A stretch of DNA of 64,000 nt from an uncultured delta proteobacterium (GCA_963848135.1 CAWKCK010000017.1:1148538-1212537), one strand, 5' to 3'; shown: positions 1 to 64,000, numbered from the stretch's first letter. Translations and numbers: made by a program. Notes: generated by a model not told the origin, from the letters alone.

Positions 1-3000
1 TTCCACACCCCTGGCACATAAGCGGGTTAACGATCACCTTCTGCTGATCGACATCCAGCATGCGGGCGCCGTAAGGACAGGCATCGATGCACCACTCGCA
101 AAGACTGCAGAGACTGTGACGCACAAGGGCGACAACTTTGCCGGCCGGCAGGTTCTTGCGGTTCAGGATTCGCAGGGAGCGTTGGGCCGCGGCCTCGGCG
201 GTGGCGATCGATTCGGCGATCGAACGGGGCGAATGTGCCAGACCGCAAGCGAAGACGCCCTCCTTGAGCGCATCGACCGGTCGCCACTTCGACTCGGCTT
301 CCTGGAAGAACCCATCCATGTCGCGGTCAATTCCATAGGTGGTAGCAAGATCGGCCGGAAAATTCGGAAGAACGCCCGTGGCCAGAACAAGCAGATCGGT
401 GCTGATCTCGATCTTCCGGCCGATGATCGGTTCGAACACGCTCACCGTTACCGCGCCTTGGTTGATTGCGACCCGCGGTTTGCTTTCCGGACTGTACTGG
501 ATGAAGTCGATGTCGCTTTTGCGCGCCTGGGTGTAATAAGTCTCCGCAAAACCATAGGTCATCATGTCGCGATACAGGACATACACGGCGATGTCTGGAT
601 TCTGCGCTTTCATCTGCAGAGCGTGCTTGAGAGCAGACGCGCAACACACACGGCTGCAGTAATTGCGCGGTTCTTCGCGCGAGTCGACACACTGGATCAT
701 GACCACGTTGTCGAGGCCATGAGGATCGATGGAGCGGTCAGCCAATTTCTGTTCCAGTTCCTTTTGGGTGATGATGGCCGGACAGGTGCCGAAACCGTAT
801 GATGTCGTGGGAGCCTCGTCACCGCCGGTGGCCAGAATCGTGACGCCGTGCTCGAGTGTCTCGACCTTGCCCTCCGGATTTTCAATCGTCGTGTAAAACT
901 GCCCCACATGTCCATAGGCGGCCACAACACGGTTGCCGGTGCGGACCGACACCAGCGGATGTTTATCCACCCTCTGTTCGGTTTCTGCCAGCAAGTCCGG
1001 GATCGCCTGCCCCTCTAATGTCTGTTTGAGCCAAATCAGGTTGCCACCGAGTCGATCGGCCTTCTCGATGATCTCCACCGGGAACCCGTGCTCGGCGATC
1101 GCCAGGGCCGCCGTCATGCCAGCAATACCGCCCCCCACCACCAGGGCGCACTGCTGAATCGGCACCGACACCGTCGGTGACGGATCGATGCGCTTCAGGC
1201 GGGCCAACCCCATTTCCAGTAAAGAATGCAGGCGGTTTACTGAGGGGCCGACTTTCGCCTGGGACGGCTGCACGTCGGCGTCCGGCGCCACGTTCAGCGA
1301 GCGGATATCCACCACGTCCATCAAAGACGGATAAAGGCCGACTTCTCGGGCCAACTGTCTGATATTACGGGCATACACATACGGCAGGCAGGCACCGATC
1401 AGAACCCGATTCGGCTGGCGGCTCTTCACACGTTCGACCAACTCATCCCATCCCGCGGCTGTACAGGTTCTGTCGATGACCTCCACCCCCACAACCATTG
1501 GATCGGCAGCCACCTGCCTTCTCAGGTTATCCACCACAGAGGCTTCCGCCAGGGTCCCGTCGCAGGCACAGATAATGACAAGGATTTGGGGCACCTCCCG
1601 CGAAACGTCTCTCAACGTTGTCTCGGTTTCTGGCTCGGGAGCCAGCCCGCCGCCGGCGCCGTGAATGGTCCGCGAGGCCGCAAGCGCAGCAGCGGACGCC
1701 TGCGTGACCGATTCGCCGATGTCCTTCAACCCTGAAAAAGAGCCCCCCAGCAGAACCCCGTCACGCGACGTTTGCGTGAGAGAAAACGGCACCGTCTGTC
1801 CAAAGCCCCAGCTGTTTAAAGGGATGTCGAGCATCTCGGCCAATGCCACCGAACCGGCCGCCGGTCGCTGCCCGACAGCCAGGACCACCATGTCCTGACG
1901 GGATTCATGCACATGGCCACCGGTGTCGACATATCGGATGATCAGGTCGCCGCTGCCGTCGTCATGCATCACCGAATGAACCCGTCCCCTTTCGAAACGG
2001 ACGCCACATTCGGCTTCCGCCCGATCGCGGTAGCGCTGGAACGGCTTCCCGAAGGTGCGCATATCCATGTAAAAAATAGTGGTTTCGAGAGCACCGACGG
2101 TTTTCTCCCTGGCCACAACGGCTTCTTTGATGGCCGTCATGCAGCAGATATTGGAGCAGAAATCGGCATCGGACTGCAGGTCTCGCGAGCCGACACATTG
2201 AACCCAGGCCACCTTGCGAACCGGCCGCTCATCCCCAGGTCGCACCAGGCGGCCGTCGCTGGGGCCGGTACCGCTGAAGATCCTTTCGAACGCCAGGCTG
2301 GTGACGACCCCCGGCAGGATGCCGTAGCCGAAAGTGTTTTTGCCTTGCGAGGGATCGTAATAAGACGTCCCGCCGCACAGCACCAGGGCGCCGACGTTCA
2401 GACGGCGTCCCTTGGTAGCCTCCACATCCTCATAGATCCTGAGGATCATGGGTATCAGCTTGTCCGGATCGAAAGGTTTGACCAAGTAGTCGAAGGCACC
2501 GGTTTTCATGGCCTCGACGGCGGTCTCCACCGTCGCATAGGCCGTCATCATCACCACACACAAATCGGGGTAGACCTCCTTGGCTTTTTGCAGAACTTCC
2601 ACTCCGTCCATGCCGGGCATCTTGATATCGGTCAGCATGAGGTGATAGGCACCGTCGGCCAACTGTTTCAGCGCAGCGGGCCCGGATTCGGCCATATCGA
2701 CCGAAAACCCCTCGTCTTCGAGCCAGGCCTTCAAGGAGTCACGCACAATCAGTTCGTCGTCCACCACCAGAATGCGGAATGTCTTGCGTTCCTGCTCGGA
2801 AAGCCGGATGGCAGCGGTCGGACACACAGTTTCGCAAGCACCACAGCGGGTACAGGCGCTGAAATCGATTACATACGGGTTCGGTATGGCGTGAGGCACC
2901 GGCAGGTAGATGGCTTTACGGCTGGCCATCCCGAAGTTGAAGGCGTCCGGGACCGTCACCGGACAAACCTTCGCGCAGTCGCCGCACCCAATGCACAGCG

Positions 3001-3346
3001 CCGGATCCACCCAGCTCGGTTTCTGGCGCAGCATCACTTCGAAATTGCCGGCCTCGCCCTCTATGGATATCAGTTCGGTGGACAGCAGAATCTCGATGTT
3101 TTCGTGGAACAATCCCTTGCGGAGGCAATACTGGGAAGATGCGTCGCGATCGACTAACGGCAGCATCTTGCACATGCCGCAGCGATCCGTGGGAAACTGA
3201 TAGTCCAACTGACTGAGAATCCCGCCCAGATGGGGTGCACGGTCGATCAGAGTGACCCCGTATCCGGTTTCGGCCAGATCAAGTGCCGCACGAATGCCGC
3301 TGATGCCGGCACCGACAACCAAAGCGCTTCCAATTTTCCTTGGCAT
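1..3346 (-). CDS. hdrA: Tandem (double FAD-domain) HdrA-family flavoprotein with an inserted response-regulator receiver domain; 3' end beyond window (at least 1115 aa)
   Basis: Manual translation from ATG 3346 (GGAGG RBS): MPRKIGSALVVGAGISG, FPTDRCGMC, CIGCGDCAKVCP, CTRCGACETVCP, then REC (RILVVDDE...LTDIKMPGMDG...MMTAY...LVKPF), QCVGSRD..CSNICCM, second GGGIAG, QCVDSRE..CSRVCC, C-terminal CSLCEWCIDACP/CQGCG. Start and end are in the same frame and the ORF track shows no stop-terminated ORF in it, so it is open to position 1. Confidence 0.93.
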   Translation of the reverse strand, partial: MPRKIGSALVVGAGISGIRAALDLAETGYGVTLIDRAPHLGGILSQLDYQFPTDRCGMCKMLPLVDRDASSQYCLRKGLFHENIEILLSTELISIEGEAGNFEVMLRQKPSWVDPALCIGCGDCAKVCPVTVPDAFNFGMASRKAIYLPVPHAIPNPYVIDFSACTRCGACETVCPTAAIRLSEQERKTFRILVVDDELIVRDSLKAWLEDEGFSVDMAESGPAALKQLADGAYHLMLTDIKMPGMDGVEVLQKAKEVYPDLCVVMMTAYATVETAVEAMKTGAFDYLVKPFDPDKLIPMILRIYEDVEATKGRRLNVGALVLCGGTSYYDPSQGKNTFGYGILPGVVTSLAFERIFSGTGPSDGRLVRPGDERPVRKVAWVQCVGSRDLQSDADFCSNICCMTAIKEAVVAREKTVGALETTIFYMDMRTFGKPFQRYRDRAEAECGVRFERGRVHSVMHDDGSGDLIIRYVDTGGHVHESRQDMVVLAVGQRPAAGSVALAEMLDIPLNSWGFGQTVPFSLTQTSRDGVLLGGSFSGLKDIGESVTQASAAALAASRTIHGAGGGLAPEPETETTLRDVSREVPQILVIICACDGTLAEASVVDNLRRQVAADPMVVGVEVIDRTCTAAGWDELVERVKSRQPNRVLIGACLPYVYARNIRQLAREVGLYPSLMDVVDIRSLNVAPDADVQPSQAKVGPSVNRLHSLLEMGLARLKRIDPSPTVSVPIQQCALVVGGGIAGMTAALAIAEHGFPVEIIEKADRLGGNLIWLKQTLEGQAIPDLLAETEQRVDKHPLVSVRTGNRVVAAYGHVGQFYTTIENPEGKVETLEHGVTILATGGDEAPTTSYGFGTCPAIITQKELEQKLADRSIDPHGLDNVVMIQCVDSREEPRNYCSRVCCASALKHALQMKAQNPDIAVYVLYRDMMTYGFAETYYTQARKSDIDFIQYSPESKPRVAINQGAVTVSVFEPIIGRKIEISTDLLVLATGVLPNFPADLATTYGIDRDMDGFFQEAESKWRPVDALKEGVFACGLAHSPRSIAESIATAEAAAQRSLRILNRKNLPAGKVVALVRHSLCSLCEWCIDACPYGARMLDVDQQKVIVNPLMCQGCG

Positions 3347-3358
3347 AAAAGCCTCCGA

Positions 3359-3486
3359 GTTTGGGCCCGTTGGGCCTTGTCCGTTGAGCCGGTTTGAGCC
3401 CGTTAGCCCGATATTTCCTTTGCGTCCGCTTGACCTGCTACCGCCTAAACTGGTTCAACCGGCTCTAACCGGCTAAACGGATTAAC
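3359..3486. repeat. Inverted arrays of 8-10 nt degenerate repeats (GTT(T)GRGCCS facing SGGCYCAAC)
   Basis: gttgggcc/gttgagccg/gtttgagccc/gttagccc on the left, tggttcaac/cggctctaac/cggctaaac on the right; intergenic. Confidence 0.7.
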
Positions 3487-4624
3487 CAATCCCAACGACC
3501 TCGTTAAATTCGTTCTCCCTGAACTCGGACAGCGGCGGTTTTTCTTCGACACTGCGGCCGGCGGCGTAATCGAATGCCTGCTGGGTACCATGAGCGACTG
3601 TCCGAAGGAGTTCCATCACCGGAATATCGTTGGGACATGCGTTGGAACACTGACCACAGCCCACACAGGCCGTACTCATGTGCGCCAGGCGGGTGAGGTG
3701 ATAAAAAATCGTGTCGGTCGGCATCTTTATCACCCCTTTGCGCTGGGCCCATTGCAGATACTGAATCGGCTCGTGGTTGAACACATCCGTAACGAAGACA
3801 CATTCCTTGCAGTAACACACGGGGCAGGCCACCCGGCAGTTGTAGCAGTTGACGCAGCCGGCCAGATAGGCAGTCAGCCCTTCCAGGTCTTGCACGGCGT
3901 GACCGGTCGCGCTGAACATCTCGTCGCGATAGGCGCTGCGCCTGGAAACAAGCGCAGCGATGACCGCTTCGCGGTTTTCCGCATTTGGAGCCGGCGGCAA
4001 TTCCAACCGGTTCAACAGATGGCTCCCCTTTTTAGTTTGGGACTGCAGCAAGAGGTGGTCGTCAACATCGACGCCCAGCAGCCCGATGACGATATCGGCG
4101 CCCTCGGCCACCGGATATTCACACGCCCGGCAGGCCGGGGCGATATCGATTCCTTCTTTTGTCCCGGTTTGGCCGGTCAGCGCATTACGGCAGAAATCGA
4201 GACTCGATGGCGCGGTATCGCCTTCGGCAAGCCTGAGATAGTCTGCATTGCCAAAAGCCCCCAGGCAGTCAATTCCCAGAATGACCAGCTCATCCAGACG
4301 CCCCTGCTTTAGTTTGACCAGTTCGATGAAGGCGCGGATTTCACAGGGACGAATGACCACAGCAATGGTTCCGCCGACCGGTTTGCGCGAAAGTTTCGAC
4401 ACCACCTTGGCAGCGTTCATCGGAAACACCGGCGCCAGCGGATCGATGTCGTCCAGGCGGCTCGGATCCGTGATCAACGTCGGCATCACCATCTGCTTCA
4501 TGGGCAATCGGCTGGGAACGAGCAGCGCCTTGATGTCGTCGAGCCGTAAAATCGATCCAAAAAATTGCCTCAAAGCCGCCAGAAGGTCCTGATCTTTCAC
4601 ATCGATTCTTGCTGAAGCCATCAT
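3482..4624 (-). CDS. FdhB/FrhB-family iron-sulfur protein (F420-reducing beta-subunit-like N-terminus plus 4Fe-4S dicluster)
   Basis: RPCEIRA, GIDCLG, CVNCYNCRVACPVCYCKEC, CVGCGQCSNACP; follows mvhD. Confidence 0.8.
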   Translation of the reverse strand: MMASARIDVKDQDLLAALRQFFGSILRLDDIKALLVPSRLPMKQMVMPTLITDPSRLDDIDPLAPVFPMNAAKVVSKLSRKPVGGTIAVVIRPCEIRAFIELVKLKQGRLDELVILGIDCLGAFGNADYLRLAEGDTAPSSLDFCRNALTGQTGTKEGIDIAPACRACEYPVAEGADIVIGLLGVDVDDHLLLQSQTKKGSHLLNRLELPPAPNAENREAVIAALVSRRSAYRDEMFSATGHAVQDLEGLTAYLAGCVNCYNCRVACPVCYCKECVFVTDVFNHEPIQYLQWAQRKGVIKMPTDTIFYHLTRLAHMSTACVGCGQCSNACPNDIPVMELLRTVAHGTQQAFDYAAGRSVEEKPPLSEFRENEFNEVVGIG

Positions 4625-4689
4625 GTTGTTGATCCTTTTGCTTTTACTTCCATTTAATTTTATGCCGCGCCACCAAGCGCGGCATAAAA

Positions 4690-5112
4690 TTAAATCACCA
4701 TCTTTAGTTTGGCTGGGGACGGCCCGAGCGTCTTCACCTGGGCCACCAGCCCGCGCATGGTTTCGGCAAACTGAATGCCGTCGCTGGCACCGATCCAGGT
4801 CAACCGGAGCCGTTCGGGTTCAAAGCCGAACCGGGGTAAAATCTCCTTCAGCAGTTTGATCCGGCGCCGGGCTTTGAAATTGCCGTTGATGTAATGGCAA
4901 TCCCCAGGATGGCACCCACTCACCAACACGCCGTCAGCCCCCTCCAGCAGCGCCTTGATGATGTACTGCGGGTCGACCATGCCGGTGCACATCACCCGGA
5001 TCATTCTGACGTTGCGGGGATAGGTCTGCCGGGACGTGCCGGCCAGATCTGCAGCTGTGTAAGTGCACCAGTTGCACACAAAAGCAATGATGGTTGGTTC
5101 GAAATCTGTCAT
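4690..5112 (-). CDS. mvhD: MvhD/FlpD [2Fe-2S] subunit
   Basis: AFVCNWCTY, RVMCTG, GCHPGDCHY; ATG 5112 with GAGGTG RBS. Confidence 0.93.
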   Translation of the reverse strand: MTDFEPTIIAFVCNWCTYTAADLAGTSRQTYPRNVRMIRVMCTGMVDPQYIIKALLEGADGVLVSGCHPGDCHYINGNFKARRRIKLLKEILPRFGFEPERLRLTWIGASDGIQFAETMRGLVAQVKTLGPSPAKLKMVI

Positions 5113-5144
5113 TGAGAGCACCTCTTTTTCTGGTGGATTTATTC

Positions 5145-5179
5145 GCCCACGGGCCTAACGGGCCCAACCGGCTAACTGG
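5145..5179. repeat. Short tandem array of the same unit as 3359-3486
   Basis: gggcctaac gggcccaac cggctaac. Confidence 0.55.
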
Positions 5180-5375
5180 TGTCCATCCGGGTATTCATTA
5201 ATGACAATGATCAGTTTCCGATCCAGAAATGTGCAATTTTCCGCAAGTTCAAGGAAATCGGCGGCATTGCGCGGGGGCATACTTTTGTATGCCGCACAAG
5301 CGATTCCGCGATTGACGCCGACCTGTCCCGAACCAGGCGGGGAATTGTGAAAAAGGGCCATTTCTGGACGGAAAC

Positions 5376-8300
5376 TCATCGTCCCACCTTGGCGATGGCA
5401 TCCATGATGCCGTCGATCTCTGCAAAGATCTGCTGGCTTTTGAAATGTCGGCTGCGGGCGGCATCGCTGGGACAAAACCCGGAACAACTCCCGCATCCCT
5501 TGCAAACCGCCGGATTCACTTCGGACACCCCCGTGCGCTCGTTGAATTCAATGGCACCATACGGGCAGAGACCGATGCAGACCTGGCAGCCAATGCAGAT
5601 ATCCGGATCGATCCACGAAATGGTGGGCGGCACCTCGACCTTACCGAGTGTTGCCAGGGACAGGGCCTTGGCGGCCGCGCCTGACGCCTGGGAAACCGTA
5701 TCCGGAATGTCCATCGGCTTTTGGCAGCACCCGGCCAGGAAAACCCCGTCGGTGGCCGTGTTAAGGGGTCCCAGCTTGGGATGCTCTTCGAGGAAAAATC
5801 CATCGGCACCCTGGTTGACGCCGAAAAGCCTTCCGATGTCGCCGGCATCACTGCGCGCCTCTATGGCGGTGCACAATACCACCATGTCCACCGGCACCCG
5901 CACCCGGCGACTCAACAAAGTGTCTTCAGCAATGGCGATCAATTTACCCCGCTCTTCGGGCCGCATGGCCTGGTCGGTGATCTCGGCAACTTTGCCCCGG
6001 ATGAAAATCGTGCCCTCTTCCTGGCAACGGCGATAGAATTCCTCGTACCCTTTGCCGAAGCAACGCATATCGATGTAAAAATCGTAGACTTTGGTGTCAT
6101 GACCGACTTTTTCCTTGATCAAATGCGTGTATTTCAACGCATACATACAGCACACTCTTGAACAATATTCGTGGTAATTGACATCGCGGCTGCCGATGCA
6201 ATGCAACAGGGCCACACTCCGGGGCGACCGTGTCAACGCGCCGTTCTCGTCTCGAATCCGGATTTTCCCTCCGGTAGGACCGGTGGCATTGCTCAGGCGC
6301 TCAAACTCCAGGGCCGTAAAAACGTTGGGGTAGACGCCGTAACCAAAAGGTTTCATCGGCGTTGGATCCATAGTGTCATAGCCGGTGGCCAGGATGATAC
6401 TGCCCACTTTGACCTGAACTTCCTCCTCCCGCATTCCGTGATCGATGGCAACCGCTTCGCAGGCGCCCACACACGCCATACAGTCGCAGCAAATACCGCA
6501 GTTCAGGCAGCGCCGGGCCTCTCGACGGGCGTCGGCTTCCGTGAAGCTGCGATCGACCTCGGCAAAAGAGCCAACCCTTTCGGTGGCTTCCAAATGACGG
6601 GATTGCAGGCGCATTTCCGGACCAATGTTGCGGGGAATGTCTGCCCAATCGGTGCCGGGCAGCGGCCGCATCTCCATCTCGGCGGCATAGGCGTCCAGGT
6701 CTTCCCCGTCGATGAAACGCTCGATCGCCGCCACCGCCTTGTGGCCGGCCGCCACCGCCTCGATCACCGAGGCCGGACCTGAAACCACATCGCCGGCCGC
6801 AAACACATTCGGAATCGAGGTTTGCATGGTGTGCGGATGAACCCGGATCGTGTTGCGTCGGGTGGCATCGATTCCGGAACTGTCCGCCGCCCAGTTAAGA
6901 TCGATCCTTTGGCCGATGGCCGGCAGGACCGCATCGCACGCCATTACGAATTCGGAGCCTTCGACTGGCACGGGGCGTCGTCGCCCGCTGGCATCCGGCG
7001 GGCCGAGTTCCGTCCGAATGCACTCGAACCCAGTTACACGTCCGTCCTTCCCGACAATCCGCAACGGGGCGGTCAGGTAATGAATTTGCACGCCTTCGGC
7101 CAGGGCATCCTGGATCTCCTCAGGGTAAGCCGGCATTTCTTCACGGCTGCGCCGATAAACGATCGCCACCGATTCGCTCCCCAGGCGCTTGGCGACCCGG
7201 GCTGCATCCACCGCCACATTGCCGCCGCCGATGAACACGACCGTGTCTCCGGGGCGCCTGCGGGATCCCAAATTGACTTCCCGCAGGAAATCGATGGCAT
7301 TGGTTACCCCGTCAAAGTCGTCTTCCCCCGCGATGCCGGTGCCGAGGCCCAGGTGGGCACCGATGGCCAGAAAGACAGCGTTGAATCCCTGTTGCTCGAG
7401 ATCCGTCAAAGTGAAATCACGTCCCAGCCGTTTTCCAGTTTGAACCTTTATTCCATGGCGTAGGAGATGGTCGATCTCACGGTCCAGAATATCGGGGGGT
7501 AGGCGATAGTCCGGTATCCCAACCCGGAGCATGCCGCCCAACACCTCGAGCGCCTCGTAAACAGTAACTTGGTACCCTTTCAACCTCAGGTAATATGCCA
7601 CCGTCAATCCGGCCGGTCCGGAACCGACCACCGCGACCTTTTCCTTGCGCTCGCTGATCGCAGGCAGGGGCAGTTCGGACAAATCGACCTGGTCGGCGGC
7701 AAAGCGCTTCAAGTTGCGGATGGCGACCGCCGTATCGATCTCCGCCCGCCGGCACTGGGTCTCACAGGGATGCGGGCACACCCGCCCGAGAACACCGGGC
7801 AGCGGCAGCCGCTCCATGATCAATTGCACGGCCTGCCTGTATTTGCCCTGGCCGATCAGCTGGACATACCCCTGGACATTGATACTGGCCGGACAGTTCG
7901 TCACACAGGGCGCGCGGTCTTTTTTTTCGATATTGAAGGTAATCGGAATGGCCTGAGGGAAAGCCCTTCCGATGGCTTTGCGCTCCCCCAGCCCCACATC
8001 CCATTCATTGGGCAGTGAGACCGGGCAGACGTTGACGCACTCACCGCAACCGGTACAAATACCCTCTTTGACGTAGCGCGGTTTTCTGTGGATGGTGGCG
8101 GTATAGTTGCCGATGTATCCGGAAACCTCTTTGACCTCGCTGTAGGACAGCAGCTCGATGTTTGCATTCTGGGCCACTTCGACCATTTTGGGGGTACCGA
8201 TGCAAGCGGCGCAGTCGAGGGTGGGGAAGGTCTTGTCGAACTGGAGCATGTGCCCACCGATGGTGGTCCCTTTTTCTACCAGATACACCTTGTGCCCGGA

Positions 8301-8786
8301 ATTACCGATATCGATGGCGGCCTGCATTCCGGCTATCCCGCCGCCAACGACCAGCATGTCGGGATAGACGTCGGCCTTACGGGTTTCGAGGCTTTCGTGA
8401 TAGTTGACCCGGTTAATGGCCGCGGCTGTCAGGCTCTTGGCCTTGGCTGTGGCATCGTCTTCGTCTTCGGTGACCCAGGAGACCTGCTCCCTGACGGAGG
8501 CCATCTGGAAGTAATAAGGGTTCAAGCCGGCCCGCTGGCAGGCCGCCATGAAAGTTTTGGCATGCAAACGGGGCGAACAGGAAGCCACCACCACCCGGTT
8601 GAGACCGAAGTCGTGGATGTCTCTTTCGATCATGGCCTGGCCCGGATCGGAGCACATGAATTTGTAATCGCGCGCCACGACGACATTTTGTAATTCACGC
8701 GCGAATGCCGCCACTTCCAAGACCCGCACCTTGTGCGCGATGTTGATCCCGCAGTGGCAGATGTAAAATCCGATTTTTATTTGCAT
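5376..8786 (-). CDS. hdrA: HdrL-type heterodisulfide reductase A with an inserted GltD/NfnB-like NAD(P)H oxidoreductase module
   Basis: ICHCGIN, FMCS, SCSP, GGGIAG, FPTLDCAAC; insert PCVTNCPA..GRVCPHPCE..GSGPAG..GGGNVA; HCIGSRD..CSRVCCM; C-terminal two 4Fe-4S motifs. Confidence 0.92.
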   Translation of the reverse strand: MQIKIGFYICHCGINIAHKVRVLEVAAFARELQNVVVARDYKFMCSDPGQAMIERDIHDFGLNRVVVASCSPRLHAKTFMAACQRAGLNPYYFQMASVREQVSWVTEDEDDATAKAKSLTAAAINRVNYHESLETRKADVYPDMLVVGGGIAGMQAAIDIGNSGHKVYLVEKGTTIGGHMLQFDKTFPTLDCAACIGTPKMVEVAQNANIELLSYSEVKEVSGYIGNYTATIHRKPRYVKEGICTGCGECVNVCPVSLPNEWDVGLGERKAIGRAFPQAIPITFNIEKKDRAPCVTNCPASINVQGYVQLIGQGKYRQAVQLIMERLPLPGVLGRVCPHPCETQCRRAEIDTAVAIRNLKRFAADQVDLSELPLPAISERKEKVAVVGSGPAGLTVAYYLRLKGYQVTVYEALEVLGGMLRVGIPDYRLPPDILDREIDHLLRHGIKVQTGKRLGRDFTLTDLEQQGFNAVFLAIGAHLGLGTGIAGEDDFDGVTNAIDFLREVNLGSRRRPGDTVVFIGGGNVAVDAARVAKRLGSESVAIVYRRSREEMPAYPEEIQDALAEGVQIHYLTAPLRIVGKDGRVTGFECIRTELGPPDASGRRRPVPVEGSEFVMACDAVLPAIGQRIDLNWAADSSGIDATRRNTIRVHPHTMQTSIPNVFAAGDVVSGPASVIEAVAAGHKAVAAIERFIDGEDLDAYAAEMEMRPLPGTDWADIPRNIGPEMRLQSRHLEATERVGSFAEVDRSFTEADARREARRCLNCGICCDCMACVGACEAVAIDHGMREEEVQVKVGSIILATGYDTMDPTPMKPFGYGVYPNVFTALEFERLSNATGPTGGKIRIRDENGALTRSPRSVALLHCIGSRDVNYHEYCSRVCCMYALKYTHLIKEKVGHDTKVYDFYIDMRCFGKGYEEFYRRCQEEGTIFIRGKVAEITDQAMRPEERGKLIAIAEDTLLSRRVRVPVDMVVLCTAIEARSDAGDIGRLFGVNQGADGFFLEEHPKLGPLNTATDGVFLAGCCQKPMDIPDTVSQASGAAAKALSLATLGKVEVPPTISWIDPDICIGCQVCIGLCPYGAIEFNERTGVSEVNPAVCKGCGSCSGFCPSDAARSRHFKSQQIFAEIDGIMDAIAKVGR

Positions 8787-8818
8787 GACCAACCCTATGA
8801 TGGCTATGGACTTTCAGG

Positions 8819-9262
8819 CTAAACCCACTCCTCCGTATCTTCCAAACACTCGCCCGTGTGGGTTAATGAGTGAATAAGCTGCAAGAGTTCATCCGCTTCC
8901 GGCGGTTTTTTCAGGAATGCCTCCGGCTCGGGCATCGCCCCGCCCGAAGCCGATCTCTTGCATTTGAGGTAGTGAAAACAGGTCTTGCGATCAATGGTAG
9001 AGAGCATAATGACCGGAATGTTTTTTAGCTTCTGGTCGGCTTTTAGTTCTCGATACAACAGGGTATGGCTGCCATGATTCCGGATCACGTCGATGATGAT
9101 CAGGTCGGGATCTTCGTCGATGACTTCCTGATAGGTCTCGGAATCACCCTCGGCAATTACCGGCTGGAAACCCCGTGTCTGCAACAAATTGCAGAGGAAG
9201 ATCTGCATCTCCGGTTCGTCGCCTAAAATGAAGATTTTCTTCCGCACAAGTTCCGGAGCCAA
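8819..9262 (-). CDS. Stand-alone, partly degenerate response-regulator receiver protein
   Basis: KKIFILGDE, PDLIIIDVI, IPVIMLST, FLKKP; TTG start after AAGGAGG. Confidence 0.8.
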   Translation of the reverse strand: MAPELVRKKIFILGDEPEMQIFLCNLLQTRGFQPVIAEGDSETYQEVIDEDPDLIIIDVIRNHGSHTLLYRELKADQKLKNIPVIMLSTIDRKTCFHYLKCKRSASGGAMPEPEAFLKKPPEADELLQLIHSLTHTGECLEDTEEWV

Positions 9263-9355
9263 ATCAGCCTCCTTACGCTGGTAATGAATGGACTTTAAAA
9301 GCGGGGGAAAAAAAATTGATTCGCGTTCGATTAATCGAGCATTGAATACCGCTAC

Positions 9356-9372
9356 TGCATGTTATATGCCGT
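9356..9372 (-). promoter_or_regulatory. sigma-54 (-24/-12) promoter of the hdr operon
   Basis: Minus strand acGGcatataacatGCa (GG-N10-GC) about 95 nt before the first gene, with an AT-rich IHF-like tract upstream. Confidence 0.65.
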
Positions 9373-9460
9373 GGCACCTTTATTTTATATATTTCAAATA
9401 ATATCAGAATGTTGTTTAAATTCATGCCCGTCGGCCGCATCATTATGAATCACAACAGGC

Positions 9461-9557
9461 GTTGCAATTTTTGCAACAATTGCTGTCTGAATAAATTTAA
9501 ATTGTTTTTTTTCAATATGTTAAAAATTGCAGCAATGTTGCGCAACATGCATGCAAC
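9461..9557. promoter_or_regulatory. Candidate enhancer (UAS) sites, GTTGCA-N5-TGCAAC palindrome plus further GTTGC/GCAAC half-sites
   Basis: gttgcaatttttgcaac at 9461-9477 and gttgcgcaacatgcatgcaac at 9537-9557, 90-190 bp upstream of the sigma-54 promoter. Confidence 0.5.
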
Positions 9558-9850
9558 GGGCCGGTGGGGGGTACCAGGCTGATCAAACTGGGCCCTAAAC
9601 AGGTTGGTCATTGGGGAAGATAAATCAGATCATCCGACGCTTTTCCCACCAATCAGCAATGAGTCGATTATAGACAAAATCTATCATAAAAAATCTATGC
9701 GTTTCCCTTAGCGAATACCAGTCAATTAGGTGTACCGGAAATACTCAGAGCTCAAAATTTTATCATATGGCTCGCTGATGGTGCATTGCTCGAATACCCT
9801 TAGCCATCATATCAATTATCATCCCTATGACAGGGCGCGTGGCCTTTGCC

Positions 9851-9879
9851 TTGACACGAAATCCTATACTTTCTAAATT
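9851..9879 (+). promoter_or_regulatory. sigma-70-type promoter of the first activator
   Basis: TTGACA-N17-TAAATT. Confidence 0.6.
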
Positions 9880-9945
9880 TAGCTGGTATACTCGGTAATC
9901 CGGCAGCAATTCGAAACTAAATGTCACAACTAAAACCTGAGGCGA

Positions 9946-11679
9946 ATGTCCAATCCCAAAACCACACCTAAAAGTAATTCTCTATCTGATGGCGATGGAA
10001 TCATTGCTTTGGATCGATCGCTGAAAATTATGAGCTGCAACCACGTTGCTACCGACATATTGGGCATAGAACTCGAACCCCGGGATCAATTCCCATTGAA
10101 GACGATTTGCGACAAAACTTCCTCGAGAAAATTGGAAACGGCATTGCGCCTTACTATCGATAAAGGGCGATCATATTCAGGGCTTAAGCTTCATCATTCC
10201 GATGCAAATGGCACCGAGAGTCGCATGATTCTCTCAATACAACCCCTCTATAATCACCCGAAAAATATCATTGGCGCCATCCTCTCGATTCAACCTTTTG
10301 TTCCCAGCAATGAACGATCCAATACGGACCTTCCGGATTCCGAATTCGCGTCGAGTGGAGATATTCCAATACATGAAGAATTATTGGAATCAATGCCCGA
10401 GGGCATTTTCACCATCAACACCCGCTGGCGCGTCGCAACTTTCAATCGTCAGGCCGAAAAAATTACGGGATTTAGACGCGAAGAGGTCATTGGCCGTAAT
10501 TGTTGGGAAATATTTCGTTCCGACATGTGCCACACGGGATGCCCTTTGCAAATCGCGCTTGAAACCGGCCGGACAAAAATGGACCAGGATGTCCGTATTC
10601 TGAATAAGGGCGGAACACACCTGACGATATTGGTTAACGCTGGAGTACTGAGGGATTCAGACGGTTTGATCGCAGGGGCAGTGGAAACCTTCCGTCCTTT
10701 GATGGGAGAGATCTGTTCCTCGCAACATCAGCAGAAAGGAACTTATTTTGCCGATATCGTTGGCCGGAGTGGTGTGATGCAGCATATTTTTTCCATGCTG
10801 CCAAGCATTGCTGCCAGCGATGCCAATGTGCTGATTTCTGGGGAAAGCGGAACCGGCAAAGATCTTATCGCCCGCGCGATTCATAACCACTCTCCTCGTT
10901 GTCAAAAGCCATTTGTCGCTGTCAATTGTTCGGCTTTGGCAGAGACCCTTCTTGAATCCGAATTATTCGGCCATGAAAAATCAGCCTTCACGGGCGCAAC
11001 CAGCCACAAAACAGGCCGTTTTGAACTGGCCAAAGGCGGCAGCTTGTTTCTGGATGAAATCGGTGAACTTAAACCGGAGCTTCAAATCAAGTTGCTGCGT
11101 GTTTTGGAAAACCGCGAGTTCGAGCGCGTCGGTGGCACCCAAACCATACCGATGGAAGCGCGCATTGTCAGTGCCACAAATAGAGACCTTCGCCAAGCCA
11201 TTTCTGATGGGCATTTCCGGAAAGATTTTTACTATCGTCTGCGAACGGTCCCCATCGCTGTTCCACCGCTGCGTGAACGCATGGATGATATTCCCCTTTT
11301 AATAGAATATTTTATCAAACGATTTAATGCACGCTATGACAAACGGGTACTATCGATCCATCCGGAGGTAATGCAAAAATTCATGAAATACCACTGGCCT
11401 GGCAATGTCCGCGAGCTGGAACGCACCTTGGAACATGCTTATGTGTTTGTTAAAGGACCGGTAATTCGGGCTCTCGATCTACCGGCACCAGAGGAATTTC
11501 AATCATTTACTAGGGAACCAACCGGATCCGAACCTGCAGCCGATAAAGGAACCAGCATAGAATCCATCCGTTGGGCCCTATCGCGCGCGGCTGGTAACCG
11601 CAAGGCGGCCGCCAGTCTTCTCGGCATTAGTCGCACGACCCTATGGCGTCATATGAAGCAATTCGGCATTGATACTTAA
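9946..11679 (+). CDS. PAS-PAS sigma-54-dependent activator (Cx8Cx3C PAS motif)
   Basis: [42 protein letters not shown], Fis [14 protein letters not shown]. Confidence 0.93.
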
Positions 11680-11680
11680 A

Positions 11681-11716
11681 TGTTTCACATGTGTTTCAAG
11701 TGTTTCAAGTGTTTCA
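11681..11716 (+). promoter_or_regulatory. Four direct TGTTTCA repeats; candidate activator binding site
   Basis: TGTTTCA at 11681, 11692, 11701 and 11710; inverted TGAAACA at 11801. Confidence 0.6.
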
Positions 11717-11913
11717 TCCACACCAATTTTGTTTTAATTATTTGTAATAATTACATTTTAACCAATTTTGGCCTTCATTAACTTCAGTTTTTCTCTTGTT
11801 TGAAACACCCCAGTGGTTCCAACTTCATCCCTCTCACAGCAATCATTGCCCAATTCTTTCCTGCACGCCTTAAATAAATTATTTTCTCTTAATTTTCAAT
11901 AGGTTAAATTTTA

Positions 11914-11929
11914 AGGCACAAGACTTGCT
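11914..11929 (+). promoter_or_regulatory. sigma-54 promoter of the second activator
   Basis: aGGCACaagacTTGCt. Confidence 0.75.
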
Positions 11930-11988
11930 CTCATGGATGCCGGTAAGATTACACCAATCCAAACCCATCCGGCATTTCTAAGGAACAA

Positions 11989-13707
11989 ATGGTTAGCACC
12001 CTTCAAGAGCATGCTCCGACTGCCGAAAAACAATCCGGTGTTCTGGCGCTTTCCAAGACATTCTCCATCATGAGTTTGAACCAGGCTGCCAGGCATATAC
12101 TGGGATGTGAACGTGTGCCGGGAGATTTTTGTCCGTTGGATAAACTATTTTCAAACGCCAATTTAGACGAGGCCCGCATCGCTGTTAATGATGTTTTGGC
12201 AAATGGGCACCCTCGCAAAAACCTTACTGGAATAATGGTACATTCAAACGGCAACACCATCCCATGCCATTACTCCGCCATGCCCCTATTCGAACGGTCT
12301 CGCAAAATCATCGGTGTCATTATAAATTTTCAAGGCCTGGTCTCTACAAAGGCATCTGCCGCTCACCATAAAGCCCGCCAGCCGCTCACCTACATGCCCC
12401 GGCTGACCTACCACAGGTTGGTGGAAGAATTACCGGAAGGATTGTTCACCATCGACGCGAACTGGAAAATAACAAATTTTAACCGTGCCGCTGCAGCGAT
12501 CACTGGATATACAAGACAGGAGGCCCTGGGGCGACAGTGCTGGGAAATATTTCGTTCAGCAGAATGCCGTAAGAAATGTCCGATGCGCGTGGCAATGGAT
12601 CGTGCGCAACCCCAAACCGAGATAGAGATCGTAACACTTACCCGCTCTGGTCAGCGTCAAAATCTCATCGTCAATATCGGTCTTTTTAAAGACTGCAGAG
12701 GCAAGGTTTTGGGCGCAGTGGAAACATTTCGTCCCATAAATAATGACCCGCCGGCCGACATTCGAAAAAAACACCAGTTAGATGGCATCATTGGCGAGAG
12801 CCCGAACATGCAGCGCTTATTTGACATGCTGCCAGATGTGGCGGCCAGTGATGCCAATGTCCTCATCTGTGGTGAAAGCGGAACCGGAAAGGAGCTCATA
12901 TCCCGGGTAATCCATGATCTGTCTCCTCGATGTCGTCAGCCATTTATCGCCGTTAACTGTGCCGCCTTACCCGAAACGCTTCTGGAATCGGAGCTGTTCG
13001 GGCACGAAAAAGGAGCCTTCACTGGTGCAGATCGAACAAGGATCGGCCGATTTGAATTGGTTGGCAAGGGGACGCTATTTCTGGATGAAATTGGCGAACT
13101 TCGACCGGAACTACAAGTCAAATTGTTACGGGTGATCGAGCAACGATCCTTCGAGCGGGTTGGCGGAACGCGGCCCTTGAATTTTGAGGGACGAATTATC
13201 AGCGCCACCAATCAAGATTTACTGGACGCGCTTTCGGAAAAACGATTTCGTGAAGACCTGTACTACCGATTGCGGACCGTTCCATTGACCATTCCATCTT
13301 TGAGAAACCGTGTTGAAGACATACCCCTTCTCACCGAACAGTTTATTAAAAAATTCAACAAAACAACCGGCAAATGTGTCCGATCCGTCGACCCAAAAGT
13401 CATGACCTTGTTCGCGAATTATCCATGGCCTGGGAATGTTCGCGAACTTGAACGCTGCATCGAGCATGCGTTTGTATTCGTCAAAGGGCCGGTCATTTTT
13501 GAGCGACATTTACCCGATCCACACGAGTTTAGACAGCAGGGAGCGACACAAGGAATGCCACTCCCCTTAGGTTTGAATCCCAACGACAAAAAAAGCGTTG
13601 TGTGGGCACTGACAAAAACCGCCGGCCGGCGGCAGGAAGCGGCTGGTCTTCTGGGGATTAGTCGGACATCGATGTGGCGGCGCATGAAGAGATACGGATT
13701 GTTCTAA
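11989..13707 (+). CDS. PAS-PAS sigma-54-dependent activator, paralog of 9946-11679
   Basis: [39 protein letters not shown]. Confidence 0.93.
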
Positions 13708-13713
13708 CATGAT

Positions 13714-13831
13714 TGTTTCAAATGTTTCAGCCAACGTTTCACATGTTTTTACTCTCATTTTCTTCGATGTCGCTGGATTACTCAAACCGAAAGCAGGGTA
13801 ACATCTCTCCTGTGAAACACATCTTGTTTCA
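13714..13831 (+). promoter_or_regulatory. TGTTTCA/TGAAACA motif cluster; candidate activator binding sites
   Basis: TGTTTCA at 13714 and 13723, CGTTTCA at 13735, palindrome TGAAACA-N5-TGTTTCA at 13813-13831. Confidence 0.6.
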
Positions 13832-13923
13832 AAAATACCCAATCGGCCCATTTTCCCTGAAGTCGGAAAGAACATATAATTGATGCCAGTTAAATTAACA
13901 ATAATATTAAGCGTTTAAAACAA

Positions 13924-13939
13924 TGGCATATGATTTGCT
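13924..13939 (+). promoter_or_regulatory. sigma-54 promoter of the nuoEFG-like operon
   Basis: TGGCATatgatTTGCt. Confidence 0.8.
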
Positions 13940-14004
13940 CTATCCAAGATTAGCAATATCGCTAATGGACGAATGCAAACCATGGACATCGAAGGAGGCA
14001 ATAA

Positions 14005-14502
14005 ATGAGTCCCTATGGCACACAAGTAGATGAAATTATCGAGCGGTATCCGGACAAACCGGAATATTTGATTTCACTGCTGCAGGATATTCAAGGCAGC
14101 TTCGGATTCATCTCACCGGAAGCCATGCAGCAAGCCTGCGATTGGGCAGGTGTGCCCCTAACTCAGGGGTATTCCGTTGCGACCTTCTATCAGTCTTTCC
14201 GCCTGGATCCTCGCGGAGAACATGAGATCCGGGTATGTTTGGGCACTGCTTGTCATCTTAAAGGCGGCCAGCGCATGGTTGAAGAACTGGAACGTCGCCT
14301 TGGAATCAACGCCGGCGATACCACAGAGGACATGCGCTACACGCTTAGCACTGTTAACTGTGTCGGTGCCTGTGCCTTGTCGCCGGTAATGGTCATTGAT
14401 GATGAATACCATCCAAGCATGACGGCCCGAAAACTGGAAAAAGAATTGAAATCCCTTGACCATCAAGCCGAGATCGAAGGGGAGGAGATGGGATATGCAT
14501 AA
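14005..14502 (+). CDS. NuoE/HydC-like [2Fe-2S] subunit
   Basis: VATFY, VCLGTACHLKG, VNCVGACALSP. Confidence 0.92.
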   Translation: MSPYGTQVDEIIERYPDKPEYLISLLQDIQGSFGFISPEAMQQACDWAGVPLTQGYSVATFYQSFRLDPRGEHEIRVCLGTACHLKGGQRMVEELERRLGINAGDTTEDMRYTLSTVNCVGACALSPVMVIDDEYHPSMTARKLEKELKSLDHQAEIEGEEMGYA

Positions 14503-16396
14503 ACAAAGTACGGCACTAAAAGTGGATCAGTGGCGATTGGAATCCAGGGAAGATTTGATCAATCTGCAAAAACAGTTCACGAGCAGCCGAGATCCAAATC
14601 GGCCGGAAATCATTATCTGCCATGGTACCGGTTGCCTGGCAAACGGCGCCTTCAAGGTTTTCGACGCATTTAAGGGTGCTCTGGACAGTACCGGCATCGA
14701 TGCCAAACTGATGCCGGGCATTAAGACAACCGGATGCCATGGATTTTGCTCCCGGGGCCCTCTGGTCATCATCCGCCCCCAGGGTCTCTTTTACCAGCAG
14801 GTCAAACCAAAGCACGTCGAAGACATCGTTCAGCAAACCCTCATAGAGGGAAAACCCGTCGAACGGTTGCTTTATAAAAACCCCAAAACCGGGGACCTGA
14901 TATTCAATGAGCAAGATATACCTTTCTACAAACTGCAGCAGCGCATCGTTCTGCACAATATCGGCAAAATCGATCCCACGGATATCACCGATACCATTGC
15001 CGCCGGAGGGTACCAAGCACTGGCCAAGGTTCTGAGTTCCATGACACCGGATGAAGTTGTGTCCGAAATCGAGAAATCAGGACTCAGGGGCCGGGGTGGG
15101 GCCGGATTTCCTGCTGGACGGAAATGGCGCAGTGCTTTGAAAGCTATCGAGAAAAAGGGGCGTCCGGTTTATGTGGTGGTCAACGGGGATGAAGGCGATC
15201 CGGGCGCATTCATGGACCGCACCATAATGGAAGGCGATCCCCATGCCGTGTTGGAGGGGCTGATCATCGGTGCCTATGCCCTCGGGGCTGAACAGGGATA
15301 TCTGTATGTGCGCGCTGAATACCCATTGGCCATTCGTCATCTGGAAATCGCCATGTCCCAGGCCAGGGAGTATGGCCTCTTAGGCGAAAACATACTCGGA
15401 TCAGGATTCACTTTTGATGCACGTATCAGTCGAGGTGCGGGTGCCTTTGTGTGTGGTGAGTCCACGGCTCTTTTTACATCCATTGAAGGTAAACCCGGCA
15501 ATCCCCGGCCGAAGTATGTCCGGTCCGTAGAAGAAGGTTTGTGGGGACGGCCCACCGTTCTCAATAATGTTGAAACCTGGGCCAATGTGCCGTTGATTAT
15601 CGAAAAAGGGTCAGGCTGGTATGCGGGCCTTGGTGTGCCACATTCCACCGGCACGAAGGTGTTCTCCCTGGTGGGCAAGGTGAATAACGTCGGGTTGGTA
15701 GAAGTACCAATGGGTGTTCCCATGGCCACAATCGTGGAAGAAATTGGTGGTGGCATACCGGGTGGCGGGCCGTTTAAAGCTGTGCAGACCGGCGGTCCTT
15801 CCGGTGGCTGCATTCCCTACCGTCTCAAGGATACGCCGGTGGATTTCGATTCTCTGACAGCAGCAGGCTCTATGATGGGATCAGGGGCGATGATCGTAAT
15901 GGATGACAGCGATTGTGTTGTGGATGTCGGTCGGTATTTTCTCAAATTCCTGGAAGAGGAGTCCTGCGGCAAATGTCTCCCCTGTCGATTAGGGCTGACC
16001 CGTATGCGAGAAATCTTAGACAATTTCTCCAAAGGTATTGGCAGGCCCAAAGACATTGAAGATCTCACTAGCCTCTCCCATGCCATCCAGGACGGTGCGT
16101 TGTGCGCCCTGGGCACGAGTGCTCCGAATCCTGTTTTGACGACGATTCAGTATTTTAAAAAAGAGTATTTGGCCCATGTGAACGATCAAAAATGCCCCGC
16201 CGGCGTCTGCAAGGACCTCATCACCTTCAGTATCAATCTGGATCTCTGTAACGGCTGCGCCAGCTGCGCTCGCCAGTGCCCGGTCGGATGCATCACGGGT
16301 GAGAAGAAAAAACCCCATTCCATCGATTCAAACAACTGCCTGCGATGCGGTATCTGCAAGGAAACGTGTAAATTCGGCGCCATACAGATCGACTAG
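14495..16396 (+). CDS. NuoF/HydB-like FMN/NAD(P)H-binding subunit with N-terminal 2Fe-2S and C-terminal 2x4Fe-4S
   Basis: CHGTGC..TGCHGFC, GLRGRGGAGFP, GDEGDPGAFMDR, GGPSGG, SCGKCLPCR, CNGCASC, CLRCGIC; start moved to ATG 14495 after GGAGG. Confidence 0.92.
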   Translation: MHKQSTALKVDQWRLESREDLINLQKQFTSSRDPNRPEIIICHGTGCLANGAFKVFDAFKGALDSTGIDAKLMPGIKTTGCHGFCSRGPLVIIRPQGLFYQQVKPKHVEDIVQQTLIEGKPVERLLYKNPKTGDLIFNEQDIPFYKLQQRIVLHNIGKIDPTDITDTIAAGGYQALAKVLSSMTPDEVVSEIEKSGLRGRGGAGFPAGRKWRSALKAIEKKGRPVYVVVNGDEGDPGAFMDRTIMEGDPHAVLEGLIIGAYALGAEQGYLYVRAEYPLAIRHLEIAMSQAREYGLLGENILGSGFTFDARISRGAGAFVCGESTALFTSIEGKPGNPRPKYVRSVEEGLWGRPTVLNNVETWANVPLIIEKGSGWYAGLGVPHSTGTKVFSLVGKVNNVGLVEVPMGVPMATIVEEIGGGIPGGGPFKAVQTGGPSGGCIPYRLKDTPVDFDSLTAAGSMMGSGAMIVMDDSDCVVDVGRYFLKFLEEESCGKCLPCRLGLTRMREILDNFSKGIGRPKDIEDLTSLSHAIQDGALCALGTSAPNPVLTTIQYFKKEYLAHVNDQKCPAGVCKDLITFSINLDLCNGCASCARQCPVGCITGEKKKPHSIDSNNCLRCGICKETCKFGAIQID

Positions 16397-16438
16397 AACA
16401 CTATGTACAACAGCGGTCTCATTCAGGAGAAAGTAGCT

Positions 16439-17047
16439 ATGATCAAATTAAAGTTCAACGGACAAGAAGTAGAGGCATGGCCAGGGTGGACGCTGCTCGA
16501 AACGGCGCGAGAGAATGACATCGACATCCCCACCCTTTGCTTCCACCCTGCCGTCTCGCCGAGCGGTGCCTGCAGACTGTGCGTAGTTGAACTCAGAGAT
16601 GGCGAATGGTCCAAACTGGTTGCCTCCTGTATCTATCCGGTGACAGCTGGACTCGAAGTCTACACGAAGTCTGAGAGGGTGCAGAATGTGCGTCGCTGGA
16701 TATTCGAAATGCTGCTGGCAGCCTGCCCGGCCAGTCAAGAAATTCAACAACTGGCGGCTAATTATGGTGTTAAATCTACCCGTTTCGCAACCCATGACCC
16801 GGATGAGGCGTGCATGGTCTGTGGGCTTTGCGCCCGCGTATGCGAGGAAATCGTCGGCTTGTCCGCTATCGCGACGGTTGACCGGGGAGTTCATAAAAGA
16901 GTCGGCGCCCCTTTCTCAAAGCCGACTGACGTTTGTGTGGCCTGCGGTTTCTGCGTAACCGTCTGTCCAACGGGTGCCATGCGGTCGATATTTGATTCAG
17001 TGCGCGGTGAACCTGCAATGGGTATGACCCAATTGGCCACTCATTAA
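16439..17047 (+). CDS. NuoG/HydA N-terminal-like Fe-S subunit with no catalytic domain
   Basis: IPTLC..GACRLCVVE..SC, CMVCGLCARVC, CVACGFCVTVCP; about 200 aa; ATG 16439 after AGGAGA. Confidence 0.88.
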   Translation: MIKLKFNGQEVEAWPGWTLLETARENDIDIPTLCFHPAVSPSGACRLCVVELRDGEWSKLVASCIYPVTAGLEVYTKSERVQNVRRWIFEMLLAACPASQEIQQLAANYGVKSTRFATHDPDEACMVCGLCARVCEEIVGLSAIATVDRGVHKRVGAPFSKPTDVCVACGFCVTVCPTGAMRSIFDSVRGEPAMGMTQLATH

Positions 17048-17058
17048 AGGAGGTTAAA

Positions 17059-19494
17059 ATGAATACGGACACAAATATCGGTGTCGTTCTCTGCGAATGC
17101 GGAAAAAATATCAAACCCCTGGTAGACCTGCAAGCGCTGAAAAAAAGTATCGAGGCAGAACCAAACGTGGTGCACTGCGACACCATGCCCTATCCTTGTC
17201 TCAAGCCCGGACTCGAGAAAATTACCGGGGCGGTTGCGAAAAATCGACTGAACCGATTGGTTGTCGCTGGCTGCGAAAATCGCCTCATGTTAAAAAAATT
17301 CGAAAAGGAGCTTGAACCGCTGGAATTGCGCAAAGGACAGATCGATATGATCAATCTGCGTGGACACGTTGCAGCAGTATCTGATCTGAATCCTGTTCAA
17401 AAAGCACAAAAGGCCGCCAAACTCATCAAGGCCTCCGTTGCAGAAATGACTGTTCTCATGCCCAGTGTCGAAAGTCGGGCGAAAATCGAAGGACCAGTTA
17501 TGATCGTGGGGGGTGGAATCGCTTCTTTTTCCGCGGCCCAAGAACTGGCCCGTCATAGTATCGACTATTTTTTAGTGACCGCAACCACCGTACCCCGGGA
17601 AATTATTCGAAACGTTCATAAGTGTTACCCCGGCGAAAGACAACATTATAAACGTTTGGAGAAAACCATTGAAAGTGCAGTCAATAGCCCCTGCGCTACC
17701 GTCCTGCCCGACCACCAGCTAACCAATCTGGCTGGCGTCACCGGCGCTTACAAGCTAGACTTCAGTGATCATCGGGAAAGCGCTTCGGACCACACACACA
17801 ATGCGGGCGCCATAATTGCCTGTCTGGATGCAGAATTAATACCACCCGGAAACGATTTTGGTTACGATGGCAAGACGGTTCTCATCCAGCCGGAAATGGA
17901 AGAGCAGATATACGACCATGGGTCTCCCGGCGGAAACGTGGTATTTTGGGTCAACAACTTTGAATCAGGTCAACCCGAATTTGCAGCCCTTTCAGCACGC
18001 AGCGCCTGGTTTATGGCCACCCGTTTACGCCAAAGTTCGCCGAGAACCCGCGCTATCATTCTGTATAACGAACAGATGGAGATCCCCCTGTCGGCTGCGG
18101 AACGGTCGCTAAACCGAAGACTTGGTGTTCTGTGGATCCCTTACGATAAGGCTGTTCGTCCCACAGTATCGGATAGTTATATTACCTTCTGTAACTTGGC
18201 CGACCACGTCGAACACGAGGTTGAATGGGATCGTCTTGTCCTTTCCCCGCTGCGCAAAGTGTCCGGAGCGGCTTTGAAAACGGCAAGAAATCTTGGGTTA
18301 GTCCATATGGAAGATCGCTTCCTGACAGGGCACCATGCCCGGGTCCGGCCTGAAATGGTGGGACGGGAAGAAACTTACCTGGCGGGCAGTGCACGTTATC
18401 CTTGTGATTTAACCGAAGCATTGTCACAAGGCCGGCGGGCTGCAACTAAAACGGTAGAAATGTTTCGTAAATCGGCGTCAGGCGAATTGTTTGTGCCTCG
18501 CATCGTGTGTGTTGTAGAGCCGACAAAATGTGTTGGATGTGGACAGTGTCAGGAATTGTGCGATTGTGGTGGCATCGGTGTGGCAGAAGGATCGGGTGGC
18601 GGCCTGCCGCGTATCGTTGACCCGATGGTGTGTACGGGAGGTGGGACGTGTGCCGCTGCTTGCCCGTATCATGCGCTTGTTCTTCAAAACAGTAGTAATG
18701 ATCAGCGCGAAGCGCGGGTGGCAGCACTCGCCAACCAACTGGCCGATGATGAAGTTATGGCCATTGCTTGCGGATGGGGGGGATTGCCGGCCGCTGATAA
18801 TGCCGGGAACATGGGCCTGAAGTACGACCCCAGGATTCACATATTGGGCGTCCCGTGTGTCGGCCAGCTTGATCCCTGCGTTATGGTTCGAGCGTTTAAA
18901 GAAGGTGTTCCGGGTTTGATCCTTGTTGGATGTCTGCCTGAAGAGTGCCACCATTCCTACGGCGTCGATCACTCCTGGAGTCGGGTCAATGCCATCAAGA
19001 AAACCATGACGTTATGCGGCTTTGATCGCCGAAGAATAGCTTTGGCCCATGCGGATTTAAACAAACCTGAAGAGTTTATTGACACTGTAGAGAGTTTTGC
19101 TCGAACTATTGATGCCCTCGGGCCTATCGAAAAGACCCCAGAAAATCGGGGCAAACTGGATGCCATGTATGACTTGCTCAAATACAACACCCGAATTCGT
19201 CACCTGCTATCCGTCAGTTTGAGACGACCTTGGGAAGATACCTACAGGGGTGACCAACGATATGGTCTCGATTATGATCGCGATTTTTCTGCCGCCTTGG
19301 CTGAAGAATTTATGCAACATCGTCTTCTGGGAGTGCTTAGGCAAACGCAGCGGCGTTTCAATATAAACGAACTCGCTGGTATCTTAAATGAGGACCAAGG
19401 GCAGGTGGCAGAATCTCTCTGGGAAATGATCCACAACGGTGTTATTGACTTTGCCCATGAAAACCATGAAGCCTTATATGCTTTACATAATTAA
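17059..19494 (+). CDS. Degenerate HdrA - ferredoxin - MvhD fusion (QmoB/BamEF-like) with a C-terminal helix-turn-helix-like tail
   Basis: LCECG, YPC, VVAGC, GGGIAS, CVGCGQCQELC, CTGGGTCAAACP, IACGWGG..VPCVG..GCLPEECH. Confidence 0.8.
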   Translation: MNTDTNIGVVLCECGKNIKPLVDLQALKKSIEAEPNVVHCDTMPYPCLKPGLEKITGAVAKNRLNRLVVAGCENRLMLKKFEKELEPLELRKGQIDMINLRGHVAAVSDLNPVQKAQKAAKLIKASVAEMTVLMPSVESRAKIEGPVMIVGGGIASFSAAQELARHSIDYFLVTATTVPREIIRNVHKCYPGERQHYKRLEKTIESAVNSPCATVLPDHQLTNLAGVTGAYKLDFSDHRESASDHTHNAGAIIACLDAELIPPGNDFGYDGKTVLIQPEMEEQIYDHGSPGGNVVFWVNNFESGQPEFAALSARSAWFMATRLRQSSPRTRAIILYNEQMEIPLSAAERSLNRRLGVLWIPYDKAVRPTVSDSYITFCNLADHVEHEVEWDRLVLSPLRKVSGAALKTARNLGLVHMEDRFLTGHHARVRPEMVGREETYLAGSARYPCDLTEALSQGRRAATKTVEMFRKSASGELFVPRIVCVVEPTKCVGCGQCQELCDCGGIGVAEGSGGGLPRIVDPMVCTGGGTCAAACPYHALVLQNSSNDQREARVAALANQLADDEVMAIACGWGGLPAADNAGNMGLKYDPRIHILGVPCVGQLDPCVMVRAFKEGVPGLILVGCLPEECHHSYGVDHSWSRVNAIKKTMTLCGFDRRRIALAHADLNKPEEFIDTVESFARTIDALGPIEKTPENRGKLDAMYDLLKYNTRIRHLLSVSLRRPWEDTYRGDQRYGLDYDRDFSAALAEEFMQHRLLGVLRQTQRRFNINELAGILNEDQGQVAESLWEMIHNGVIDFAHENHEALYALHN

Positions 19495-19516
19495 ATCAAA
19501 AAACCGATGAATTGAA

Positions 19517-19924
19517 ATGCACCAAAATTTATCTGATCAACATTTGAAGATGGCTTTGGGAACCGACCGGCGCCGTGCACCCGACAATGCTGATGGGTAT
19601 GGTAAAAACACAGGCAGCTGTGGAGATACGGTTGAGATATACCTTGTCGTGGATCAAGACCGTATCGACAGTATATATTTTCAAACCAACGGTTGTCTCA
19701 ACACCACTGCCTGCAGCAATACGATAGCAGAGTTAGCGATCGGCAAGCTGATAAACGAGGCTTGGCAACTAAAACCGGAAAATATTATCAACTATCTTAA
19801 AACACTTCCCGCCGACCATCATCACTGTGCTGACTTGGTGGTCGGCGCCATGTACCATGCATTGACGGATCTTTCTTCAAACATTGAAAAACCGTGGATG
19901 AAATTATATCGCGTACAACGGTAG
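19517..19924 (+). CDS. NifU/IscU N-terminal-like Fe-S scaffold protein
   Basis: GSCGDTVEIYL, GCLNTTACS, HHCA. Confidence 0.85.
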   Translation: MHQNLSDQHLKMALGTDRRRAPDNADGYGKNTGSCGDTVEIYLVVDQDRIDSIYFQTNGCLNTTACSNTIAELAIGKLINEAWQLKPENIINYLKTLPADHHHCADLVVGAMYHALTDLSSNIEKPWMKLYRVQR

Positions 19925-20182
19925 TAATGCCCGGACGAATACCTCCCGCTTATGTGATTAATTGGTTCCTACTATGGATTGTCCTGGCTGGAAGATAGGG
20001 TTACATCGGGTGGACGAAGTAAGTCCGCAGGCAATATTTTCATAATTGTCAAATTATCAGGTAGTGAAAAAGGTGGAAGTTTTAGCGGTTCCGTTGATGA
20101 GTTCCATTCATTTATGAATATACTTTCGCGCGGAGTCATAAAAACAATTATTTTACGCTATTTGGACAAAAAGAAATGCAAT

Positions 20183-20716
20183 TTAGAATTCAATTCCAGC
20201 CTGCGCTCTCATTCCCGAACTAAACGGATGATAGATCTCTTTCATTTCAGTCACGATGTCTGCCGTATTTATTATATTGGAAGATGCGCTACGCCCTGTG
20301 AGCACCACATGTAAATCAAGCGGTTTTGATTTTAAGATACGATATAGTTCATTGTTTATTAATAGACCAAAATCAATCGCTACAAAAATTTCATCCAAAA
20401 CTACCATCTCATAATGAGAATTTAATACCGCTGACCGAAAACACTTGAGCCCTTCATTCGCAAGGTAAATATCCAGGGGTTCGCAAGCTCTTGATTGTAC
20501 AAATCCTGGGCGCCCAAATCTTTTAATATCAATTGGGAGATGACACTGGTCAAAGGCCTTTAACTCACCGATATTCGATTGCCCTTTCATAAATTGAATG
20601 ATCAGGACATTCAATCCTTGACCTGCTGCTCTCAGGGCCAAACCAATTGCTGCAGTAGTTTTCCCTTTCCCGTCTCCTGTAAAAACAATATTTAGACCTC
20701 GACGAATATTGTTCAT
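20183..20716 (-). CDS. cobO: Cob(I)alamin adenosyltransferase (CobO/BtuR family)
   Basis: TGDGKGKTTAA, QFMKG, LDEI, VLTGR, ADIVTEM..HPF..GIEF. Confidence 0.9.
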   Translation of the reverse strand: MNNIRRGLNIVFTGDGKGKTTAAIGLALRAAGQGLNVLIIQFMKGQSNIGELKAFDQCHLPIDIKRFGRPGFVQSRACEPLDIYLANEGLKCFRSAVLNSHYEMVVLDEIFVAIDFGLLINNELYRILKSKPLDLHVVLTGRSASSNIINTADIVTEMKEIYHPFSSGMRAQAGIEF

Positions 20717-20915
20717 AGTATACTCCTTATCAAGTATACTTCAGATAAAATATTCGAATGGAGGTCTCACTGTTATTCTTGGGTTTTTTATTTAATCAAC
20801 AACAAGGCAACATCTCTCAAAAATTAAACATCTTTGCTTCGGCAGCCAAATCTATCAAATGAGGACCTCCATCCAATATCATATTTGGGAAGAATTTTGC
20901 TTCGTCAACCGTAGG

Positions 20916-21221
20916 TTACATATATTTTAATCCCATTTTATAATTTAATCCCTTCTCATCTATAACTTCCTCGACCCAGCGGACTTCTGTTAACCCTGTG
21001 GAACGAACATATTCTTCATGCCCATATGTAAAATTACGTATACGAACAATGAGATAAGCCCCCTTTTTAACCACTTTTGGCGATACAAGGACCAGACCTT
21101 CTTTACTGCACTTGATCATGTTGGCATTGAAGACGTCACTTCGCCCGGTGAGTTTGATACATTCGGCTTGGATGTCGCATGCTGTGTCGCAATTCGCCAA
21201 TATTTTAGCACCATGGTCCAT
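20916..21221 (-). CDS. PilZ-like beta-barrel protein lacking the RxxxR motif
   Basis: MIKCSKEGL..EVRWVE..YKMGLKY pattern; ATG 21221 after GAGGG. Confidence 0.5.
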   Translation of the reverse strand: MDHGAKILANCDTACDIQAECIKLTGRSDVFNANMIKCSKEGLVLVSPKVVKKGAYLIVRIRNFTYGHEEYVRSTGLTEVRWVEEVIDEKGLNYKMGLKYM

Positions 21222-21256
21222 ACCACCCTCCCTGATACTCTGTCCTTTGGTACGTA

Positions 21257-21622
21257 TTACACTGGCATTTCTCTTTTGGCTTTCTTTGAATTGTATCCTG
21301 GCATCTGGAAGCATTTATCCGCCAGATGCCCCTTTATGTATGCATTTAAAACATCCTCCAAATTCCCACAAATGAACCCGATAACCCTGACACCTGTGAC
21401 ATTAATGGCGGTCTCCATTGGACGCGAAACAGCACCACACAGAAGTACATGTACGCCAAGGCGGTAGACTTCTCGCGCTCGCTCGAACGGCCCGCGACAT
21501 TTCAGAACGTTGTCTTGCCGATTTAATTCTCTGCCGTTTTTGATATCGACCAGTAGCAACCTGTCGGAAACGTCAAACACGGGGGAAATTCGGTTTTCCC
21601 AATGCGCAATAGCGATTTTCAT
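21257..21622 (-). CDS. NifB/NifX (dinitrogenase Fe-Mo cofactor biosynthesis domain; Orange-protein-like) family protein
   Basis: MKIAIAHWENRISPVFD, VLLCGAVS, FICGN..FQMPG. Confidence 0.85.
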   Translation of the reverse strand: MKIAIAHWENRISPVFDVSDRLLLVDIKNGRELNRQDNVLKCRGPFERAREVYRLGVHVLLCGAVSRPMETAINVTGVRVIGFICGNLEDVLNAYIKGHLADKCFQMPGYNSKKAKREMPV

Positions 21623-21635
21623 AGCCAACATTAAC

Positions 21636-21651
21636 AGCAAACGCCATGCCA
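21636..21651 (-). promoter_or_regulatory. sigma-54 promoter of the NifB/NifX gene (near-leaderless transcript predicted)
   Basis: Minus strand TGGCATggcgtTTGCt. Confidence 0.75.
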
Positions 21652-21723
21652 AAATCGGAAGAGTTGTAAAAGAGTTAATTTATAATATAATTAAGAAAAT
21701 ATGACGAAGTCAGTCGTTGACAG

Positions 21724-21773
21724 CAACATTGCATTATGCAATGTTGAGCCATAAAAAGTTTTGCAAATTGCAA
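21724..21773. promoter_or_regulatory. Two TTGCA-N3-TGCAA palindromes (candidate UAS)
   Basis: CAACATTGCA-tta-TGCAATGTTG at 21724-21746; TTGCA-aat-TGCAA at 21761-21773. Confidence 0.65.
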
Positions 21774-21805
21774 GAATTAGATCTAGCAGGCCGAGACTGC
21801 AGAAA

Positions 21806-23161
21806 ATGAGCGAAAATACTGACAAACGGGCTCACGAGGTTATTCTGGATTCAATCAACGAAGGCGTGTTCACCGTTGACATGGATTGGCGGATCACCTC
21901 GTTTAACCGGGCCGCCGAGCGAATCACCCAGACGACTCGCAACGAAGTTCTCGGTAAAGCCTGTTGTGATGTGTTTCACGCCAATGTGTGTGAAAAAAAC
22001 TGCGCGTTGCGCCGAACGTTTCACACGGGTAAACCGGTTATAAACGCTACGGCTCACATTATCAATCGTCAGGGACAGCGCGTTCCGATAAGTATTTCCA
22101 CTGCTATTCTTTGTGATGATGGCGGCAAGGTCATCGGTGGTGTCGAGACCTTCCGGGATCTCAGTCAGGTGGAACAGCTGCAGAAACAGCTTAAAAATCG
22201 CTTTACATTTGAGGACATTATTGGCCGCAGCGCCGCGATGGTGCAGCTCTTCGAATTACTACCTCAAATCGCCGAAAGCAGCAGCACGGTTTTAATCGAG
22301 GGCCCGAGCGGAACAGGAAAGGAATTATTCGCCCGAGCGATACACAACCTGTCTCCACGTCGCAAAAGTCGATTCGTTCCGGTGAATTGCGCCGCGTTGC
22401 CTGATTCTTTGCTGGAAAGCGAATTGTTCGGGCACAGAGCCGGGGCTTTTACGGATGCCAAACGTGATAAGCCGGGGCGCTTTGCGCTGGCTGATGGCGG
22501 GACGATATTTCTGGACGAGATCGGTGATATATCGCCGGCACTTCAAGTACGATTCCTGCGGGTACTACAGGATCGAATCGTAGAGCCGTTGGGGGCAGTG
22601 GAGCCGCTTCGGGTAAATGTTAGGGTCGTTGCTGCAACCAACCGTGACCTGGGCGAGCTGGTGAAGAACAGCCTGTTTCGCGACGACCTGTATTACCGCA
22701 TTCGGGTCATTCATTTGGTACTGCCAGCACTATATCAACGCCGGGAAGACATTCCGCTGCTCACCGACCATATCATTGCTAAATTCAATCGTCTTCAAGA
22801 TAAAGACATCGCTGGGGTCTCCGTCGAGGCCATGGCCCGCCTTATGGAACATGATTTTCCCGGAAATGTTCGCGAGCTTGAAAATATTATTGAGCAGGCT
22901 TTCGTCTTGTGTCGCGGTGGAATGATCGAACGTCATCACCTGCCACCGGAACTTCGCGAAAGCCAATATGCTTCGATTGAGGACGTCCACCCAAAGAGTC
23001 TGCGGACCATGGAGAAATTGCTGATTGCTGAAGTACTGCAAAGGCGCAAAGGCAATCGCAAGCTGTCTGCCAGGGATCTGGATATAGACGTTAGCACGCT
23101 TTACCGCAAGATAAAGGCTTTAGGCATTGATGTGCCCGGTTCGGATGGTCGCAACCGTTAA
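21806..23161 (+). CDS. OrpR-like single-PAS sigma-54 activator (Cx8Cx3C)
   Basis: CCDVFHANVCEKNC, GPSGTGKE, GAFTDA, FPGNVREL, LDIDVSTLYRK; divergent from the NifB/NifX gene; ATG 21806 preferred. Confidence 0.9.
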   Translation: MSENTDKRAHEVILDSINEGVFTVDMDWRITSFNRAAERITQTTRNEVLGKACCDVFHANVCEKNCALRRTFHTGKPVINATAHIINRQGQRVPISISTAILCDDGGKVIGGVETFRDLSQVEQLQKQLKNRFTFEDIIGRSAAMVQLFELLPQIAESSSTVLIEGPSGTGKELFARAIHNLSPRRKSRFVPVNCAALPDSLLESELFGHRAGAFTDAKRDKPGRFALADGGTIFLDEIGDISPALQVRFLRVLQDRIVEPLGAVEPLRVNVRVVAATNRDLGELVKNSLFRDDLYYRIRVIHLVLPALYQRREDIPLLTDHIIAKFNRLQDKDIAGVSVEAMARLMEHDFPGNVRELENIIEQAFVLCRGGMIERHHLPPELRESQYASIEDVHPKSLRTMEKLLIAEVLQRRKGNRKLSARDLDIDVSTLYRKIKALGIDVPGSDGRNR

Positions 23162-23167
23162 AGTAGT

Positions 23168-23182
23168 ATTGCAACTTGCAAT
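23168..23182. promoter_or_regulatory. ATTGCA-N3-TGCAAT palindrome (candidate UAS for cooS)
   Basis: attgcaacttgcaat about 100 bp upstream of the sigma-54 promoter at 23280. Confidence 0.6.
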
Positions 23183-23279
23183 GTTATACCGCCCTCATCA
23201 GCCTATCGGTTTACTGTGTTCTTCTCAATTCACCCGATTACAACATAGATTTAGATGTTTAGCCCTCCTGATGCCCTTG

Positions 23280-23295
23280 TGGCATGCTCCTTGCT
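23280..23295 (+). promoter_or_regulatory. sigma-54 promoter of cooS
   Basis: TGGCATgctccTTGCt. Confidence 0.8.
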
Positions 23296-23338
23296 CAATT
23301 AATTTATAGACGGACCTTCCCCCAGTAATGGTTTGGCC

Positions 23339-23424
23339 ATTGGTCCTGTTCTACCGCCTACCTTTCTCGGTTCGTTGGCTTAATTATTGGTCACGAACCG
23401 AAAGGAGCGGGGCCAATCGTTTTT
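23339..23424 (+). other. Long hairpin followed by a T-run in the cooS leader
   Basis: attggtcctgttc pairs with gagcggggccaat; cctttc(t)cggttcgt pairs with acgaaccgaaagg; then cgttttt. Confidence 0.5.
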
Positions 23425-23673
23425 GAACTGCCCTCATGCGGTGTCGTCGACGGTGCACAATATTTACCATTCTCCCATGATTGCAATCGGGTGTGCCATA
23501 TCCGGTAACCGCTGAATTGAGCCCGAATAGATATATCGCGTTACGCTTCACTGCTCTGATATCAAGAGAAGAATAATGAAAGCCGGGCCGGAAGGACGTT
23601 GAGCCTGGATAGGCTATCTAAAAATTTTATTATTTCTTGATAATTCACCATATAACCGAAGGAGGGCTGTCAA

Positions 23674-25704
23674 ATGCCAATCGAAAAAAATATTACGAAG
23701 GGTAAAACTCCGAAACTCGCCGATCCGATAGCTGCCTCAGTTGATCCGGCGACGCAACAGATGATTGAGCGCGCACATGAACTCAATGTCGAAACCGCAT
23801 TTGACAGAGCGGTAGCTATGAAACCCTGCGCCATCGGATCTCAGGGGACCTGTTGTAAGAATTGCGGAATGGGTCCCTGCCGTTTGCCGTTGCCGAAAGC
23901 CGGAATTGAAGGAGAAGACGAGCGCAAGGGAATTTGTGGCGCTACGGCGAACACCGTGGCCGCCCGCAACTTCATCCGTATGATTGCTGGAGGCGCAGCG
24001 GCCCACTCAGACCACGGTCGATGTGTCGCCGAGATATTCCTGACCGCAGCCCGCAAGGAAACCGAGGATTACAAGATTAAGGACCGAATCAAATTGGTAG
24101 AAGTAGCTGAATGGTTGGGTGTTCCAACAAAAGTCACCGTCGACGGACAAGAACTCGATCGCGACCTCGACGAGGTGGCCGTAGACGTCGGTGAAAAGGC
24201 ACTCAACGAGTGGGGCAAAGCCGAAGGCGAAGTGTGTTTTACACAAAGAGCGCCCAAGGCCCGTTACGACATCTGGAAAAAACACGGTGTCGTACCTCGG
24301 AATATCGACCGTGAAATCGTCGAGATCATGCACCGGACCCACATAGGGGTAGACCAGGATTACCGCAACCTCATTAAGCAAGGGACTCGGGCGGCCATCG
24401 CCGATGGCTGGGGAGGCTCGATGTTGGCCACCGAGCTCCAGGACATCCTCTTCGGGACCCCGTATCCGCTGGTCGGTGAAGCCAACCTTGGTGTCATGAA
24501 AGAAGACATGGTCAATATTGTGATTCACGGCCATGAACCGGTGCTGTCGGAGATGATCGTTGCGGCAGCCAGCTCCAAAGAGATGCACGATTATGCATGC
24601 TCGAAGGGTGCTCGCGGCATCCAGCTGTCCGGCATTTGCTGCACCGCAAACGAAATACTCCAGCGACATGGTGTTCCGCTTTGTGGCACTTTTCTGCAAC
24701 AAGAACTGGCGATTATCACCGGTGCCTGCGATGCCATGGTGGTCGACATTCAGTGTATTTTTCAGAACCTTGCCAACGTTGCTAAATGTTTTCACACCAA
24801 ATTGATCACTACCCATCCAATTGCGCGGATGGAGCAAGAAAATGTTATCCATATTGAATTCGACGAACACTATGCCATGGAGGACGCCAAGCGGATTGTC
24901 AAAATGGCGGTGGACAACTTCCAAAACCGTAGTGTGGAAGTAATGATTCCAAAACAAAAATCCACCATGGTGGCGGGGTTTGGGGTGGAGGCAATCGAGT
25001 ATCACCTCGGCGGCACGTTTCGCGGCTCGTATAAACCATTAAACGACAATATCATCAACGGGCGCATCCGTGGTATCGGCGGCGTTGTCGGTTGCAACAA
25101 TGCCAGAACCCGCCACAACGATGCGCACCTGCAGGTTGTAAAAGAACTCATTAAAAATGACGTCATCGTCTTAACGACCGGCTGCAATGGCATCGCCTGC
25201 GCAATGGAGGGTTTGCTGACTCCGGAATCAGCAAGCGTATACTGCGGACCAGGCCTTGCCGAGGTCTGTGAAACCGTCGGTATTCCGCCTGTGCTTCATT
25301 TGGGATCATGTGTCGATAACAGCCGTATCCTTCTGGCTGCAACGGAAGTCGTCAAAGCCGGCGGATTGGGAAACGACATCAGCGATCTTCCGGCAGCAGG
25401 AAGTGCGCCGGAGTGGATGAGTGAAAAGGCTATCAGCATTGGACACTATTTTGTGGCTTCAGGTGTATACACGATTTTCGGTGTCACCTTACCGGTGTCG
25501 GGAGCGCCGGTGTTTCAGAGGTATCTGTTCGAAGAGTTCGAAAAACTCTACGGCGGAATGTGGGACCTCGAGGTCGATCCTATTCGTCATGCCCAAAAGA
25601 TGATCGCCCATATCGACAAGAAGCGCAAAGCCCTCGGAATCGACAAGGCCAGAGGGAGAATACTGTTTGATATGGCCGCCCGCCGCGAGATGGCAACGGC
25701 TTAG
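23674..25704 (+). CDS. cooS: Anaerobic Ni-Fe carbon monoxide dehydrogenase catalytic subunit
   Basis: PCAIGSQGTCCKNCGMGPCR, AAHSDHG, HGHEP, GICCT, GCNN, TGCNG, GSCVDNSR, SEKA. Confidence 0.96.
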   Translation: MPIEKNITKGKTPKLADPIAASVDPATQQMIERAHELNVETAFDRAVAMKPCAIGSQGTCCKNCGMGPCRLPLPKAGIEGEDERKGICGATANTVAARNFIRMIAGGAAAHSDHGRCVAEIFLTAARKETEDYKIKDRIKLVEVAEWLGVPTKVTVDGQELDRDLDEVAVDVGEKALNEWGKAEGEVCFTQRAPKARYDIWKKHGVVPRNIDREIVEIMHRTHIGVDQDYRNLIKQGTRAAIADGWGGSMLATELQDILFGTPYPLVGEANLGVMKEDMVNIVIHGHEPVLSEMIVAAASSKEMHDYACSKGARGIQLSGICCTANEILQRHGVPLCGTFLQQELAIITGACDAMVVDIQCIFQNLANVAKCFHTKLITTHPIARMEQENVIHIEFDEHYAMEDAKRIVKMAVDNFQNRSVEVMIPKQKSTMVAGFGVEAIEYHLGGTFRGSYKPLNDNIINGRIRGIGGVVGCNNARTRHNDAHLQVVKELIKNDVIVLTTGCNGIACAMEGLLTPESASVYCGPGLAEVCETVGIPPVLHLGSCVDNSRILLAATEVVKAGGLGNDISDLPAAGSAPEWMSEKAISIGHYFVASGVYTIFGVTLPVSGAPVFQRYLFEEFEKLYGGMWDLEVDPIRHAQKMIAHIDKKRKALGIDKARGRILFDMAARREMATA

Positions 25705-25891
25705 GCACGCACACGGAAATTTCGCATACAAGGGGGAATTGCCAAGCGATACTGATACGGTGTGCAGGATGGTAAATTTCGACTATGAATGACCAACGAA
25801 CAACTCTGCAGCAACCTCAGAGAATTTTCATAGGTATGATGTTTCTTCGAGTTGTTGATACCGGTACAAGAGGAAGTTGCGAAGGCCGAAT

Positions 25892-27631
25892 CTAAGACGG
25901 TGTCAGTTTGTATTTTTTCATCTTACGCCAAAGGGTGGTCCGGTCTATACCTAGTTCGCGGGCAGCATGCTGTCGGTGCCAGTTATGCTGGTGGAGGGCA
26001 CGGTGAATCCTATCGATTTCCTCTGTTAGTGTACTTTCTTGGTCTTCGCGAACCGGCGGAGGCTGTCGCTGGAAACGGTCTCGGCCCTGGAGTGAGTCAG
26101 GCAGATGCCGCGGCTCGATAATGTCCCCCTGACAGATGATCAAAGCATGTTCGAGAATGTTCTCCAACTCGCGGACATTGCCGGGGTAATCGTAATTGAG
26201 CAACAGTTCCAAAGTCCCCGTCGATAACTTCATGCGACGGTCATCTCTGGCTGCACACAATTTGCGAAGGATATGATGAATCAACAATGGTAGATCGACC
26301 CGACGGTCTTTGAGGTCCGGAAGCCAGATGCGAAAAACGTTAAGCCGGTAATAAAGGTCTTCCCGAAAAAGCCTTTTCCCAACCATGTTTGCCAAATCCT
26401 GATTGGTGGCCGATATGATCCGGACGTCAACTTTCTGTGTTTGGCGGCTGCCGAGGGGATAAAACTCTCTGTCCTCGAGCACCCGCAGCAACTTGGCCTG
26501 AAGCGACAGCGGCAAATCGCCGATTTCGTCCAGAAAAATCGTCCCGCCGTCGGCCTCATTGAATCGTCCGGGTTTGTCCCGCTCGGCACCGGTGAAGGCC
26601 CCTTTTACGTAGCCGAATATTTCCGACTCGAGCAAATTGTCGGGGATCGCCGCGCAGTTTACCTTCACAAAAGGCCTGTGCAGTCGTTGACTGGCGGCGT
26701 GAATCACCTTTGCCAGAAGATCTTTTCCCGTTCCGGTGGATCCCTCTAACAAAATAGTGGAATCGGTGGCCGCCACAACGCCAACCGTCTCGAAAATACG
26801 CTGCATGACGGGATCTCTGCCGATCATATCCTGAAAGGTATATCGCTCTCTGATGGCCTGATCCAGTTGCCGCATCAGGGTCAGATCGTGGAAAGTTGCC
26901 AGCCCGCCGACAATGGTGCCCTTTTCGTTTCTCAGCGCCATGTATTTGGCCCGCACGGGGATCGTCTCGCCATTTTTGGTTGCCATCATCCCCTGGCGGC
27001 TGTTGCGGCTGGTGCCGTCAGCAATCGACTCCTTCAGCAGGCAAAGATCTTGGTCCGCCACGCCTTCGAATATGGCCGAGCACGGCTTGCCGATCACCTG
27101 ACGTCGATCGAATCCAGAAATCTTCTCGGCTTCGCGATTGAAAAAGGTCATATACCCGCCGCGATTGACGGTAAAAACACCGACATCCAGGTTGTTCAGT
27201 ATCAACTTCATACTGCGCTCTTCATAATGAATGCGGTTGATCAGATCGGCAATCGGTGAGTGATCCTGCAGAATCGTCAAACAGCCGATCACATTGCACC
27301 GGGCGTCATAAATCGGTGTGGCCAGCCGGGTGAGAAGGTGTTTGGTCTCCGATTCGTTTATGAATTCCACGTCGGGTTCGTCTGTAACCGGATCGTCGCC
27401 GTGTTCTATCGCACAGTTGACCATGCACGGCACACCGGTAAAAACCTCGCGGCAGTCCCGACCGATGACCTCGTTTTCCTTTAAGCCCATCAGCGCCTGG
27501 GCGCTGTAGTTAATGGATGAAATCTGGTGGTCGAAATTGACCGTGAAGGCCCCGATGTTCAATTCATCGAGCAACATGAGCCATTGGTCGCAACGGATAG
27601 TGGCATCGCCAGATTTGGGCAGATTGGTCAT
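25892..27631 (-). CDS. PAS-PAS sigma-54-dependent activator (Cx8Cx3C in PAS1)
   Basis: CREVFTGVPCMVNC, GSTGTGKD, GAFTGA, YPGNVREL, LGIDRTTLWRK. Confidence 0.93.
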   Translation of the reverse strand: MTNLPKSGDATIRCDQWLMLLDELNIGAFTVNFDHQISSINYSAQALMGLKENEVIGRDCREVFTGVPCMVNCAIEHGDDPVTDEPDVEFINESETKHLLTRLATPIYDARCNVIGCLTILQDHSPIADLINRIHYEERSMKLILNNLDVGVFTVNRGGYMTFFNREAEKISGFDRRQVIGKPCSAIFEGVADQDLCLLKESIADGTSRNSRQGMMATKNGETIPVRAKYMALRNEKGTIVGGLATFHDLTLMRQLDQAIRERYTFQDMIGRDPVMQRIFETVGVVAATDSTILLEGSTGTGKDLLAKVIHAASQRLHRPFVKVNCAAIPDNLLESEIFGYVKGAFTGAERDKPGRFNEADGGTIFLDEIGDLPLSLQAKLLRVLEDREFYPLGSRQTQKVDVRIISATNQDLANMVGKRLFREDLYYRLNVFRIWLPDLKDRRVDLPLLIHHILRKLCAARDDRRMKLSTGTLELLLNYDYPGNVRELENILEHALIICQGDIIEPRHLPDSLQGRDRFQRQPPPVREDQESTLTEEIDRIHRALHQHNWHRQHAARELGIDRTTLWRKMKKYKLTPS

Positions 27632-27650
27632 GATTCAATCGCTTGAAAAA

Positions 27651-29204
27651 TTATTCACCGCTTGCCGGTAAGCGGATAGTAAAGACCGAACCGTCCCCTA
27701 TTTTACTGTCCACGGTTATCGTTCCCTTGTGATGCTCGACAATTCCGTAGACTGTCGAAAGCCCGAGGCCAACCCCGTAGCCTTCTTTTTTGGAGGTGAA
27801 AAAAGGGTCGAAAATGTGCGCCAGATCTTGTGGATAAATTCCCTGACCGGTATCTTTGACCGCAATCCAAACATCCGCTTTGCCGCTATTACTGCCGGCC
27901 GACACCTCCAGGTTACCGCCGCCGGGCATGGCATCGATGGCATTGAAGATCAGGTTAATGACGCACTGTTGCAATTGGTTAAAATCCCCCGACACCTGCG
28001 GCAGGCCGTTCGGCACCGATACTTCCAGGCTGATATCGCTCAATTCAATCTTATGCTGGCTCAAAAGGATGCTGCGCCGGATCAGCTCTTCCAGGCTGAC
28101 CAGACTGAACACCGGCGGGGACTTGCGCGAAAAGGTCAGCAGATTGGATATAATCTGGGAGCAGCGGCTGGTCTCTTGTTCGACCAGCTCGAGATAGCGC
28201 TTGAACGTCTGGTGTTGCTCTGCTTCCAGAGGGCCGCGATTGAGCGAACGGATCATCAACCGGACATAGTTCAAAATGCCGGTAAGCGGATTGTTGATTT
28301 CATGAACCACACTGGCTGCCAATCTGCCCAGGGACATCATCTTGTCCTGGTGCAAAATGCGGGCCTGATTGGCGATCTCTCTCTCGAGTTTGCGGGTTTC
28401 GCGAAGATCTCTAATGAAACACACCAATCCGTTTTCGTGGCCCTGATCCATCAGAACCGCAGCGGAAATCTGTACCGGAATTCTGCGATCATCGACTCCG
28501 ATAAGCGACGTTTCATGGAAGGCGAGCCGGTGTCTGCCACCGAATGCGGGTCCGGTCAAGGCCTCTCGAAACCGCTGCTCGCAATCGTCCGGGAAAAACC
28601 CGCTCAGCAACATGCAGCCGATAACATCCGTCCGGTCATATCCCGACATCTCTTCCATACTCCGATTGAAGGTCAAAACCAGGCCGTTTGGGTCGCAGGC
28701 CAGAATGCCGTCCATGGAGCTTTCGATCAGGTTCCTCTGGAAACGGATGTTCTTGAGAAGTTGTTGGCTGGTTTGCGCCTTTTCTTTCTCCAGCAAAGCG
28801 GTATAATCGGTAAGTTGTTTGCGGGAAGAATAACGCTCGCGGGCGCGCTTGAGGGCCATGTGAAGAGCGTCGTCGTCGATCGGCTTAGTGATAAAATCCG
28901 AAGCGTCGAGCTGAAGGGCGCGAATGGCCAGTTCCATTTCTCCAAAAGCGGTGGCGACGATGACCTCGATATCCGCGAAATTTTCTTTCAAGAATTCGAG
29001 GACCTGAATGCCGTCCATGCCCGGCATCCGGACATCGGTAATGACGATCTGTGGTAAAAATTCCTTGCAACGCTGGAGACCGGACGCACCGTCTTGGGCT
29101 GTAACCACTAGATAGCCGGCATCCTCAAGCGCCACGGTCATGACGTCGCGAATATCTTCCTCGTCATCGATAAGTACGATTTTCCAGCCAGAGATGTCGG
29201 TCAC
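27651..29204 (-). CDS. Cytoplasmic hybrid histidine kinase REC-PAS-HisKA-HATPase
   Basis: LIDDE..ITDVRMPGMDG..TAF..TKP; VVHEINNPL; NLIFNAIDA, DTGQG, FFTSK, GLGLS; GTG start 29204 after GGAGG; no transmembrane segment. Confidence 0.92.
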   Translation of the reverse strand: MTDISGWKIVLIDDEEDIRDVMTVALEDAGYLVVTAQDGASGLQRCKEFLPQIVITDVRMPGMDGIQVLEFLKENFADIEVIVATAFGEMELAIRALQLDASDFITKPIDDDALHMALKRARERYSSRKQLTDYTALLEKEKAQTSQQLLKNIRFQRNLIESSMDGILACDPNGLVLTFNRSMEEMSGYDRTDVIGCMLLSGFFPDDCEQRFREALTGPAFGGRHRLAFHETSLIGVDDRRIPVQISAAVLMDQGHENGLVCFIRDLRETRKLEREIANQARILHQDKMMSLGRLAASVVHEINNPLTGILNYVRLMIRSLNRGPLEAEQHQTFKRYLELVEQETSRCSQIISNLLTFSRKSPPVFSLVSLEELIRRSILLSQHKIELSDISLEVSVPNGLPQVSGDFNQLQQCVINLIFNAIDAMPGGGNLEVSAGSNSGKADVWIAVKDTGQGIYPQDLAHIFDPFFTSKKEGYGVGLGLSTVYGIVEHHKGTITVDSKIGDGSVFTIRLPASGE

Positions 29205-29439
29205 GGCGGTGCCTCCAGAGAGTCCGGGGCAGCATGCGATAAATGAGCTTTCATCTGACCGATAGCACACCCCTGGAAAAATGAAAAGAGAGGCTAACGG
29301 ATGCCGCACTCTCTGGCCCTGCGCTGCGCCTCTCTCTTAAGCCGCACCATTTGCGGGTGACTGCTGGTGTCGAGCTTACCCGACTGCGATGCCGCTCAAT
29401 GATCATCTTCATCTATAATTTTCATTCAAGATTCAGGTA

Positions 29440-29612
29440 TTAACAGGGTGATGAAAAACGTCATGAGCGCCGGCAAGACAAGGCAAATTCCGACGAAAAA
29501 GCGGAGTTTATGTGTGATAAATGAGCATTTTCGATGAAGCGGGGGTAGGGCCCCCCGGTTCAGCCATTAACGCCCTATTGTCAAGCGCAATAGTCTTTCA
29601 ACAGCCTGTGAA
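29440..29612. mobile_element. Possible MITE/ERIC-like non-coding element with imperfect terminal inverted repeats
   Basis: ttaacagggtgatgaaaaac ... gtctttcaacagcctgtgaa (16 of 20 complementary); no ORF. Confidence 0.45.
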
Positions 29613-29664
29613 TCGAACACGAGCAGGAGCGCTCTCTCTTGAGAGACCTCTTTTTGCAATATAT

Positions 29665-30357
29665 TTATCTGATCTCGCAGTTCAACACATATGATTTTGC
29701 TTTCTTTTGCAGTTCAACCAGGCGGCTTTCATTTATAATCTTATATTGTTCATTTGCATCCACTCCCTTTGGAAGATTGCACTTCTGTAAAAAATACCTT
29801 TCAGCTCCATTTATCAACATCGCAATTTCAATGATATTTTCATTGGTCACAAAAGGACTGACGCACGTCGTCCTGAATTCATAGGGTTTATCTGCTGACA
29901 TCACAATGTCTATGCTCTCGAGGATTTTATTTTCATCAATCTTTTCTCTAAATAATTGTCGATATTGGCGAAGGTCCGTCTTAACATCCATAGAGATGTA
30001 ATCGACCAAGCCATCCTTGACCAACCGATTTAACATGCCTGGAACCGTCCCATTGGTGTCCAGCTTCACAGAAAACCCCATTTCTTTCACCCTTTCACAG
30101 AATTCCGGTAAGTCAGCCTGGATCGTCGGCTCACCGCCTGTTATAACGATACCTTCCAGAAAATTTTCCCTTTGAGCCAAAAAATGCAGAAACTCTTTTT
30201 CTTCTATTATTTCAGACTGTTTAGTAAATTCGTAAGGGATTAAATAATAATTGTGACACCAAGGGCATCGCATATTGCAGCCTTGCGCACCAATAATCGT
30301 CGATATTTTACCAGGGTAATCCAGAAGGCTGGTTTTATGAATAGAGCCAATTTTCAT
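29665..30357 (-). CDS. nrdG: Anaerobic ribonucleotide reductase activating protein (radical SAM)
   Basis: LDYPGK, GCNMRCPWCHN, ITGGEPT, KLDTNG, EFRTT. Confidence 0.92.
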   Translation of the reverse strand: MKIGSIHKTSLLDYPGKISTIIGAQGCNMRCPWCHNYYLIPYEFTKQSEIIEEKEFLHFLAQRENFLEGIVITGGEPTIQADLPEFCERVKEMGFSVKLDTNGTVPGMLNRLVKDGLVDYISMDVKTDLRQYRQLFREKIDENKILESIDIVMSADKPYEFRTTCVSPFVTNENIIEIAMLINGAERYFLQKCNLPKGVDANEQYKIINESRLVELQKKAKSYVLNCEIR

Positions 30358-30388
30358 TATTCATCTTTTTATTTAACGGATCTTAAAA

Positions 30389-30429
30389 AAGATATAACGA
30401 TTTGATTTAATATCAAATCGTTATATCTT
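30389..30429. terminator. Perfect 18-bp AT-rich inverted repeat (terminator-like) between nrdD and nrdG
   Basis: aagatataacgatttgat-ttaat-atcaaatcgttatatctt. Confidence 0.55.
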
Positions 30430-30430
30430 C

Positions 30431-30565
30431 TCAATAAAATTTTTTACAGAGACATTTGCAGGTAAAATGGCATCCACTCAATAGCAGCGCGCAATAAATT
30501 TTGCCGGGATAATCGATAAAGGCGTTCTTCTTGGCGCCAGCGACAAACATATTGAGGACATTCAT
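30431..30565 (-). pseudogene. Truncated nrdG 5' remnant (44 aa)
   Basis: MNVLNMFVAGAKKNAFIDYPGKIYCALLLSGCHFTCKCLCKKFY*; aligns by eye with the NrdG N-terminus (DYPGK, GCxxxC). Confidence 0.7.
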
Positions 30566-30648
30566 GTCCAACTAATCGCTGATTGTTTAGCCACCGCCTG
30601 ACCCTTTATGTCCCGGAGTTTCACTACTACCGGTTGAAGGGCAATGCC

Positions 30649-32805
30649 CTATGCAGCTGCTTCCGGTTTGCGCACAACTTGCCGGCTTTCCTCAACTTTC
30701 ACCTCCCGCTCCGGAAGGTCTGTCCGGAAGATCTTTCGGCGCCGGAACTCGGCCTGTTTACCGTCGTTCCACTGCTTGATCGGCCGCAGATAACCGACAA
30801 CCCGGGAGTAGACCTCCGTCTCTGCACTGCAGGTGGGACAGATTTCCTGCCGGCCGTTGAGATAGCCGTGCGAGGGGCAAACGCTGAAAGTCGGGGTCAA
30901 TGTGTAGTATGGCAGCCGGTAATTGGCGGCAATCTTGCGAACCAGATTCTTCAGTACCTGGGTGTCTGTAATCTGCTCGCCGATATAGGTGTGCAAGACA
31001 GTGCCGCCGGTGTACCGGGTCTGAAGTTCATCCTGCAGCCGCAGGGTTTCGAAAAGATCGTCCGTATAGTTGACCGGCAATTGGGTCGAATTGGTATAAT
31101 ATGGGGCTGCACCGTCACGGTAGTCGGCCTCATTGGCACATAGAATTGCCGGAAACATTTTCTTGTCCGACATGGCCAGGCGATACGAGGTTCCTTCGGC
31201 CGGTGTGGCTTCCAGGTTGAAAATATCGCCGGTTTCCTCTTGCACGGCGGCCATCTCGTCACGGATGAAATCCATCACCTTGAGCGCAAATTGCTGGCCA
31301 TCCAGGGTCGTGATATCTTGACCAATGAAATTCAGGCAGGCTTCATTCATTCCGATGATACCAATGGTGGAGAAGTGATTCTTCCAATACAGATCCCCAG
31401 CACTCTTGATATCCCGCAGGTAGAATTTGGTGTAGGGATACAAATTCTTCTCCGTAAACCGTTCCAATACTTTGCGCTTGATCTGGAGACTCTCCACGGC
31501 CAGAAGCAGCTTCTTTTGCAAGTCGGCGAAAAAAGCCGGTTCACTGTCGGCCGCGTAACCGATCCGGGGCAGGTTAATGGTAACCACACCGATGGATCCC
31601 GTCAGGGGATTGGCACCGAAAAGACCGCCGCCTCTTTTCAGGAGTTCACGGTTGTCGAGCCGTAAGCGGCAGCACATCGATCGTGCGTCATCGGGAGACA
31701 TGTCCGAGTTGACGAAATTTGAAAAATACGGGATGCCATATTTGCCCGTCATCCGCCAGATGGGTTCGAGGTTCGGATTGTCCCAGTCGAAATCGGCCGT
31801 GATGTTGTAGGTTGGTATCGGGAACGTAAAAACCCGCCCCTTGGCATCACCTTCCATCATCACCTCGGCAAAGGCCCGGTTGATAAGGTCCATTTCCGCC
31901 TGAAAGTCAGCATATGTCTCATCCCGGTAGGCACCGCCGACGACCACCGGATGGTCCTTCAGATTGTTGGGAACAAACAGGTCGAGTGTGATGTTGGTAA
32001 ACGGCGTTTGAAAGCCAACCCGGGTCGGAATATTGATATTGAACACGAACTCCTGCAGGGCCTGCTTGACGTCGCGATAGTTCAGGCCGTCAAACCGAAC
32101 AAAAGGTGCCAGCATCGTATCGAAATTCGACAGCGCCTGGGCACCGGCAGCCTCACCCTGGAGAGTGTAAAAAAAGTTGACGATCTGACCCAGGGCGGAT
32201 CGAAGATGCTTCGGCGGGCCACTTTCGACCTTTCCTTCCACCCCTTTGAATCCGTTGACAAGCAGGTCTTTAAGGTCCCATCCGACGCAATACACCGAGA
32301 GCAGATTCAGGTCGTGGATATGCATGTCGCCGCGCTTATGAGCGTCTCTGATTTCGGGTGGATATATGCTGTTGAGCCAGTATTCGGTGGTGATATCTGA
32401 AGAGATGTAGTTGTTGAGTCCCTGCAGAGAGTAACACATGTTGCTGTTTTCTTTAACTTTCCAGTCCAACTTGCCGATATAGTGATCGACCAGATCGATA
32501 TGTGCCCGTGTGGCGATTTTCCGAATCTGGGCGTGCTGTTCGCGATAAAGAATATAAGCCTTGGCGGTTTTGTAATAGGGGGAGTCAAGCAGAACGCGCT
32601 CGACGATATCCTGAATTTCTTCGACTTCCGGAACCGGACCGATCCGCATTTCGTGAGCCAGGGTCAATACACGCAACGTCAGCTTCCGGGCCTCACGGCC
32701 GTCGAATTCACCGGTGGCCTTCCCCGCTTTGGCAATGGCGGCCGTGATTTTGGACGATTCGAAGCCGACAATACCTTGGTTCCTCTTTTTTATTTCTTCA
32801 AACAC
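30649..32805 (-). CDS. nrdD: Class III (anaerobic) ribonucleoside-triphosphate reductase with ATP cone
   Basis: IKKR..KITAAIAKA ATP cone, SMCCRL, EATPAE, CPSHG..CPTC, YSRVVGYLRP glycyl-radical motif; GTG 32805 after AGGGGG. Confidence 0.95.
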   Translation of the reverse strand: MFEEIKKRNQGIVGFESSKITAAIAKAGKATGEFDGREARKLTLRVLTLAHEMRIGPVPEVEEIQDIVERVLLDSPYYKTAKAYILYREQHAQIRKIATRAHIDLVDHYIGKLDWKVKENSNMCYSLQGLNNYISSDITTEYWLNSIYPPEIRDAHKRGDMHIHDLNLLSVYCVGWDLKDLLVNGFKGVEGKVESGPPKHLRSALGQIVNFFYTLQGEAAGAQALSNFDTMLAPFVRFDGLNYRDVKQALQEFVFNINIPTRVGFQTPFTNITLDLFVPNNLKDHPVVVGGAYRDETYADFQAEMDLINRAFAEVMMEGDAKGRVFTFPIPTYNITADFDWDNPNLEPIWRMTGKYGIPYFSNFVNSDMSPDDARSMCCRLRLDNRELLKRGGGLFGANPLTGSIGVVTINLPRIGYAADSEPAFFADLQKKLLLAVESLQIKRKVLERFTEKNLYPYTKFYLRDIKSAGDLYWKNHFSTIGIIGMNEACLNFIGQDITTLDGQQFALKVMDFIRDEMAAVQEETGDIFNLEATPAEGTSYRLAMSDKKMFPAILCANEADYRDGAAPYYTNSTQLPVNYTDDLFETLRLQDELQTRYTGGTVLHTYIGEQITDTQVLKNLVRKIAANYRLPYYTLTPTFSVCPSHGYLNGRQEICPTCSAETEVYSRVVGYLRPIKQWNDGKQAEFRRRKIFRTDLPEREVKVEESRQVVRKPEAAA

Positions 32806-32970
32806 GGTACCCCCTTCTGCTGCAGATACAGCAGTATCCGGATGATGAAAAGTGCTTATAAGGTAACAGGGAAAAATGGATGCCGGAATAGATTCTGGCG
32901 TCTTAAAATTCAACAAGGGGACTACGGTCGACCGTCGCGCACAGGCGCAACCGAATCAACAGTAGCGATG

Positions 32971-33024
32971 AGAATATCGCAATATGTAGTATATTGTCAA
33001 GACTAAAAATCCTATATATGGGAT
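32971..33024 (-). promoter_or_regulatory. nrdD promoter overlapped by tandem NrdR boxes
   Basis: Minus strand TTGACA-N18-TATTCT; CAATATGTAGT (32980) and CTATATATGGG (33012) match the acaCwAtATaTwGtg consensus, 32 bp apart. Confidence 0.75.
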
Positions 33025-33062
33025 TCAGAGAGGCAAGGTGGTGCCAGAGAGCCGGGAAAGGT

Positions 33063-33977
33063 CTATCGCATACCACGTTTGACCGTGGCTGGAGTGATCC
33101 AGATGTAATCAGCAAAGGATAGCTCGACTGTTTCACCAGCCGAAGCCAAATAGACAGTGCGGTAAGGGGCCTTTGTCCTTTTGTGTGCTCGTTCCGGGAT
33201 ACCGAATCGATGGATAATGTGGCCGTTTCCGACCAAAACCACCATCAGCCGATCTCCGAGGTGACGGGCCACCGATGACGCCATGGTGTCCTCCCAGGTA
33301 CATTGGGCCTGGTAGAAAAATTCGAAATTGGCATCGCCATGAAAACGGTGCTGGTCGAAAATATTTTCCAGGTGCGCCCGGTGTGCTGTGTTGGTGGTAT
33401 CGATATCGTCCGGCAGGTTTTGCCGGTCGCAACCCAACAAACTGTCGATCCCGCCAATCCTGATTTTCGGTGGGATGTAGAAGGGAATATTCAGGCCGAT
33501 CAGGGGGATGCGGTTATCCTTGATGAAGGTAAGTATCGCCTGGTAGAGACCAAAGTCGTAACGCCAGTTGGCATACCAATGGGTTTCTTCGATGAAGGCT
33601 TCCTGGGAAAGTTGCCCCTCCGACCATTGATCGAGGACGGGCTGATAAGTGACATCGAACATCTCCATTCCAACGGCCAGATCGGCATGGCTCCGGAAAA
33701 GAGCCTGCAGTATGTCGAGCTGAATGTCGTGATGGAAGGTATTGGTATGACTTTCTCCGACATATACAATCCGGCTACCCGTCAAGTCTGCTATCATTTC
33801 CTCAAAAGTGACTGTCTCTCCGGTAGCCGCGGAAATAATCTGGCCCGTCTCTATGTGACGATCGCTATCCTTAAGGTACGCCCTCTGAGGCGTCGTGGCG
33901 CAGCCGAAAATGCATCCGACCAGAAATGTCAGCCGGATCGAATGCCGGAATATCCTTTTCATTTTACGCTTTTCCAC
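33063..33977 (-). CDS. ChaN-family lipoprotein
   Basis: Lipobox IFGC, VYVGESH, GMEMF, AQCTWEDTMA, GNGH; alternative start 33962. Confidence 0.8.
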   Translation of the reverse strand: MEKRKMKRIFRHSIRLTFLVGCIFGCATTPQRAYLKDSDRHIETGQIISAATGETVTFEEMIADLTGSRIVYVGESHTNTFHHDIQLDILQALFRSHADLAVGMEMFDVTYQPVLDQWSEGQLSQEAFIEETHWYANWRYDFGLYQAILTFIKDNRIPLIGLNIPFYIPPKIRIGGIDSLLGCDRQNLPDDIDTTNTAHRAHLENIFDQHRFHGDANFEFFYQAQCTWEDTMASSVARHLGDRLMVVLVGNGHIIHRFGIPERAHKRTKAPYRTVYLASAGETVELSFADYIWITPATVKRGMR

Positions 33978-34036
33978 AAGATTGACACCATTTGAGAAAT
34001 CTTGATTTTCTTTCCTTGCACCTGTATGATCCAGTG

Positions 34037-34306
34037 ATGCTATACGATAAAAACCCTGTTCACCGCAAGCTTATCATCCCCTGGTATGATTCCCAGGCAC
34101 CTTGCTTGATCGTTCTCGCGTTCATGCTGCTGGTGTTCCTGTTCGCGGGGATAGGCATTTCGGTCGCCGGTGAAAGTATGGCGTTCCGCAGCAAGATCTG
34201 GTTGCCGGTCCTGCTGTTGACTCTCAGCGGCAGCGTCATCGTCCTGACGTCTTTCCGGTTGTTTAAACGCTGGAAACATCGTTTTTCCAACAACCTCGAC
34301 TTGTAA
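34037..34306 (+). CDS. Small two-TM hypothetical membrane protein
   Basis: NPVHRKLIIPWYDS followed by two hydrophobic segments. Confidence 0.65.
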   Translation: MLYDKNPVHRKLIIPWYDSQAPCLIVLAFMLLVFLFAGIGISVAGESMAFRSKIWLPVLLLTLSGSVIVLTSFRLFKRWKHRFSNNLDL

Positions 34307-34380
34307 AATACCGCAAACCGCTTGAAAGATTCAAGCGCAGATCGAGGCCGCCCAACCACACCCGCTCATCATTCTTTCAA

Positions 34381-34824
34381 TTATCGTAAACGTGATACGG
34401 GTCCACTACCGGCAACACTTTCGAGTATCTTCATGAACACATCAGCAGGAATATAACCGGAGCGATGGCCGACAATGTCTCCATTCTCGGCCAGGAACCA
34501 GTTGTCGGGCAAACCGCGGACCTTGAACATGTCTGACACGTCCGTCTCCCGGTCCGTATCGACCTTTATGGAAATAAAATCCTTTGCCAGCATTTTCATT
34601 ACCGCAGGATTCTGAAACGTTTCCTTTTCCATGGTGCGGCAATAGGTGCACCAGTCCGCCCAAAAATGAATAAACACTAATTTGCCTTCAGTTTTTCCAA
34701 GAGCCACCCCTTCTTTAAAAGGATACCATTTCAGAGTTGACTCAGCCGAACCGGACGGTACCATCAATGCTGTCATGACCACGACCAAACTGATAATTAT
34801 GACGGTTTTGGTTTTCATGTTCAT
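34381..34824 (-). CDS. Exported thioredoxin-fold protein
   Basis: Signal peptide, FWADWCTYC. Confidence 0.85.
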   Translation of the reverse strand: MNMKTKTVIIISLVVVMTALMVPSGSAESTLKWYPFKEGVALGKTEGKLVFIHFWADWCTYCRTMEKETFQNPAVMKMLAKDFISIKVDTDRETDVSDMFKVRGLPDNWFLAENGDIVGHRSGYIPADVFMKILESVAGSGPVSRLR

Positions 34825-34990
34825 TCGATTTCCCTGCAGTGGGGTAAACGGACTCCTCTGATCTATTCGTTTCGTTTTTCGATCGATATGTATTTATCGG
34901 GGAAAAACCTGAAATTGTGCGTTTCTGCCGGCCAGTGATCATAGCATGCACGCGCAAATATAAAAACATCCGTCGACCGAACCGTGGGAA

Positions 34991-35452
34991 TCAACTCCGG
35001 CGCCAACGGTTGCGCAAGTAGAAAACCGTCAACCCGATACCCAGAAGAACGGCATCACGGACGATATCCATGAGAGTGCTGGATTCCCCCTCACTGGCAG
35101 CCACCGAGAAACAACCGCAGTCGACATCGATCCCCCGGATCCAATTCAAGATCAGTGCCGCCATGAAGATGACCAATAGGGTGTTGATGATGAGAAGACT
35201 GCCGTCGATCCAAATGCCGCATATCAACAAAACGCCGCATAAGACTTCAACCCAGGGCAGCCAGACCGCGACGGAATTCACCAAATGTTCAGGCAGGAGC
35301 TGATAGTTGGCAATGATGGCGGCAAACTTGTGCGGATCGGCAATTTTTGTACCCCCGGCCCACAAGAACACGGCGCCCAGAATAATTCGGCACAGAAACT
35401 GAAGCCAGCTTTGATTGCTTCCCGGTAATATGTCTTTGGGCCGATTGGTCAT
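34991..35452 (-). CDS. DoxX/MauE-family membrane protein
   Basis: LPWVE, GIDVDCGCF, IVRD. Confidence 0.85.
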   Translation of the reverse strand: MTNRPKDILPGSNQSWLQFLCRIILGAVFLWAGGTKIADPHKFAAIIANYQLLPEHLVNSVAVWLPWVEVLCGVLLICGIWIDGSLLIINTLLVIFMAALILNWIRGIDVDCGCFSVAASEGESSTLMDIVRDAVLLGIGLTVFYLRNRWRRS

Positions 35453-35536
35453 TTATACCACTGTTTTGAATAAATACCACAATACGGAAAGGGATTATAG
35501 TACCCGTTGCACCGGCAAGCCAAAGGTGCCGTGGCG

Positions 35537-36388
35537 CTATCCGCTCAGGTCCCGCGCCCTTTGCGTGGCTGCGGCAATAGCCTCTACAACCGTTTTCTTA
35601 AAACCTCTTGACTCGAAAATTTCGATGGCGGCCTCGGTCGTTCCCCCGGGAGAGGTTACCTTACGGCGCAGATCTCGGGGGGATTCACCGGAAACTTCCA
35701 ATAGTTTAATGGCCCCGCGAAGGGTCTTTGTTGCCAGAGTGGCGGCATCGTCCGGATCGAGACCGACCTTGGTGCCAGCCTCGATCAGAGATTCAACCAA
35801 GTAGAAGACATATGCCGGACCGGAACCCGACAGGGCGGTGACGGCATCAAGTTCTTCCTCATCAAACTCGATCACCGCGCCAATAGCCTCCAACAGATTT
35901 TGAGCACCCCGGATGTCCTCCGGTGTAGCAAAACGGTTGGCACTCATGCCTGAAATGGCGCAGAGCACCAGGGCTGGGGTGTTCGGCATGACCCTGATAA
36001 TCGGTAAATTCTTTATGTCTTTTTCGCCTAACGGCGGGTAGAGGAAACTTTCTATTCCGCGAATCGGAAATCCGGCAGCGATAGAAATGATGAGTTTGCG
36101 GTCCGGAACCTCGTAACCCTTATGGCTGGACAACTCTTCGAGGATTCCTGGCATCTGCTGGGGTTTGACTGCCAGAAACACCACCCGACACGTCTCGAAA
36201 AGCGCGACATTGCTGTTTAGGCTCACAACTCCGTATTTCTCGGTTAAAACGGCCCGGCGATCGGCGTCGGCGTCGGCAATATAAATCATCGAAGCGGGCA
36301 GGAGGCCGGAGGTGATTACCGCCCCGATGATGGCCTCCCCCATGTTGCCGGCCCCGATGAAACCGACCGTTTGGTTAAATTCAACCAC
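35537..36388 (-). CDS. proC: Pyrroline-5-carboxylate reductase
   Basis: GAGNMG, AVKPQ, RVMPNTP, SGSGPAY, VTSPGGTT. Confidence 0.96.
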   Translation of the reverse strand: MVEFNQTVGFIGAGNMGEAIIGAVITSGLLPASMIYIADADADRRAVLTEKYGVVSLNSNVALFETCRVVFLAVKPQQMPGILEELSSHKGYEVPDRKLIISIAAGFPIRGIESFLYPPLGEKDIKNLPIIRVMPNTPALVLCAISGMSANRFATPEDIRGAQNLLEAIGAVIEFDEEELDAVTALSGSGPAYVFYLVESLIEAGTKVGLDPDDAATLATKTLRGAIKLLEVSGESPRDLRRKVTSPGGTTEAAIEIFESRGFKKTVVEAIAAATQRARDLSG

Positions 36389-36665
36389 GATTTCTCCTTT
36401 GTTTGTAACGCTTCTGGGTGTCGGTCGATTTTCCTATTTCTTTGGACAATGGCATCTGATTATGGTATGATAACATATTTAAATTTGGTCATAATCGATC
36501 GTTACGCCAATAAAGTTACTTCCGGCCACAGGAGATGTCAACGATTATAGGCTCAAAGCCCTCCACCCTGATGATCATCCATAGAACTTGAGATCACTAG
36601 GGCGACGGTCAAATGAGTCTGTACTTCTAAATCCTGCGACCGCCAAGAATAGAAGGTCCATTTCC

Positions 36666-36965
36666 ATGTACTCCATCGGTTATTTTTTGATGGCCGTTGC
36701 CAAGGTGCTTGACTACGTTCTGTTTTTCTACATGTGGATCATTATTGCTCGCGCCGTGCTCTCCTGGGTCAATCCCGACCCGTACAATCCGATTGTTCGC
36801 TTCATATACAACGTGACCGAGCCGGTAATGTATCGGGTCCGCTCTAAAATCCCGGTAAGCTTCGGTGGTATCGATTTTTCGCCGGTACTCGTGATTCTCA
36901 TTATCTATTTCCTGCAGATCTTTGTTGTGAACAGCTTAGTCAGATTTGCCCAATCATTGCTGTAA
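36666..36965 (+). CDS. yggT: YggT family membrane protein
   Basis: LSWVNPDPYNPIV..TEP..GIDFSP. Confidence 0.92.
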   Translation: MYSIGYFLMAVAKVLDYVLFFYMWIIIARAVLSWVNPDPYNPIVRFIYNVTEPVMYRVRSKIPVSFGGIDFSPVLVILIIYFLQIFVVNSLVRFAQSLL

Positions 36966-36987
36966 ACGACATTTAAGGAGGAGACGT

Positions 36988-37497
36988 ATGGTCAATCTCA
37001 CCCCCCTCGATATTCAACAGCAGAGGTTTAAAACCAAGTTCAGGGGTTTCGATATTCCGGAGGTTGAGTTATTTCTTGAACACATGGCTGACGCTTTCGA
37101 AGCGTTGCTGAAGCAAAACGAACATTTAAAAGAGGAGAACCGCCGGCTGCATTTGGAAATTAAGGGCTATAAGAACCGCGAAGACGCTTTCAAACGGGCA
37201 CTGCTAAATTCCCAACGGGTTATCGAGCAGATGAAGGAAAATGCACTCAAATCAGCTGAACTTATCGTTGCCGAAGCGGAAGTAAAAGCGGAGAAAATAC
37301 TCAATAAAGCCCACAACCGGCTGGCCCAGCTGCATGAGGATATCGGAGAGTTGAAACGCCAACGGGTGCAAATTGAGGTCCAGATCGGATCGATCATCGA
37401 ATCGCATAGTAAATTACTGGAGATAAGTAATGAAGGGATGAAGGCGATGGATGATGAGGATGCCAAGGTTAAACTGCTGCAGCAGAATAAAGCCTAA
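36988..37497 (+). CDS. divIVA: DivIVA-domain coiled-coil protein
   Basis: LTPLDIQQQRFKTKFRGFD..EVELFL; AAGGAGG RBS. Confidence 0.9.
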   Translation: MVNLTPLDIQQQRFKTKFRGFDIPEVELFLEHMADAFEALLKQNEHLKEENRRLHLEIKGYKNREDAFKRALLNSQRVIEQMKENALKSAELIVAEAEVKAEKILNKAHNRLAQLHEDIGELKRQRVQIEVQIGSIIESHSKLLEISNEGMKAMDDEDAKVKLLQQNKA

Positions 37498-37575
37498 AAT
37501 CGGTACGACAATCGTTATCGACAGGCATTGGGAACAGAACCAGAATTCATCATTTGTTTTGTTGCGGAGTAATAT

Positions 37576-38658
37576 ATGGCTAAAATAGACGCGTTTTTCA
37601 AGTTGATGCATGAACAAGGTGCATCGGATCTGCACCTTGCCGCCGGTCAACCCCCGGCTTTGCGCATTCGGGGGGACATCGAAAGAATCAAGTACAAAGT
37701 TCTGGACAACGATGATTTACGCGGCATGTTGTATGAAATTACGCCCGAAGAAAAGATCAAGGTGTTCGAGGAGTCCGGAGACGTCGATTTCGGTTACGAA
37801 ATCCCCGGATTGGCCCGTTATCGGGCCAACTATTTTATGCAAAAAAACGGCGTCGGGGCGGTTTTCAGAGAAATACCCAGCAGCATCATGACCGCCGAAC
37901 AACTCGGCCTACCCCCGGTGATTTCAAAACTGGCGACGCTGCCCAGAGGTCTGGTGTTGGTAACAGGGCCCACAGGCAGTGGTAAATCGACGACGCTCGC
38001 CTCGATTCTCGATGTGTCCAACCGGGAGCGCAAAGACCACATCATCACCGTTGAAGACCCCATCGAATTTGTACACCAGAGCCAAGGCTGCATAGTCAAT
38101 CATCGCGAAGTCGGCATTCACACGCAGACCTTCGCAGCCGCCCTCCGTGGCGCCCTCCGCGAAGACCCCGACATCATACTTGTTGGCGAAATGCGTGACC
38201 TTGAAACCATTTCGCTGGCCATTGAAGCGGCTTCCACCGGGCATCTGGTTTTTGCAACCCTGCATACCACCAGCGCAGTAAAAACGGTGGATCGGATTAT
38301 CGAAGTTTTTCCTGCCGATCAACAAGCACAAGTCCGATCCACCCTTGCCGATGGTATCCGCGCCATTATTGCCCAGGTGCTGTTCAAACGGATTGATAGG
38401 AAAAGCCGCTGCGTGGCCCTGGAAATCCTGATTGCCAATTCAGCGGTCAGGAATTTGATCCGGGAGGGCAAGACCCACCAGATCCCGTCCATGATTCAAA
38501 CCGGAAAGAAATACGGCATGCAGCTTTTAGATGATGCCATAATGGATCTGTATAATAGAGGCTGGATCAGTGCCGATGAGGCCTATATTAAAGCCAATGA
38601 AAAGGCAAAGTTCAGACCGCTGCTAACCGGACCGCCCACGGATTTTACGGAAGTATGA
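37576..38658 (+). CDS. pilT: Type IV pilus retraction ATPase PilT
   Basis: ASDLH, GPTGSGKST, EDPIE, LREDPD, GEMRD, AVRNLIRE. Confidence 0.93.
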   Translation: MAKIDAFFKLMHEQGASDLHLAAGQPPALRIRGDIERIKYKVLDNDDLRGMLYEITPEEKIKVFEESGDVDFGYEIPGLARYRANYFMQKNGVGAVFREIPSSIMTAEQLGLPPVISKLATLPRGLVLVTGPTGSGKSTTLASILDVSNRERKDHIITVEDPIEFVHQSQGCIVNHREVGIHTQTFAAALRGALREDPDIILVGEMRDLETISLAIEAASTGHLVFATLHTTSAVKTVDRIIEVFPADQQAQVRSTLADGIRAIIAQVLFKRIDRKSRCVALEILIANSAVRNLIREGKTHQIPSMIQTGKKYGMQLLDDAIMDLYNRGWISADEAYIKANEKAKFRPLLTGPPTDFTEV

Positions 38659-38695
38659 CCCGGCCGGGGTCTATTTTGCTCAAGGGGATTTATCC

Positions 38696-39859
38696 ATGAA
38701 AAAGCAGGAAATCGATCATATCCTCACCCGCATGCTTGATTCCCATAAAAACGTTTCAGACTTGAACCTGACGGTCGGCAAACCCCTGCAGGTCGAAAGC
38801 GATGGCGAACTGGTCCAAGTCGAAATGCGACCGCCTTTCAAGGAGCTGACGCCTTTTCAGACTGAAATTTTCGCCTTGAACCTCATGAATCAGAATCGGC
38901 GATTGAATCGGACCCTTCTCAAGGCGGGCTCCTGCGACTTGTCATATACCCTGCCTGGCAAGGCCCGGTTTCGCGTGAATGTTTTTTCCCAGAGCGGTTA
39001 CTGCTCCATTGTCCTGCGGAAACTGGAATCCAAGATACCGACGATAGAAGAACTTCAGCTACCGGAGGCGATGCACAAGATCGCCAAGGAAAAAAATGGT
39101 ATCGTATTCGTCACTGGCGCCACCGGTTCAGGTAAAACCACTTCATTGGCCGCCATACTCAACGTTATAAACGAAGATCGGTCGGTACACGTCGTCACGC
39201 TTGAAGACCCGGTCGAATACCAGCACCCCCACAAAAACTCCACCTTCAACCAGCGCGAACTCGGCATGGATTTCAATACCTACGCCAACGGACTCAGAGC
39301 CGCACTGCGCCAGGCCCCTAAGGTGATCCTGGTGGGTGAAATGCGCGATCGCGAAACCGTTGAAATCGGACTGAGCGCGGCCGAAACCGGTCACCTGGTG
39401 CTGACGACCCTTCATACCATCGATGCCGGCTCGACCATCAACCGTATTGTGGGTATGTTCAACACCGAAGAAGAACACCAAATCCGTATCCGGCTGGCAG
39501 ACACCCTGCGTTGGGTCGTTTGCCAGCGGTTACTGCCCAAAATCGGCGGCGGTCGTGTGGCGACTTTCGAAATCCTGGGCACCAACCTGCGAGTGAAAGA
39601 TGCCATTATGAACGGTGAGTCTGAAGGCAAGTCATTTTATGATATGATGCAAGCCGGTACAGCTTTCGGTATGACAACCTTCGATGATCACATTATCAGA
39701 TTGTACGAGCTGGGATTGACCACCGAGGAAACAGCGCTGGCCTATGCGTCCCGCCGAGGTATTGTCGGCCGAGGCATAGACTCTTTGAAGAGCGCAAGAG
39801 GCGAGGCGACGTCGGACATCGACAAGCTGGAGATTGATCGCAACTACGGGGCCAATTGA
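38696..39859 (+). CDS. PilT/PilU-family ATPase
   Basis: GATGSGKTT, EDPVE, LRQAP, GEMRD, TGHL..TLH. Confidence 0.9.
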   Translation: MKKQEIDHILTRMLDSHKNVSDLNLTVGKPLQVESDGELVQVEMRPPFKELTPFQTEIFALNLMNQNRRLNRTLLKAGSCDLSYTLPGKARFRVNVFSQSGYCSIVLRKLESKIPTIEELQLPEAMHKIAKEKNGIVFVTGATGSGKTTSLAAILNVINEDRSVHVVTLEDPVEYQHPHKNSTFNQRELGMDFNTYANGLRAALRQAPKVILVGEMRDRETVEIGLSAAETGHLVLTTLHTIDAGSTINRIVGMFNTEEEHQIRIRLADTLRWVVCQRLLPKIGGGRVATFEILGTNLRVKDAIMNGESEGKSFYDMMQAGTAFGMTTFDDHIIRLYELGLTTEETALAYASRRGIVGRGIDSLKSARGEATSDIDKLEIDRNYGAN

Positions 39860-39965
39860 TGCCCTGCCACACGGCCGTATTTATAGTGCTCGCCCTGCGG
39901 TCGTGTTGAATTAAAGGTGGCCTGCAGACCCTGGCGAAAACGCAGAGGGAGCCGAGACTTTCACT

Positions 39966-40604
39966 ATGGAAATCGTATGTGAGAATTGCCAAATCAGGTT
40001 CAAGATACCGGATGAAAAACTCCCGGCGGGAAAGACTGCCAGTTTACCCTGCCCGAAATGTAAAAAACGGATTACAGTCACCCCGCCAGTTGGACCTATC
40101 GGAAGCATAATAAACAATGTCAGCGAAAACAATTACAATGCTTCCGAAAAACCGTTCGATTTTATCGAGGAAGAGGGTAACACGGCGTTGGTGTGTGAAT
40201 CCGATACCGCTATGCTCAAGAAAATCGTCGCGGCATTAAACCTGTTGGAATACCATGTGACGATATCGGACAGCGGGCGGGACACGCTTAAAAAGATGCG
40301 CTATCACCAGTATGACCTGGTAGTGATTAATGAAACCTTCCATTGCGCCGATCCCGAATCGAATATGGTGCTGTTGTACCTGGAACGGCTGAACATGAGT
40401 ATGCGCCGCGACATGTATGTCGCCATGATCAGTACTGTATATCGTACCATGGACCAGATGATGGCCTTCAGGCACAGTGTTAACATTATCATCAATGCCA
40501 AAAATATCGACGACATAGGTAAAATCATCCAACGCGGCCTCACCGATCACGAATTCTTCTACCGGATTTACAAAGAAACGCTGAAAGAGGCGGGGAAGGT
40601 TTGA
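39966..40604 (+). CDS. Zinc-ribbon plus degenerate receiver-like domain protein
   Basis: CENC..CPKC N-terminus; ALVCE..YDLVVINE receiver-like fold without the phosphoacceptor Asp. Confidence 0.7.
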   Translation: MEIVCENCQIRFKIPDEKLPAGKTASLPCPKCKKRITVTPPVGPIGSIINNVSENNYNASEKPFDFIEEEGNTALVCESDTAMLKKIVAALNLLEYHVTISDSGRDTLKKMRYHQYDLVVINETFHCADPESNMVLLYLERLNMSMRRDMYVAMISTVYRTMDQMMAFRHSVNIIINAKNIDDIGKIIQRGLTDHEFFYRIYKETLKEAGKV

Positions 40605-40708
40605 CGGAAAGGCGCAGACCACCAGTGAGCCGTCAGTTGTAGCGCAATTCAATAAATCGTTCCGATTGACTCAAGAATTGGTACCGATGATGGACAATCC
40701 GTACACTA

Positions 40709-40808
40709 TAGATTTTGGAATACGGAATTTGGATTTAAGGAATCCTGCCTTTTTTTCTTAAGGAAACAGCGAAGCGAGACCACCAATCTAAAATCCAAAA
40801 TCTAAAAT
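40709..40808. repeat. Inverted heptamer tandem-repeat element
   Basis: gattttg gaatacg gaatttg gattt ... caatcta aaatcca aaatcta aaat. Confidence 0.7.
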
Positions 40809-40887
40809 GTGAGCTATGCGTTAGATAACGGAGTGTATTTTTGACAACCACCATAGAAGAGTGACACATTCCCTCGAGTAAATCCAG

Positions 40888-41046
40888 ATGTCAGTCGACC
40901 AATCTTACACTTGCCAGGAGTACCGGAAGGAGATGATGCTTCTTGGACTCAGAAACCGACTGAATTCACCGGAACTCTCCGAAGAAGAAAAACAAGGCAT
41001 CCAGGTGGAGATCCGTCGTCTCGAAGAAGAAATCGGTATGGCTTAG
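40888..41046 (+). CDS. Small 52-aa helical hypothetical protein (below ORF-track cutoff)
   Basis: MSVDQSYTCQEYRKEMMLLGLRNRLNSPELSEEEKQGIQVEIRRLEEEIGMA; TTGACA upstream. Confidence 0.6.
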   Translation: MSVDQSYTCQEYRKEMMLLGLRNRLNSPELSEEEKQGIQVEIRRLEEEIGMA

Positions 41047-41145
41047 CCCTCTATCTCGTTCATTCGGCAGCGTATTCCCGTGAAAATTTTCACCAAACAC
41101 GGATATCACGGAGTGAAATATTTTTTCGTTTGCCGGTTATAGGAA

Positions 41146-41937
41146 TCAGTCCGCTTTCGATCGCAATTCGGCAGCCATCTCCGCCGCTATAATTTTCAGT
41201 CCGTCCAAGGTCAGCAGAGGCTCCACGGCATCGATCGTTTTCGATACATCTTTCATCAAATTTGCCAGCCCCCCGGTAGCGACAACTGTCGGCGCTGATC
41301 CCATCTCCAATTTCATCCGTTCGACCACACCGTCTACAAGGCCGGCATAACCGTAAATAATTCCCGACTGAATGCTGGCGGCCGTATCCCTGCCGATGAT
41401 CTTAGCGGGGGGCATGAAGATTTCAACCCGCGGCAGTTTCGAGGCCTTCATGAACAACGCTTCAGCAGCGATCATTATTCCCGGACTGATGGCGCCACCA
41501 AGGTATTCGCCCTTTGTGGAAATACTGTCAAACGTCGTGGCGGTTCCGAAATCGATAACCACAAGGCTGCATTTGTATTTTGCAAACGCTGCCACGGCAT
41601 TGACGATCCGATCGGCACCCACATCGGCCGGATTTCGGTAGCGGTTGGGCATACCGGTATAAGACGCAGGATTCACCCAGAAGGGAGGGTATCCGAGGTA
41701 TTTGCGGCAAAACGAATCGAATATGGTGACCATGGGTGGAACGACGCTCGAGATGATGGTTCTGTCGATCTGGTCCGGTCGGATGTTGTTCTGCGCAAAA
41801 AGGTTACTGATAATGATATTGATTTCGTCTTCGGTTGTATTCCGTTCGGTTCTCAGCCGCCAGTTCCGTAAGAGATTCTGGCCGTCGTAGACGCCCATTA
41901 CAATATTGGTGTTACCAATATCTATCACAAGCAGCAT
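41146..41937 (-). CDS. coaX: Type III pantothenate kinase
   Basis: IDIGNT, SSVVP, GADRIVN, DFGTATT. Confidence 0.95.
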   Translation of the reverse strand: MLLVIDIGNTNIVMGVYDGQNLLRNWRLRTERNTTEDEINIIISNLFAQNNIRPDQIDRTIISSVVPPMVTIFDSFCRKYLGYPPFWVNPASYTGMPNRYRNPADVGADRIVNAVAAFAKYKCSLVVIDFGTATTFDSISTKGEYLGGAISPGIMIAAEALFMKASKLPRVEIFMPPAKIIGRDTAASIQSGIIYGYAGLVDGVVERMKLEMGSAPTVVATGGLANLMKDVSKTIDAVEPLLTLDGLKIIAAEMAAELRSKAD

Positions 41938-42011
41938 TTCACCAAATCCTTTTCATCCCCAGGGAAACCCCATCCGTTATCAAATACTGTCGAATACGGG
42001 ATTTCTCCAAT

Positions 42012-42887
42012 TCAAGCGTTCAAAATGGCATCGACGATCTTAACGGCTGCCCGAGTGGCTTCGACATCGTGTACACGAACCATGTGGGCGCCATTTAATA
42101 CCGCCGTGCAGACCGCCGCCAGAGTGCCCGTCCCCACCACGGGCATATCGGGCTGTATATCATCGCCGTCGGTATCCTTAAGGAGGGTTCGGATAAAAGC
42201 CTTTCGGGAAGGACCGACCAGAATCGGCAAATCAAGATCCTGCAGTTTCGCGAGATTTTGGATGATTTGCAGGTTGTGCGACATGGCTTTTCCGAAACCG
42301 ATACCGGGATCGATAATCAGCCGATCCCGTTCAATCCCTCCCTTCACCGCCGCCGCTACGGTGCCGAAAAGAAAGTCTCCGACCTCGGCCACTACATCGG
42401 TATAACCCGGTTCAACCTGCATGGTTTTGGGTGTCCCAAGCATGTGCATCAGGATCACCGGGGCACCGCTTTCGGCCGCCAGCGCACACATATTGGGGTC
42501 GAGTCGCAGCGCGCTGATATCATTTATGATCGCGGCCCCTGCCGCCAATGCTTGGCGGGCAACGACCGCTTTGGTGGTATCAATGGAGACCGGAATCGAA
42601 ATGTGCTCGACCAGAGCTTCGATCACCGGAATGACGCGGCGTAATTCTTCCTCGGCCGAAACGGAGTCGGAATATGGCCGGGTCGACTCACCGCCGATAT
42701 CGATGATATCGGCACCCTCTTCTACCATACGTTCCGCCTGAACGACCGCTGCATCACGGGTATAAAAATTCCCGCCGTCTGAAAAAGAATCCGGCGTCAC
42801 GTTGAGAACTCCCATAATGCACGTGCGCCGGCCCAGTTCGAGGGTGCATGCGCCCCCGTTTATCGAATAGAGTTTTCTGATGGGCAT
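42012..42887 (-). CDS. folP: Dihydropteroate synthase
   Basis: NVTPDSFSDGG, GGESTRP, DPGIGFGK, SRK, RVHDV. Confidence 0.96.
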   Translation of the reverse strand: MPIRKLYSINGGACTLELGRRTCIMGVLNVTPDSFSDGGNFYTRDAAVVQAERMVEEGADIIDIGGESTRPYSDSVSAEEELRRVIPVIEALVEHISIPVSIDTTKAVVARQALAAGAAIINDISALRLDPNMCALAAESGAPVILMHMLGTPKTMQVEPGYTDVVAEVGDFLFGTVAAAVKGGIERDRLIIDPGIGFGKAMSHNLQIIQNLAKLQDLDLPILVGPSRKAFIRTLLKDTDGDDIQPDMPVVGTGTLAAVCTAVLNGAHMVRVHDVEATRAAVKIVDAILNA

Positions 42888-42962
42888 ATACAGATAACGC
42901 CTACTGTCCGCAACATTGATTTACTTCGCGCCGCCCCGCATCGTCAGGGTATGGCGCTCTTT

Positions 42963-44903
42963 TCAGGCGGACGGCTGGTCCGAGGATGGGTTTTCGGTTT
43001 CCTCGTTGGAATCTTCCGGATTGGCTGCACTTGCATCCGCTTCCGCGGCAGTGGATTCATCTTTCGGCGCATCCTTTTCCGGATCATCGTACATGCTTTT
43101 CGAGGGCAGTTTGATTCCGGGTCTCAAGGAACTGATCAATTCATCCAGCTCCTTGCCGAGGACAGTCTCCTGCTCAAGAAGAACGTCTGCGAGTTTGTGG
43201 AGAATATCCAGATTGCTTTCCAGGACCTCTTTGGCCACCTTGTAGGACGAATCGATCAACAAGTGAATTTGTTCGTCGATCTTCTGGGCCGTGATTTCCG
43301 AATAATCCCGATGCTGGGCGATTTCCCGGCCGAGGAAAACAGGCTCTTCACCCTTGGCATAAGAAAGGGGGCCCAGGTCGCTCATCCCCCAGTTCCGAAC
43401 CATCTGTTCTGCCAGCATGGTGGCCTGCTTGATGTCGTTGGCGGCACCGGTGCTGATGCGTTTGAAAACGATCTCTTCGGCAACTCTTCCGCCGTAGGCA
43501 ACTGCCAGCTCATTTACCAGCTGGTCCTTGTACTTGAAATCGCGCTCTTCCGGTAGGAACCAGGTCACACCGGCCGCCCGGCCCCTGGGAATAATGGTAA
43601 TTTTATTCACCGCATCCGTTTCCGGTAAAAACCGGGCCACAAGCGCGTGCCCACCCTCATGGTAGGCGGTGGTCCGACGATCTTCCTCCTTGATGACTTT
43701 TGACTTGCGCTCCAGCCCCATGTAAACTTTGTCTTTCGAATCCTCGAAATCAAGCATATCGATTTTTTCTTTGTCGCGCTTTGCCGCCAGCAAGGCGGCT
43801 TCGTTGACAAGGTTTTCCAGGTCGGCCCCCGAAAACCCTGGCGTTCCCCTCGCGAGAACCAAGGCGTTCACGTCGTCAGCAATCGGCGTTTTGCGCATGT
43901 GCACTTTTAGTATCTTTTCTCGTCCTTTGATGTCCGGCAACGATACGACCACCTGGCGGTCGAAGCGACCGGGTCTCAGCAGGGCGGGATCGAGGACATC
44001 CGGCCGGTTGGTGGCAGAAATCAGAATTACCCCTTCGTTGGATTCGAAACCGTCCATTTCCACCAGAAGTTGGTTGAGGGTCTGTTCTCTCTCATCGTGA
44101 CCACCACCCAGCCCGGCACCGCGGTGGCGGCCAACGGCATCGATTTCATCGATAAAAATGATACAAGGCGCGTTCTTCTTACCTTGCACAAAGAGATCAC
44201 GGACGCGTGACGCCCCGACACCGACAAACATTTCGACGAAATCGGACCCGCTGATACTGAAGAAGGGTACACCGGCTTCACCGGCTATGGCCCTGGCCAG
44301 AAGGGTTTTACCGGTTCCCGGAGGCCCCATCAAAAGTACCCCTTTGGGAATGCGACCGCCGAGGCGGGTGAATTTTTTAGGATCCTTCAAGAACTCGACA
44401 ATTTCGAAAAGTTCTTCTTTGGCCTCGTCAATGCCAGCGACATCCTCAAACGTTACCTTGGCCGAGCCGTCCGACATCAGTCGTGCACGGCTCTTTCCAA
44501 ACGATAGCGCCTTTCCACCACCGCTTTGCATCTGGCGCATGAAAAAAATCCACACGCCGATAAGAATCAACATGGGAAACCACGACACGAGCACGGACAT
44601 GTACCACGGGTTTTCCGCCGGCGGTTTGGCCTGAATTGCAACGCGTTTAGACCTCAGTGTGTTGATTAAATCAGGATCCTGTGGAGCGTATACCTTGAAG
44701 CGGTTGCGGTTGGTGTCGGTGACGTAGAGTTCCTGCCCCTGAATAACGACCTCAGCAACCCGCTCCTCGTCGACCATGGTCAAAAACTGGGTGTAACCGA
44801 TAGTTGATTCCGCCATCTGCTGTTGATTGAAAAGGTTGTAAAGCATAATCATCATCAGCGTGATGACCAGCCACAGCGCCAGGTTTTTATAGAAAGGATT
44901 CAA
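42963..44903 (-). CDS. ftsH: ATP-dependent zinc metalloprotease FtsH
   Basis: Two TM segments, [23 protein letters not shown]. Confidence 0.97.
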
Positions 44904-45181
44904 GTGCCACTACCTCCTGCTGAATAATTGTACTCACTTCGCGGCCTATGGACATAAATCCGCGCAATGGATATCGGCGTTTTAAATTCGACCTCCCGTC
45001 ATCGTCCATTGGGCTGATTTTGTCAACTGCTTATCTGTCCATATTTCTTCAATACAAGGTTTACATGCACTTTATCGCAGATAAACATGCGGGCCGGGTC
45101 ACAACACAGTAAATGCACAAAAGCCTTGAACACATCACCGACAATTGCGGATCCGAATTAAACCTAATCATTATCGCCGGG

Positions 45182-46669
45182 TTAACAAGCCAAATCCGCC
45201 CGCAGGACCCAACGGGTGTCCGGCGTCACTTTGCAGCCATCTGCGATCCGATGGCCCACAAGCCAGACAATCTGCTCCCCACTGAGAAGAACCGGGCATT
45301 TCCACCGATGCTCCCGTGGCACCTTATGGTCGATGAAGAATTTTTTGACTTTCTGCGACCCTTTTAGACCGATGGGGGAAAACCGGTCACCCGGTTGCAC
45401 ATTTCGCAAAATGAGTGGAAAAGCCAGACTGTTTATATCAAAGAAGGCGACCCCCTGTCCAGTATTGTGAACCGCGTCCACCTTCGCGATTTCCATAACC
45501 GCGAAAGTTATCCGCCAACCGATCTCTTCGATTTGTATGACAACCGGCGAATGCTGCGGCGGTTGAGGTCTTTGAACGTGGTAATGGAATGTGGGGCCGC
45601 ATTTTTCTTTGAACACACCCGGCCGGGCAGTCTTCTGGCGATCGTTCGCAAATATGCACAGGCTGCCGTCGATGCGACGGACACTAAGTCCCCCCGGCAG
45701 TGCAACCGCCGGTCGTTGACGGCTGGATGTCACCAAACCGAGAATTGCCTCCACATGGGCAAAGGATATCCGCCGCAAATCGCCTTTGACTTCGGAAATG
45801 GCTTTTCGGATCACCCGACGACGCGCCGCCATGGGCAGATGCATCACGGCGACTGTGGAAAGACAGCATTGCCCCGGCCGGCCGGCCATCAGGGCTTTCG
45901 CGTAGTGGGTTGTGGTCACCTCTTCCATCCAGTGGCTCTCGTCCCGTAAGATACCGGACATTCGGTTGATAGCCGGTATGATCCGGGGATTGTACGACCG
46001 CTGCAAATGAGGAATCAATTCGTTGCGAATACGATTGCGCAGGAATCGATTGTCCTGATTGCTATGGTCAAAAATGCTCGGCAGATCGACGGCTTCGAGG
46101 TAACGTTGAATATCATTACGCGATAACCGGATCAGTGGTCGTATGATGATTTTCTCTCTGACCGGCGGAATTCCGGAAAACCCGACCGGACCAGATCCCC
46201 TGATTAAAAACATTAGGACCAGTTCAGCATTGTCATCGGCATGATGCCCAAGGGCAATTTTGTCGTATCCGTTTTGTGCAGCAATCGTTTTATAAAACGC
46301 ATATCGCAATCGCCGGCCGGCCTCCTCTATGGACAACTTGTGCCGCTGACGAAAACCAAAGACATCCACTTTGCTTATGTGGCACACCAATACCAAACTG
46401 TCACAGAGGGATGCAACGAAAGCGGCCTCTTCATCCGCCTCCTTGCGTAAACCGTGATTAAGGTGCGCCACAGCCAACTTGAGGGATAACTCAGGAACCA
46501 GCTCATTCAACACGTGCAGCAAAGCTACCGAATCGGGTCCACCGGAAACCCCAATCAGTATGGACTCCCCGGAGCGTATCATTCCGAATTCGGCGATCGT
46601 CATTCTGACCGAGGCGAGGACGCGCCGGCGAATTCCTTTATGAGTGGGCCCCTTTGCTGTTGGTGACAT
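45182..46669 (-). CDS. tilS: tRNA(Ile)-lysidine synthase
   Basis: SGGPDS, HLNHGLR, HHADD, IRPL, RNRIR. Confidence 0.95.
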   Translation of the reverse strand: MSPTAKGPTHKGIRRRVLASVRMTIAEFGMIRSGESILIGVSGGPDSVALLHVLNELVPELSLKLAVAHLNHGLRKEADEEAAFVASLCDSLVLVCHISKVDVFGFRQRHKLSIEEAGRRLRYAFYKTIAAQNGYDKIALGHHADDNAELVLMFLIRGSGPVGFSGIPPVREKIIIRPLIRLSRNDIQRYLEAVDLPSIFDHSNQDNRFLRNRIRNELIPHLQRSYNPRIIPAINRMSGILRDESHWMEEVTTTHYAKALMAGRPGQCCLSTVAVMHLPMAARRRVIRKAISEVKGDLRRISFAHVEAILGLVTSSRQRPAVALPGGLSVRRIDGSLCIFANDRQKTARPGVFKEKCGPTFHYHVQRPQPPQHSPVVIQIEEIGWRITFAVMEIAKVDAVHNTGQGVAFFDINSLAFPLILRNVQPGDRFSPIGLKGSQKVKKFFIDHKVPREHRWKCPVLLSGEQIVWLVGHRIADGCKVTPDTRWVLRADLAC

Positions 46670-46933
46670 GCCGTTGGCATCCTATGAGCACAGTGTATTC
46701 CGTTTTTCATAAACAAATTTCGAAATTCGGAAAGGTGGCATGAGTGTTGGTGATTAAAACGGTCGCATATCGGAACATTTTTTCATCAGCCACCATAGAT
46801 CGTTTGCCATGGAACCGTTCCGATACCTCATACGGGCTTGTAGGAAAGAACGCAAATGTTGTCAACACCTGTCGGCGGCAGTTGCTCCCAAGCGCTCTGG
46901 TTAATGATGGCTGTGGCAGCAAGCGTTTTTTCC

Positions 46934-46961
46934 TTGAAAAAATTTGGAATTGCTTTATTCT
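46934..46961 (+). promoter_or_regulatory. sigma-70 promoter of SRP RNA
   Basis: TTGAAA-N16-TATTCT just before the RNA 5' end. Confidence 0.5.
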
Positions 46962-46968
46962 TAGCCCC

Positions 46969-47219
46969 GGTTGTGCTAGGCGGGGAGTTAGCGGTGCCCT
47001 GTACCCGAAATCCGCTTATGCGGGGCTGAATCCCCACTCCAGGATTTTGATCCGAACGGGTGTTGGTCGTCCGACCGGCCGCCGCGCAACGGGCGGTCAC
47101 GAACCTCGTCAGATCCGGAAGGAAGCAGCGATAAGTGATGCAGCCTGTGTCGTGGATCGATCCCGGTCATTTTGATGACCTTCCTTTTCCGGAGGAAATT
47201 CAAAGGTGGGTGCACAACC
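46969..47219 (+). ncRNA. ffs: Signal recognition particle RNA, large (Alu-domain) type
   Basis: Closing helix ggttgtgc/gcacaacc; 5' gcggggagttagcggtgccctgtacc..aatccgc resembles the Bacillus scRNA Alu domain; helix 8 gtcagatccggaaggaagcagc. Confidence 0.93.
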
Positions 47220-47404
47220 ATTTCCCCACATCCCATAGGCCTCAATTCCGAATTTGAAGCGAAAAAAAATCGCCGAAAACCCTTCCAAACCCATATGCGG
47301 CAAGCCTTGACAACCTAGCTTACAGTCTTATTTTCTGTACTAAGTTTGACCGGCCCGAAAAAACCGACTTAAGCCACTAAGATTAAAGGAGATTTAACCG
47401 GCCA

Positions 47405-48046
47405 ATGCCTGGTAAAAAGAAAATTAAAATTGACGACGGAGATCAGATCCAGGGAGATGAGGATTTGGGTGCTGCTGAACCATCGGGGTTATCAAATAAT
47501 GCTCCTAAAACGGCCACTCAAAATGATGCAAACAATTCTATCAACGTCAACGAGCAGGATCCGATCAAATCACTCGAAGACAAGCTTGAATCCATGACCA
47601 AGGAGTGCCAGGAGAATTACGACAGGCTATTGCGGGTATCGGCAGAATTTGAGAATTATAAAAAGAGGTCTGCCAGAGAAATGGCTGAGGTACAGAAATA
47701 CGCCAATCAATCACTGGTCAGGGATTTGCTGCCCATTATCGACAATCTTGAGATGGCCATTAAATCAGCAGCCGAGTCGACCGGTAACACCGATGGATGC
47801 CTGCTGGATGGCGTCGAGCTGACTTACAAAGAAATTCTAAAAGTTTTCGAGAAAAACAACATCGAACAGATAGCGGCTATCGGGAAGCCCTTTGACCCCA
47901 ACTTTCACGAAGCGGTCATGCGGGAGGAGTCAGACGAATATCCCGAAAACACGGTCGCCAATGAACTGCAAAAAGGCTACCTCATGCACGACAGGCTCAT
48001 CCGACCGGCGATGGTCGTCGTGGCAATGCCGAAAAGCACAGAATAA
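47405..48046 (+). CDS. grpE: Nucleotide exchange factor GrpE
   Basis: AEFENYKKR, LLPIIDNL, FDPNFHEA, GY..RLIRPAMVVV. Confidence 0.96.
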   Translation: MPGKKKIKIDDGDQIQGDEDLGAAEPSGLSNNAPKTATQNDANNSINVNEQDPIKSLEDKLESMTKECQENYDRLLRVSAEFENYKKRSAREMAEVQKYANQSLVRDLLPIIDNLEMAIKSAAESTGNTDGCLLDGVELTYKEILKVFEKNNIEQIAAIGKPFDPNFHEAVMREESDEYPENTVANELQKGYLMHDRLIRPAMVVVAMPKSTE

Positions 48047-48121
48047 AGTGGATCCGAAGATCCGGATATGTGAAACATCACGAATTTTTTGAATATTGAA
48101 CAATGTTAAGGAGGAAAAGAC

Positions 48122-50044
48122 ATGGGTAAAATTATCGGTATCGATCTCGGAACCACCAACTCTTGTGTGGCCATAATGGAGGGAGGCGATGCCAATGTCA
48201 TCACCAACCCTGAAGGAGGACGAACCACCCCTTCGATTGTAGCCGTATCTGAAAATGGAGAAAGACTTGTCGGTCAGATTGCTAAGCGGCAGGCGATCAC
48301 GAATCCGGAAAACACGGTGTTCGGCGTAAAACGATTGATCGGCCGTAAGTTCGAATCAAAAGAAGTGCAACAGGACCTCAAAATCCTGCCATATAAAATC
48401 GAACGGGCCTCCAACGGAGACGTTCGTCTTAATATCAGGGGTAAACAGTACAGTCCGGCGGAGGTATCGTCCTATATACTCGGATACATCAAACAATACG
48501 CCGAAGATTTCCTCGGCGAAAAAGTCGATGACGCCGTGATAACCGTTCCGGCATACTTCAATGACAGTCAACGGCAGGCCACGAAGGATGCTGGGCGTAT
48601 TGCCGGCCTTAACGTCCTGCGGATCATCAATGAGCCGACCGCCGCATCACTGGCATACGGGCTCGACAAAAAAGCCGAGGAAAAAATAGCTGTTTTCGAT
48701 CTCGGCGGCGGTACATTCGACGTTTCTATTCTTGAAATCGGCGAGGGTGTTTTTGAAGTCAAAGCCACCAACGGAGACACGCACCTAGGCGGGGAAGATT
48801 TCGATCTACGCCTGATCAACTACTTGGCGGATGAATTCAAAAAAGACCAGGGCATTGATCTGAGAAACGACAAAATGGCGCTGCAGCGGCTGAAGGAAGC
48901 CGCTGAAAAAGCCAAGATGGAACTGTCAACTTCCATGGAAACAGACGTCAACTTGCCGTTTATCACTGCCGACGCCAGCGGCCCCAAACACTTAAACATC
49001 AAGATCAACCGCTCAAAACTCGAGTCCCTGGTCAGCGACCTGTTGGATAATCTGGAGAAACCCTGCCGGTTGGCATTGAAAGATGCCAGCCTTTCCCCAT
49101 CGGAAATCAACGAAGTCATCCTGGTGGGTGGCATGACCCGTATGCCGGCTGTTCAGGAACGGGTTAAAAAGATCTTCGGGCAGGATCCCCATAAAGGCGT
49201 CAATCCTGACGAAGTCGTGGCGCTCGGTGCTGCCATCCAGGGTGGCGTGCTGAAAGGTGATGTAAAGGACGTCCTTTTGCTTGATGTGACCCCACTTTCA
49301 CTGGGTATAGAGACTCTTGGCGGCGTCATGACGAAACTGATCGAAAAGAATACGACCATCCCGACAAAAAAGAGCCAAATCTTCTCCACTGCTGCAGATA
49401 GTCAACCGGCCGTGTCGATTCACGTTCTGCAAGGTGAGCGCGAAATGGCCCCCGACAACAAAACGCTCGGGCGCTTTGAGTTGGTCGGTATTCCACCGGC
49501 ACCACGGGGCGTGCCCCAGATCGAAGTGACGTTCGACATCGACGCCAACGGCATCGTAAATGTTTCGGCCAAAGATCTGGCGACCAATAAAGAACAGTCG
49601 ATCCAGATCACCGCGTCCTCGGGTCTCAGCGAAGCTGAGATTCAGCAAGCGGTCAAAGACGCGGAATTGAATGCCGAGGAAGACCGTAAGAAAAAAGAAT
49701 TGGTCGAAGCACGCAATACAGCCGACACTTTGGTATACACCACCGAAAAATCGATCAAGGATCTCGGCGACAAAGTCGACGGCGAGACAAAACAAAAAGT
49801 CGAAGATGCTTCTGCCGCCTTGCGGAAAGCCATGGAAGGCGACGATGCCGGGGAAATCAAGCGCCTTAGCGAAGAATTGACCCAGGTATCCCACAAGCTG
49901 GCCGAAGCCATGTACCAGCAAGCATCAAAGAAGGGGGATCAACAGGCCGGCGGTGGTGCCGGCGGCGGTGCCGGTGGTGCTGCAGAGCCGGAGGAGGATG
50001 TCGTCGACGCTGACTTCGAAGAGGTCAAAGAAGACAAAAAATAG
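48122..50044 (+). CDS. dnaK: Chaperone DnaK
   Basis: [25 protein letters not shown]. Confidence 0.98.
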
Positions 50045-50064
50045 ACTTTATAGCGAAAACATTT

Positions 50065-50101
50065 AAAAAAAACCGCGGTGAAAAAGCACCGCGGTTTTTT
50101 T
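50065..50101. terminator. Bidirectional rho-independent terminator
   Basis: aaaaaaaaccgcggtg-aaaaag-caccgcggttttttt. Confidence 0.9.
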
Positions 50102-50285
50102 ATGCTTCCTTTTTACTGAAGTACAGATTGACCAATGCCGCTGTGGAGGTCCCCACTATCAGCAGAAAAGAAATCGTGAGGATGCCCCACGCCGGCCAGA
50201 TCGAAATTGTCGCGGCTGGCTTTCGGGTAGCCGTTGAGGATGCATATTGAAAGCGGTGTTTCTATGATCATAGCAATATCCTGAA

Positions 50286-51143
50286 TTATTCTGTCCCCGG
50301 TTCAGTGGGTCCGTACGTTTCCATTGACACGGCCTGAGGCCGGCCGGTGATCCGGGTCAGACGCTGCGGAAAATCGGTAATGATACCTGCCGCACCGGCA
50401 GCGATGAATCGCTGTATGTCTTTCTCTTTGTTCACCGGCCAGACATTGACAGCGATCCCCTTTTCAGCCAGCTGTCCAATGATGCGATAATCGATCAGCG
50501 TGTAGCGGGCGTTGTAGGTTTTGAATTCCAATTGTCCCCAGTCCAAAGGCTTGATCTTGGAATAACCGATCAATGCCTGGACCTCTATATCGGGTCTGAG
50601 AACCTGGATTTTCTTCAACCACTCGTGGTTGAAGGATGATAGGACCAGATGTTTGCTGTCGAGATTCAGTCGGTCTACGAGCGCCAGTACCCGCTCGACA
50701 ACCGGAAAAGCGGTCATTGGGGTCGGCAAGTATTTCATTTCGACATTGATCCGCCAGTTTGACTCCCTGGTGAAAAGCAAGGCGTCTTCCAGGGTGGGAA
50801 TTTTTGCGCCCCGATACGCCGTTTGTTCCTCCCGCGATACGCTTCCGTCAATTATCTGGCCGAATGGGTCCGTATCGAGAAACCAGGATCCGCAATCCAA
50901 CCTCTGTAGCTCGGTCAACGCAAAGCCGGTGACGTTCCATGGTGCCCGGCCGGGAAAAACAGCTCGGGCATCGGTTGTACGGGTTAGTGCGTCATCATGG
51001 AACAGGATGAGCGCCTCGTCAGCACAAACGGCCAAATCAGTTTCCCACATGTCGGCACCGGATTCCAATGCCTTTCGTGCCGCTTGTAGTGTGTTCTCCG
51101 GTGCCAGGCTTCGCGCCCCGCGATGGGCGATATTGAGAACCAT
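50286..51143 (-). CDS. Glycerophosphodiester phosphodiesterase
   Basis: IAHRGA..PENT, ETD, FHD, NVEMK, GIITDFP. Confidence 0.9.
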   Translation of the reverse strand: MVLNIAHRGARSLAPENTLQAARKALESGADMWETDLAVCADEALILFHDDALTRTTDARAVFPGRAPWNVTGFALTELQRLDCGSWFLDTDPFGQIIDGSVSREEQTAYRGAKIPTLEDALLFTRESNWRINVEMKYLPTPMTAFPVVERVLALVDRLNLDSKHLVLSSFNHEWLKKIQVLRPDIEVQALIGYSKIKPLDWGQLEFKTYNARYTLIDYRIIGQLAEKGIAVNVWPVNKEKDIQRFIAAGAAGIITDFPQRLTRITGRPQAVSMETYGPTEPGTE

Positions 51144-51457
51144 GGTATTTGTTCCTGTGTAAGGAGTAATGGACGGCAGGTGTCGGAGGCCTTCGGATAG
51201 CCTACCGGAAATAAATAAGCCAGGGGGTGGGGTGTGTCAACATGAAAGCTGTAAGGACCAACGGTCACCTCTACCGAATTATCCGAAGAAAGTGACCGCG
51301 GCAGGATCCCGCATAGGCAAACTCCCGGATGACTTGCTGCAATCACAGTGGATGTGTTATGCAGTCCACATACAAACCGGTGAACTATAGCGTATCTCAA
51401 TCGATGTGCATGAGGCTTAAAGATGACGCGGAAGACATTGCACCAAAGAAGGGCAAG

Positions 51458-52837
51458 ATGACCAGTGTAACTGGAATGCTCACCTTGGATTCTCTCTCCC
51501 GTCTTGTGGCCGATGAACAGATCGACACGGTGGCGGTCGTTTTCCCGGATATTTACGGGCGCCTTATGGGAAAGCGGATCGACGGTAAATTTTTTATAGA
51601 CCACATTGCCAAAGAGGGAACCCATGCCTGTAATTACCTGCTGACGGTCGATATGGAAATGACGCCTGTTCCCGGTTACGATTTTGCCAACTGGGAAAAG
51701 GGTTATGGTGACTTTCATCTGGTACCGGATTTGAAGACGCTGCGGAAGATCAGCTGGCAGGATCGGACCGCCATGGTATTCTGTGACCTGCACAACTCAT
51801 CGGACCGCACCCCGGTTGCACTGGCACCACGGTCGATTCTCAGAAAACAGGTACAGTCGGCCGCCGGACAGGGATTCCGGGCAATGGTCGGATCTGAGCT
51901 GGAGTATTTCCTGTTCAGAGACTCTTACCGGGATGCCAATCGAAAGAAATATACCGCCCTCGAGCCGGCAGGTTGGTATCTCGAAGACTATCATATGCTC
52001 CAGGGCACACGCGAGGAGAACTTCAACGGCGCCGTCCGGCGCCATTTATCCCGTTCCGGAATTCCGGTGGAGTGCTCGAAAGGAGAATGGGGCCGCGGTC
52101 AGCATGAAATCAATGTCCGGTACTGTGACGCCCTGGAGATGGCCGACCGCCACACCGTCTACAAGCAGTGCATGAAGGAAGTCGCCGATCAACTTGATTG
52201 CAGCGTAACTTTCATGGCAAAGTATGCTGCCGACCAGGCCGGTTCCAGTTCGCATATCCATTTGAGCCTGTGGAACACCAAAGGCAATGCGTTTGACGGC
52301 AATGAATCCATCGGCCCGATACAGGGCTCGGAGACATTTCGCTGGTTTTTAGGGGGCTGGCTGGCCCACGTACCAGAATTCATGGTTTTTTACGCGCCAA
52401 CGGTGAATGCCTACAAACGCTACCGCAGCGGTTCCTGGGCGCCAACGCGTATCGCCTGGAGCCACGACAATCGCACAGCCGGTTTCAGGGTTGTCGGCCA
52501 GGGGAGCAGCCTTCGCATCGAATGCCGTATCCCGGGAGCCGATTGCAACCCGTATCTGGCGATTGCCGCCGCCATCGCCTCGGGCATGGACGGTATTGCC
52601 AACCGTATCGAACCGCCCGAGAACTTCGCTGGAGACGTATATGCCGCTTCGAATCTCGCCCGTGTTCCACAGCATCTGTCGGCAGCACAGCTGAATTTCC
52701 AGAACAGCAGTTTTGTACGCCAGGTCCTCGGTGATGCGGTAGTAGACCATTACGCCCGGTTCTTCGCGGTTGAACAGGAAGCCTTCGAAAATGCGGTCAC
52801 GGACTGGGAACGTCAACGCTATTTTGAAAGGATCTAA
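51458..52837 (+). CDS. Glutamine synthetase-like protein (gamma-glutamyl-amine ligase, PuuA-like)
   Basis: GRLMGKR, ELEY, GQHEIN, TFMAK, GSSSHIH, NRTAGFR, ECRIPG; ATG 51458 preferred. Confidence 0.88.
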   Translation: MTSVTGMLTLDSLSRLVADEQIDTVAVVFPDIYGRLMGKRIDGKFFIDHIAKEGTHACNYLLTVDMEMTPVPGYDFANWEKGYGDFHLVPDLKTLRKISWQDRTAMVFCDLHNSSDRTPVALAPRSILRKQVQSAAGQGFRAMVGSELEYFLFRDSYRDANRKKYTALEPAGWYLEDYHMLQGTREENFNGAVRRHLSRSGIPVECSKGEWGRGQHEINVRYCDALEMADRHTVYKQCMKEVADQLDCSVTFMAKYAADQAGSSSHIHLSLWNTKGNAFDGNESIGPIQGSETFRWFLGGWLAHVPEFMVFYAPTVNAYKRYRSGSWAPTRIAWSHDNRTAGFRVVGQGSSLRIECRIPGADCNPYLAIAAAIASGMDGIANRIEPPENFAGDVYAASNLARVPQHLSAAQLNFQNSSFVRQVLGDAVVDHYARFFAVEQEAFENAVTDWERQRYFERI

Positions 52838-52839
52838 GG

Positions 52840-53613
52840 ATGAGACTGAAAGGTAAAGTGGCTGTTATTACTGGTGCGGCCAGCGGCATCGGAAGAGCAT
52901 CGGCGCTGCTCTTCGCCGGCGAAGGCGCCGCGGTGGCAGCCTGCGATATCAATGAAGACGGCGCCGCGGAAACCGTTTCCCTAATCCGCAAAACCGGCGG
53001 TGAAGCGCTCAGCGTGCATGCGGATGTATCGCAAGCCGTTGATTGCAAGAAAATGATCGCCATTGCCGAAAAAAATTTCGGAACAATCAACATCTTGTTC
53101 AACAATGCCGGCATTATGGACGGCCGGGATGACAATGCGGTGACCACCGACGAGGCGGTCTGGGATCTTACCATGGCGATCAACCTGAAAGGCGTATTTC
53201 TGGGGTGCAAATACGGAATACCCGCCCTGAAGAGAGCCGGTGGTGGGGCCGTGATTAATACCGCCTCGTTTGTGGCGATTCTCGGCGCCGCCACGCCACA
53301 GATTGCCTATACCGCCAGCAAGGGCGGGGTGCTGGCCATGACGCGCGAGCTTGCCGTCGTGCACGCTCGGGAAAATATTCGTGTAAACGCTCTCTGCCCC
53401 GGACCACTGAAGACCGAGCTTCTAATGAAATTTCTCGACACCGAAGATAAGCGTCAGCGGCGCCTGATTCACGTCCCTATGGGTCGCTTCGGCGAAACCG
53501 ATGAAATGGCACGGGCAGCCCTATTCCTGGCCTCGGACGAGGCCTCCTATATTACGGGTGCGACCTTCACGGTTGACGGCGGCATCACTGCCGCTTATGT
53601 AACACCCGAGTAA
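52840..53613 (+). CDS. Short-chain dehydrogenase/reductase
   Basis: TGAASGIG, NNAG, YTASK. Confidence 0.92.
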   Translation: MRLKGKVAVITGAASGIGRASALLFAGEGAAVAACDINEDGAAETVSLIRKTGGEALSVHADVSQAVDCKKMIAIAEKNFGTINILFNNAGIMDGRDDNAVTTDEAVWDLTMAINLKGVFLGCKYGIPALKRAGGGAVINTASFVAILGAATPQIAYTASKGGVLAMTRELAVVHARENIRVNALCPGPLKTELLMKFLDTEDKRQRRLIHVPMGRFGETDEMARAALFLASDEASYITGATFTVDGGITAAYVTPE

Positions 53614-53749
53614 CTCTATAGGCAATTCAATGACCTCCCGCAAAATCGGATGAGTGGTATGTTAACCGCTCAAAGCGGCCATTTAAGACCATCAGCGCAC
53701 GCAATCCGCCGGCCATTGAATTTTTCTCAAATATCTCCCTTCAATTGAA

Positions 53750-53992
53750 TCAGACCATCGATTGATCTAATCGCATTTTGCGAAACCATTTTTCCATGTC
53801 CGCACCTTTGTTCCAACTTTCGATCAACCCTTCTAAAATATCAATTTTCCGTTGCTTCTCATTATTTATTTCTTTTTGAATTTGTTCATCTGTAAAGGAC
53901 GACTCATCAACGCTTCCGGAAACCAATCGTACCCGAAGTTTCACAGTGTGTTCAAATTCGTGATCGACAAAATCAAATGCAATCTCACTCAT
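53750..53992 (-). CDS. Hypothetical 80-aa protein
   Basis: GAGGG RBS, protein-like composition. Confidence 0.5.
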   Translation of the reverse strand: MSEIAFDFVDHEFEHTVKLRVRLVSGSVDESSFTDEQIQKEINNEKQRKIDILEGLIESWNKGADMEKWFRKMRLDQSMV

Positions 53993-54523
53993 TTTTTTCC
54001 CTCATGGTTCAGAAGACTTATTTTCTGATATTCTGTGGAAAACGGTATGTCATTGGGTCGAGATTTTACCCCGCTCGGGTGGCATCTAAAATACCTGTGG
54101 CAACGCTTAACCAGTCCACGATTATACTGAACACCATGCCTAAAAGAACCACATCTGCCGATTACAATTTCACATCACAAGCGGATGTCACCGTATTGTG
54201 TAAATAGGATATCCCAAGTGTTTATTCAATAAAAATCCCGTGAATCTAAATCGAATCGACAAAACCCCAAATCTGATAATTGTTTCCGTATTAATGTGGC
54301 GTTTTCATATCTGTCATATTTGTTTGAGGAAACAGCTCATTTGGCATTTTGTTCTCATCTGGTGAAACGGTGATTACTAATAGAAAGATTTAGAATGTTA
54401 CTATTTTCAGGTAGATATGTTAAAATATATCAATGCCATAATGAAAGGCACCAAGCGTACGGCAATAAATAGGACCCAACTTCACACATTCTTTAAAAAT
54501 GCAACAGAAGTAAGGAATTGTAA

Positions 54524-55651
54524 GTGAAACCAGTCGGTAATAACCCGGAAGAGACAGTAAAATGGTATTTAGAGGCCGTGGCGGATACAGACAGGGAATG
54601 GATGGTTGCCGTCAAGCCACTTCCTTTTATCATTGGCCGCGATGAAGACTGCGAACTTAAGTTGACTGCCAAGCGGATTTCCAGGCGCCATTCCGAGATT
54701 CGTGAAAGTGGTGATCATCTTTGGATTCGCGATCTTGAAAGCACCAATGGCACTTTCGTGAACCACAAGAAGATCGAGCAGGCAGAATTGCTCGAATCGG
54801 GTGACATAATTTCCATTGGGGATTTTAATTTTTACATTAAAAACGTTGAATCTAATACAACATCCACGATGAGTAAAACTATCTCCATGGATATTTCTCA
54901 AGAGTTAAATTACTTGGACTCTATGAGGCCCAAGCTGCGAGCGTTGCTTTTTGAGCGAACCGTTATCCCTCATTTCCAACCAATCGTAAAGTTCTCAGAT
55001 ATGACAGTAACGGGGTACGAAATTCTCGGAAGGATTCCTAATGGAGACTTACCATCAAACCCTTCCGAGCTTCTAGAAATGGCTCAGTGTTTAGGGTATG
55101 CCTCTGAACTCAGCGCCCTTTTCCGTGATGTAGGCGTTGACATTGGGAGAAACCTACCGGGATCTCCTATTTTGTTTGTCAATACGACGCCAATGGAAGT
55201 TTACAAGATGAATGTTCTCTTAGAATCGCTAAGGAAGATTCATGATATGGTCCCCTCGAACAGAATCGTACTCGAAATTCATGAAAAGGCTATCACCGAC
55301 ATGAATGAGATGTCGAGACTCCGCAATGGGTTGGAAAAGCTGAACATAGGTCTGGCATTTGATGACTTCGGCGTTGGCCAAACGCGGCTGATGGAGCTCG
55401 CAAAGGCGCCTCCGGATTATCTTAAATTTGACGCATCCCTCATCCAGCATATCCACCTGGCACCGAGGCGGTTGCATCAAATGGTTTCTACCTTTGTCAA
55501 AGCAGCCCAAGACCTTGGAATTGCCACCATTGCAGAGGGAATTGAATGCTCTAATGAGGCTGAAAAATGCCAACAGCTTGGCTTTAATTTCGCGCAAGGC
55601 TTTTTCTATGGCAGGCCTTTGCCCATAACCGAAATCAATATCAGCTCATAA
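54524..55651 (+). CDS. FHA-EAL c-di-GMP phosphodiesterase
   Basis: IGR..ISRRH..STNGTFVN; FQPIV, EIL, FVN, LEIHE, DDFG, LKFD, AEGIE, QGF. Confidence 0.9.
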   Translation: MKPVGNNPEETVKWYLEAVADTDREWMVAVKPLPFIIGRDEDCELKLTAKRISRRHSEIRESGDHLWIRDLESTNGTFVNHKKIEQAELLESGDIISIGDFNFYIKNVESNTTSTMSKTISMDISQELNYLDSMRPKLRALLFERTVIPHFQPIVKFSDMTVTGYEILGRIPNGDLPSNPSELLEMAQCLGYASELSALFRDVGVDIGRNLPGSPILFVNTTPMEVYKMNVLLESLRKIHDMVPSNRIVLEIHEKAITDMNEMSRLRNGLEKLNIGLAFDDFGVGQTRLMELAKAPPDYLKFDASLIQHIHLAPRRLHQMVSTFVKAAQDLGIATIAEGIECSNEAEKCQQLGFNFAQGFFYGRPLPITEINISS

Positions 55652-56154
55652 TAGATAAATCCCTTTAATCACCAGGTCATATCCCTCGAAAATCCTCAAA
55701 AACTAAAATTCGTATTGTGAAAATGAATCGCAACTGCGCCTATTTAAGGAGAATGTATTCAGCCGTTCCGACTATTGACAGTACAATTTTAGTACATAAA
55801 CTACTTCTCATCGGGATATAAATGCCTTAAGAGGGTCATGTATTGACCGCTATACCATAAATTTCTCTTCAAACAATCATTCTTCCATCTTCCTTTACTC
55901 CCGGACACAGCGGTACTTTTTGGGCAGAAAGAGTAGCGTTCCATTCGCAGAAAAATCTGCCGGACAGTATACCACTTCTCTATTTGTCTCAAACTTCAGA
56001 TTTAACATAAGGGAGCAATCTTACTGCTGACCACAAAACGCGAACCTGCACCCCGACTCTATAATTGGTATTTTAGTCAAAGATGAACACCGATTTTTAT
56101 ACAATAACGTCATGCATAACGAATCACGCCATATTCGCCATAGGAGAATAAGTT

Positions 56155-56574
56155 ATGTCAACAGAAACTGAAGTCCGCAAAATTTCAGAACAATTCTACA
56201 AAGCATTGAACCGTATGGTCAATGGGGATGCCGGTCCACTGGCAGACATCTGGTCGCACAGCAAGACCGTTACGACCATGCACCCGAGAGGTGGGCGAGA
56301 AATCGGCTGGGATGCCGTCAGGGAATCGTTTGAGCAAGTCGCCCAATTGTCCTCAGACGGAAAGGTTGGACTGAAAGATCAACTCATCCAGGTCGCCGGG
56401 GATGTGGCCTACGAAATAGGCACCGAGCATGGGCAGTTTAGGCTTGCCGGACAGCAGGTCACCATCGATCATCGCGTCACGAACATCTATCGCCATGAAT
56501 CGGGGGTGTGGAAGATCGTCCATCACCATACTGATGTTTCTCCGAATATGTTGGATGTGATCAGTCACATGTAA
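56155..56574 (+). CDS. SnoaL/NTF2-like domain protein
   Basis: GWDAVRES, GDVAY, RVTNIY..WKIVHHH. Confidence 0.85.
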   Translation: MSTETEVRKISEQFYKALNRMVNGDAGPLADIWSHSKTVTTMHPRGGREIGWDAVRESFEQVAQLSSDGKVGLKDQLIQVAGDVAYEIGTEHGQFRLAGQQVTIDHRVTNIYRHESGVWKIVHHHTDVSPNMLDVISHM

Positions 56575-56632
56575 GCCGATACGTAAGCAACCTTATTATC
56601 GCTCGGTATGCCAAGTTCACGGCTGGCAGTGC

Positions 56633-56899
56633 GTGTTCGGGCATGTACAGAGGTCTGCGGCTCTGGGAGGCTGCTGTGAAAGTGGCCGGCTCGCTAAGAC
56701 AAGAGAGGATGTCATCAATGCACTAAACCACGCAAAGATCGCTGAGGGGCCGGGGGATCCAGGGGAAATGGTGCCCGGTCAGCATCTCGTTCGAATGAAC
56801 ATGTACATTGCCCAGGCAAACAACGGTACTTTCAAGATTGTCGAGAGCCTGGGGGGCATTAATCCAAAGGAGTGCATGCAAGGTTTATATAGTAAGTAA
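56633..56899 (+). pseudogene. C-terminal fragment of an ABC (amide/branched-chain type) substrate-binding protein
   Basis: ALNHAKIAEGPG..MVPGQH.VRMNMYIAQA..G.FKIV; no signal peptide or N-terminal domain. Confidence 0.55.
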
Positions 56900-57048
56900 A
56901 CAAGATCCGTGTCGATGACCTCTTGGTGGCCTTGAGCGCGTCGAACAATGGCTGACGAGAATCGCGGGGCACAGCGTATAGCGGTCCGGTTGCAACAACC
57001 GGCGCTACAACCGGACCGCCAGGCGCACACTCTCGAAGGAATAGATCC

Positions 57049-57210
57049 ATGAGAAATGTAATTCGTCAATCAGTCGTATTATCAGCTTCCCCTGAAAAAC
57101 TATTTGAAATGTACATTAATCCCTCGACCCACCAGGCCATCACGGGTGAGCCGATCGATATTGGAGATAAAAGAGGTTCTGAATTAAAGATGGTCCTTTC
57201 CATGATTTGA
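57049..57210 (+). pseudogene. N-terminal fragment of an SRPBCC/AHA1-domain protein
   Basis: MRNVIRQSVVLSASPEKLFEMYINPSTHQAITG..., stops after 53 aa. Confidence 0.55.
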
Positions 57211-57245
57211 TAGTAACAGACTAAATTGATAAAGAGGACGTCGCC

Positions 57246-58148
57246 ATGAAAAACGTATTGAGAACCCCGGATGAACGCTTCCTTGATCTTCCTGATTTCC
57301 CGTTCGATCCGGTTTACATCGACGATTTAAAGGACTTTGAAGGCTTACGGATGCACTACGTAGACGAAGGCCCTCAAATTGCAAATAACGTTTTTCTGTG
57401 TTTGCACGGCGAACCAACATGGGGCTTCCTTTACCGGAAAATGATCCCGCGTTTTACGGATGCGGGTAATCGCGTGGTCGCACCGGATTTTTTCGGTTTC
57501 GGTCGTTCAGACAAACCGGTGGACGAAACAGTGTATACGTTTGAATTTCACCGCAATTCGCTGATTGCCTTTATTGATCATTTAGACCTTAAAAACATCA
57601 CCCTCGTTTGCCAGGACTGGGGCGGTCTTCTGGGGCTCACATTGCCAATGATCATGCCGGAACGATTTTCCCGCCTGCTCATCATGAACACAACTCTCGG
57701 TACTGGTGATGTTCAACTTTCCCAAGGCTTTCTCGATTGGCGCTCCTGGGTTAGAAAGAATCCTGACCTTTCACCTGCCAGGCTGCTAAAGCTCACCTGT
57801 CCGCATTTGTCGGAGCGAGAGTGTGATGCTTATGACGCACCATTTCCGGATACCAACTACAAAGCCGGTGTTCGTTGTTTCCCTGAATTGGTGCCTGATC
57901 GACCCGCCGCACCCGGCGCGGAATTGTCACGCAGAGCACGCGAGTGGTTGCGCAACAAGTGGACCGGGCCGGTATTCATGGCCGTTGGGATGAAAGATCC
58001 AGTACTGGGCCCACCGGTGATGCAGGTACTTCGCAATGACATTCGGAACTGCCCCGAACCATATGAACTTCATGAGGCCGGGCATTTTGTTCAAGAATGG
58101 GGTGAAGAGGTTGCCACAGAAGCGCTGGAGGCTTTGAACAATAACTAA
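57246..58148 (+). CDS. Haloalkane dehalogenase (alpha/beta hydrolase)
   Basis: RTPDERF, LHGEPTW, GFGRSDKP, QDWGG nucleophile elbow, AYDAPFP, AGHFVQE. Confidence 0.88.
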   Translation: MKNVLRTPDERFLDLPDFPFDPVYIDDLKDFEGLRMHYVDEGPQIANNVFLCLHGEPTWGFLYRKMIPRFTDAGNRVVAPDFFGFGRSDKPVDETVYTFEFHRNSLIAFIDHLDLKNITLVCQDWGGLLGLTLPMIMPERFSRLLIMNTTLGTGDVQLSQGFLDWRSWVRKNPDLSPARLLKLTCPHLSERECDAYDAPFPDTNYKAGVRCFPELVPDRPAAPGAELSRRAREWLRNKWTGPVFMAVGMKDPVLGPPVMQVLRNDIRNCPEPYELHEAGHFVQEWGEEVATEALEALNNN

Positions 58149-58255
58149 ACCCGCTTGGTAAAATCTCTGTAATAGAATGAAATCAAGAGCCTTCGAATGT
58201 GGTTCAAAAAATTCTGATTCGTATTTTATAAACACCCAAACATGAGGAGGAAATA

Positions 58256-58807
58256 ATGAAAAACTTGACGCTCAATTATGAAACCCTCATCAAGATCTCT
58301 CGATCCCTATCAAAATCAAAGGATCCGGAAAAAATCATCCAAATGACCGTGGAGAGTATCAAAACAGCTTTAGGCATCAAGGGATGCGCATTGTTTTTGG
58401 TTAATACGCAGTCAAAAGAATTGGAGGTTGCTGCTTCGACAGGACTAAGCTCTGAGTATTTGAACAAGGGCAAAGTGAGCGTTTTACGCTCGATTGCCGA
58501 ATCTCTTGAAGATGGCCCGGTAGCAGTTTATGATGTAAGCGATGACCCCAGGATACAATATCCCGAGGCCGCCAAAAAGGAGGGCATCGCCTCCATACTT
58601 TCTGTACCTATCTTTGTCGGTGATGCAGCCATCGGTGCAGTGCGGGTTTATGCATCCGAAAAATGGGAATTTACATTGGACGATGTCAACTTCGTTCAAG
58701 CTTTGGCCCAGATTGCAGGCATCCTAATAGAAATGAGTCGTTTATACAAAGGTCAGAATGAATACATTGACGTCTTGACAATTAGTTGTGAGTCTCCAGC
58801 TCTATAG
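58256..58807 (+). CDS. Stand-alone GAF domain protein
   Basis: GLSSEYLNKG, DDPRIQYP..EGIASILSVP. Confidence 0.85.
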   Translation: MKNLTLNYETLIKISRSLSKSKDPEKIIQMTVESIKTALGIKGCALFLVNTQSKELEVAASTGLSSEYLNKGKVSVLRSIAESLEDGPVAVYDVSDDPRIQYPEAAKKEGIASILSVPIFVGDAAIGAVRVYASEKWEFTLDDVNFVQALAQIAGILIEMSRLYKGQNEYIDVLTISCESPAL

Positions 58808-59006
58808 ATTTATGCCAAATCCGTAACCGTAGGTACTTTTTATTTTACCGCATTTACCGACATCAAGGCATTGTGTTTGGGTTTTTTAACCTATCCTTCC
58901 TTAGGGACAATTACCCTATTATGGTAAAATATGCCCATTTAAACGTGGTTTTACCCTATTGAAAAAGCTCCAGAACATCGATATGTGATACCTAATTTGA
59001 GCGATT

Positions 59007-59107
59007 GTCGGGGTTGCCGCAGCTACAAGGAAGATGTCGTTCCGCTATAGTCAGCTATGCGGAACGGCATATGACGCCTTAGAGGCGGCAAGATCGGCAA
59101 TCCCGAC
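59007..59107. other. GC-rich nested palindrome (REP-like element or ncRNA candidate)
   Basis: gtcggggttgccg pairs with cggcaatcccgac; inner atgtcgttccgc pairs with gcggaacggcat. Confidence 0.45.
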
Positions 59108-59313
59108 GGGTTTCAAATTTTAAAATCAAACTTTGTTAGAATTCCTTATAAATAAAGCAGTTCCCCCTCCATTTAAAATTTGAAACGCTCACTTTAGGTG
59201 AAAATAATATTAAAGTTTACCCGACATGTTCTTGACCTCCAGATCGATATAAATACTGATCTGTCTCCTTTGCTAAGACGCTACTAAATCTCCTTCCGTT
59301 TCCTCCTGCTGGA

Positions 59314-59820
59314 GAGAGCCGTCGAAGTCTTGAGAACCGAGCTCTGGAAGACAAGATCCGCGTCTTTCATGCCGCCAGTCACGGCATCTACGGATCACCC
59401 AAGATTCACCGGGATCTTATCGATGATGGCGTGCGATGCGGTAAAAACCGTGTCGCCCGAATCATGCGTGAAGCCGGTATCCGGTCTCGGACCAAAAAGA
59501 AATTCAAAGCGACGACCAACTCCCGGCACAACCTGCCGGTAGCGCCAAACCTGCTGAACCAGGATTTCACTGTGGATGCTCCTGACCGTACTTGGGTTAG
59601 CGATATTACCTACATCCATACCGAGAAAGGATGGCTATATCTGGCCGTGCTGCTGGATCTGTTCAACCGCGAGATCGTCGGTTGGGCAACCTCATCTCGG
59701 ATGACCCGCCAACTGGCGATTGATGCACTGCAGATGGCTCTTGGCCGTCGAACTCCTGCACAGGGCTTGATTCACCACTCGGATCGGGGCAGTCAATACG
59801 CTTCCGGCGATTATCAAACA
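59314..59820 (+). mobile_element. IS3-family transposase OrfB internal fragment
   Basis: YGSPKI, NRVARIM, NLLNQDF..WVSDITY, LDLF.REIVGW, HHSDRGSQY; truncated before the catalytic Glu; no OrfA or inverted repeats seen. Confidence 0.9.
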
Positions 59821-60032
59821 GCAATTGGTTCGTTTTACGCAAAAACGAAAAATCAAAAATTGGCAATTTTTAACCCTTAACTTTCTTGGTTAAAAACATG
59901 AAACAAGGTTTTGGGAAGATGCCAAAATGCCTCTGGGGAATATTTTGTCCTTCATAGAGGCCTCTTTTCAGCTTTACCAGGAATCTATTCGGTATTTAAC
60001 CAGATCGCGGTATAGATTGGAGGGCTGATAAA

Positions 60033-60518
60033 ATGAAAACGATATTGGTTTCTCTGGCCTTAGTCGGCTTCGGTATTTTCTTCACCACAAAATCATATCC
60101 AACATGTTTAAACAGATATAATGATAAAAATTGTGAAAGTAATCTAAATTACTACCTATCCCAATACTTTCACATTGCCGCCGACATTATTATATACCCC
60201 AAAGTCCTCAATCTCAAAAGCAAACGCAAAACAATTATATCAGGGATCAGGTTGCATGACGGGTATGATCCTCATGACATTGACGGGGATTCCATCGAAT
60301 TATCCGTTCAGTCCTGCGTGGTCTGCAAAATAATCTATCCGGATTGTGGGTATCCTTCGCACGGGCGCTACATCTCCGTTTTCCCACGACCGGGCCTGAT
60401 TGATGATATCGAGACCGTCGCGCTTGAATTTCCTACCAAGTTAGAGCTAAAAATAACCGGTGAGCTAAAGGACGGGACCCCCTTTGAGGGGTTGGATATT
60501 ATTTGGGTTGTCAAATGA
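60033..60518 (+). CDS. Hypothetical exported protein
   Basis: Signal-peptide-like N-terminus; GGAGG RBS; C-terminus ITGELKDGTPFEG. Confidence 0.6.
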   Translation: MKTILVSLALVGFGIFFTTKSYPTCLNRYNDKNCESNLNYYLSQYFHIAADIIIYPKVLNLKSKRKTIISGIRLHDGYDPHDIDGDSIELSVQSCVVCKIIYPDCGYPSHGRYISVFPRPGLIDDIETVALEFPTKLELKITGELKDGTPFEGLDIIWVVK

Positions 60519-60997
60519 AAATAGTGCAAAGAAAAATAGACCAAGGTCGATGCAACGATGCAAGTTTCTTTTCCCTAATTCATGACTTATGCCAAGGCGT
60601 TGTTGATCGCCTGTTTTTCGCTTTCGTTTAACGCACGAAACTTTTCAGTCTATCGGATCCACCGCAGTGTAACCCATTGTTCTTGAATTGAATAATTTTA
60701 TATATGTCTTCGGTTGGACAGATCAAATTCATTCTCGGTAGGAGATACGCCCATCATAAAGGAAATATTCCCACTAAAATGTATGTTTCCCTCTATTGAA
60801 AAACCTTAGAGAGCAAATATATACATGTTTATTGGAAGTTACCTCAAATCGGGGCCATCAGTAAATCCATGCCGGTGATTTTTGACAATCTTTTCAGAAG
60901 TGTTCCTTCTGAATTAAGCGTCGTGAATCGTCGGTAGTTAGACTATCATAGTGGCTCTCGTATCGATGACGGCGGACAAGTGTAGCGAGGTCAAATA

Positions 60998-61501
60998 ATG
61001 GAGTCAGAGACAAGACGGAAATATCCACGCCTCCCTGGTCAAATTTCAATTTTGTATGCAGGATATGACTCTGGGGGTTATGATAAAGCCATAATGCTTA
61101 ATAGCTGTCCGGATGGAATGTATTTTAAATCGGACTCGCCTGTTCAGCCACAATGTGATCTTTACATCAAAATCCAGGATCACCGGCGAGGGAGTTACGT
61201 GCCAGATCAGTATAAGGCTTTTCGAGCCAAGGTGAAATGGTGCCACAAGGTAAGGGGCGATAAGGTTCCGTGCTATGGCATTGGCGTTCAATACACAGCC
61301 AAGAGTCATCTCTCATACGGTATAAATTGTACCAACTCCGACTGTCTTTGCGATTTATGTGAGAAGCGATCCCCTACCAAATCGATCCATCGAACTGAAA
61401 CCGGACTGCAGTTGTGCCCCGATTGCTTAGAACATATGGAGACACTTTCCCGCTCCATGGTAGAATCTGTAGAGCGTTTTTTATTAAGAAACGTGGTTTA
61501 A
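60998..61501 (+). CDS. PilZ domain protein with C-terminal zinc finger
   Basis: RRKYPR, NSCPDGMY, AKVKWC, YGIGVQY; CDLC..LCPDC. Confidence 0.75.
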   Translation: MESETRRKYPRLPGQISILYAGYDSGGYDKAIMLNSCPDGMYFKSDSPVQPQCDLYIKIQDHRRGSYVPDQYKAFRAKVKWCHKVRGDKVPCYGIGVQYTAKSHLSYGINCTNSDCLCDLCEKRSPTKSIHRTETGLQLCPDCLEHMETLSRSMVESVERFLLRNVV

Positions 61502-61550
61502 TTGACACAGTTCATCGCAACAAATTTAGTGAATAAGGAGAGAATGACCT

Positions 61551-61853
61551 ATGGAAATGACATCAATCGCAAAAGATTTTATTGGCCTACAAAAACAAGC
61601 TTTCAATAATTTTTTCGACGCCGTGGCACTTATCCAAGACCAGACTGAAATAACGAACAGATTTTTTACCAAACAAATGCGTATCAGTGATGAAGCGCAA
61701 AGTTATGTCGATCAATGCCGAATGATTTTCAAGGATGGGCGTGACGAATCCCGAAGACTTGTCATTGAAAGCATCACTAACATGGAGAACTTTTGCGACG
61801 CTTTAGGATCGAATAGACGAATCGAAAAGAATATTGGCGCTTCAAAACCTTAA
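61551..61853 (+). CDS. Small helical hypothetical protein (phasin-like)
   Basis: QKQAFNNFFDAV..QDQTE amphipathic pattern; AAGGAG RBS. Confidence 0.55.
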   Translation: MEMTSIAKDFIGLQKQAFNNFFDAVALIQDQTEITNRFFTKQMRISDEAQSYVDQCRMIFKDGRDESRRLVIESITNMENFCDALGSNRRIEKNIGASKP

Positions 61854-62514
61854 CTGCCGTAAACTCCTTGAAGTGTTTGATACCCCGATAAAAGGTCTAT
61901 AAAAAACAAACGATCAGAGGTGATTGTCAAAAGCGATATCCATTAAAGTCGCCTTTTTACAGTACTGCATGCCTTAGTGTGGTCGCCAGAATGTAAGCCT
62001 TACCGTGCGAGATACTTACCAATTTATCTAACATAAATTACCCAAATCCGAAAAGTAAGAACAACGATTAACCGCAATTTTGATCGTACCTCAAACTTTT
62101 GGGTTAGCCTAACCATAACCTTCGAAAATCCTCAAAATCTGAACTTTCATGAGCTGGAAAGAAATCGTAACATTTCATCACACCGGTAACTTAACAATAC
62201 CCTTTGCAATAATATAAAGTTGGCGATATTAGAAGTATGTGATGTATCCACGATTTCCGATTATCATAGATGTCATATAGGCCATAGGCAGGTTTTTAAA
62301 GAAGACACGGGTTTGCTCATTCAGTAGGTTGCAGCGACCACATTAAGGTTTTAAATACAGCATTGTATTTTCTGCATAATTGATTCTATGATAAGCGCAA
62401 TGCTAAAATATAAATTATCAAAACATAAGTGATGTTCTCATGCATTGATACCGAAACCCTGTTTCTCAATCGAGAGGCGGATTTTTTGGTTCGTGTCCGA
62501 GGGGGGTGGATGTT

Positions 62515-63165
62515 ATGAAAAATTTAACTTTGTTCATAAAATTAATTTCATTTCAGCTTGTATCAGCATGCATAGTGTCAAACCTTGTGTTACCGGCTCC
62601 AGTTTTTTCGGCGGAGACTTCCCAGGCCTTTAGGCATGAAAACGGTCTCCAGACCTATGTCCCCCCCGAGTGGTTTCTAAGAGGATACTTCATTGCCAGT
62701 GAAAAAAAACCAAAGTACGTTTTTGGTACGGTTCAGGATTTTGCAGATACGCTTGGTGACACAACCACGTGGTTGATCGAGGACTTGGAGTTAGAACGGC
62801 TGAAAGCGGCCTCTGCTGATGGTAAGAAAATCGAATATTCGCTCTTTCTTGAAGCGGTTTTAACTGATAGCACAGAATACTGGGTTTTCGTAGTGCTGCC
62901 CTATGAAAGTGCGCAGGCGTGGTACGATGCGAGGCGAGCCTATCACGGAAGAAAAGCCGATGAATATTACGGAGAAGCCCGAAGTGAGATTGAACGTGCA
63001 TTGAATCAAGGATTTAACATTAACGCTGAGCTTCGCTTTTGGATAGAGAACGGAGAGACCAACCTGCAGGTCCCCGAGGACGTAATCGTAAGCAAATACA
63101 ACATTAAACCGGTTTTCGATCTCGGCACGGGCCGCCGGATAGCGCCGGCAGCTAAAATTGAGTAA
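62515..63165 (+). CDS. Hypothetical exported protein
   Basis: Hydrophobic N-terminus, 216-aa ORF. Confidence 0.65.
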   Translation: MKNLTLFIKLISFQLVSACIVSNLVLPAPVFSAETSQAFRHENGLQTYVPPEWFLRGYFIASEKKPKYVFGTVQDFADTLGDTTTWLIEDLELERLKAASADGKKIEYSLFLEAVLTDSTEYWVFVVLPYESAQAWYDARRAYHGRKADEYYGEARSEIERALNQGFNINAELRFWIENGETNLQVPEDVIVSKYNIKPVFDLGTGRRIAPAAKIE

Positions 63166-63191
63166 CTCGGAATTCAAGGAGGGTATAAATC

Positions 63192-64000
63192 ATGCCATTC
63201 AATGAGAATAAATCTGATAAATCTAATCGCCGGGATTTCCTAAAAAAAGCAGCTAATATAGGATTGGGGATTGCGGCGAGCGGTGCCGTTCTCCGGTCGC
63301 CCCGTCCGGCATCAGCTCAGATCACCCTTCCCAATACGCCAGTACCCCGCAGACCTTTCGGCCGGTCGGGCACAAAGGTCTCTACACTTTCGCTTGGCGG
63401 GATGTTTGACATATTGAATAATCGACTAATGCTTGCCAAAGCGCTTGAGTGGGGAATCGACTATTGGGACACTGCTGAAGTATACGGTGGGGGTCGCAGT
63501 GAAGAGGGCATCGGTCGCTGGTTCGCTAGGTATCCTGATAGCCGCAAACAAGTGTTTCTGGTGACCAAGCTTTCACTGAGAAAAGGTAGCGATTTTACGC
63601 CCCGGCTTGAAGCATGTTTGAAACGGCTCCATACCGATTATGTTGATCTTCTCTTTGTGCATGGCATCAGAGGCATTGGTGATATGCCTCCCCACCTGGA
63701 ATCTTGGTCCCAAGCAATGAAAAAGGCTGGCAAGTTGAGGTTGTTCGGTTTTAGCACACATGCCAATATGGAAGACTGCCTTGAGGGGGCCGCTCGGCTA
63801 CCGTGGATAGACGGCATCATGTTTACCTATAACTACCGCCTGATGCATGAGAATCGAATGAAAGCGGCAGTTGAGGCCTGCTACCAAGCCGGTATCGGTC
63901 TCACTGCAATGAAAACCCAAGGCGGCGGTCCAGTCATGAGTGATTCCGATGCTGAGTTAGAAATGGCAGGCCGCTTTATGCAGAAAGGATTTACACACCA
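63192..64000 (+). CDS. Aldo/keto reductase with twin-arginine signal; 3' end beyond window
   Basis: Manual translation: SNRRDFLKK, RRPFGRSG.KVSTLSLGG, WDTAEVYG, FLVTK; absent from the ORF track because it has no stop in the window. Confidence 0.88.
   Translation, partial: MPFNENKSDKSNRRDFLKKAANIGLGIAASGAVLRSPRPASAQITLPNTPVPRRPFGRSGTKVSTLSLGGMFDILNNRLMLAKALEWGIDYWDTAEVYGGGRSEEGIGRWFARYPDSRKQVFLVTKLSLRKGSDFTPRLEACLKRLHTDYVDLLFVHGIRGIGDMPPHLESWSQAMKKAGKLRLFGFSTHANMEDCLEGAARLPWIDGIMFTYNYRLMHENRMKAAVEACYQAGIGLTAMKTQGGGPVMSDSDAELEMAGRFMQKGFTH

Follow-up and report, generated by a model that had tools for sequence, protein, structure and literature searches.

A phospho-receiver domain inserted into tandem HdrA proteins of Desulfobacterales: a candidate two-component switch on electron bifurcation

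Introduction

Flavin-based electron bifurcation is central to the energy conservation of anaerobes living near the thermodynamic limit. To our knowledge, its known regulation is either transcriptional or intrinsic to the enzymes, through conformational gating. The locus described here lies at the edge of a 64,000-nucleotide stretch of DNA (hereafter the window) from an uncultured delta proteobacterium (GCA_963848135.1 CAWKCK010000017.1:1148538-1212537), and raises the question of whether a bifurcating flavoprotein might also be a direct partner in two-component signalling. An earlier note, made from the sequence alone, had proposed that a gene at this edge encodes a tandem HdrA with a complete receiver domain at about 2425-2780, through which a kinase could gate electron flow, or the redox state of the enzyme could feed into signalling. 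Its author knew of no characterised example, and our literature search agreed, finding no description of a receiver-bearing HdrA; reviews on HdrA or on response-regulator outputs might mention the architecture. Databases label these redox enzymes of ~1145 aa 'response regulator', a name under which neither research field can readily find them.

Gene and domain architecture

The gene, which we call hdrA(REC), occupies a minus-strand open frame (window 3346..2) that runs past the window edge (Table 1). The complete gene in the genome encodes 1145 aa in an unbroken frame, with residues 1-1115 inside the window and the final 30 residues and the stop beyond its left edge. The protein carries the features of an HdrA: a FAD Rossmann motif, a 4-Cys cluster signature, and both inserted and C-terminal 2x[4Fe-4S] ferredoxin domains. 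Pfam places the two Rossmann matches at residues 8-41 and 735-770, and G12, G14 and G17 of the first are invariant in the hdrA(REC) family. Invariant too are C118, C128, C165, C168, C171 and C175 of the inserted ferredoxin domain, where C121 and C124 occur in at least 90% of rows; the FAD domain of unit 2 has no inserted ferredoxin domain. The claim that both HdrA cluster signatures are intact holds, as QCVGSRD (383-389) with CSNICC (397-402) and QCVDSRE (885-891) with CSRVCC (897-902) were located and their cysteines never vary (C384, C397, C401 and C402 in unit 1; C886, C897, C901 and C902 in unit 2). The same is true of C1080, C1083, C1086, C1090, C1111, C1114, C1117 and C1121 in the C-terminal part. 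HdrA chains are the top Foldseek matches of the predicted structure. The NCBIfam models for CoB-CoM HdrA all score below their thresholds (NF041778 with 530 bits of the 1400 required, NF041891 with 521 of 1300, NF040770 with 668 of 1100), and judged by its sequence the protein is HdrA-like and not the methanogen enzyme.

Table 1. Features of the hdrA(REC) locus in window coordinates
Feature	Position	Strand	Basis
hdrA(REC), tandem HdrA with inserted receiver	2..3346	-	PDB phmmer to HdrA 8rvv_A, E=3.5e-114
Unit 1 FAD-binding Rossmann motif GAGISG, residues 8-41	3224..3325	-	Pfam Pyr_redox/DAO
Inserted 2x[4Fe-4S] ferredoxin domain, residues 113-181	2804..3010	-	Pfam Fer4; aligns within HdrA 142-310
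N-side linker, residues 182-191, ferredoxin domain to receiver strand beta1	2774..2803	-	C175-D196 spacing
Receiver (REC, CheY-like), residues 192-301	2444..2773	-	Pfam Response_reg PF00072, E=5.1e-31
C-side connection, residues 302-317, end of alpha5 to FAD-domain return strand	2396..2443	-	AF2; K290-G326 spacing
Remainder of unit 1 thioredoxin-reductase-like FAD domain, QCVGSRD...CSNICC	1637..2395	-	Aligns to HdrA 315-497
Unit 2 HdrA N-terminal domain, ~residues 586-720	1187..1591	-	Query 586-762 aligns to HdrA 1-171
Unit 2 FAD domain (GGGIAG; QCVDSRE...CSRVCC) and start of C-terminal 2x[4Fe-4S] ferredoxin domain	2..1150	-	Pfam, HdrA alignment
FrhB/FdhB-like iron-sulfur protein, 380 aa, directly upstream of hdrA(REC)	3482..4624	-	Pfam FrhB_FdhB_C and Fer4
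MvhD/FlpD-type subunit, 143 aa	4690..5121	-	Pfam FlpD, E=1.3e-53
HdrL-type protein, 1138 aa, HdrA with inserted GltD/NfnB-like NAD(P)H module	5376..8792	-	Pfam Pyr_redox_2, Fer4_20
Small stand-alone receiver-like protein, 147 aa, first operon gene	8819..9262	-	Pfam Response_reg 28.1 bits, under 30.2 cut-off
Two divergently transcribed PAS-PAS-sigma54-activator-HTH genes, 577 and 572 aa	9946..13707	+	Pfam

The receiver lies close to where the earlier note had put it, and PF00072 matches over profile positions 1-110 of 111 with 107.6 bits against a cut-off of 30.2. Its motifs are VVDDE (194-198), LTDIKMPGMDG (238-248), MMTAY (266-270) and LVKPF (288-292), and its pocket and switch residues comprise the acidic D196 and D197, the phospho-acceptor D240 (codon at window 2627-2629), T268, the aromatic switch Y287, and K290. 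As sequence evidence, this motif and profile match is far beyond chance. The closest PDB receivers by sequence are FleR (7w9h, E=3e-21) and also FixJ and NtrC, while the nearest NCBIfam receivers are AtoC and NtrC, with scores far under those families' cut-offs.

Alignment to HdrA from the PDB extends over all of the HdrA domains and supports the proposed placement of the receiver between the inserted ferredoxin domain and the VGALVL strand (318-323) that returns to the FAD domain. It takes the place of a 4-residue link at HdrA 310/315, and with its linkers amounts to 129 residues. The genome has seven further tandem-HdrA paralogs, whose matches to query residues ~3-189 and ~314-1115 lie back to back, and thus the receiver is a clean insertion that, within its own genome, is found only in this copy. 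Structure prediction, one of the checks that had been proposed, gave a confident receiver fold. The AF2 model of the protein has a pLDDT of 87.4 and a pTM of 0.86, with block pLDDT of ~70-89 across residues 191-310, and a canonical (beta-alpha)5 fold is predicted, with strands at 191-195, 215-219, 236-240, 263-268 and 284-289 and helices at 199-211, 223-231, 247-258, 273-282 and 294-311. In the model the last of these, alpha5, leads almost at once into the FAD-domain strand at 314-318.

Conservation and distribution

Residue conservation was scored over 127 homologs and the query, 128 sequences in all. D196, D240, Y287 and P291 are kept in every one and D197, T268 and K290 in 127, meaning that the signalling residues listed in the earlier note are all present here and that the Asp, Thr and Lys are conserved across homologs as well. 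Mean column conservation is 0.83 in the receiver versus 0.79 in the adjoining ferredoxin domain. In the nine members that diverge most, conservation peaks in the active-site loops (0.81-0.93); alpha4 is moderately (0.70) and alpha5 poorly (0.44) conserved. Both junctions are fixed in length: C175 to D196 is exactly 20 residues in 127/128 sequences, and K290 to G326 is exactly 35 in 127/128, though the C-side sequence varies. One early-branching fused protein, P0143, has a degenerate pocket (D197P, K290H) and retains the domain. In a receiver-masked tree (FastTree) the fused proteins form essentially one clade, within which a REC-less protein, P0157, is nested; the enzyme can therefore work without its receiver.

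Far from being unique to this assembly, the fusion occurs in 182/401 sampled genomes of Desulfobacterales, in 137/278 high-quality genomes and in 88/174 genera, mostly as a single copy per genome, and single-contig genomes are among those that carry it. At least 120 homologs among the matches listed in several databases all carry PF00072, and contigs of other public metagenomes span both receiver junctions. Together with the continuous frame in the genome, these observations refute the reading of the fusion as an assembly or gene-calling artefact, which retains a negligible probability. For public sequencing runs, the best share of sampled words was 0.29, and the only RNA library reached 0.04; the RNA-library contigs that cover parts of the gene do so at ~90% likeness, which makes them relatives and not this strain, and does not show transcription.

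Operon and kinases

The operon is conserved and runs in the order small receiver, HdrL, MvhD, FrhB-like protein, HdrA(REC), HdrCB, membrane histidine kinase and REC-HATPase. The FrhB-like gene and MvhD each lie upstream of the fusion in 18/20 family representatives, and HdrC and HdrB lie downstream in 16/20. MvhD, HdrC and HdrB are all among the neighbours of hdrA(REC) in its own genome; hdrCB is absent beside the fusion at seven loci (L011, L012, L017, L019, L022, L096 and L105). The HdrL-type protein, for which we take the name from PMC2702500, matches the NCBIfam NAD(P)-binding model PRK12771 with 538.6 bits (cut-off 516). The small receiver has Asp58 at the expected acceptor position and matches the NCBIfam DVU0259/DivK-like model at 56.7 bits, under its cut-off; its gene is upstream of hdrL in 11/20 representatives.

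Directly downstream in the same operon, beyond the left edge of the window, two kinases are encoded. In the membrane kinase, two TM segments flank an outer domain of ~155 residues, whose CxxCH motif and further CX3-4CH motif are both conserved in 10/10 orthologs. This outer domain weakly resembles PF21563 (24.4 bits, under the cut-off of 27), which we take to be the periplasmic c-heme sensor domain of Geobacter class-40H chemoreceptors, and the kinase core is closest to AtoS in NCBIfam, far under the family cut-off. Sensor-domain orthologs of the kinase lie downstream at 9/11 loci and in 14/20 family representatives, followed by the REC-HATPase in 13/14 of the representatives that have the kinase. 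The kinase family is present in 152/182 genomes with the fusion versus 58/219 without it, a statistic inflated by the non-independence of kin genomes. In the other 30/182 fusion genomes, one of them (G040) 94% complete, no kinase of the cassette family was detected. The kinase is not always adjacent: in a gap-free 8.03-Mb single-contig genome (G146), it is on the same contig as the fusion, ~91 kb away if the contig is circular.

The cassette also exists without the fusion, and 5/10 such genomes examined carry a paralogous cassette. A second copy is present in the genome that the window comes from, adjoining NuoF-like genes; a receiver-fused redox enzyme beside the paralogous cassette was considered and rejected, as the NuoF-like and NuoG-like genes have no receiver. 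Identity did not tell Hdr-linked and paralogous kinases apart: values to both own-genome copies were nearly equal (60-67%). A complex prediction for HdrA residues 1-585 with two copies of the kinase DHp segment (520-612) gave no verdict (score 0.00) and weighs neither way.

Pfam finds no DNA-binding output on any of the three receiver-bearing operon proteins, and no receiver in either of the nearby sigma54 activators, for which a hidden receiver was likewise rejected (their N-terminal parts are PAS, the first with no PDB sequence match). Because the operon receivers lack DNA-binding outputs and the sigma54 activators lack receivers, HdrA is the only non-kinase enzyme able to serve as an output. 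A candidate sigma54 promoter (GGCAT-N5-ATGCA), 109 nt ahead of the gene that opens the operon, has three mismatches to the consensus and is not established; sigma54-like matches with at most two mismatches number 30 in the window versus 20.1 +/- 4.5 in shuffles, barely above.

Discussion

The presence of two kinases directly downstream in the operon makes the proposal of kinase gating concrete. In the reading that we prefer, and whose prospects we judge to be evenly balanced, the operon kinases would phosphorylate the receiver and so gate the low-potential side of a bifurcating complex of the Hdr type. HdrL, MvhD, the FrhB-like protein, the tandem HdrA and HdrCB would form one cytoplasmic complex with HdrA(REC) as its central flavoprotein, and by homology this complex may bifurcate or confurcate among NAD(P)H, ferredoxin and a disulfide acceptor. 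That the bacterial tandem HdrA complex is electron-bifurcating at all is something we infer from homology. The tandem protein is a covalent pseudo-dimer with a single inserted ferredoxin domain, the domain that forms the low-potential exit of solved Hdr complexes. In HdrA the inserted ferredoxin domain is described as the carrier of the low-potential electron, and electron transfer as gated by the conformational flexibility of HdrABC (PMC13518236). The phospho-receiver, fully competent by its residues, is rigidly spliced into the hinge that leads from this ferredoxin domain to the FAD domain. The proposed donors to Asp240 are the membrane kinase, with its heme-motif outer sensor, and the REC-HATPase as a second kinase. 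On phosphorylation, the usual receiver switch (T268, Y287 and the alpha4-beta5-alpha5 face) would shift helix alpha5 or make it stiffer. The ferredoxin arm would thereby take a new position with respect to the flavin, and the low-potential branch, and hence bifurcation, would be turned on or off post-translationally. A more far-reaching version, which we regard as possible and rather doubtful, has a two-component cassette that lacks a transcriptional output (the small receiver, a second kinase activated through its receiver, and a periplasmic redox sensor kinase of the heme type) wired into the bifurcating machine, such that the periplasmic redox or electron-acceptor status would set the phosphorylation of Asp240 at the ferredoxin-arm hinge and in a matter of seconds make the complex bifurcate, confurcate or idle.

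The receiver might instead, when phosphorylated, act between proteins, its dimerisation or docking via the alpha4-beta5-alpha5 face recruiting or releasing HdrL/MvhD/FrhB-like protein, HdrCB or ferredoxin, or driving oligomerisation. Receivers of the NtrC/AtoC/FixJ class, to which this one is closest, act through phosphorylation-dependent oligomerisation, and both the moderate conservation of alpha4 and the variable composition of the complex, with hdrCB missing beside the fusion at the seven loci, fit such a role. The invariant linker lengths and the continuity from helix to strand favour intramolecular coupling, however, and control of assembly seems to us unlikely. Signal flow could also run in reverse, with the redox state of the [4Fe-4S] clusters or flavin setting the gain or loss of phosphate by the receiver, and HdrA serving as a cytoplasmic redox sensor or as a phosphate sink in a branched phosphorelay of the HK, the REC-HATPase and the small receiver. 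Two kinases and three receivers with no classical output, as in this operon, are what one typically finds in branched relays that have sink receivers; elsewhere this cassette works in the absence of HdrA, and a rigid linkage to the ferredoxin domain would transmit change both ways. Yet the conserved operon shows no downstream effector as a readout for such a relay, a simple sink would need no fixed-length insertion at the exact hinge, and the small stand-alone receiver already takes the usual sink role; we accord reverse flow only a small probability.

The least probable of the functional readings, and in our estimate a poor prospect, is that of a structural or pseudo-receiver, never phosphorylated and a mere spacer or scaffold for the ferredoxin arm. 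The P0143 lineage lost two pocket residues while retaining the domain, and some fusion genomes have no detectable cassette kinase, as this reading would have it. Typical pseudo-receivers no longer have the Asp, Thr and Lys, whereas here these are kept in 127-128/128 sequences, the active-site loops are the most conserved parts, and kinases are linked at most loci.

If kinase gating of the low-potential branch is true, cells could throttle or reverse a bifurcating complex post-translationally on an external or periplasmic signal. Should the wiring of the cassette to Asp240 also prove true, electron bifurcation would for the first time be seen under post-translational control by a two-component system, and marine Desulfobacterales would have in it a general switch for managing their energy. 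These bacteria are major marine sulfate reducers and hydrocarbon degraders, and the fusion is conserved in roughly half of those sampled. The receiver Asp also offers a natural handle on an open question, that of ferredoxin-arm movement gating bifurcation.

Canonical methanogen HdrA (Mvh/Vhu/Fdh-HdrABC; PDB 5ODC, 7BKB and 8RVV/8RVU) has the thioredoxin-reductase-like FAD domain, the 4-Cys signature, the inserted ferredoxin domain, the N-terminal domain and the C-terminal ferredoxin domain in common with hdrA(REC), and MvhD, HdrB-like and HdrC-like genes lie nearby. Unlike canonical HdrA, two units share one chain and divide the accessory domains between them, the inserted ferredoxin domain being only in unit 1, and the N-terminal domain and the C-terminal ferredoxin domain only in unit 2. 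Since the host is a bacterium, the physiological disulfide substrate of the complex is presumably not CoM-S-S-CoB.

Enzyme-output response regulators such as the CheB methylesterase, the PleD/WspR diguanylate cyclases and RpfG also join a receiver covalently to an enzyme, which allows for kinase control without transcription. In these proteins the receiver is N-terminal and on a flexible linker, and the outputs act on signalling molecules or chemoreceptors. The hdrA(REC) receiver instead sits inside a redox enzyme fold on two short fixed-length linkers, and its output would be energy-conserving electron transfer. Unlike proteins of the NtrC/AtoC/FixJ/FleR class, hdrA(REC) has no AAA+ or DNA-binding output. 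The kinase differs from Geobacter class-40H chemoreceptors in that the output here is a histidine kinase, and its heme is only putative, from motifs.

Among sulfate reducers, 'locus VIII' of Desulfobacterium autotrophicum HRM2 is described as having hdrL and hdrA4 in tandem, hdrC/hdrB orthologues after hdrA4, and also an fdhB-like gene, and the legend of Fig. 4 in the same paper names 'response regulator', 'histidine kinase' and 'CheY-like regulator' genes (PMC2702500). By this description, the gene order matches that of the hdrA(REC) operon. The passages cited from PMC2702500 make no mention of a receiver inside HRM2 HdrA4, which the figures or the Pfam domain maps of its Fig. S3 might show. 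Desulfovibrio vulgaris DVU2394 is described as providing two-component transcriptional control of flxABCD-hdrABC (PMC3333781), and by that account likewise places a two-component system with an Hdr-containing energy operon in a sulfate reducer. There, a DNA-binding regulator acts on the genes of the operon, whereas here the receiver belongs to the enzyme itself.

Structure of the fusion

The genome that supplied the window (6.03 Mb in 18 contigs) encodes a complete hdrA(REC), a tandem HdrA of 1145 residues with an inserted receiver. The motifs that an earlier note had read in this gene were all found where it placed them. In a search of solved structures, residues 7-185 and 315-499 of the protein align with HdrA 142-310 and 315-497 (8rvv_A, E=3.5e-114), and thus a four-residue link of canonical HdrA is replaced by 129 residues comprising the receiver and two linkers. 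The insertion lies exactly at the point of return from the inserted 2x[4Fe-4S] ferredoxin domain to the FAD domain, as the note had proposed. Residues 586-762 and 966-1144 align with HdrA 1-171 and 465-642, and the alignments of both halves therefore describe a covalent pseudo-dimer. Unit 1 holds the sole inserted ferredoxin domain and the receiver; unit 2 has the N-terminal domain as well as the C-terminal ferredoxin domain. Among 79 aligned relatives the cluster cysteines and the FAD glycines vary little or not at all, which bears out the claim that the cluster signatures are intact. The protein stays below the cut-off of every NCBIfam model.

Seven more tandem HdrAs in the same genome, at 36-40% identity, have no receiver, and match residues ~3-189 and ~314-1115 back to back. 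Six of the seven have one in-frame TGA in their N-terminal part, possibly a selenocysteine codon; hdrA(REC) has no in-frame TGA, and its C56 and C59 are invariant.

Coordinates of hdrA(REC), its operon and related genes (L, genomic locus; C, contig)
Feature	Position	Strand	Detail
hdrA(REC) open frame (operon gene 5)	window 3346 to 2	-	uninterrupted, continues beyond window edge
Response_reg domain	residues 192-301 = window 2444-2773	-	Pfam E=5.1e-31, profile positions 1-110 of 111
Two Fer4 motifs	residues 113-181, ahead of receiver	-	Pfam
FAD Rossmann matches	residues 8-41 and 735-770	-	Pfam
D240 codon	window 2627-2629	-	coordinate mapping
Operon gene 1		-	147-aa receiver-like protein; gene order
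Operon gene 2		-	HdrL-type HdrA with NAD(P)H module, 1138 aa
Operon gene 3		-	MvhD
Operon gene 4		-	FrhB/FdhB-like Fe-S protein
Operon gene 6	just outside window	-	HdrC-like protein
Operon gene 7	just outside window	-	HdrB-like, two CCG domains
Operon gene 8	L009:8403-10742 = genome C17:1144402-1146741, just left of window	-	779-aa HAMP-PAS-PAS-HisKA-HATPase kinase
Operon gene 9	just outside window	-	398-aa REC-HATPase
Two adjacent divergently transcribed PAS-PAS-sigma54-activator (AAA+)-HTH genes	window 9946-11679, 11989-13707	+	Pfam
Paralogous cassette, own genome	L116:2833-11629 = genome C17:268832-277628		REC-PAS-HATPase 669 aa, heme-motif kinase 757 aa, REC-HATPase 394 aa
Seven receiver-less tandem-HdrA paralogs	L002-L008, own-genome contigs C5, C7, C12, C18		sequence match

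Conservation of the receiver and its junctions

Our conservation set was drawn from 272 proteins. Removal of 92 shorter than 900 aa and of P0001, the query as cut by the window edge, left 179, and we kept the 128 (127 homologs and the query) with a single alignment across ferredoxin domain, receiver and FAD return; the other 51 are receiver-less HdrAs or unrelated receiver proteins. The signalling residues listed in the earlier note hold across these homologs: the phospho-acceptor D240 is present in 128/128, the switch threonine T268 in 127/128 and K290 in 127/128, as are the acidic-pocket residues D196 (128/128) and D197 (127/128), the aromatic switch Y287 (128/128) and P291 after the lysine (128/128). 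The single deviant pocket belongs to P0143 (1155 aa; D197P, K290H), which keeps D240. Mean column conservation is 0.83 in the receiver versus 0.79 in the ferredoxin domain, in a set made up mostly of close relatives (receiver identity median 79%, minimum 25%). In the nine members that diverge most, the active-site loops are conserved at 0.81-0.93, the receiver strands at 0.67-0.80 and alpha1, alpha3 and alpha4 at 0.64-0.70, with alpha2 and alpha5 lowest (0.43-0.44).

The spacing on either side is nearly fixed, at exactly 20 residues from C175 to D196 and exactly 35 from K290 to G326, each in 127 of the 128, and the C-side linker is constant in length and freely variable in sequence. Structure prediction, which the note had suggested, returned a canonical (beta-alpha)5 receiver (AlphaFold2, 79-row alignment; mean pLDDT 87.4, pTM 0.86), whose alpha5 (294-311) is followed by a two-residue gap and then by the FAD-domain strand at 314-318. 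By both the alignment and the predicted model, coupling of the receiver to its flanking domains is rigid. In the CheY fold the N- and C-termini are both located at the far end from the phosphorylation site, a placement that would suit insertion and keep the active site free. A Foldseek comparison with the PDB placed HdrA chains at the top and thioredoxin-reductase-type flavoproteins next, and no receiver within such a flavoprotein fold was found among the matches listed.

Distribution and origin

A word-indexed search with residues 110-420 returned 3409 proteins at E<=1e-3, and PF00072 is found in all of the best 120, which are mostly 1129-1175 aa and come from NCBI, JGI, ENA and Logan. Source records call these proteins 'response regulator' (one such record is from Desulfonema magnum), 'heterodisulfide reductase subunit A' or 'FAD-dependent oxidoreductase'. 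The contiguous segment is present in eight full-length proteins (1134-1175 aa) among the 50%-identity representatives, at identities down to 41%. The fusion is a solid observation, widespread and old, and, on the question of uniqueness raised by the note, is not confined to this assembly: the segment occurs at E<=1e-70 in 182/401 sampled genomes of the order, including 137/278 high-quality genomes and 88/174 genera, nearly always as a single match. Together with contigs from other public metagenomes that cross the ferredoxin-to-receiver junction (X1 record 6, X5 record 28) and the receiver-to-FAD junction (X1 record 4, X5 record 25), these counts exclude an artefact. Across the phylum, nine of 401 sampled genomes, each at least 80% complete, have the segment: our own, three of the same order and five outside it, the most distant 44% identical. 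Source records name the related loci as Desulfobacterales, Desulfobacteraceae, Desulfococcaceae, Desulfosalsimonas, Desulfotignum and Desulfobacula.

With receiver columns removed, a FastTree phylogeny of 64 fused proteins and 15 receiver-less tandem HdrAs picked from the 50%-identity representatives (79 rows; midpoint root, several long branches) places the fused proteins in essentially one clade, with receiver-less P0192 as sister and the degenerate-pocket P0143 as the earliest branch. Receiver-less P0157 (1021 aa) falls inside this clade as sister to P0124 (support 99), and its insertion is cleanly absent; it likely represents secondary loss of the receiver. This tree suggests that the receiver was gained once and lost at least once. 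Two shorter representatives, P0130 (576 aa) and P0132 (664 aa), contain the ferredoxin-receiver-FAD segment and stop close to where unit 1 meets unit 2 (~residue 550 of the query); they may be split single-unit forms and not fragments.

The operon and its signalling cassette

The hdr genes of this operon lie within a signalling cassette. Its 779-aa kinase has an outer domain of ~155 residues between two hydrophobic (TM) segments, with CxxCH at residues 128-132 and a second CX3-4CH at ~171-177. Both motifs are kept in 10/10 orthologs, whose H-box is nearly invariant. The motifs suggest a putative periplasmic c-heme-type sensor; similarity to the sensor family of class-40H chemoreceptors is weak and below threshold. 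The 398-aa REC-HATPase has an intact receiver and the H-box-like SISHGIKG. None of the operon's receiver proteins carries a DNA-binding output. Both divergent sigma54 activators have PAS-PAS N-terminal parts and contain no receiver; genes resembling them are found close to the operon in other genomes as well. A sigma54-like -24/-12 element, GGCAT-N5-ATGCA (window ~9356-9371, minus strand), lies 109 nt upstream of operon gene 1; it has three mismatches to the consensus, and matches across the window hardly exceed chance.

Among 16 related loci (L010-L025), 15 have the fused gene and L025 showed no full one. An ortholog of the kinase sensor domain (56-64% identical) directly follows hdrA or hdrCB in 9 of the 11 with enough downstream DNA, and is absent from L014 and L024. 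At L023 the translated kinase ortholog (L023:10281-12593) is broken by two stop codons within its tblastn range, and the REC-HATPase is also fragmented; a frameshift or pseudogenization may explain the stops. A second set of 20 genomes, one per family, may overlap the first. Here the sensor-domain ortholog lies at most 12 kb downstream in 14/20, with 13 of these kinases on the same strand and the one at L111 inverted and truncated by the end of the locus. A REC-HATPase follows the kinase in 13/14. MvhD and an FrhB-like gene lie upstream in 18/20, HdrC and HdrB downstream in 16/20 and a small receiver upstream of hdrL in 11/20. The six loci with no such ortholog downstream are L098, L103, L108, L112, L102 and L104, the absence in the last two being unreliable because both contain 100-N scaffold gaps. 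Four of five genomes lacking an adjacent kinase encode one elsewhere, and in G040 (94% complete) no kinase of this family was found. At L098 (G146:C1:8006386-8026370), on an 8.03-Mb single contig, the fusion is flanked by hdrCB only; HdrL, MvhD and the FrhB-like gene are all missing upstream, as is a kinase downstream; a family kinase lies on the same contig, ~91 kb away if it is circular.

Across the 401 genomes of the order, the kinase family is present in 152 and not found in 30 of those with the fusion, and present in 58 and not found in 161 of those where the fusion was not found, counts that give an association only, because related genomes are not independent. We inspected 10 genomes scored as kinase-positive and fusion-negative. 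One (G011, locus L117) does hold the fusion gene, truncated where the contig stops. In five (L118, L123-L126) there is a paralogous cassette of small receiver, REC-PAS-kinase, kinase and REC-HATPase; three (L119, L121, L122) have kinase and REC-HATPase with no hdr genes, and in one (L120) HdrB immediately precedes the kinase. Our own genome has a second, paralogous cassette beside NuoF-like (643 aa) and NuoG-N-terminal-like (218 aa) genes, with a Usp protein and an HdrD-like Fer4+CCG protein nearby. The kinases therefore form a reusable cassette, seen without the HdrA fusion and present in a second copy here.

Possible functions of the inserted receiver

[quoted passage not shown] In our judgement there is roughly an even chance that the receiver is a phosphorylation switch on the HdrA low-potential branch, since a competent receiver is rigidly spliced at the ferredoxin-domain hinge and two kinases are encoded with no other output. 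Phosphorylation of the receiver at this hinge would then switch the low-potential branch, a mechanism that we infer. Phosphorylation might also govern assembly of the complex, which we consider unlikely. About as doubtful is signalling in the reverse direction, with the enzyme serving as a sensor of redox state or a sink for phosphate. That the receiver is a structural domain, never phosphorylated, seems quite improbable. The degenerate pocket of P0143 speaks for it; against it, across the alignment the receiver chemistry is, judged by its conserved residues, under selection.

Relation to known systems

The earlier note knew of no characterised example, and we likewise found the fusion neither described nor characterised in the portions of the full-text literature that our search returned, including PMC5109826, PMC6491731, PMC10553843, PMC12054007, PMC4046663 and PMC3333781. 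The operon matches 'locus VIII' of Desulfobacterium autotrophicum HRM2, with hdrL/hdrA4-hdrCB and genes for a histidine kinase and a response regulator (PMC2702500); the part of that text on locus VIII mentions no receiver inside HdrA4. hdrA(REC) joins two known kinds of protein, the HdrA flavoprotein and the response regulator with an enzymatic output.
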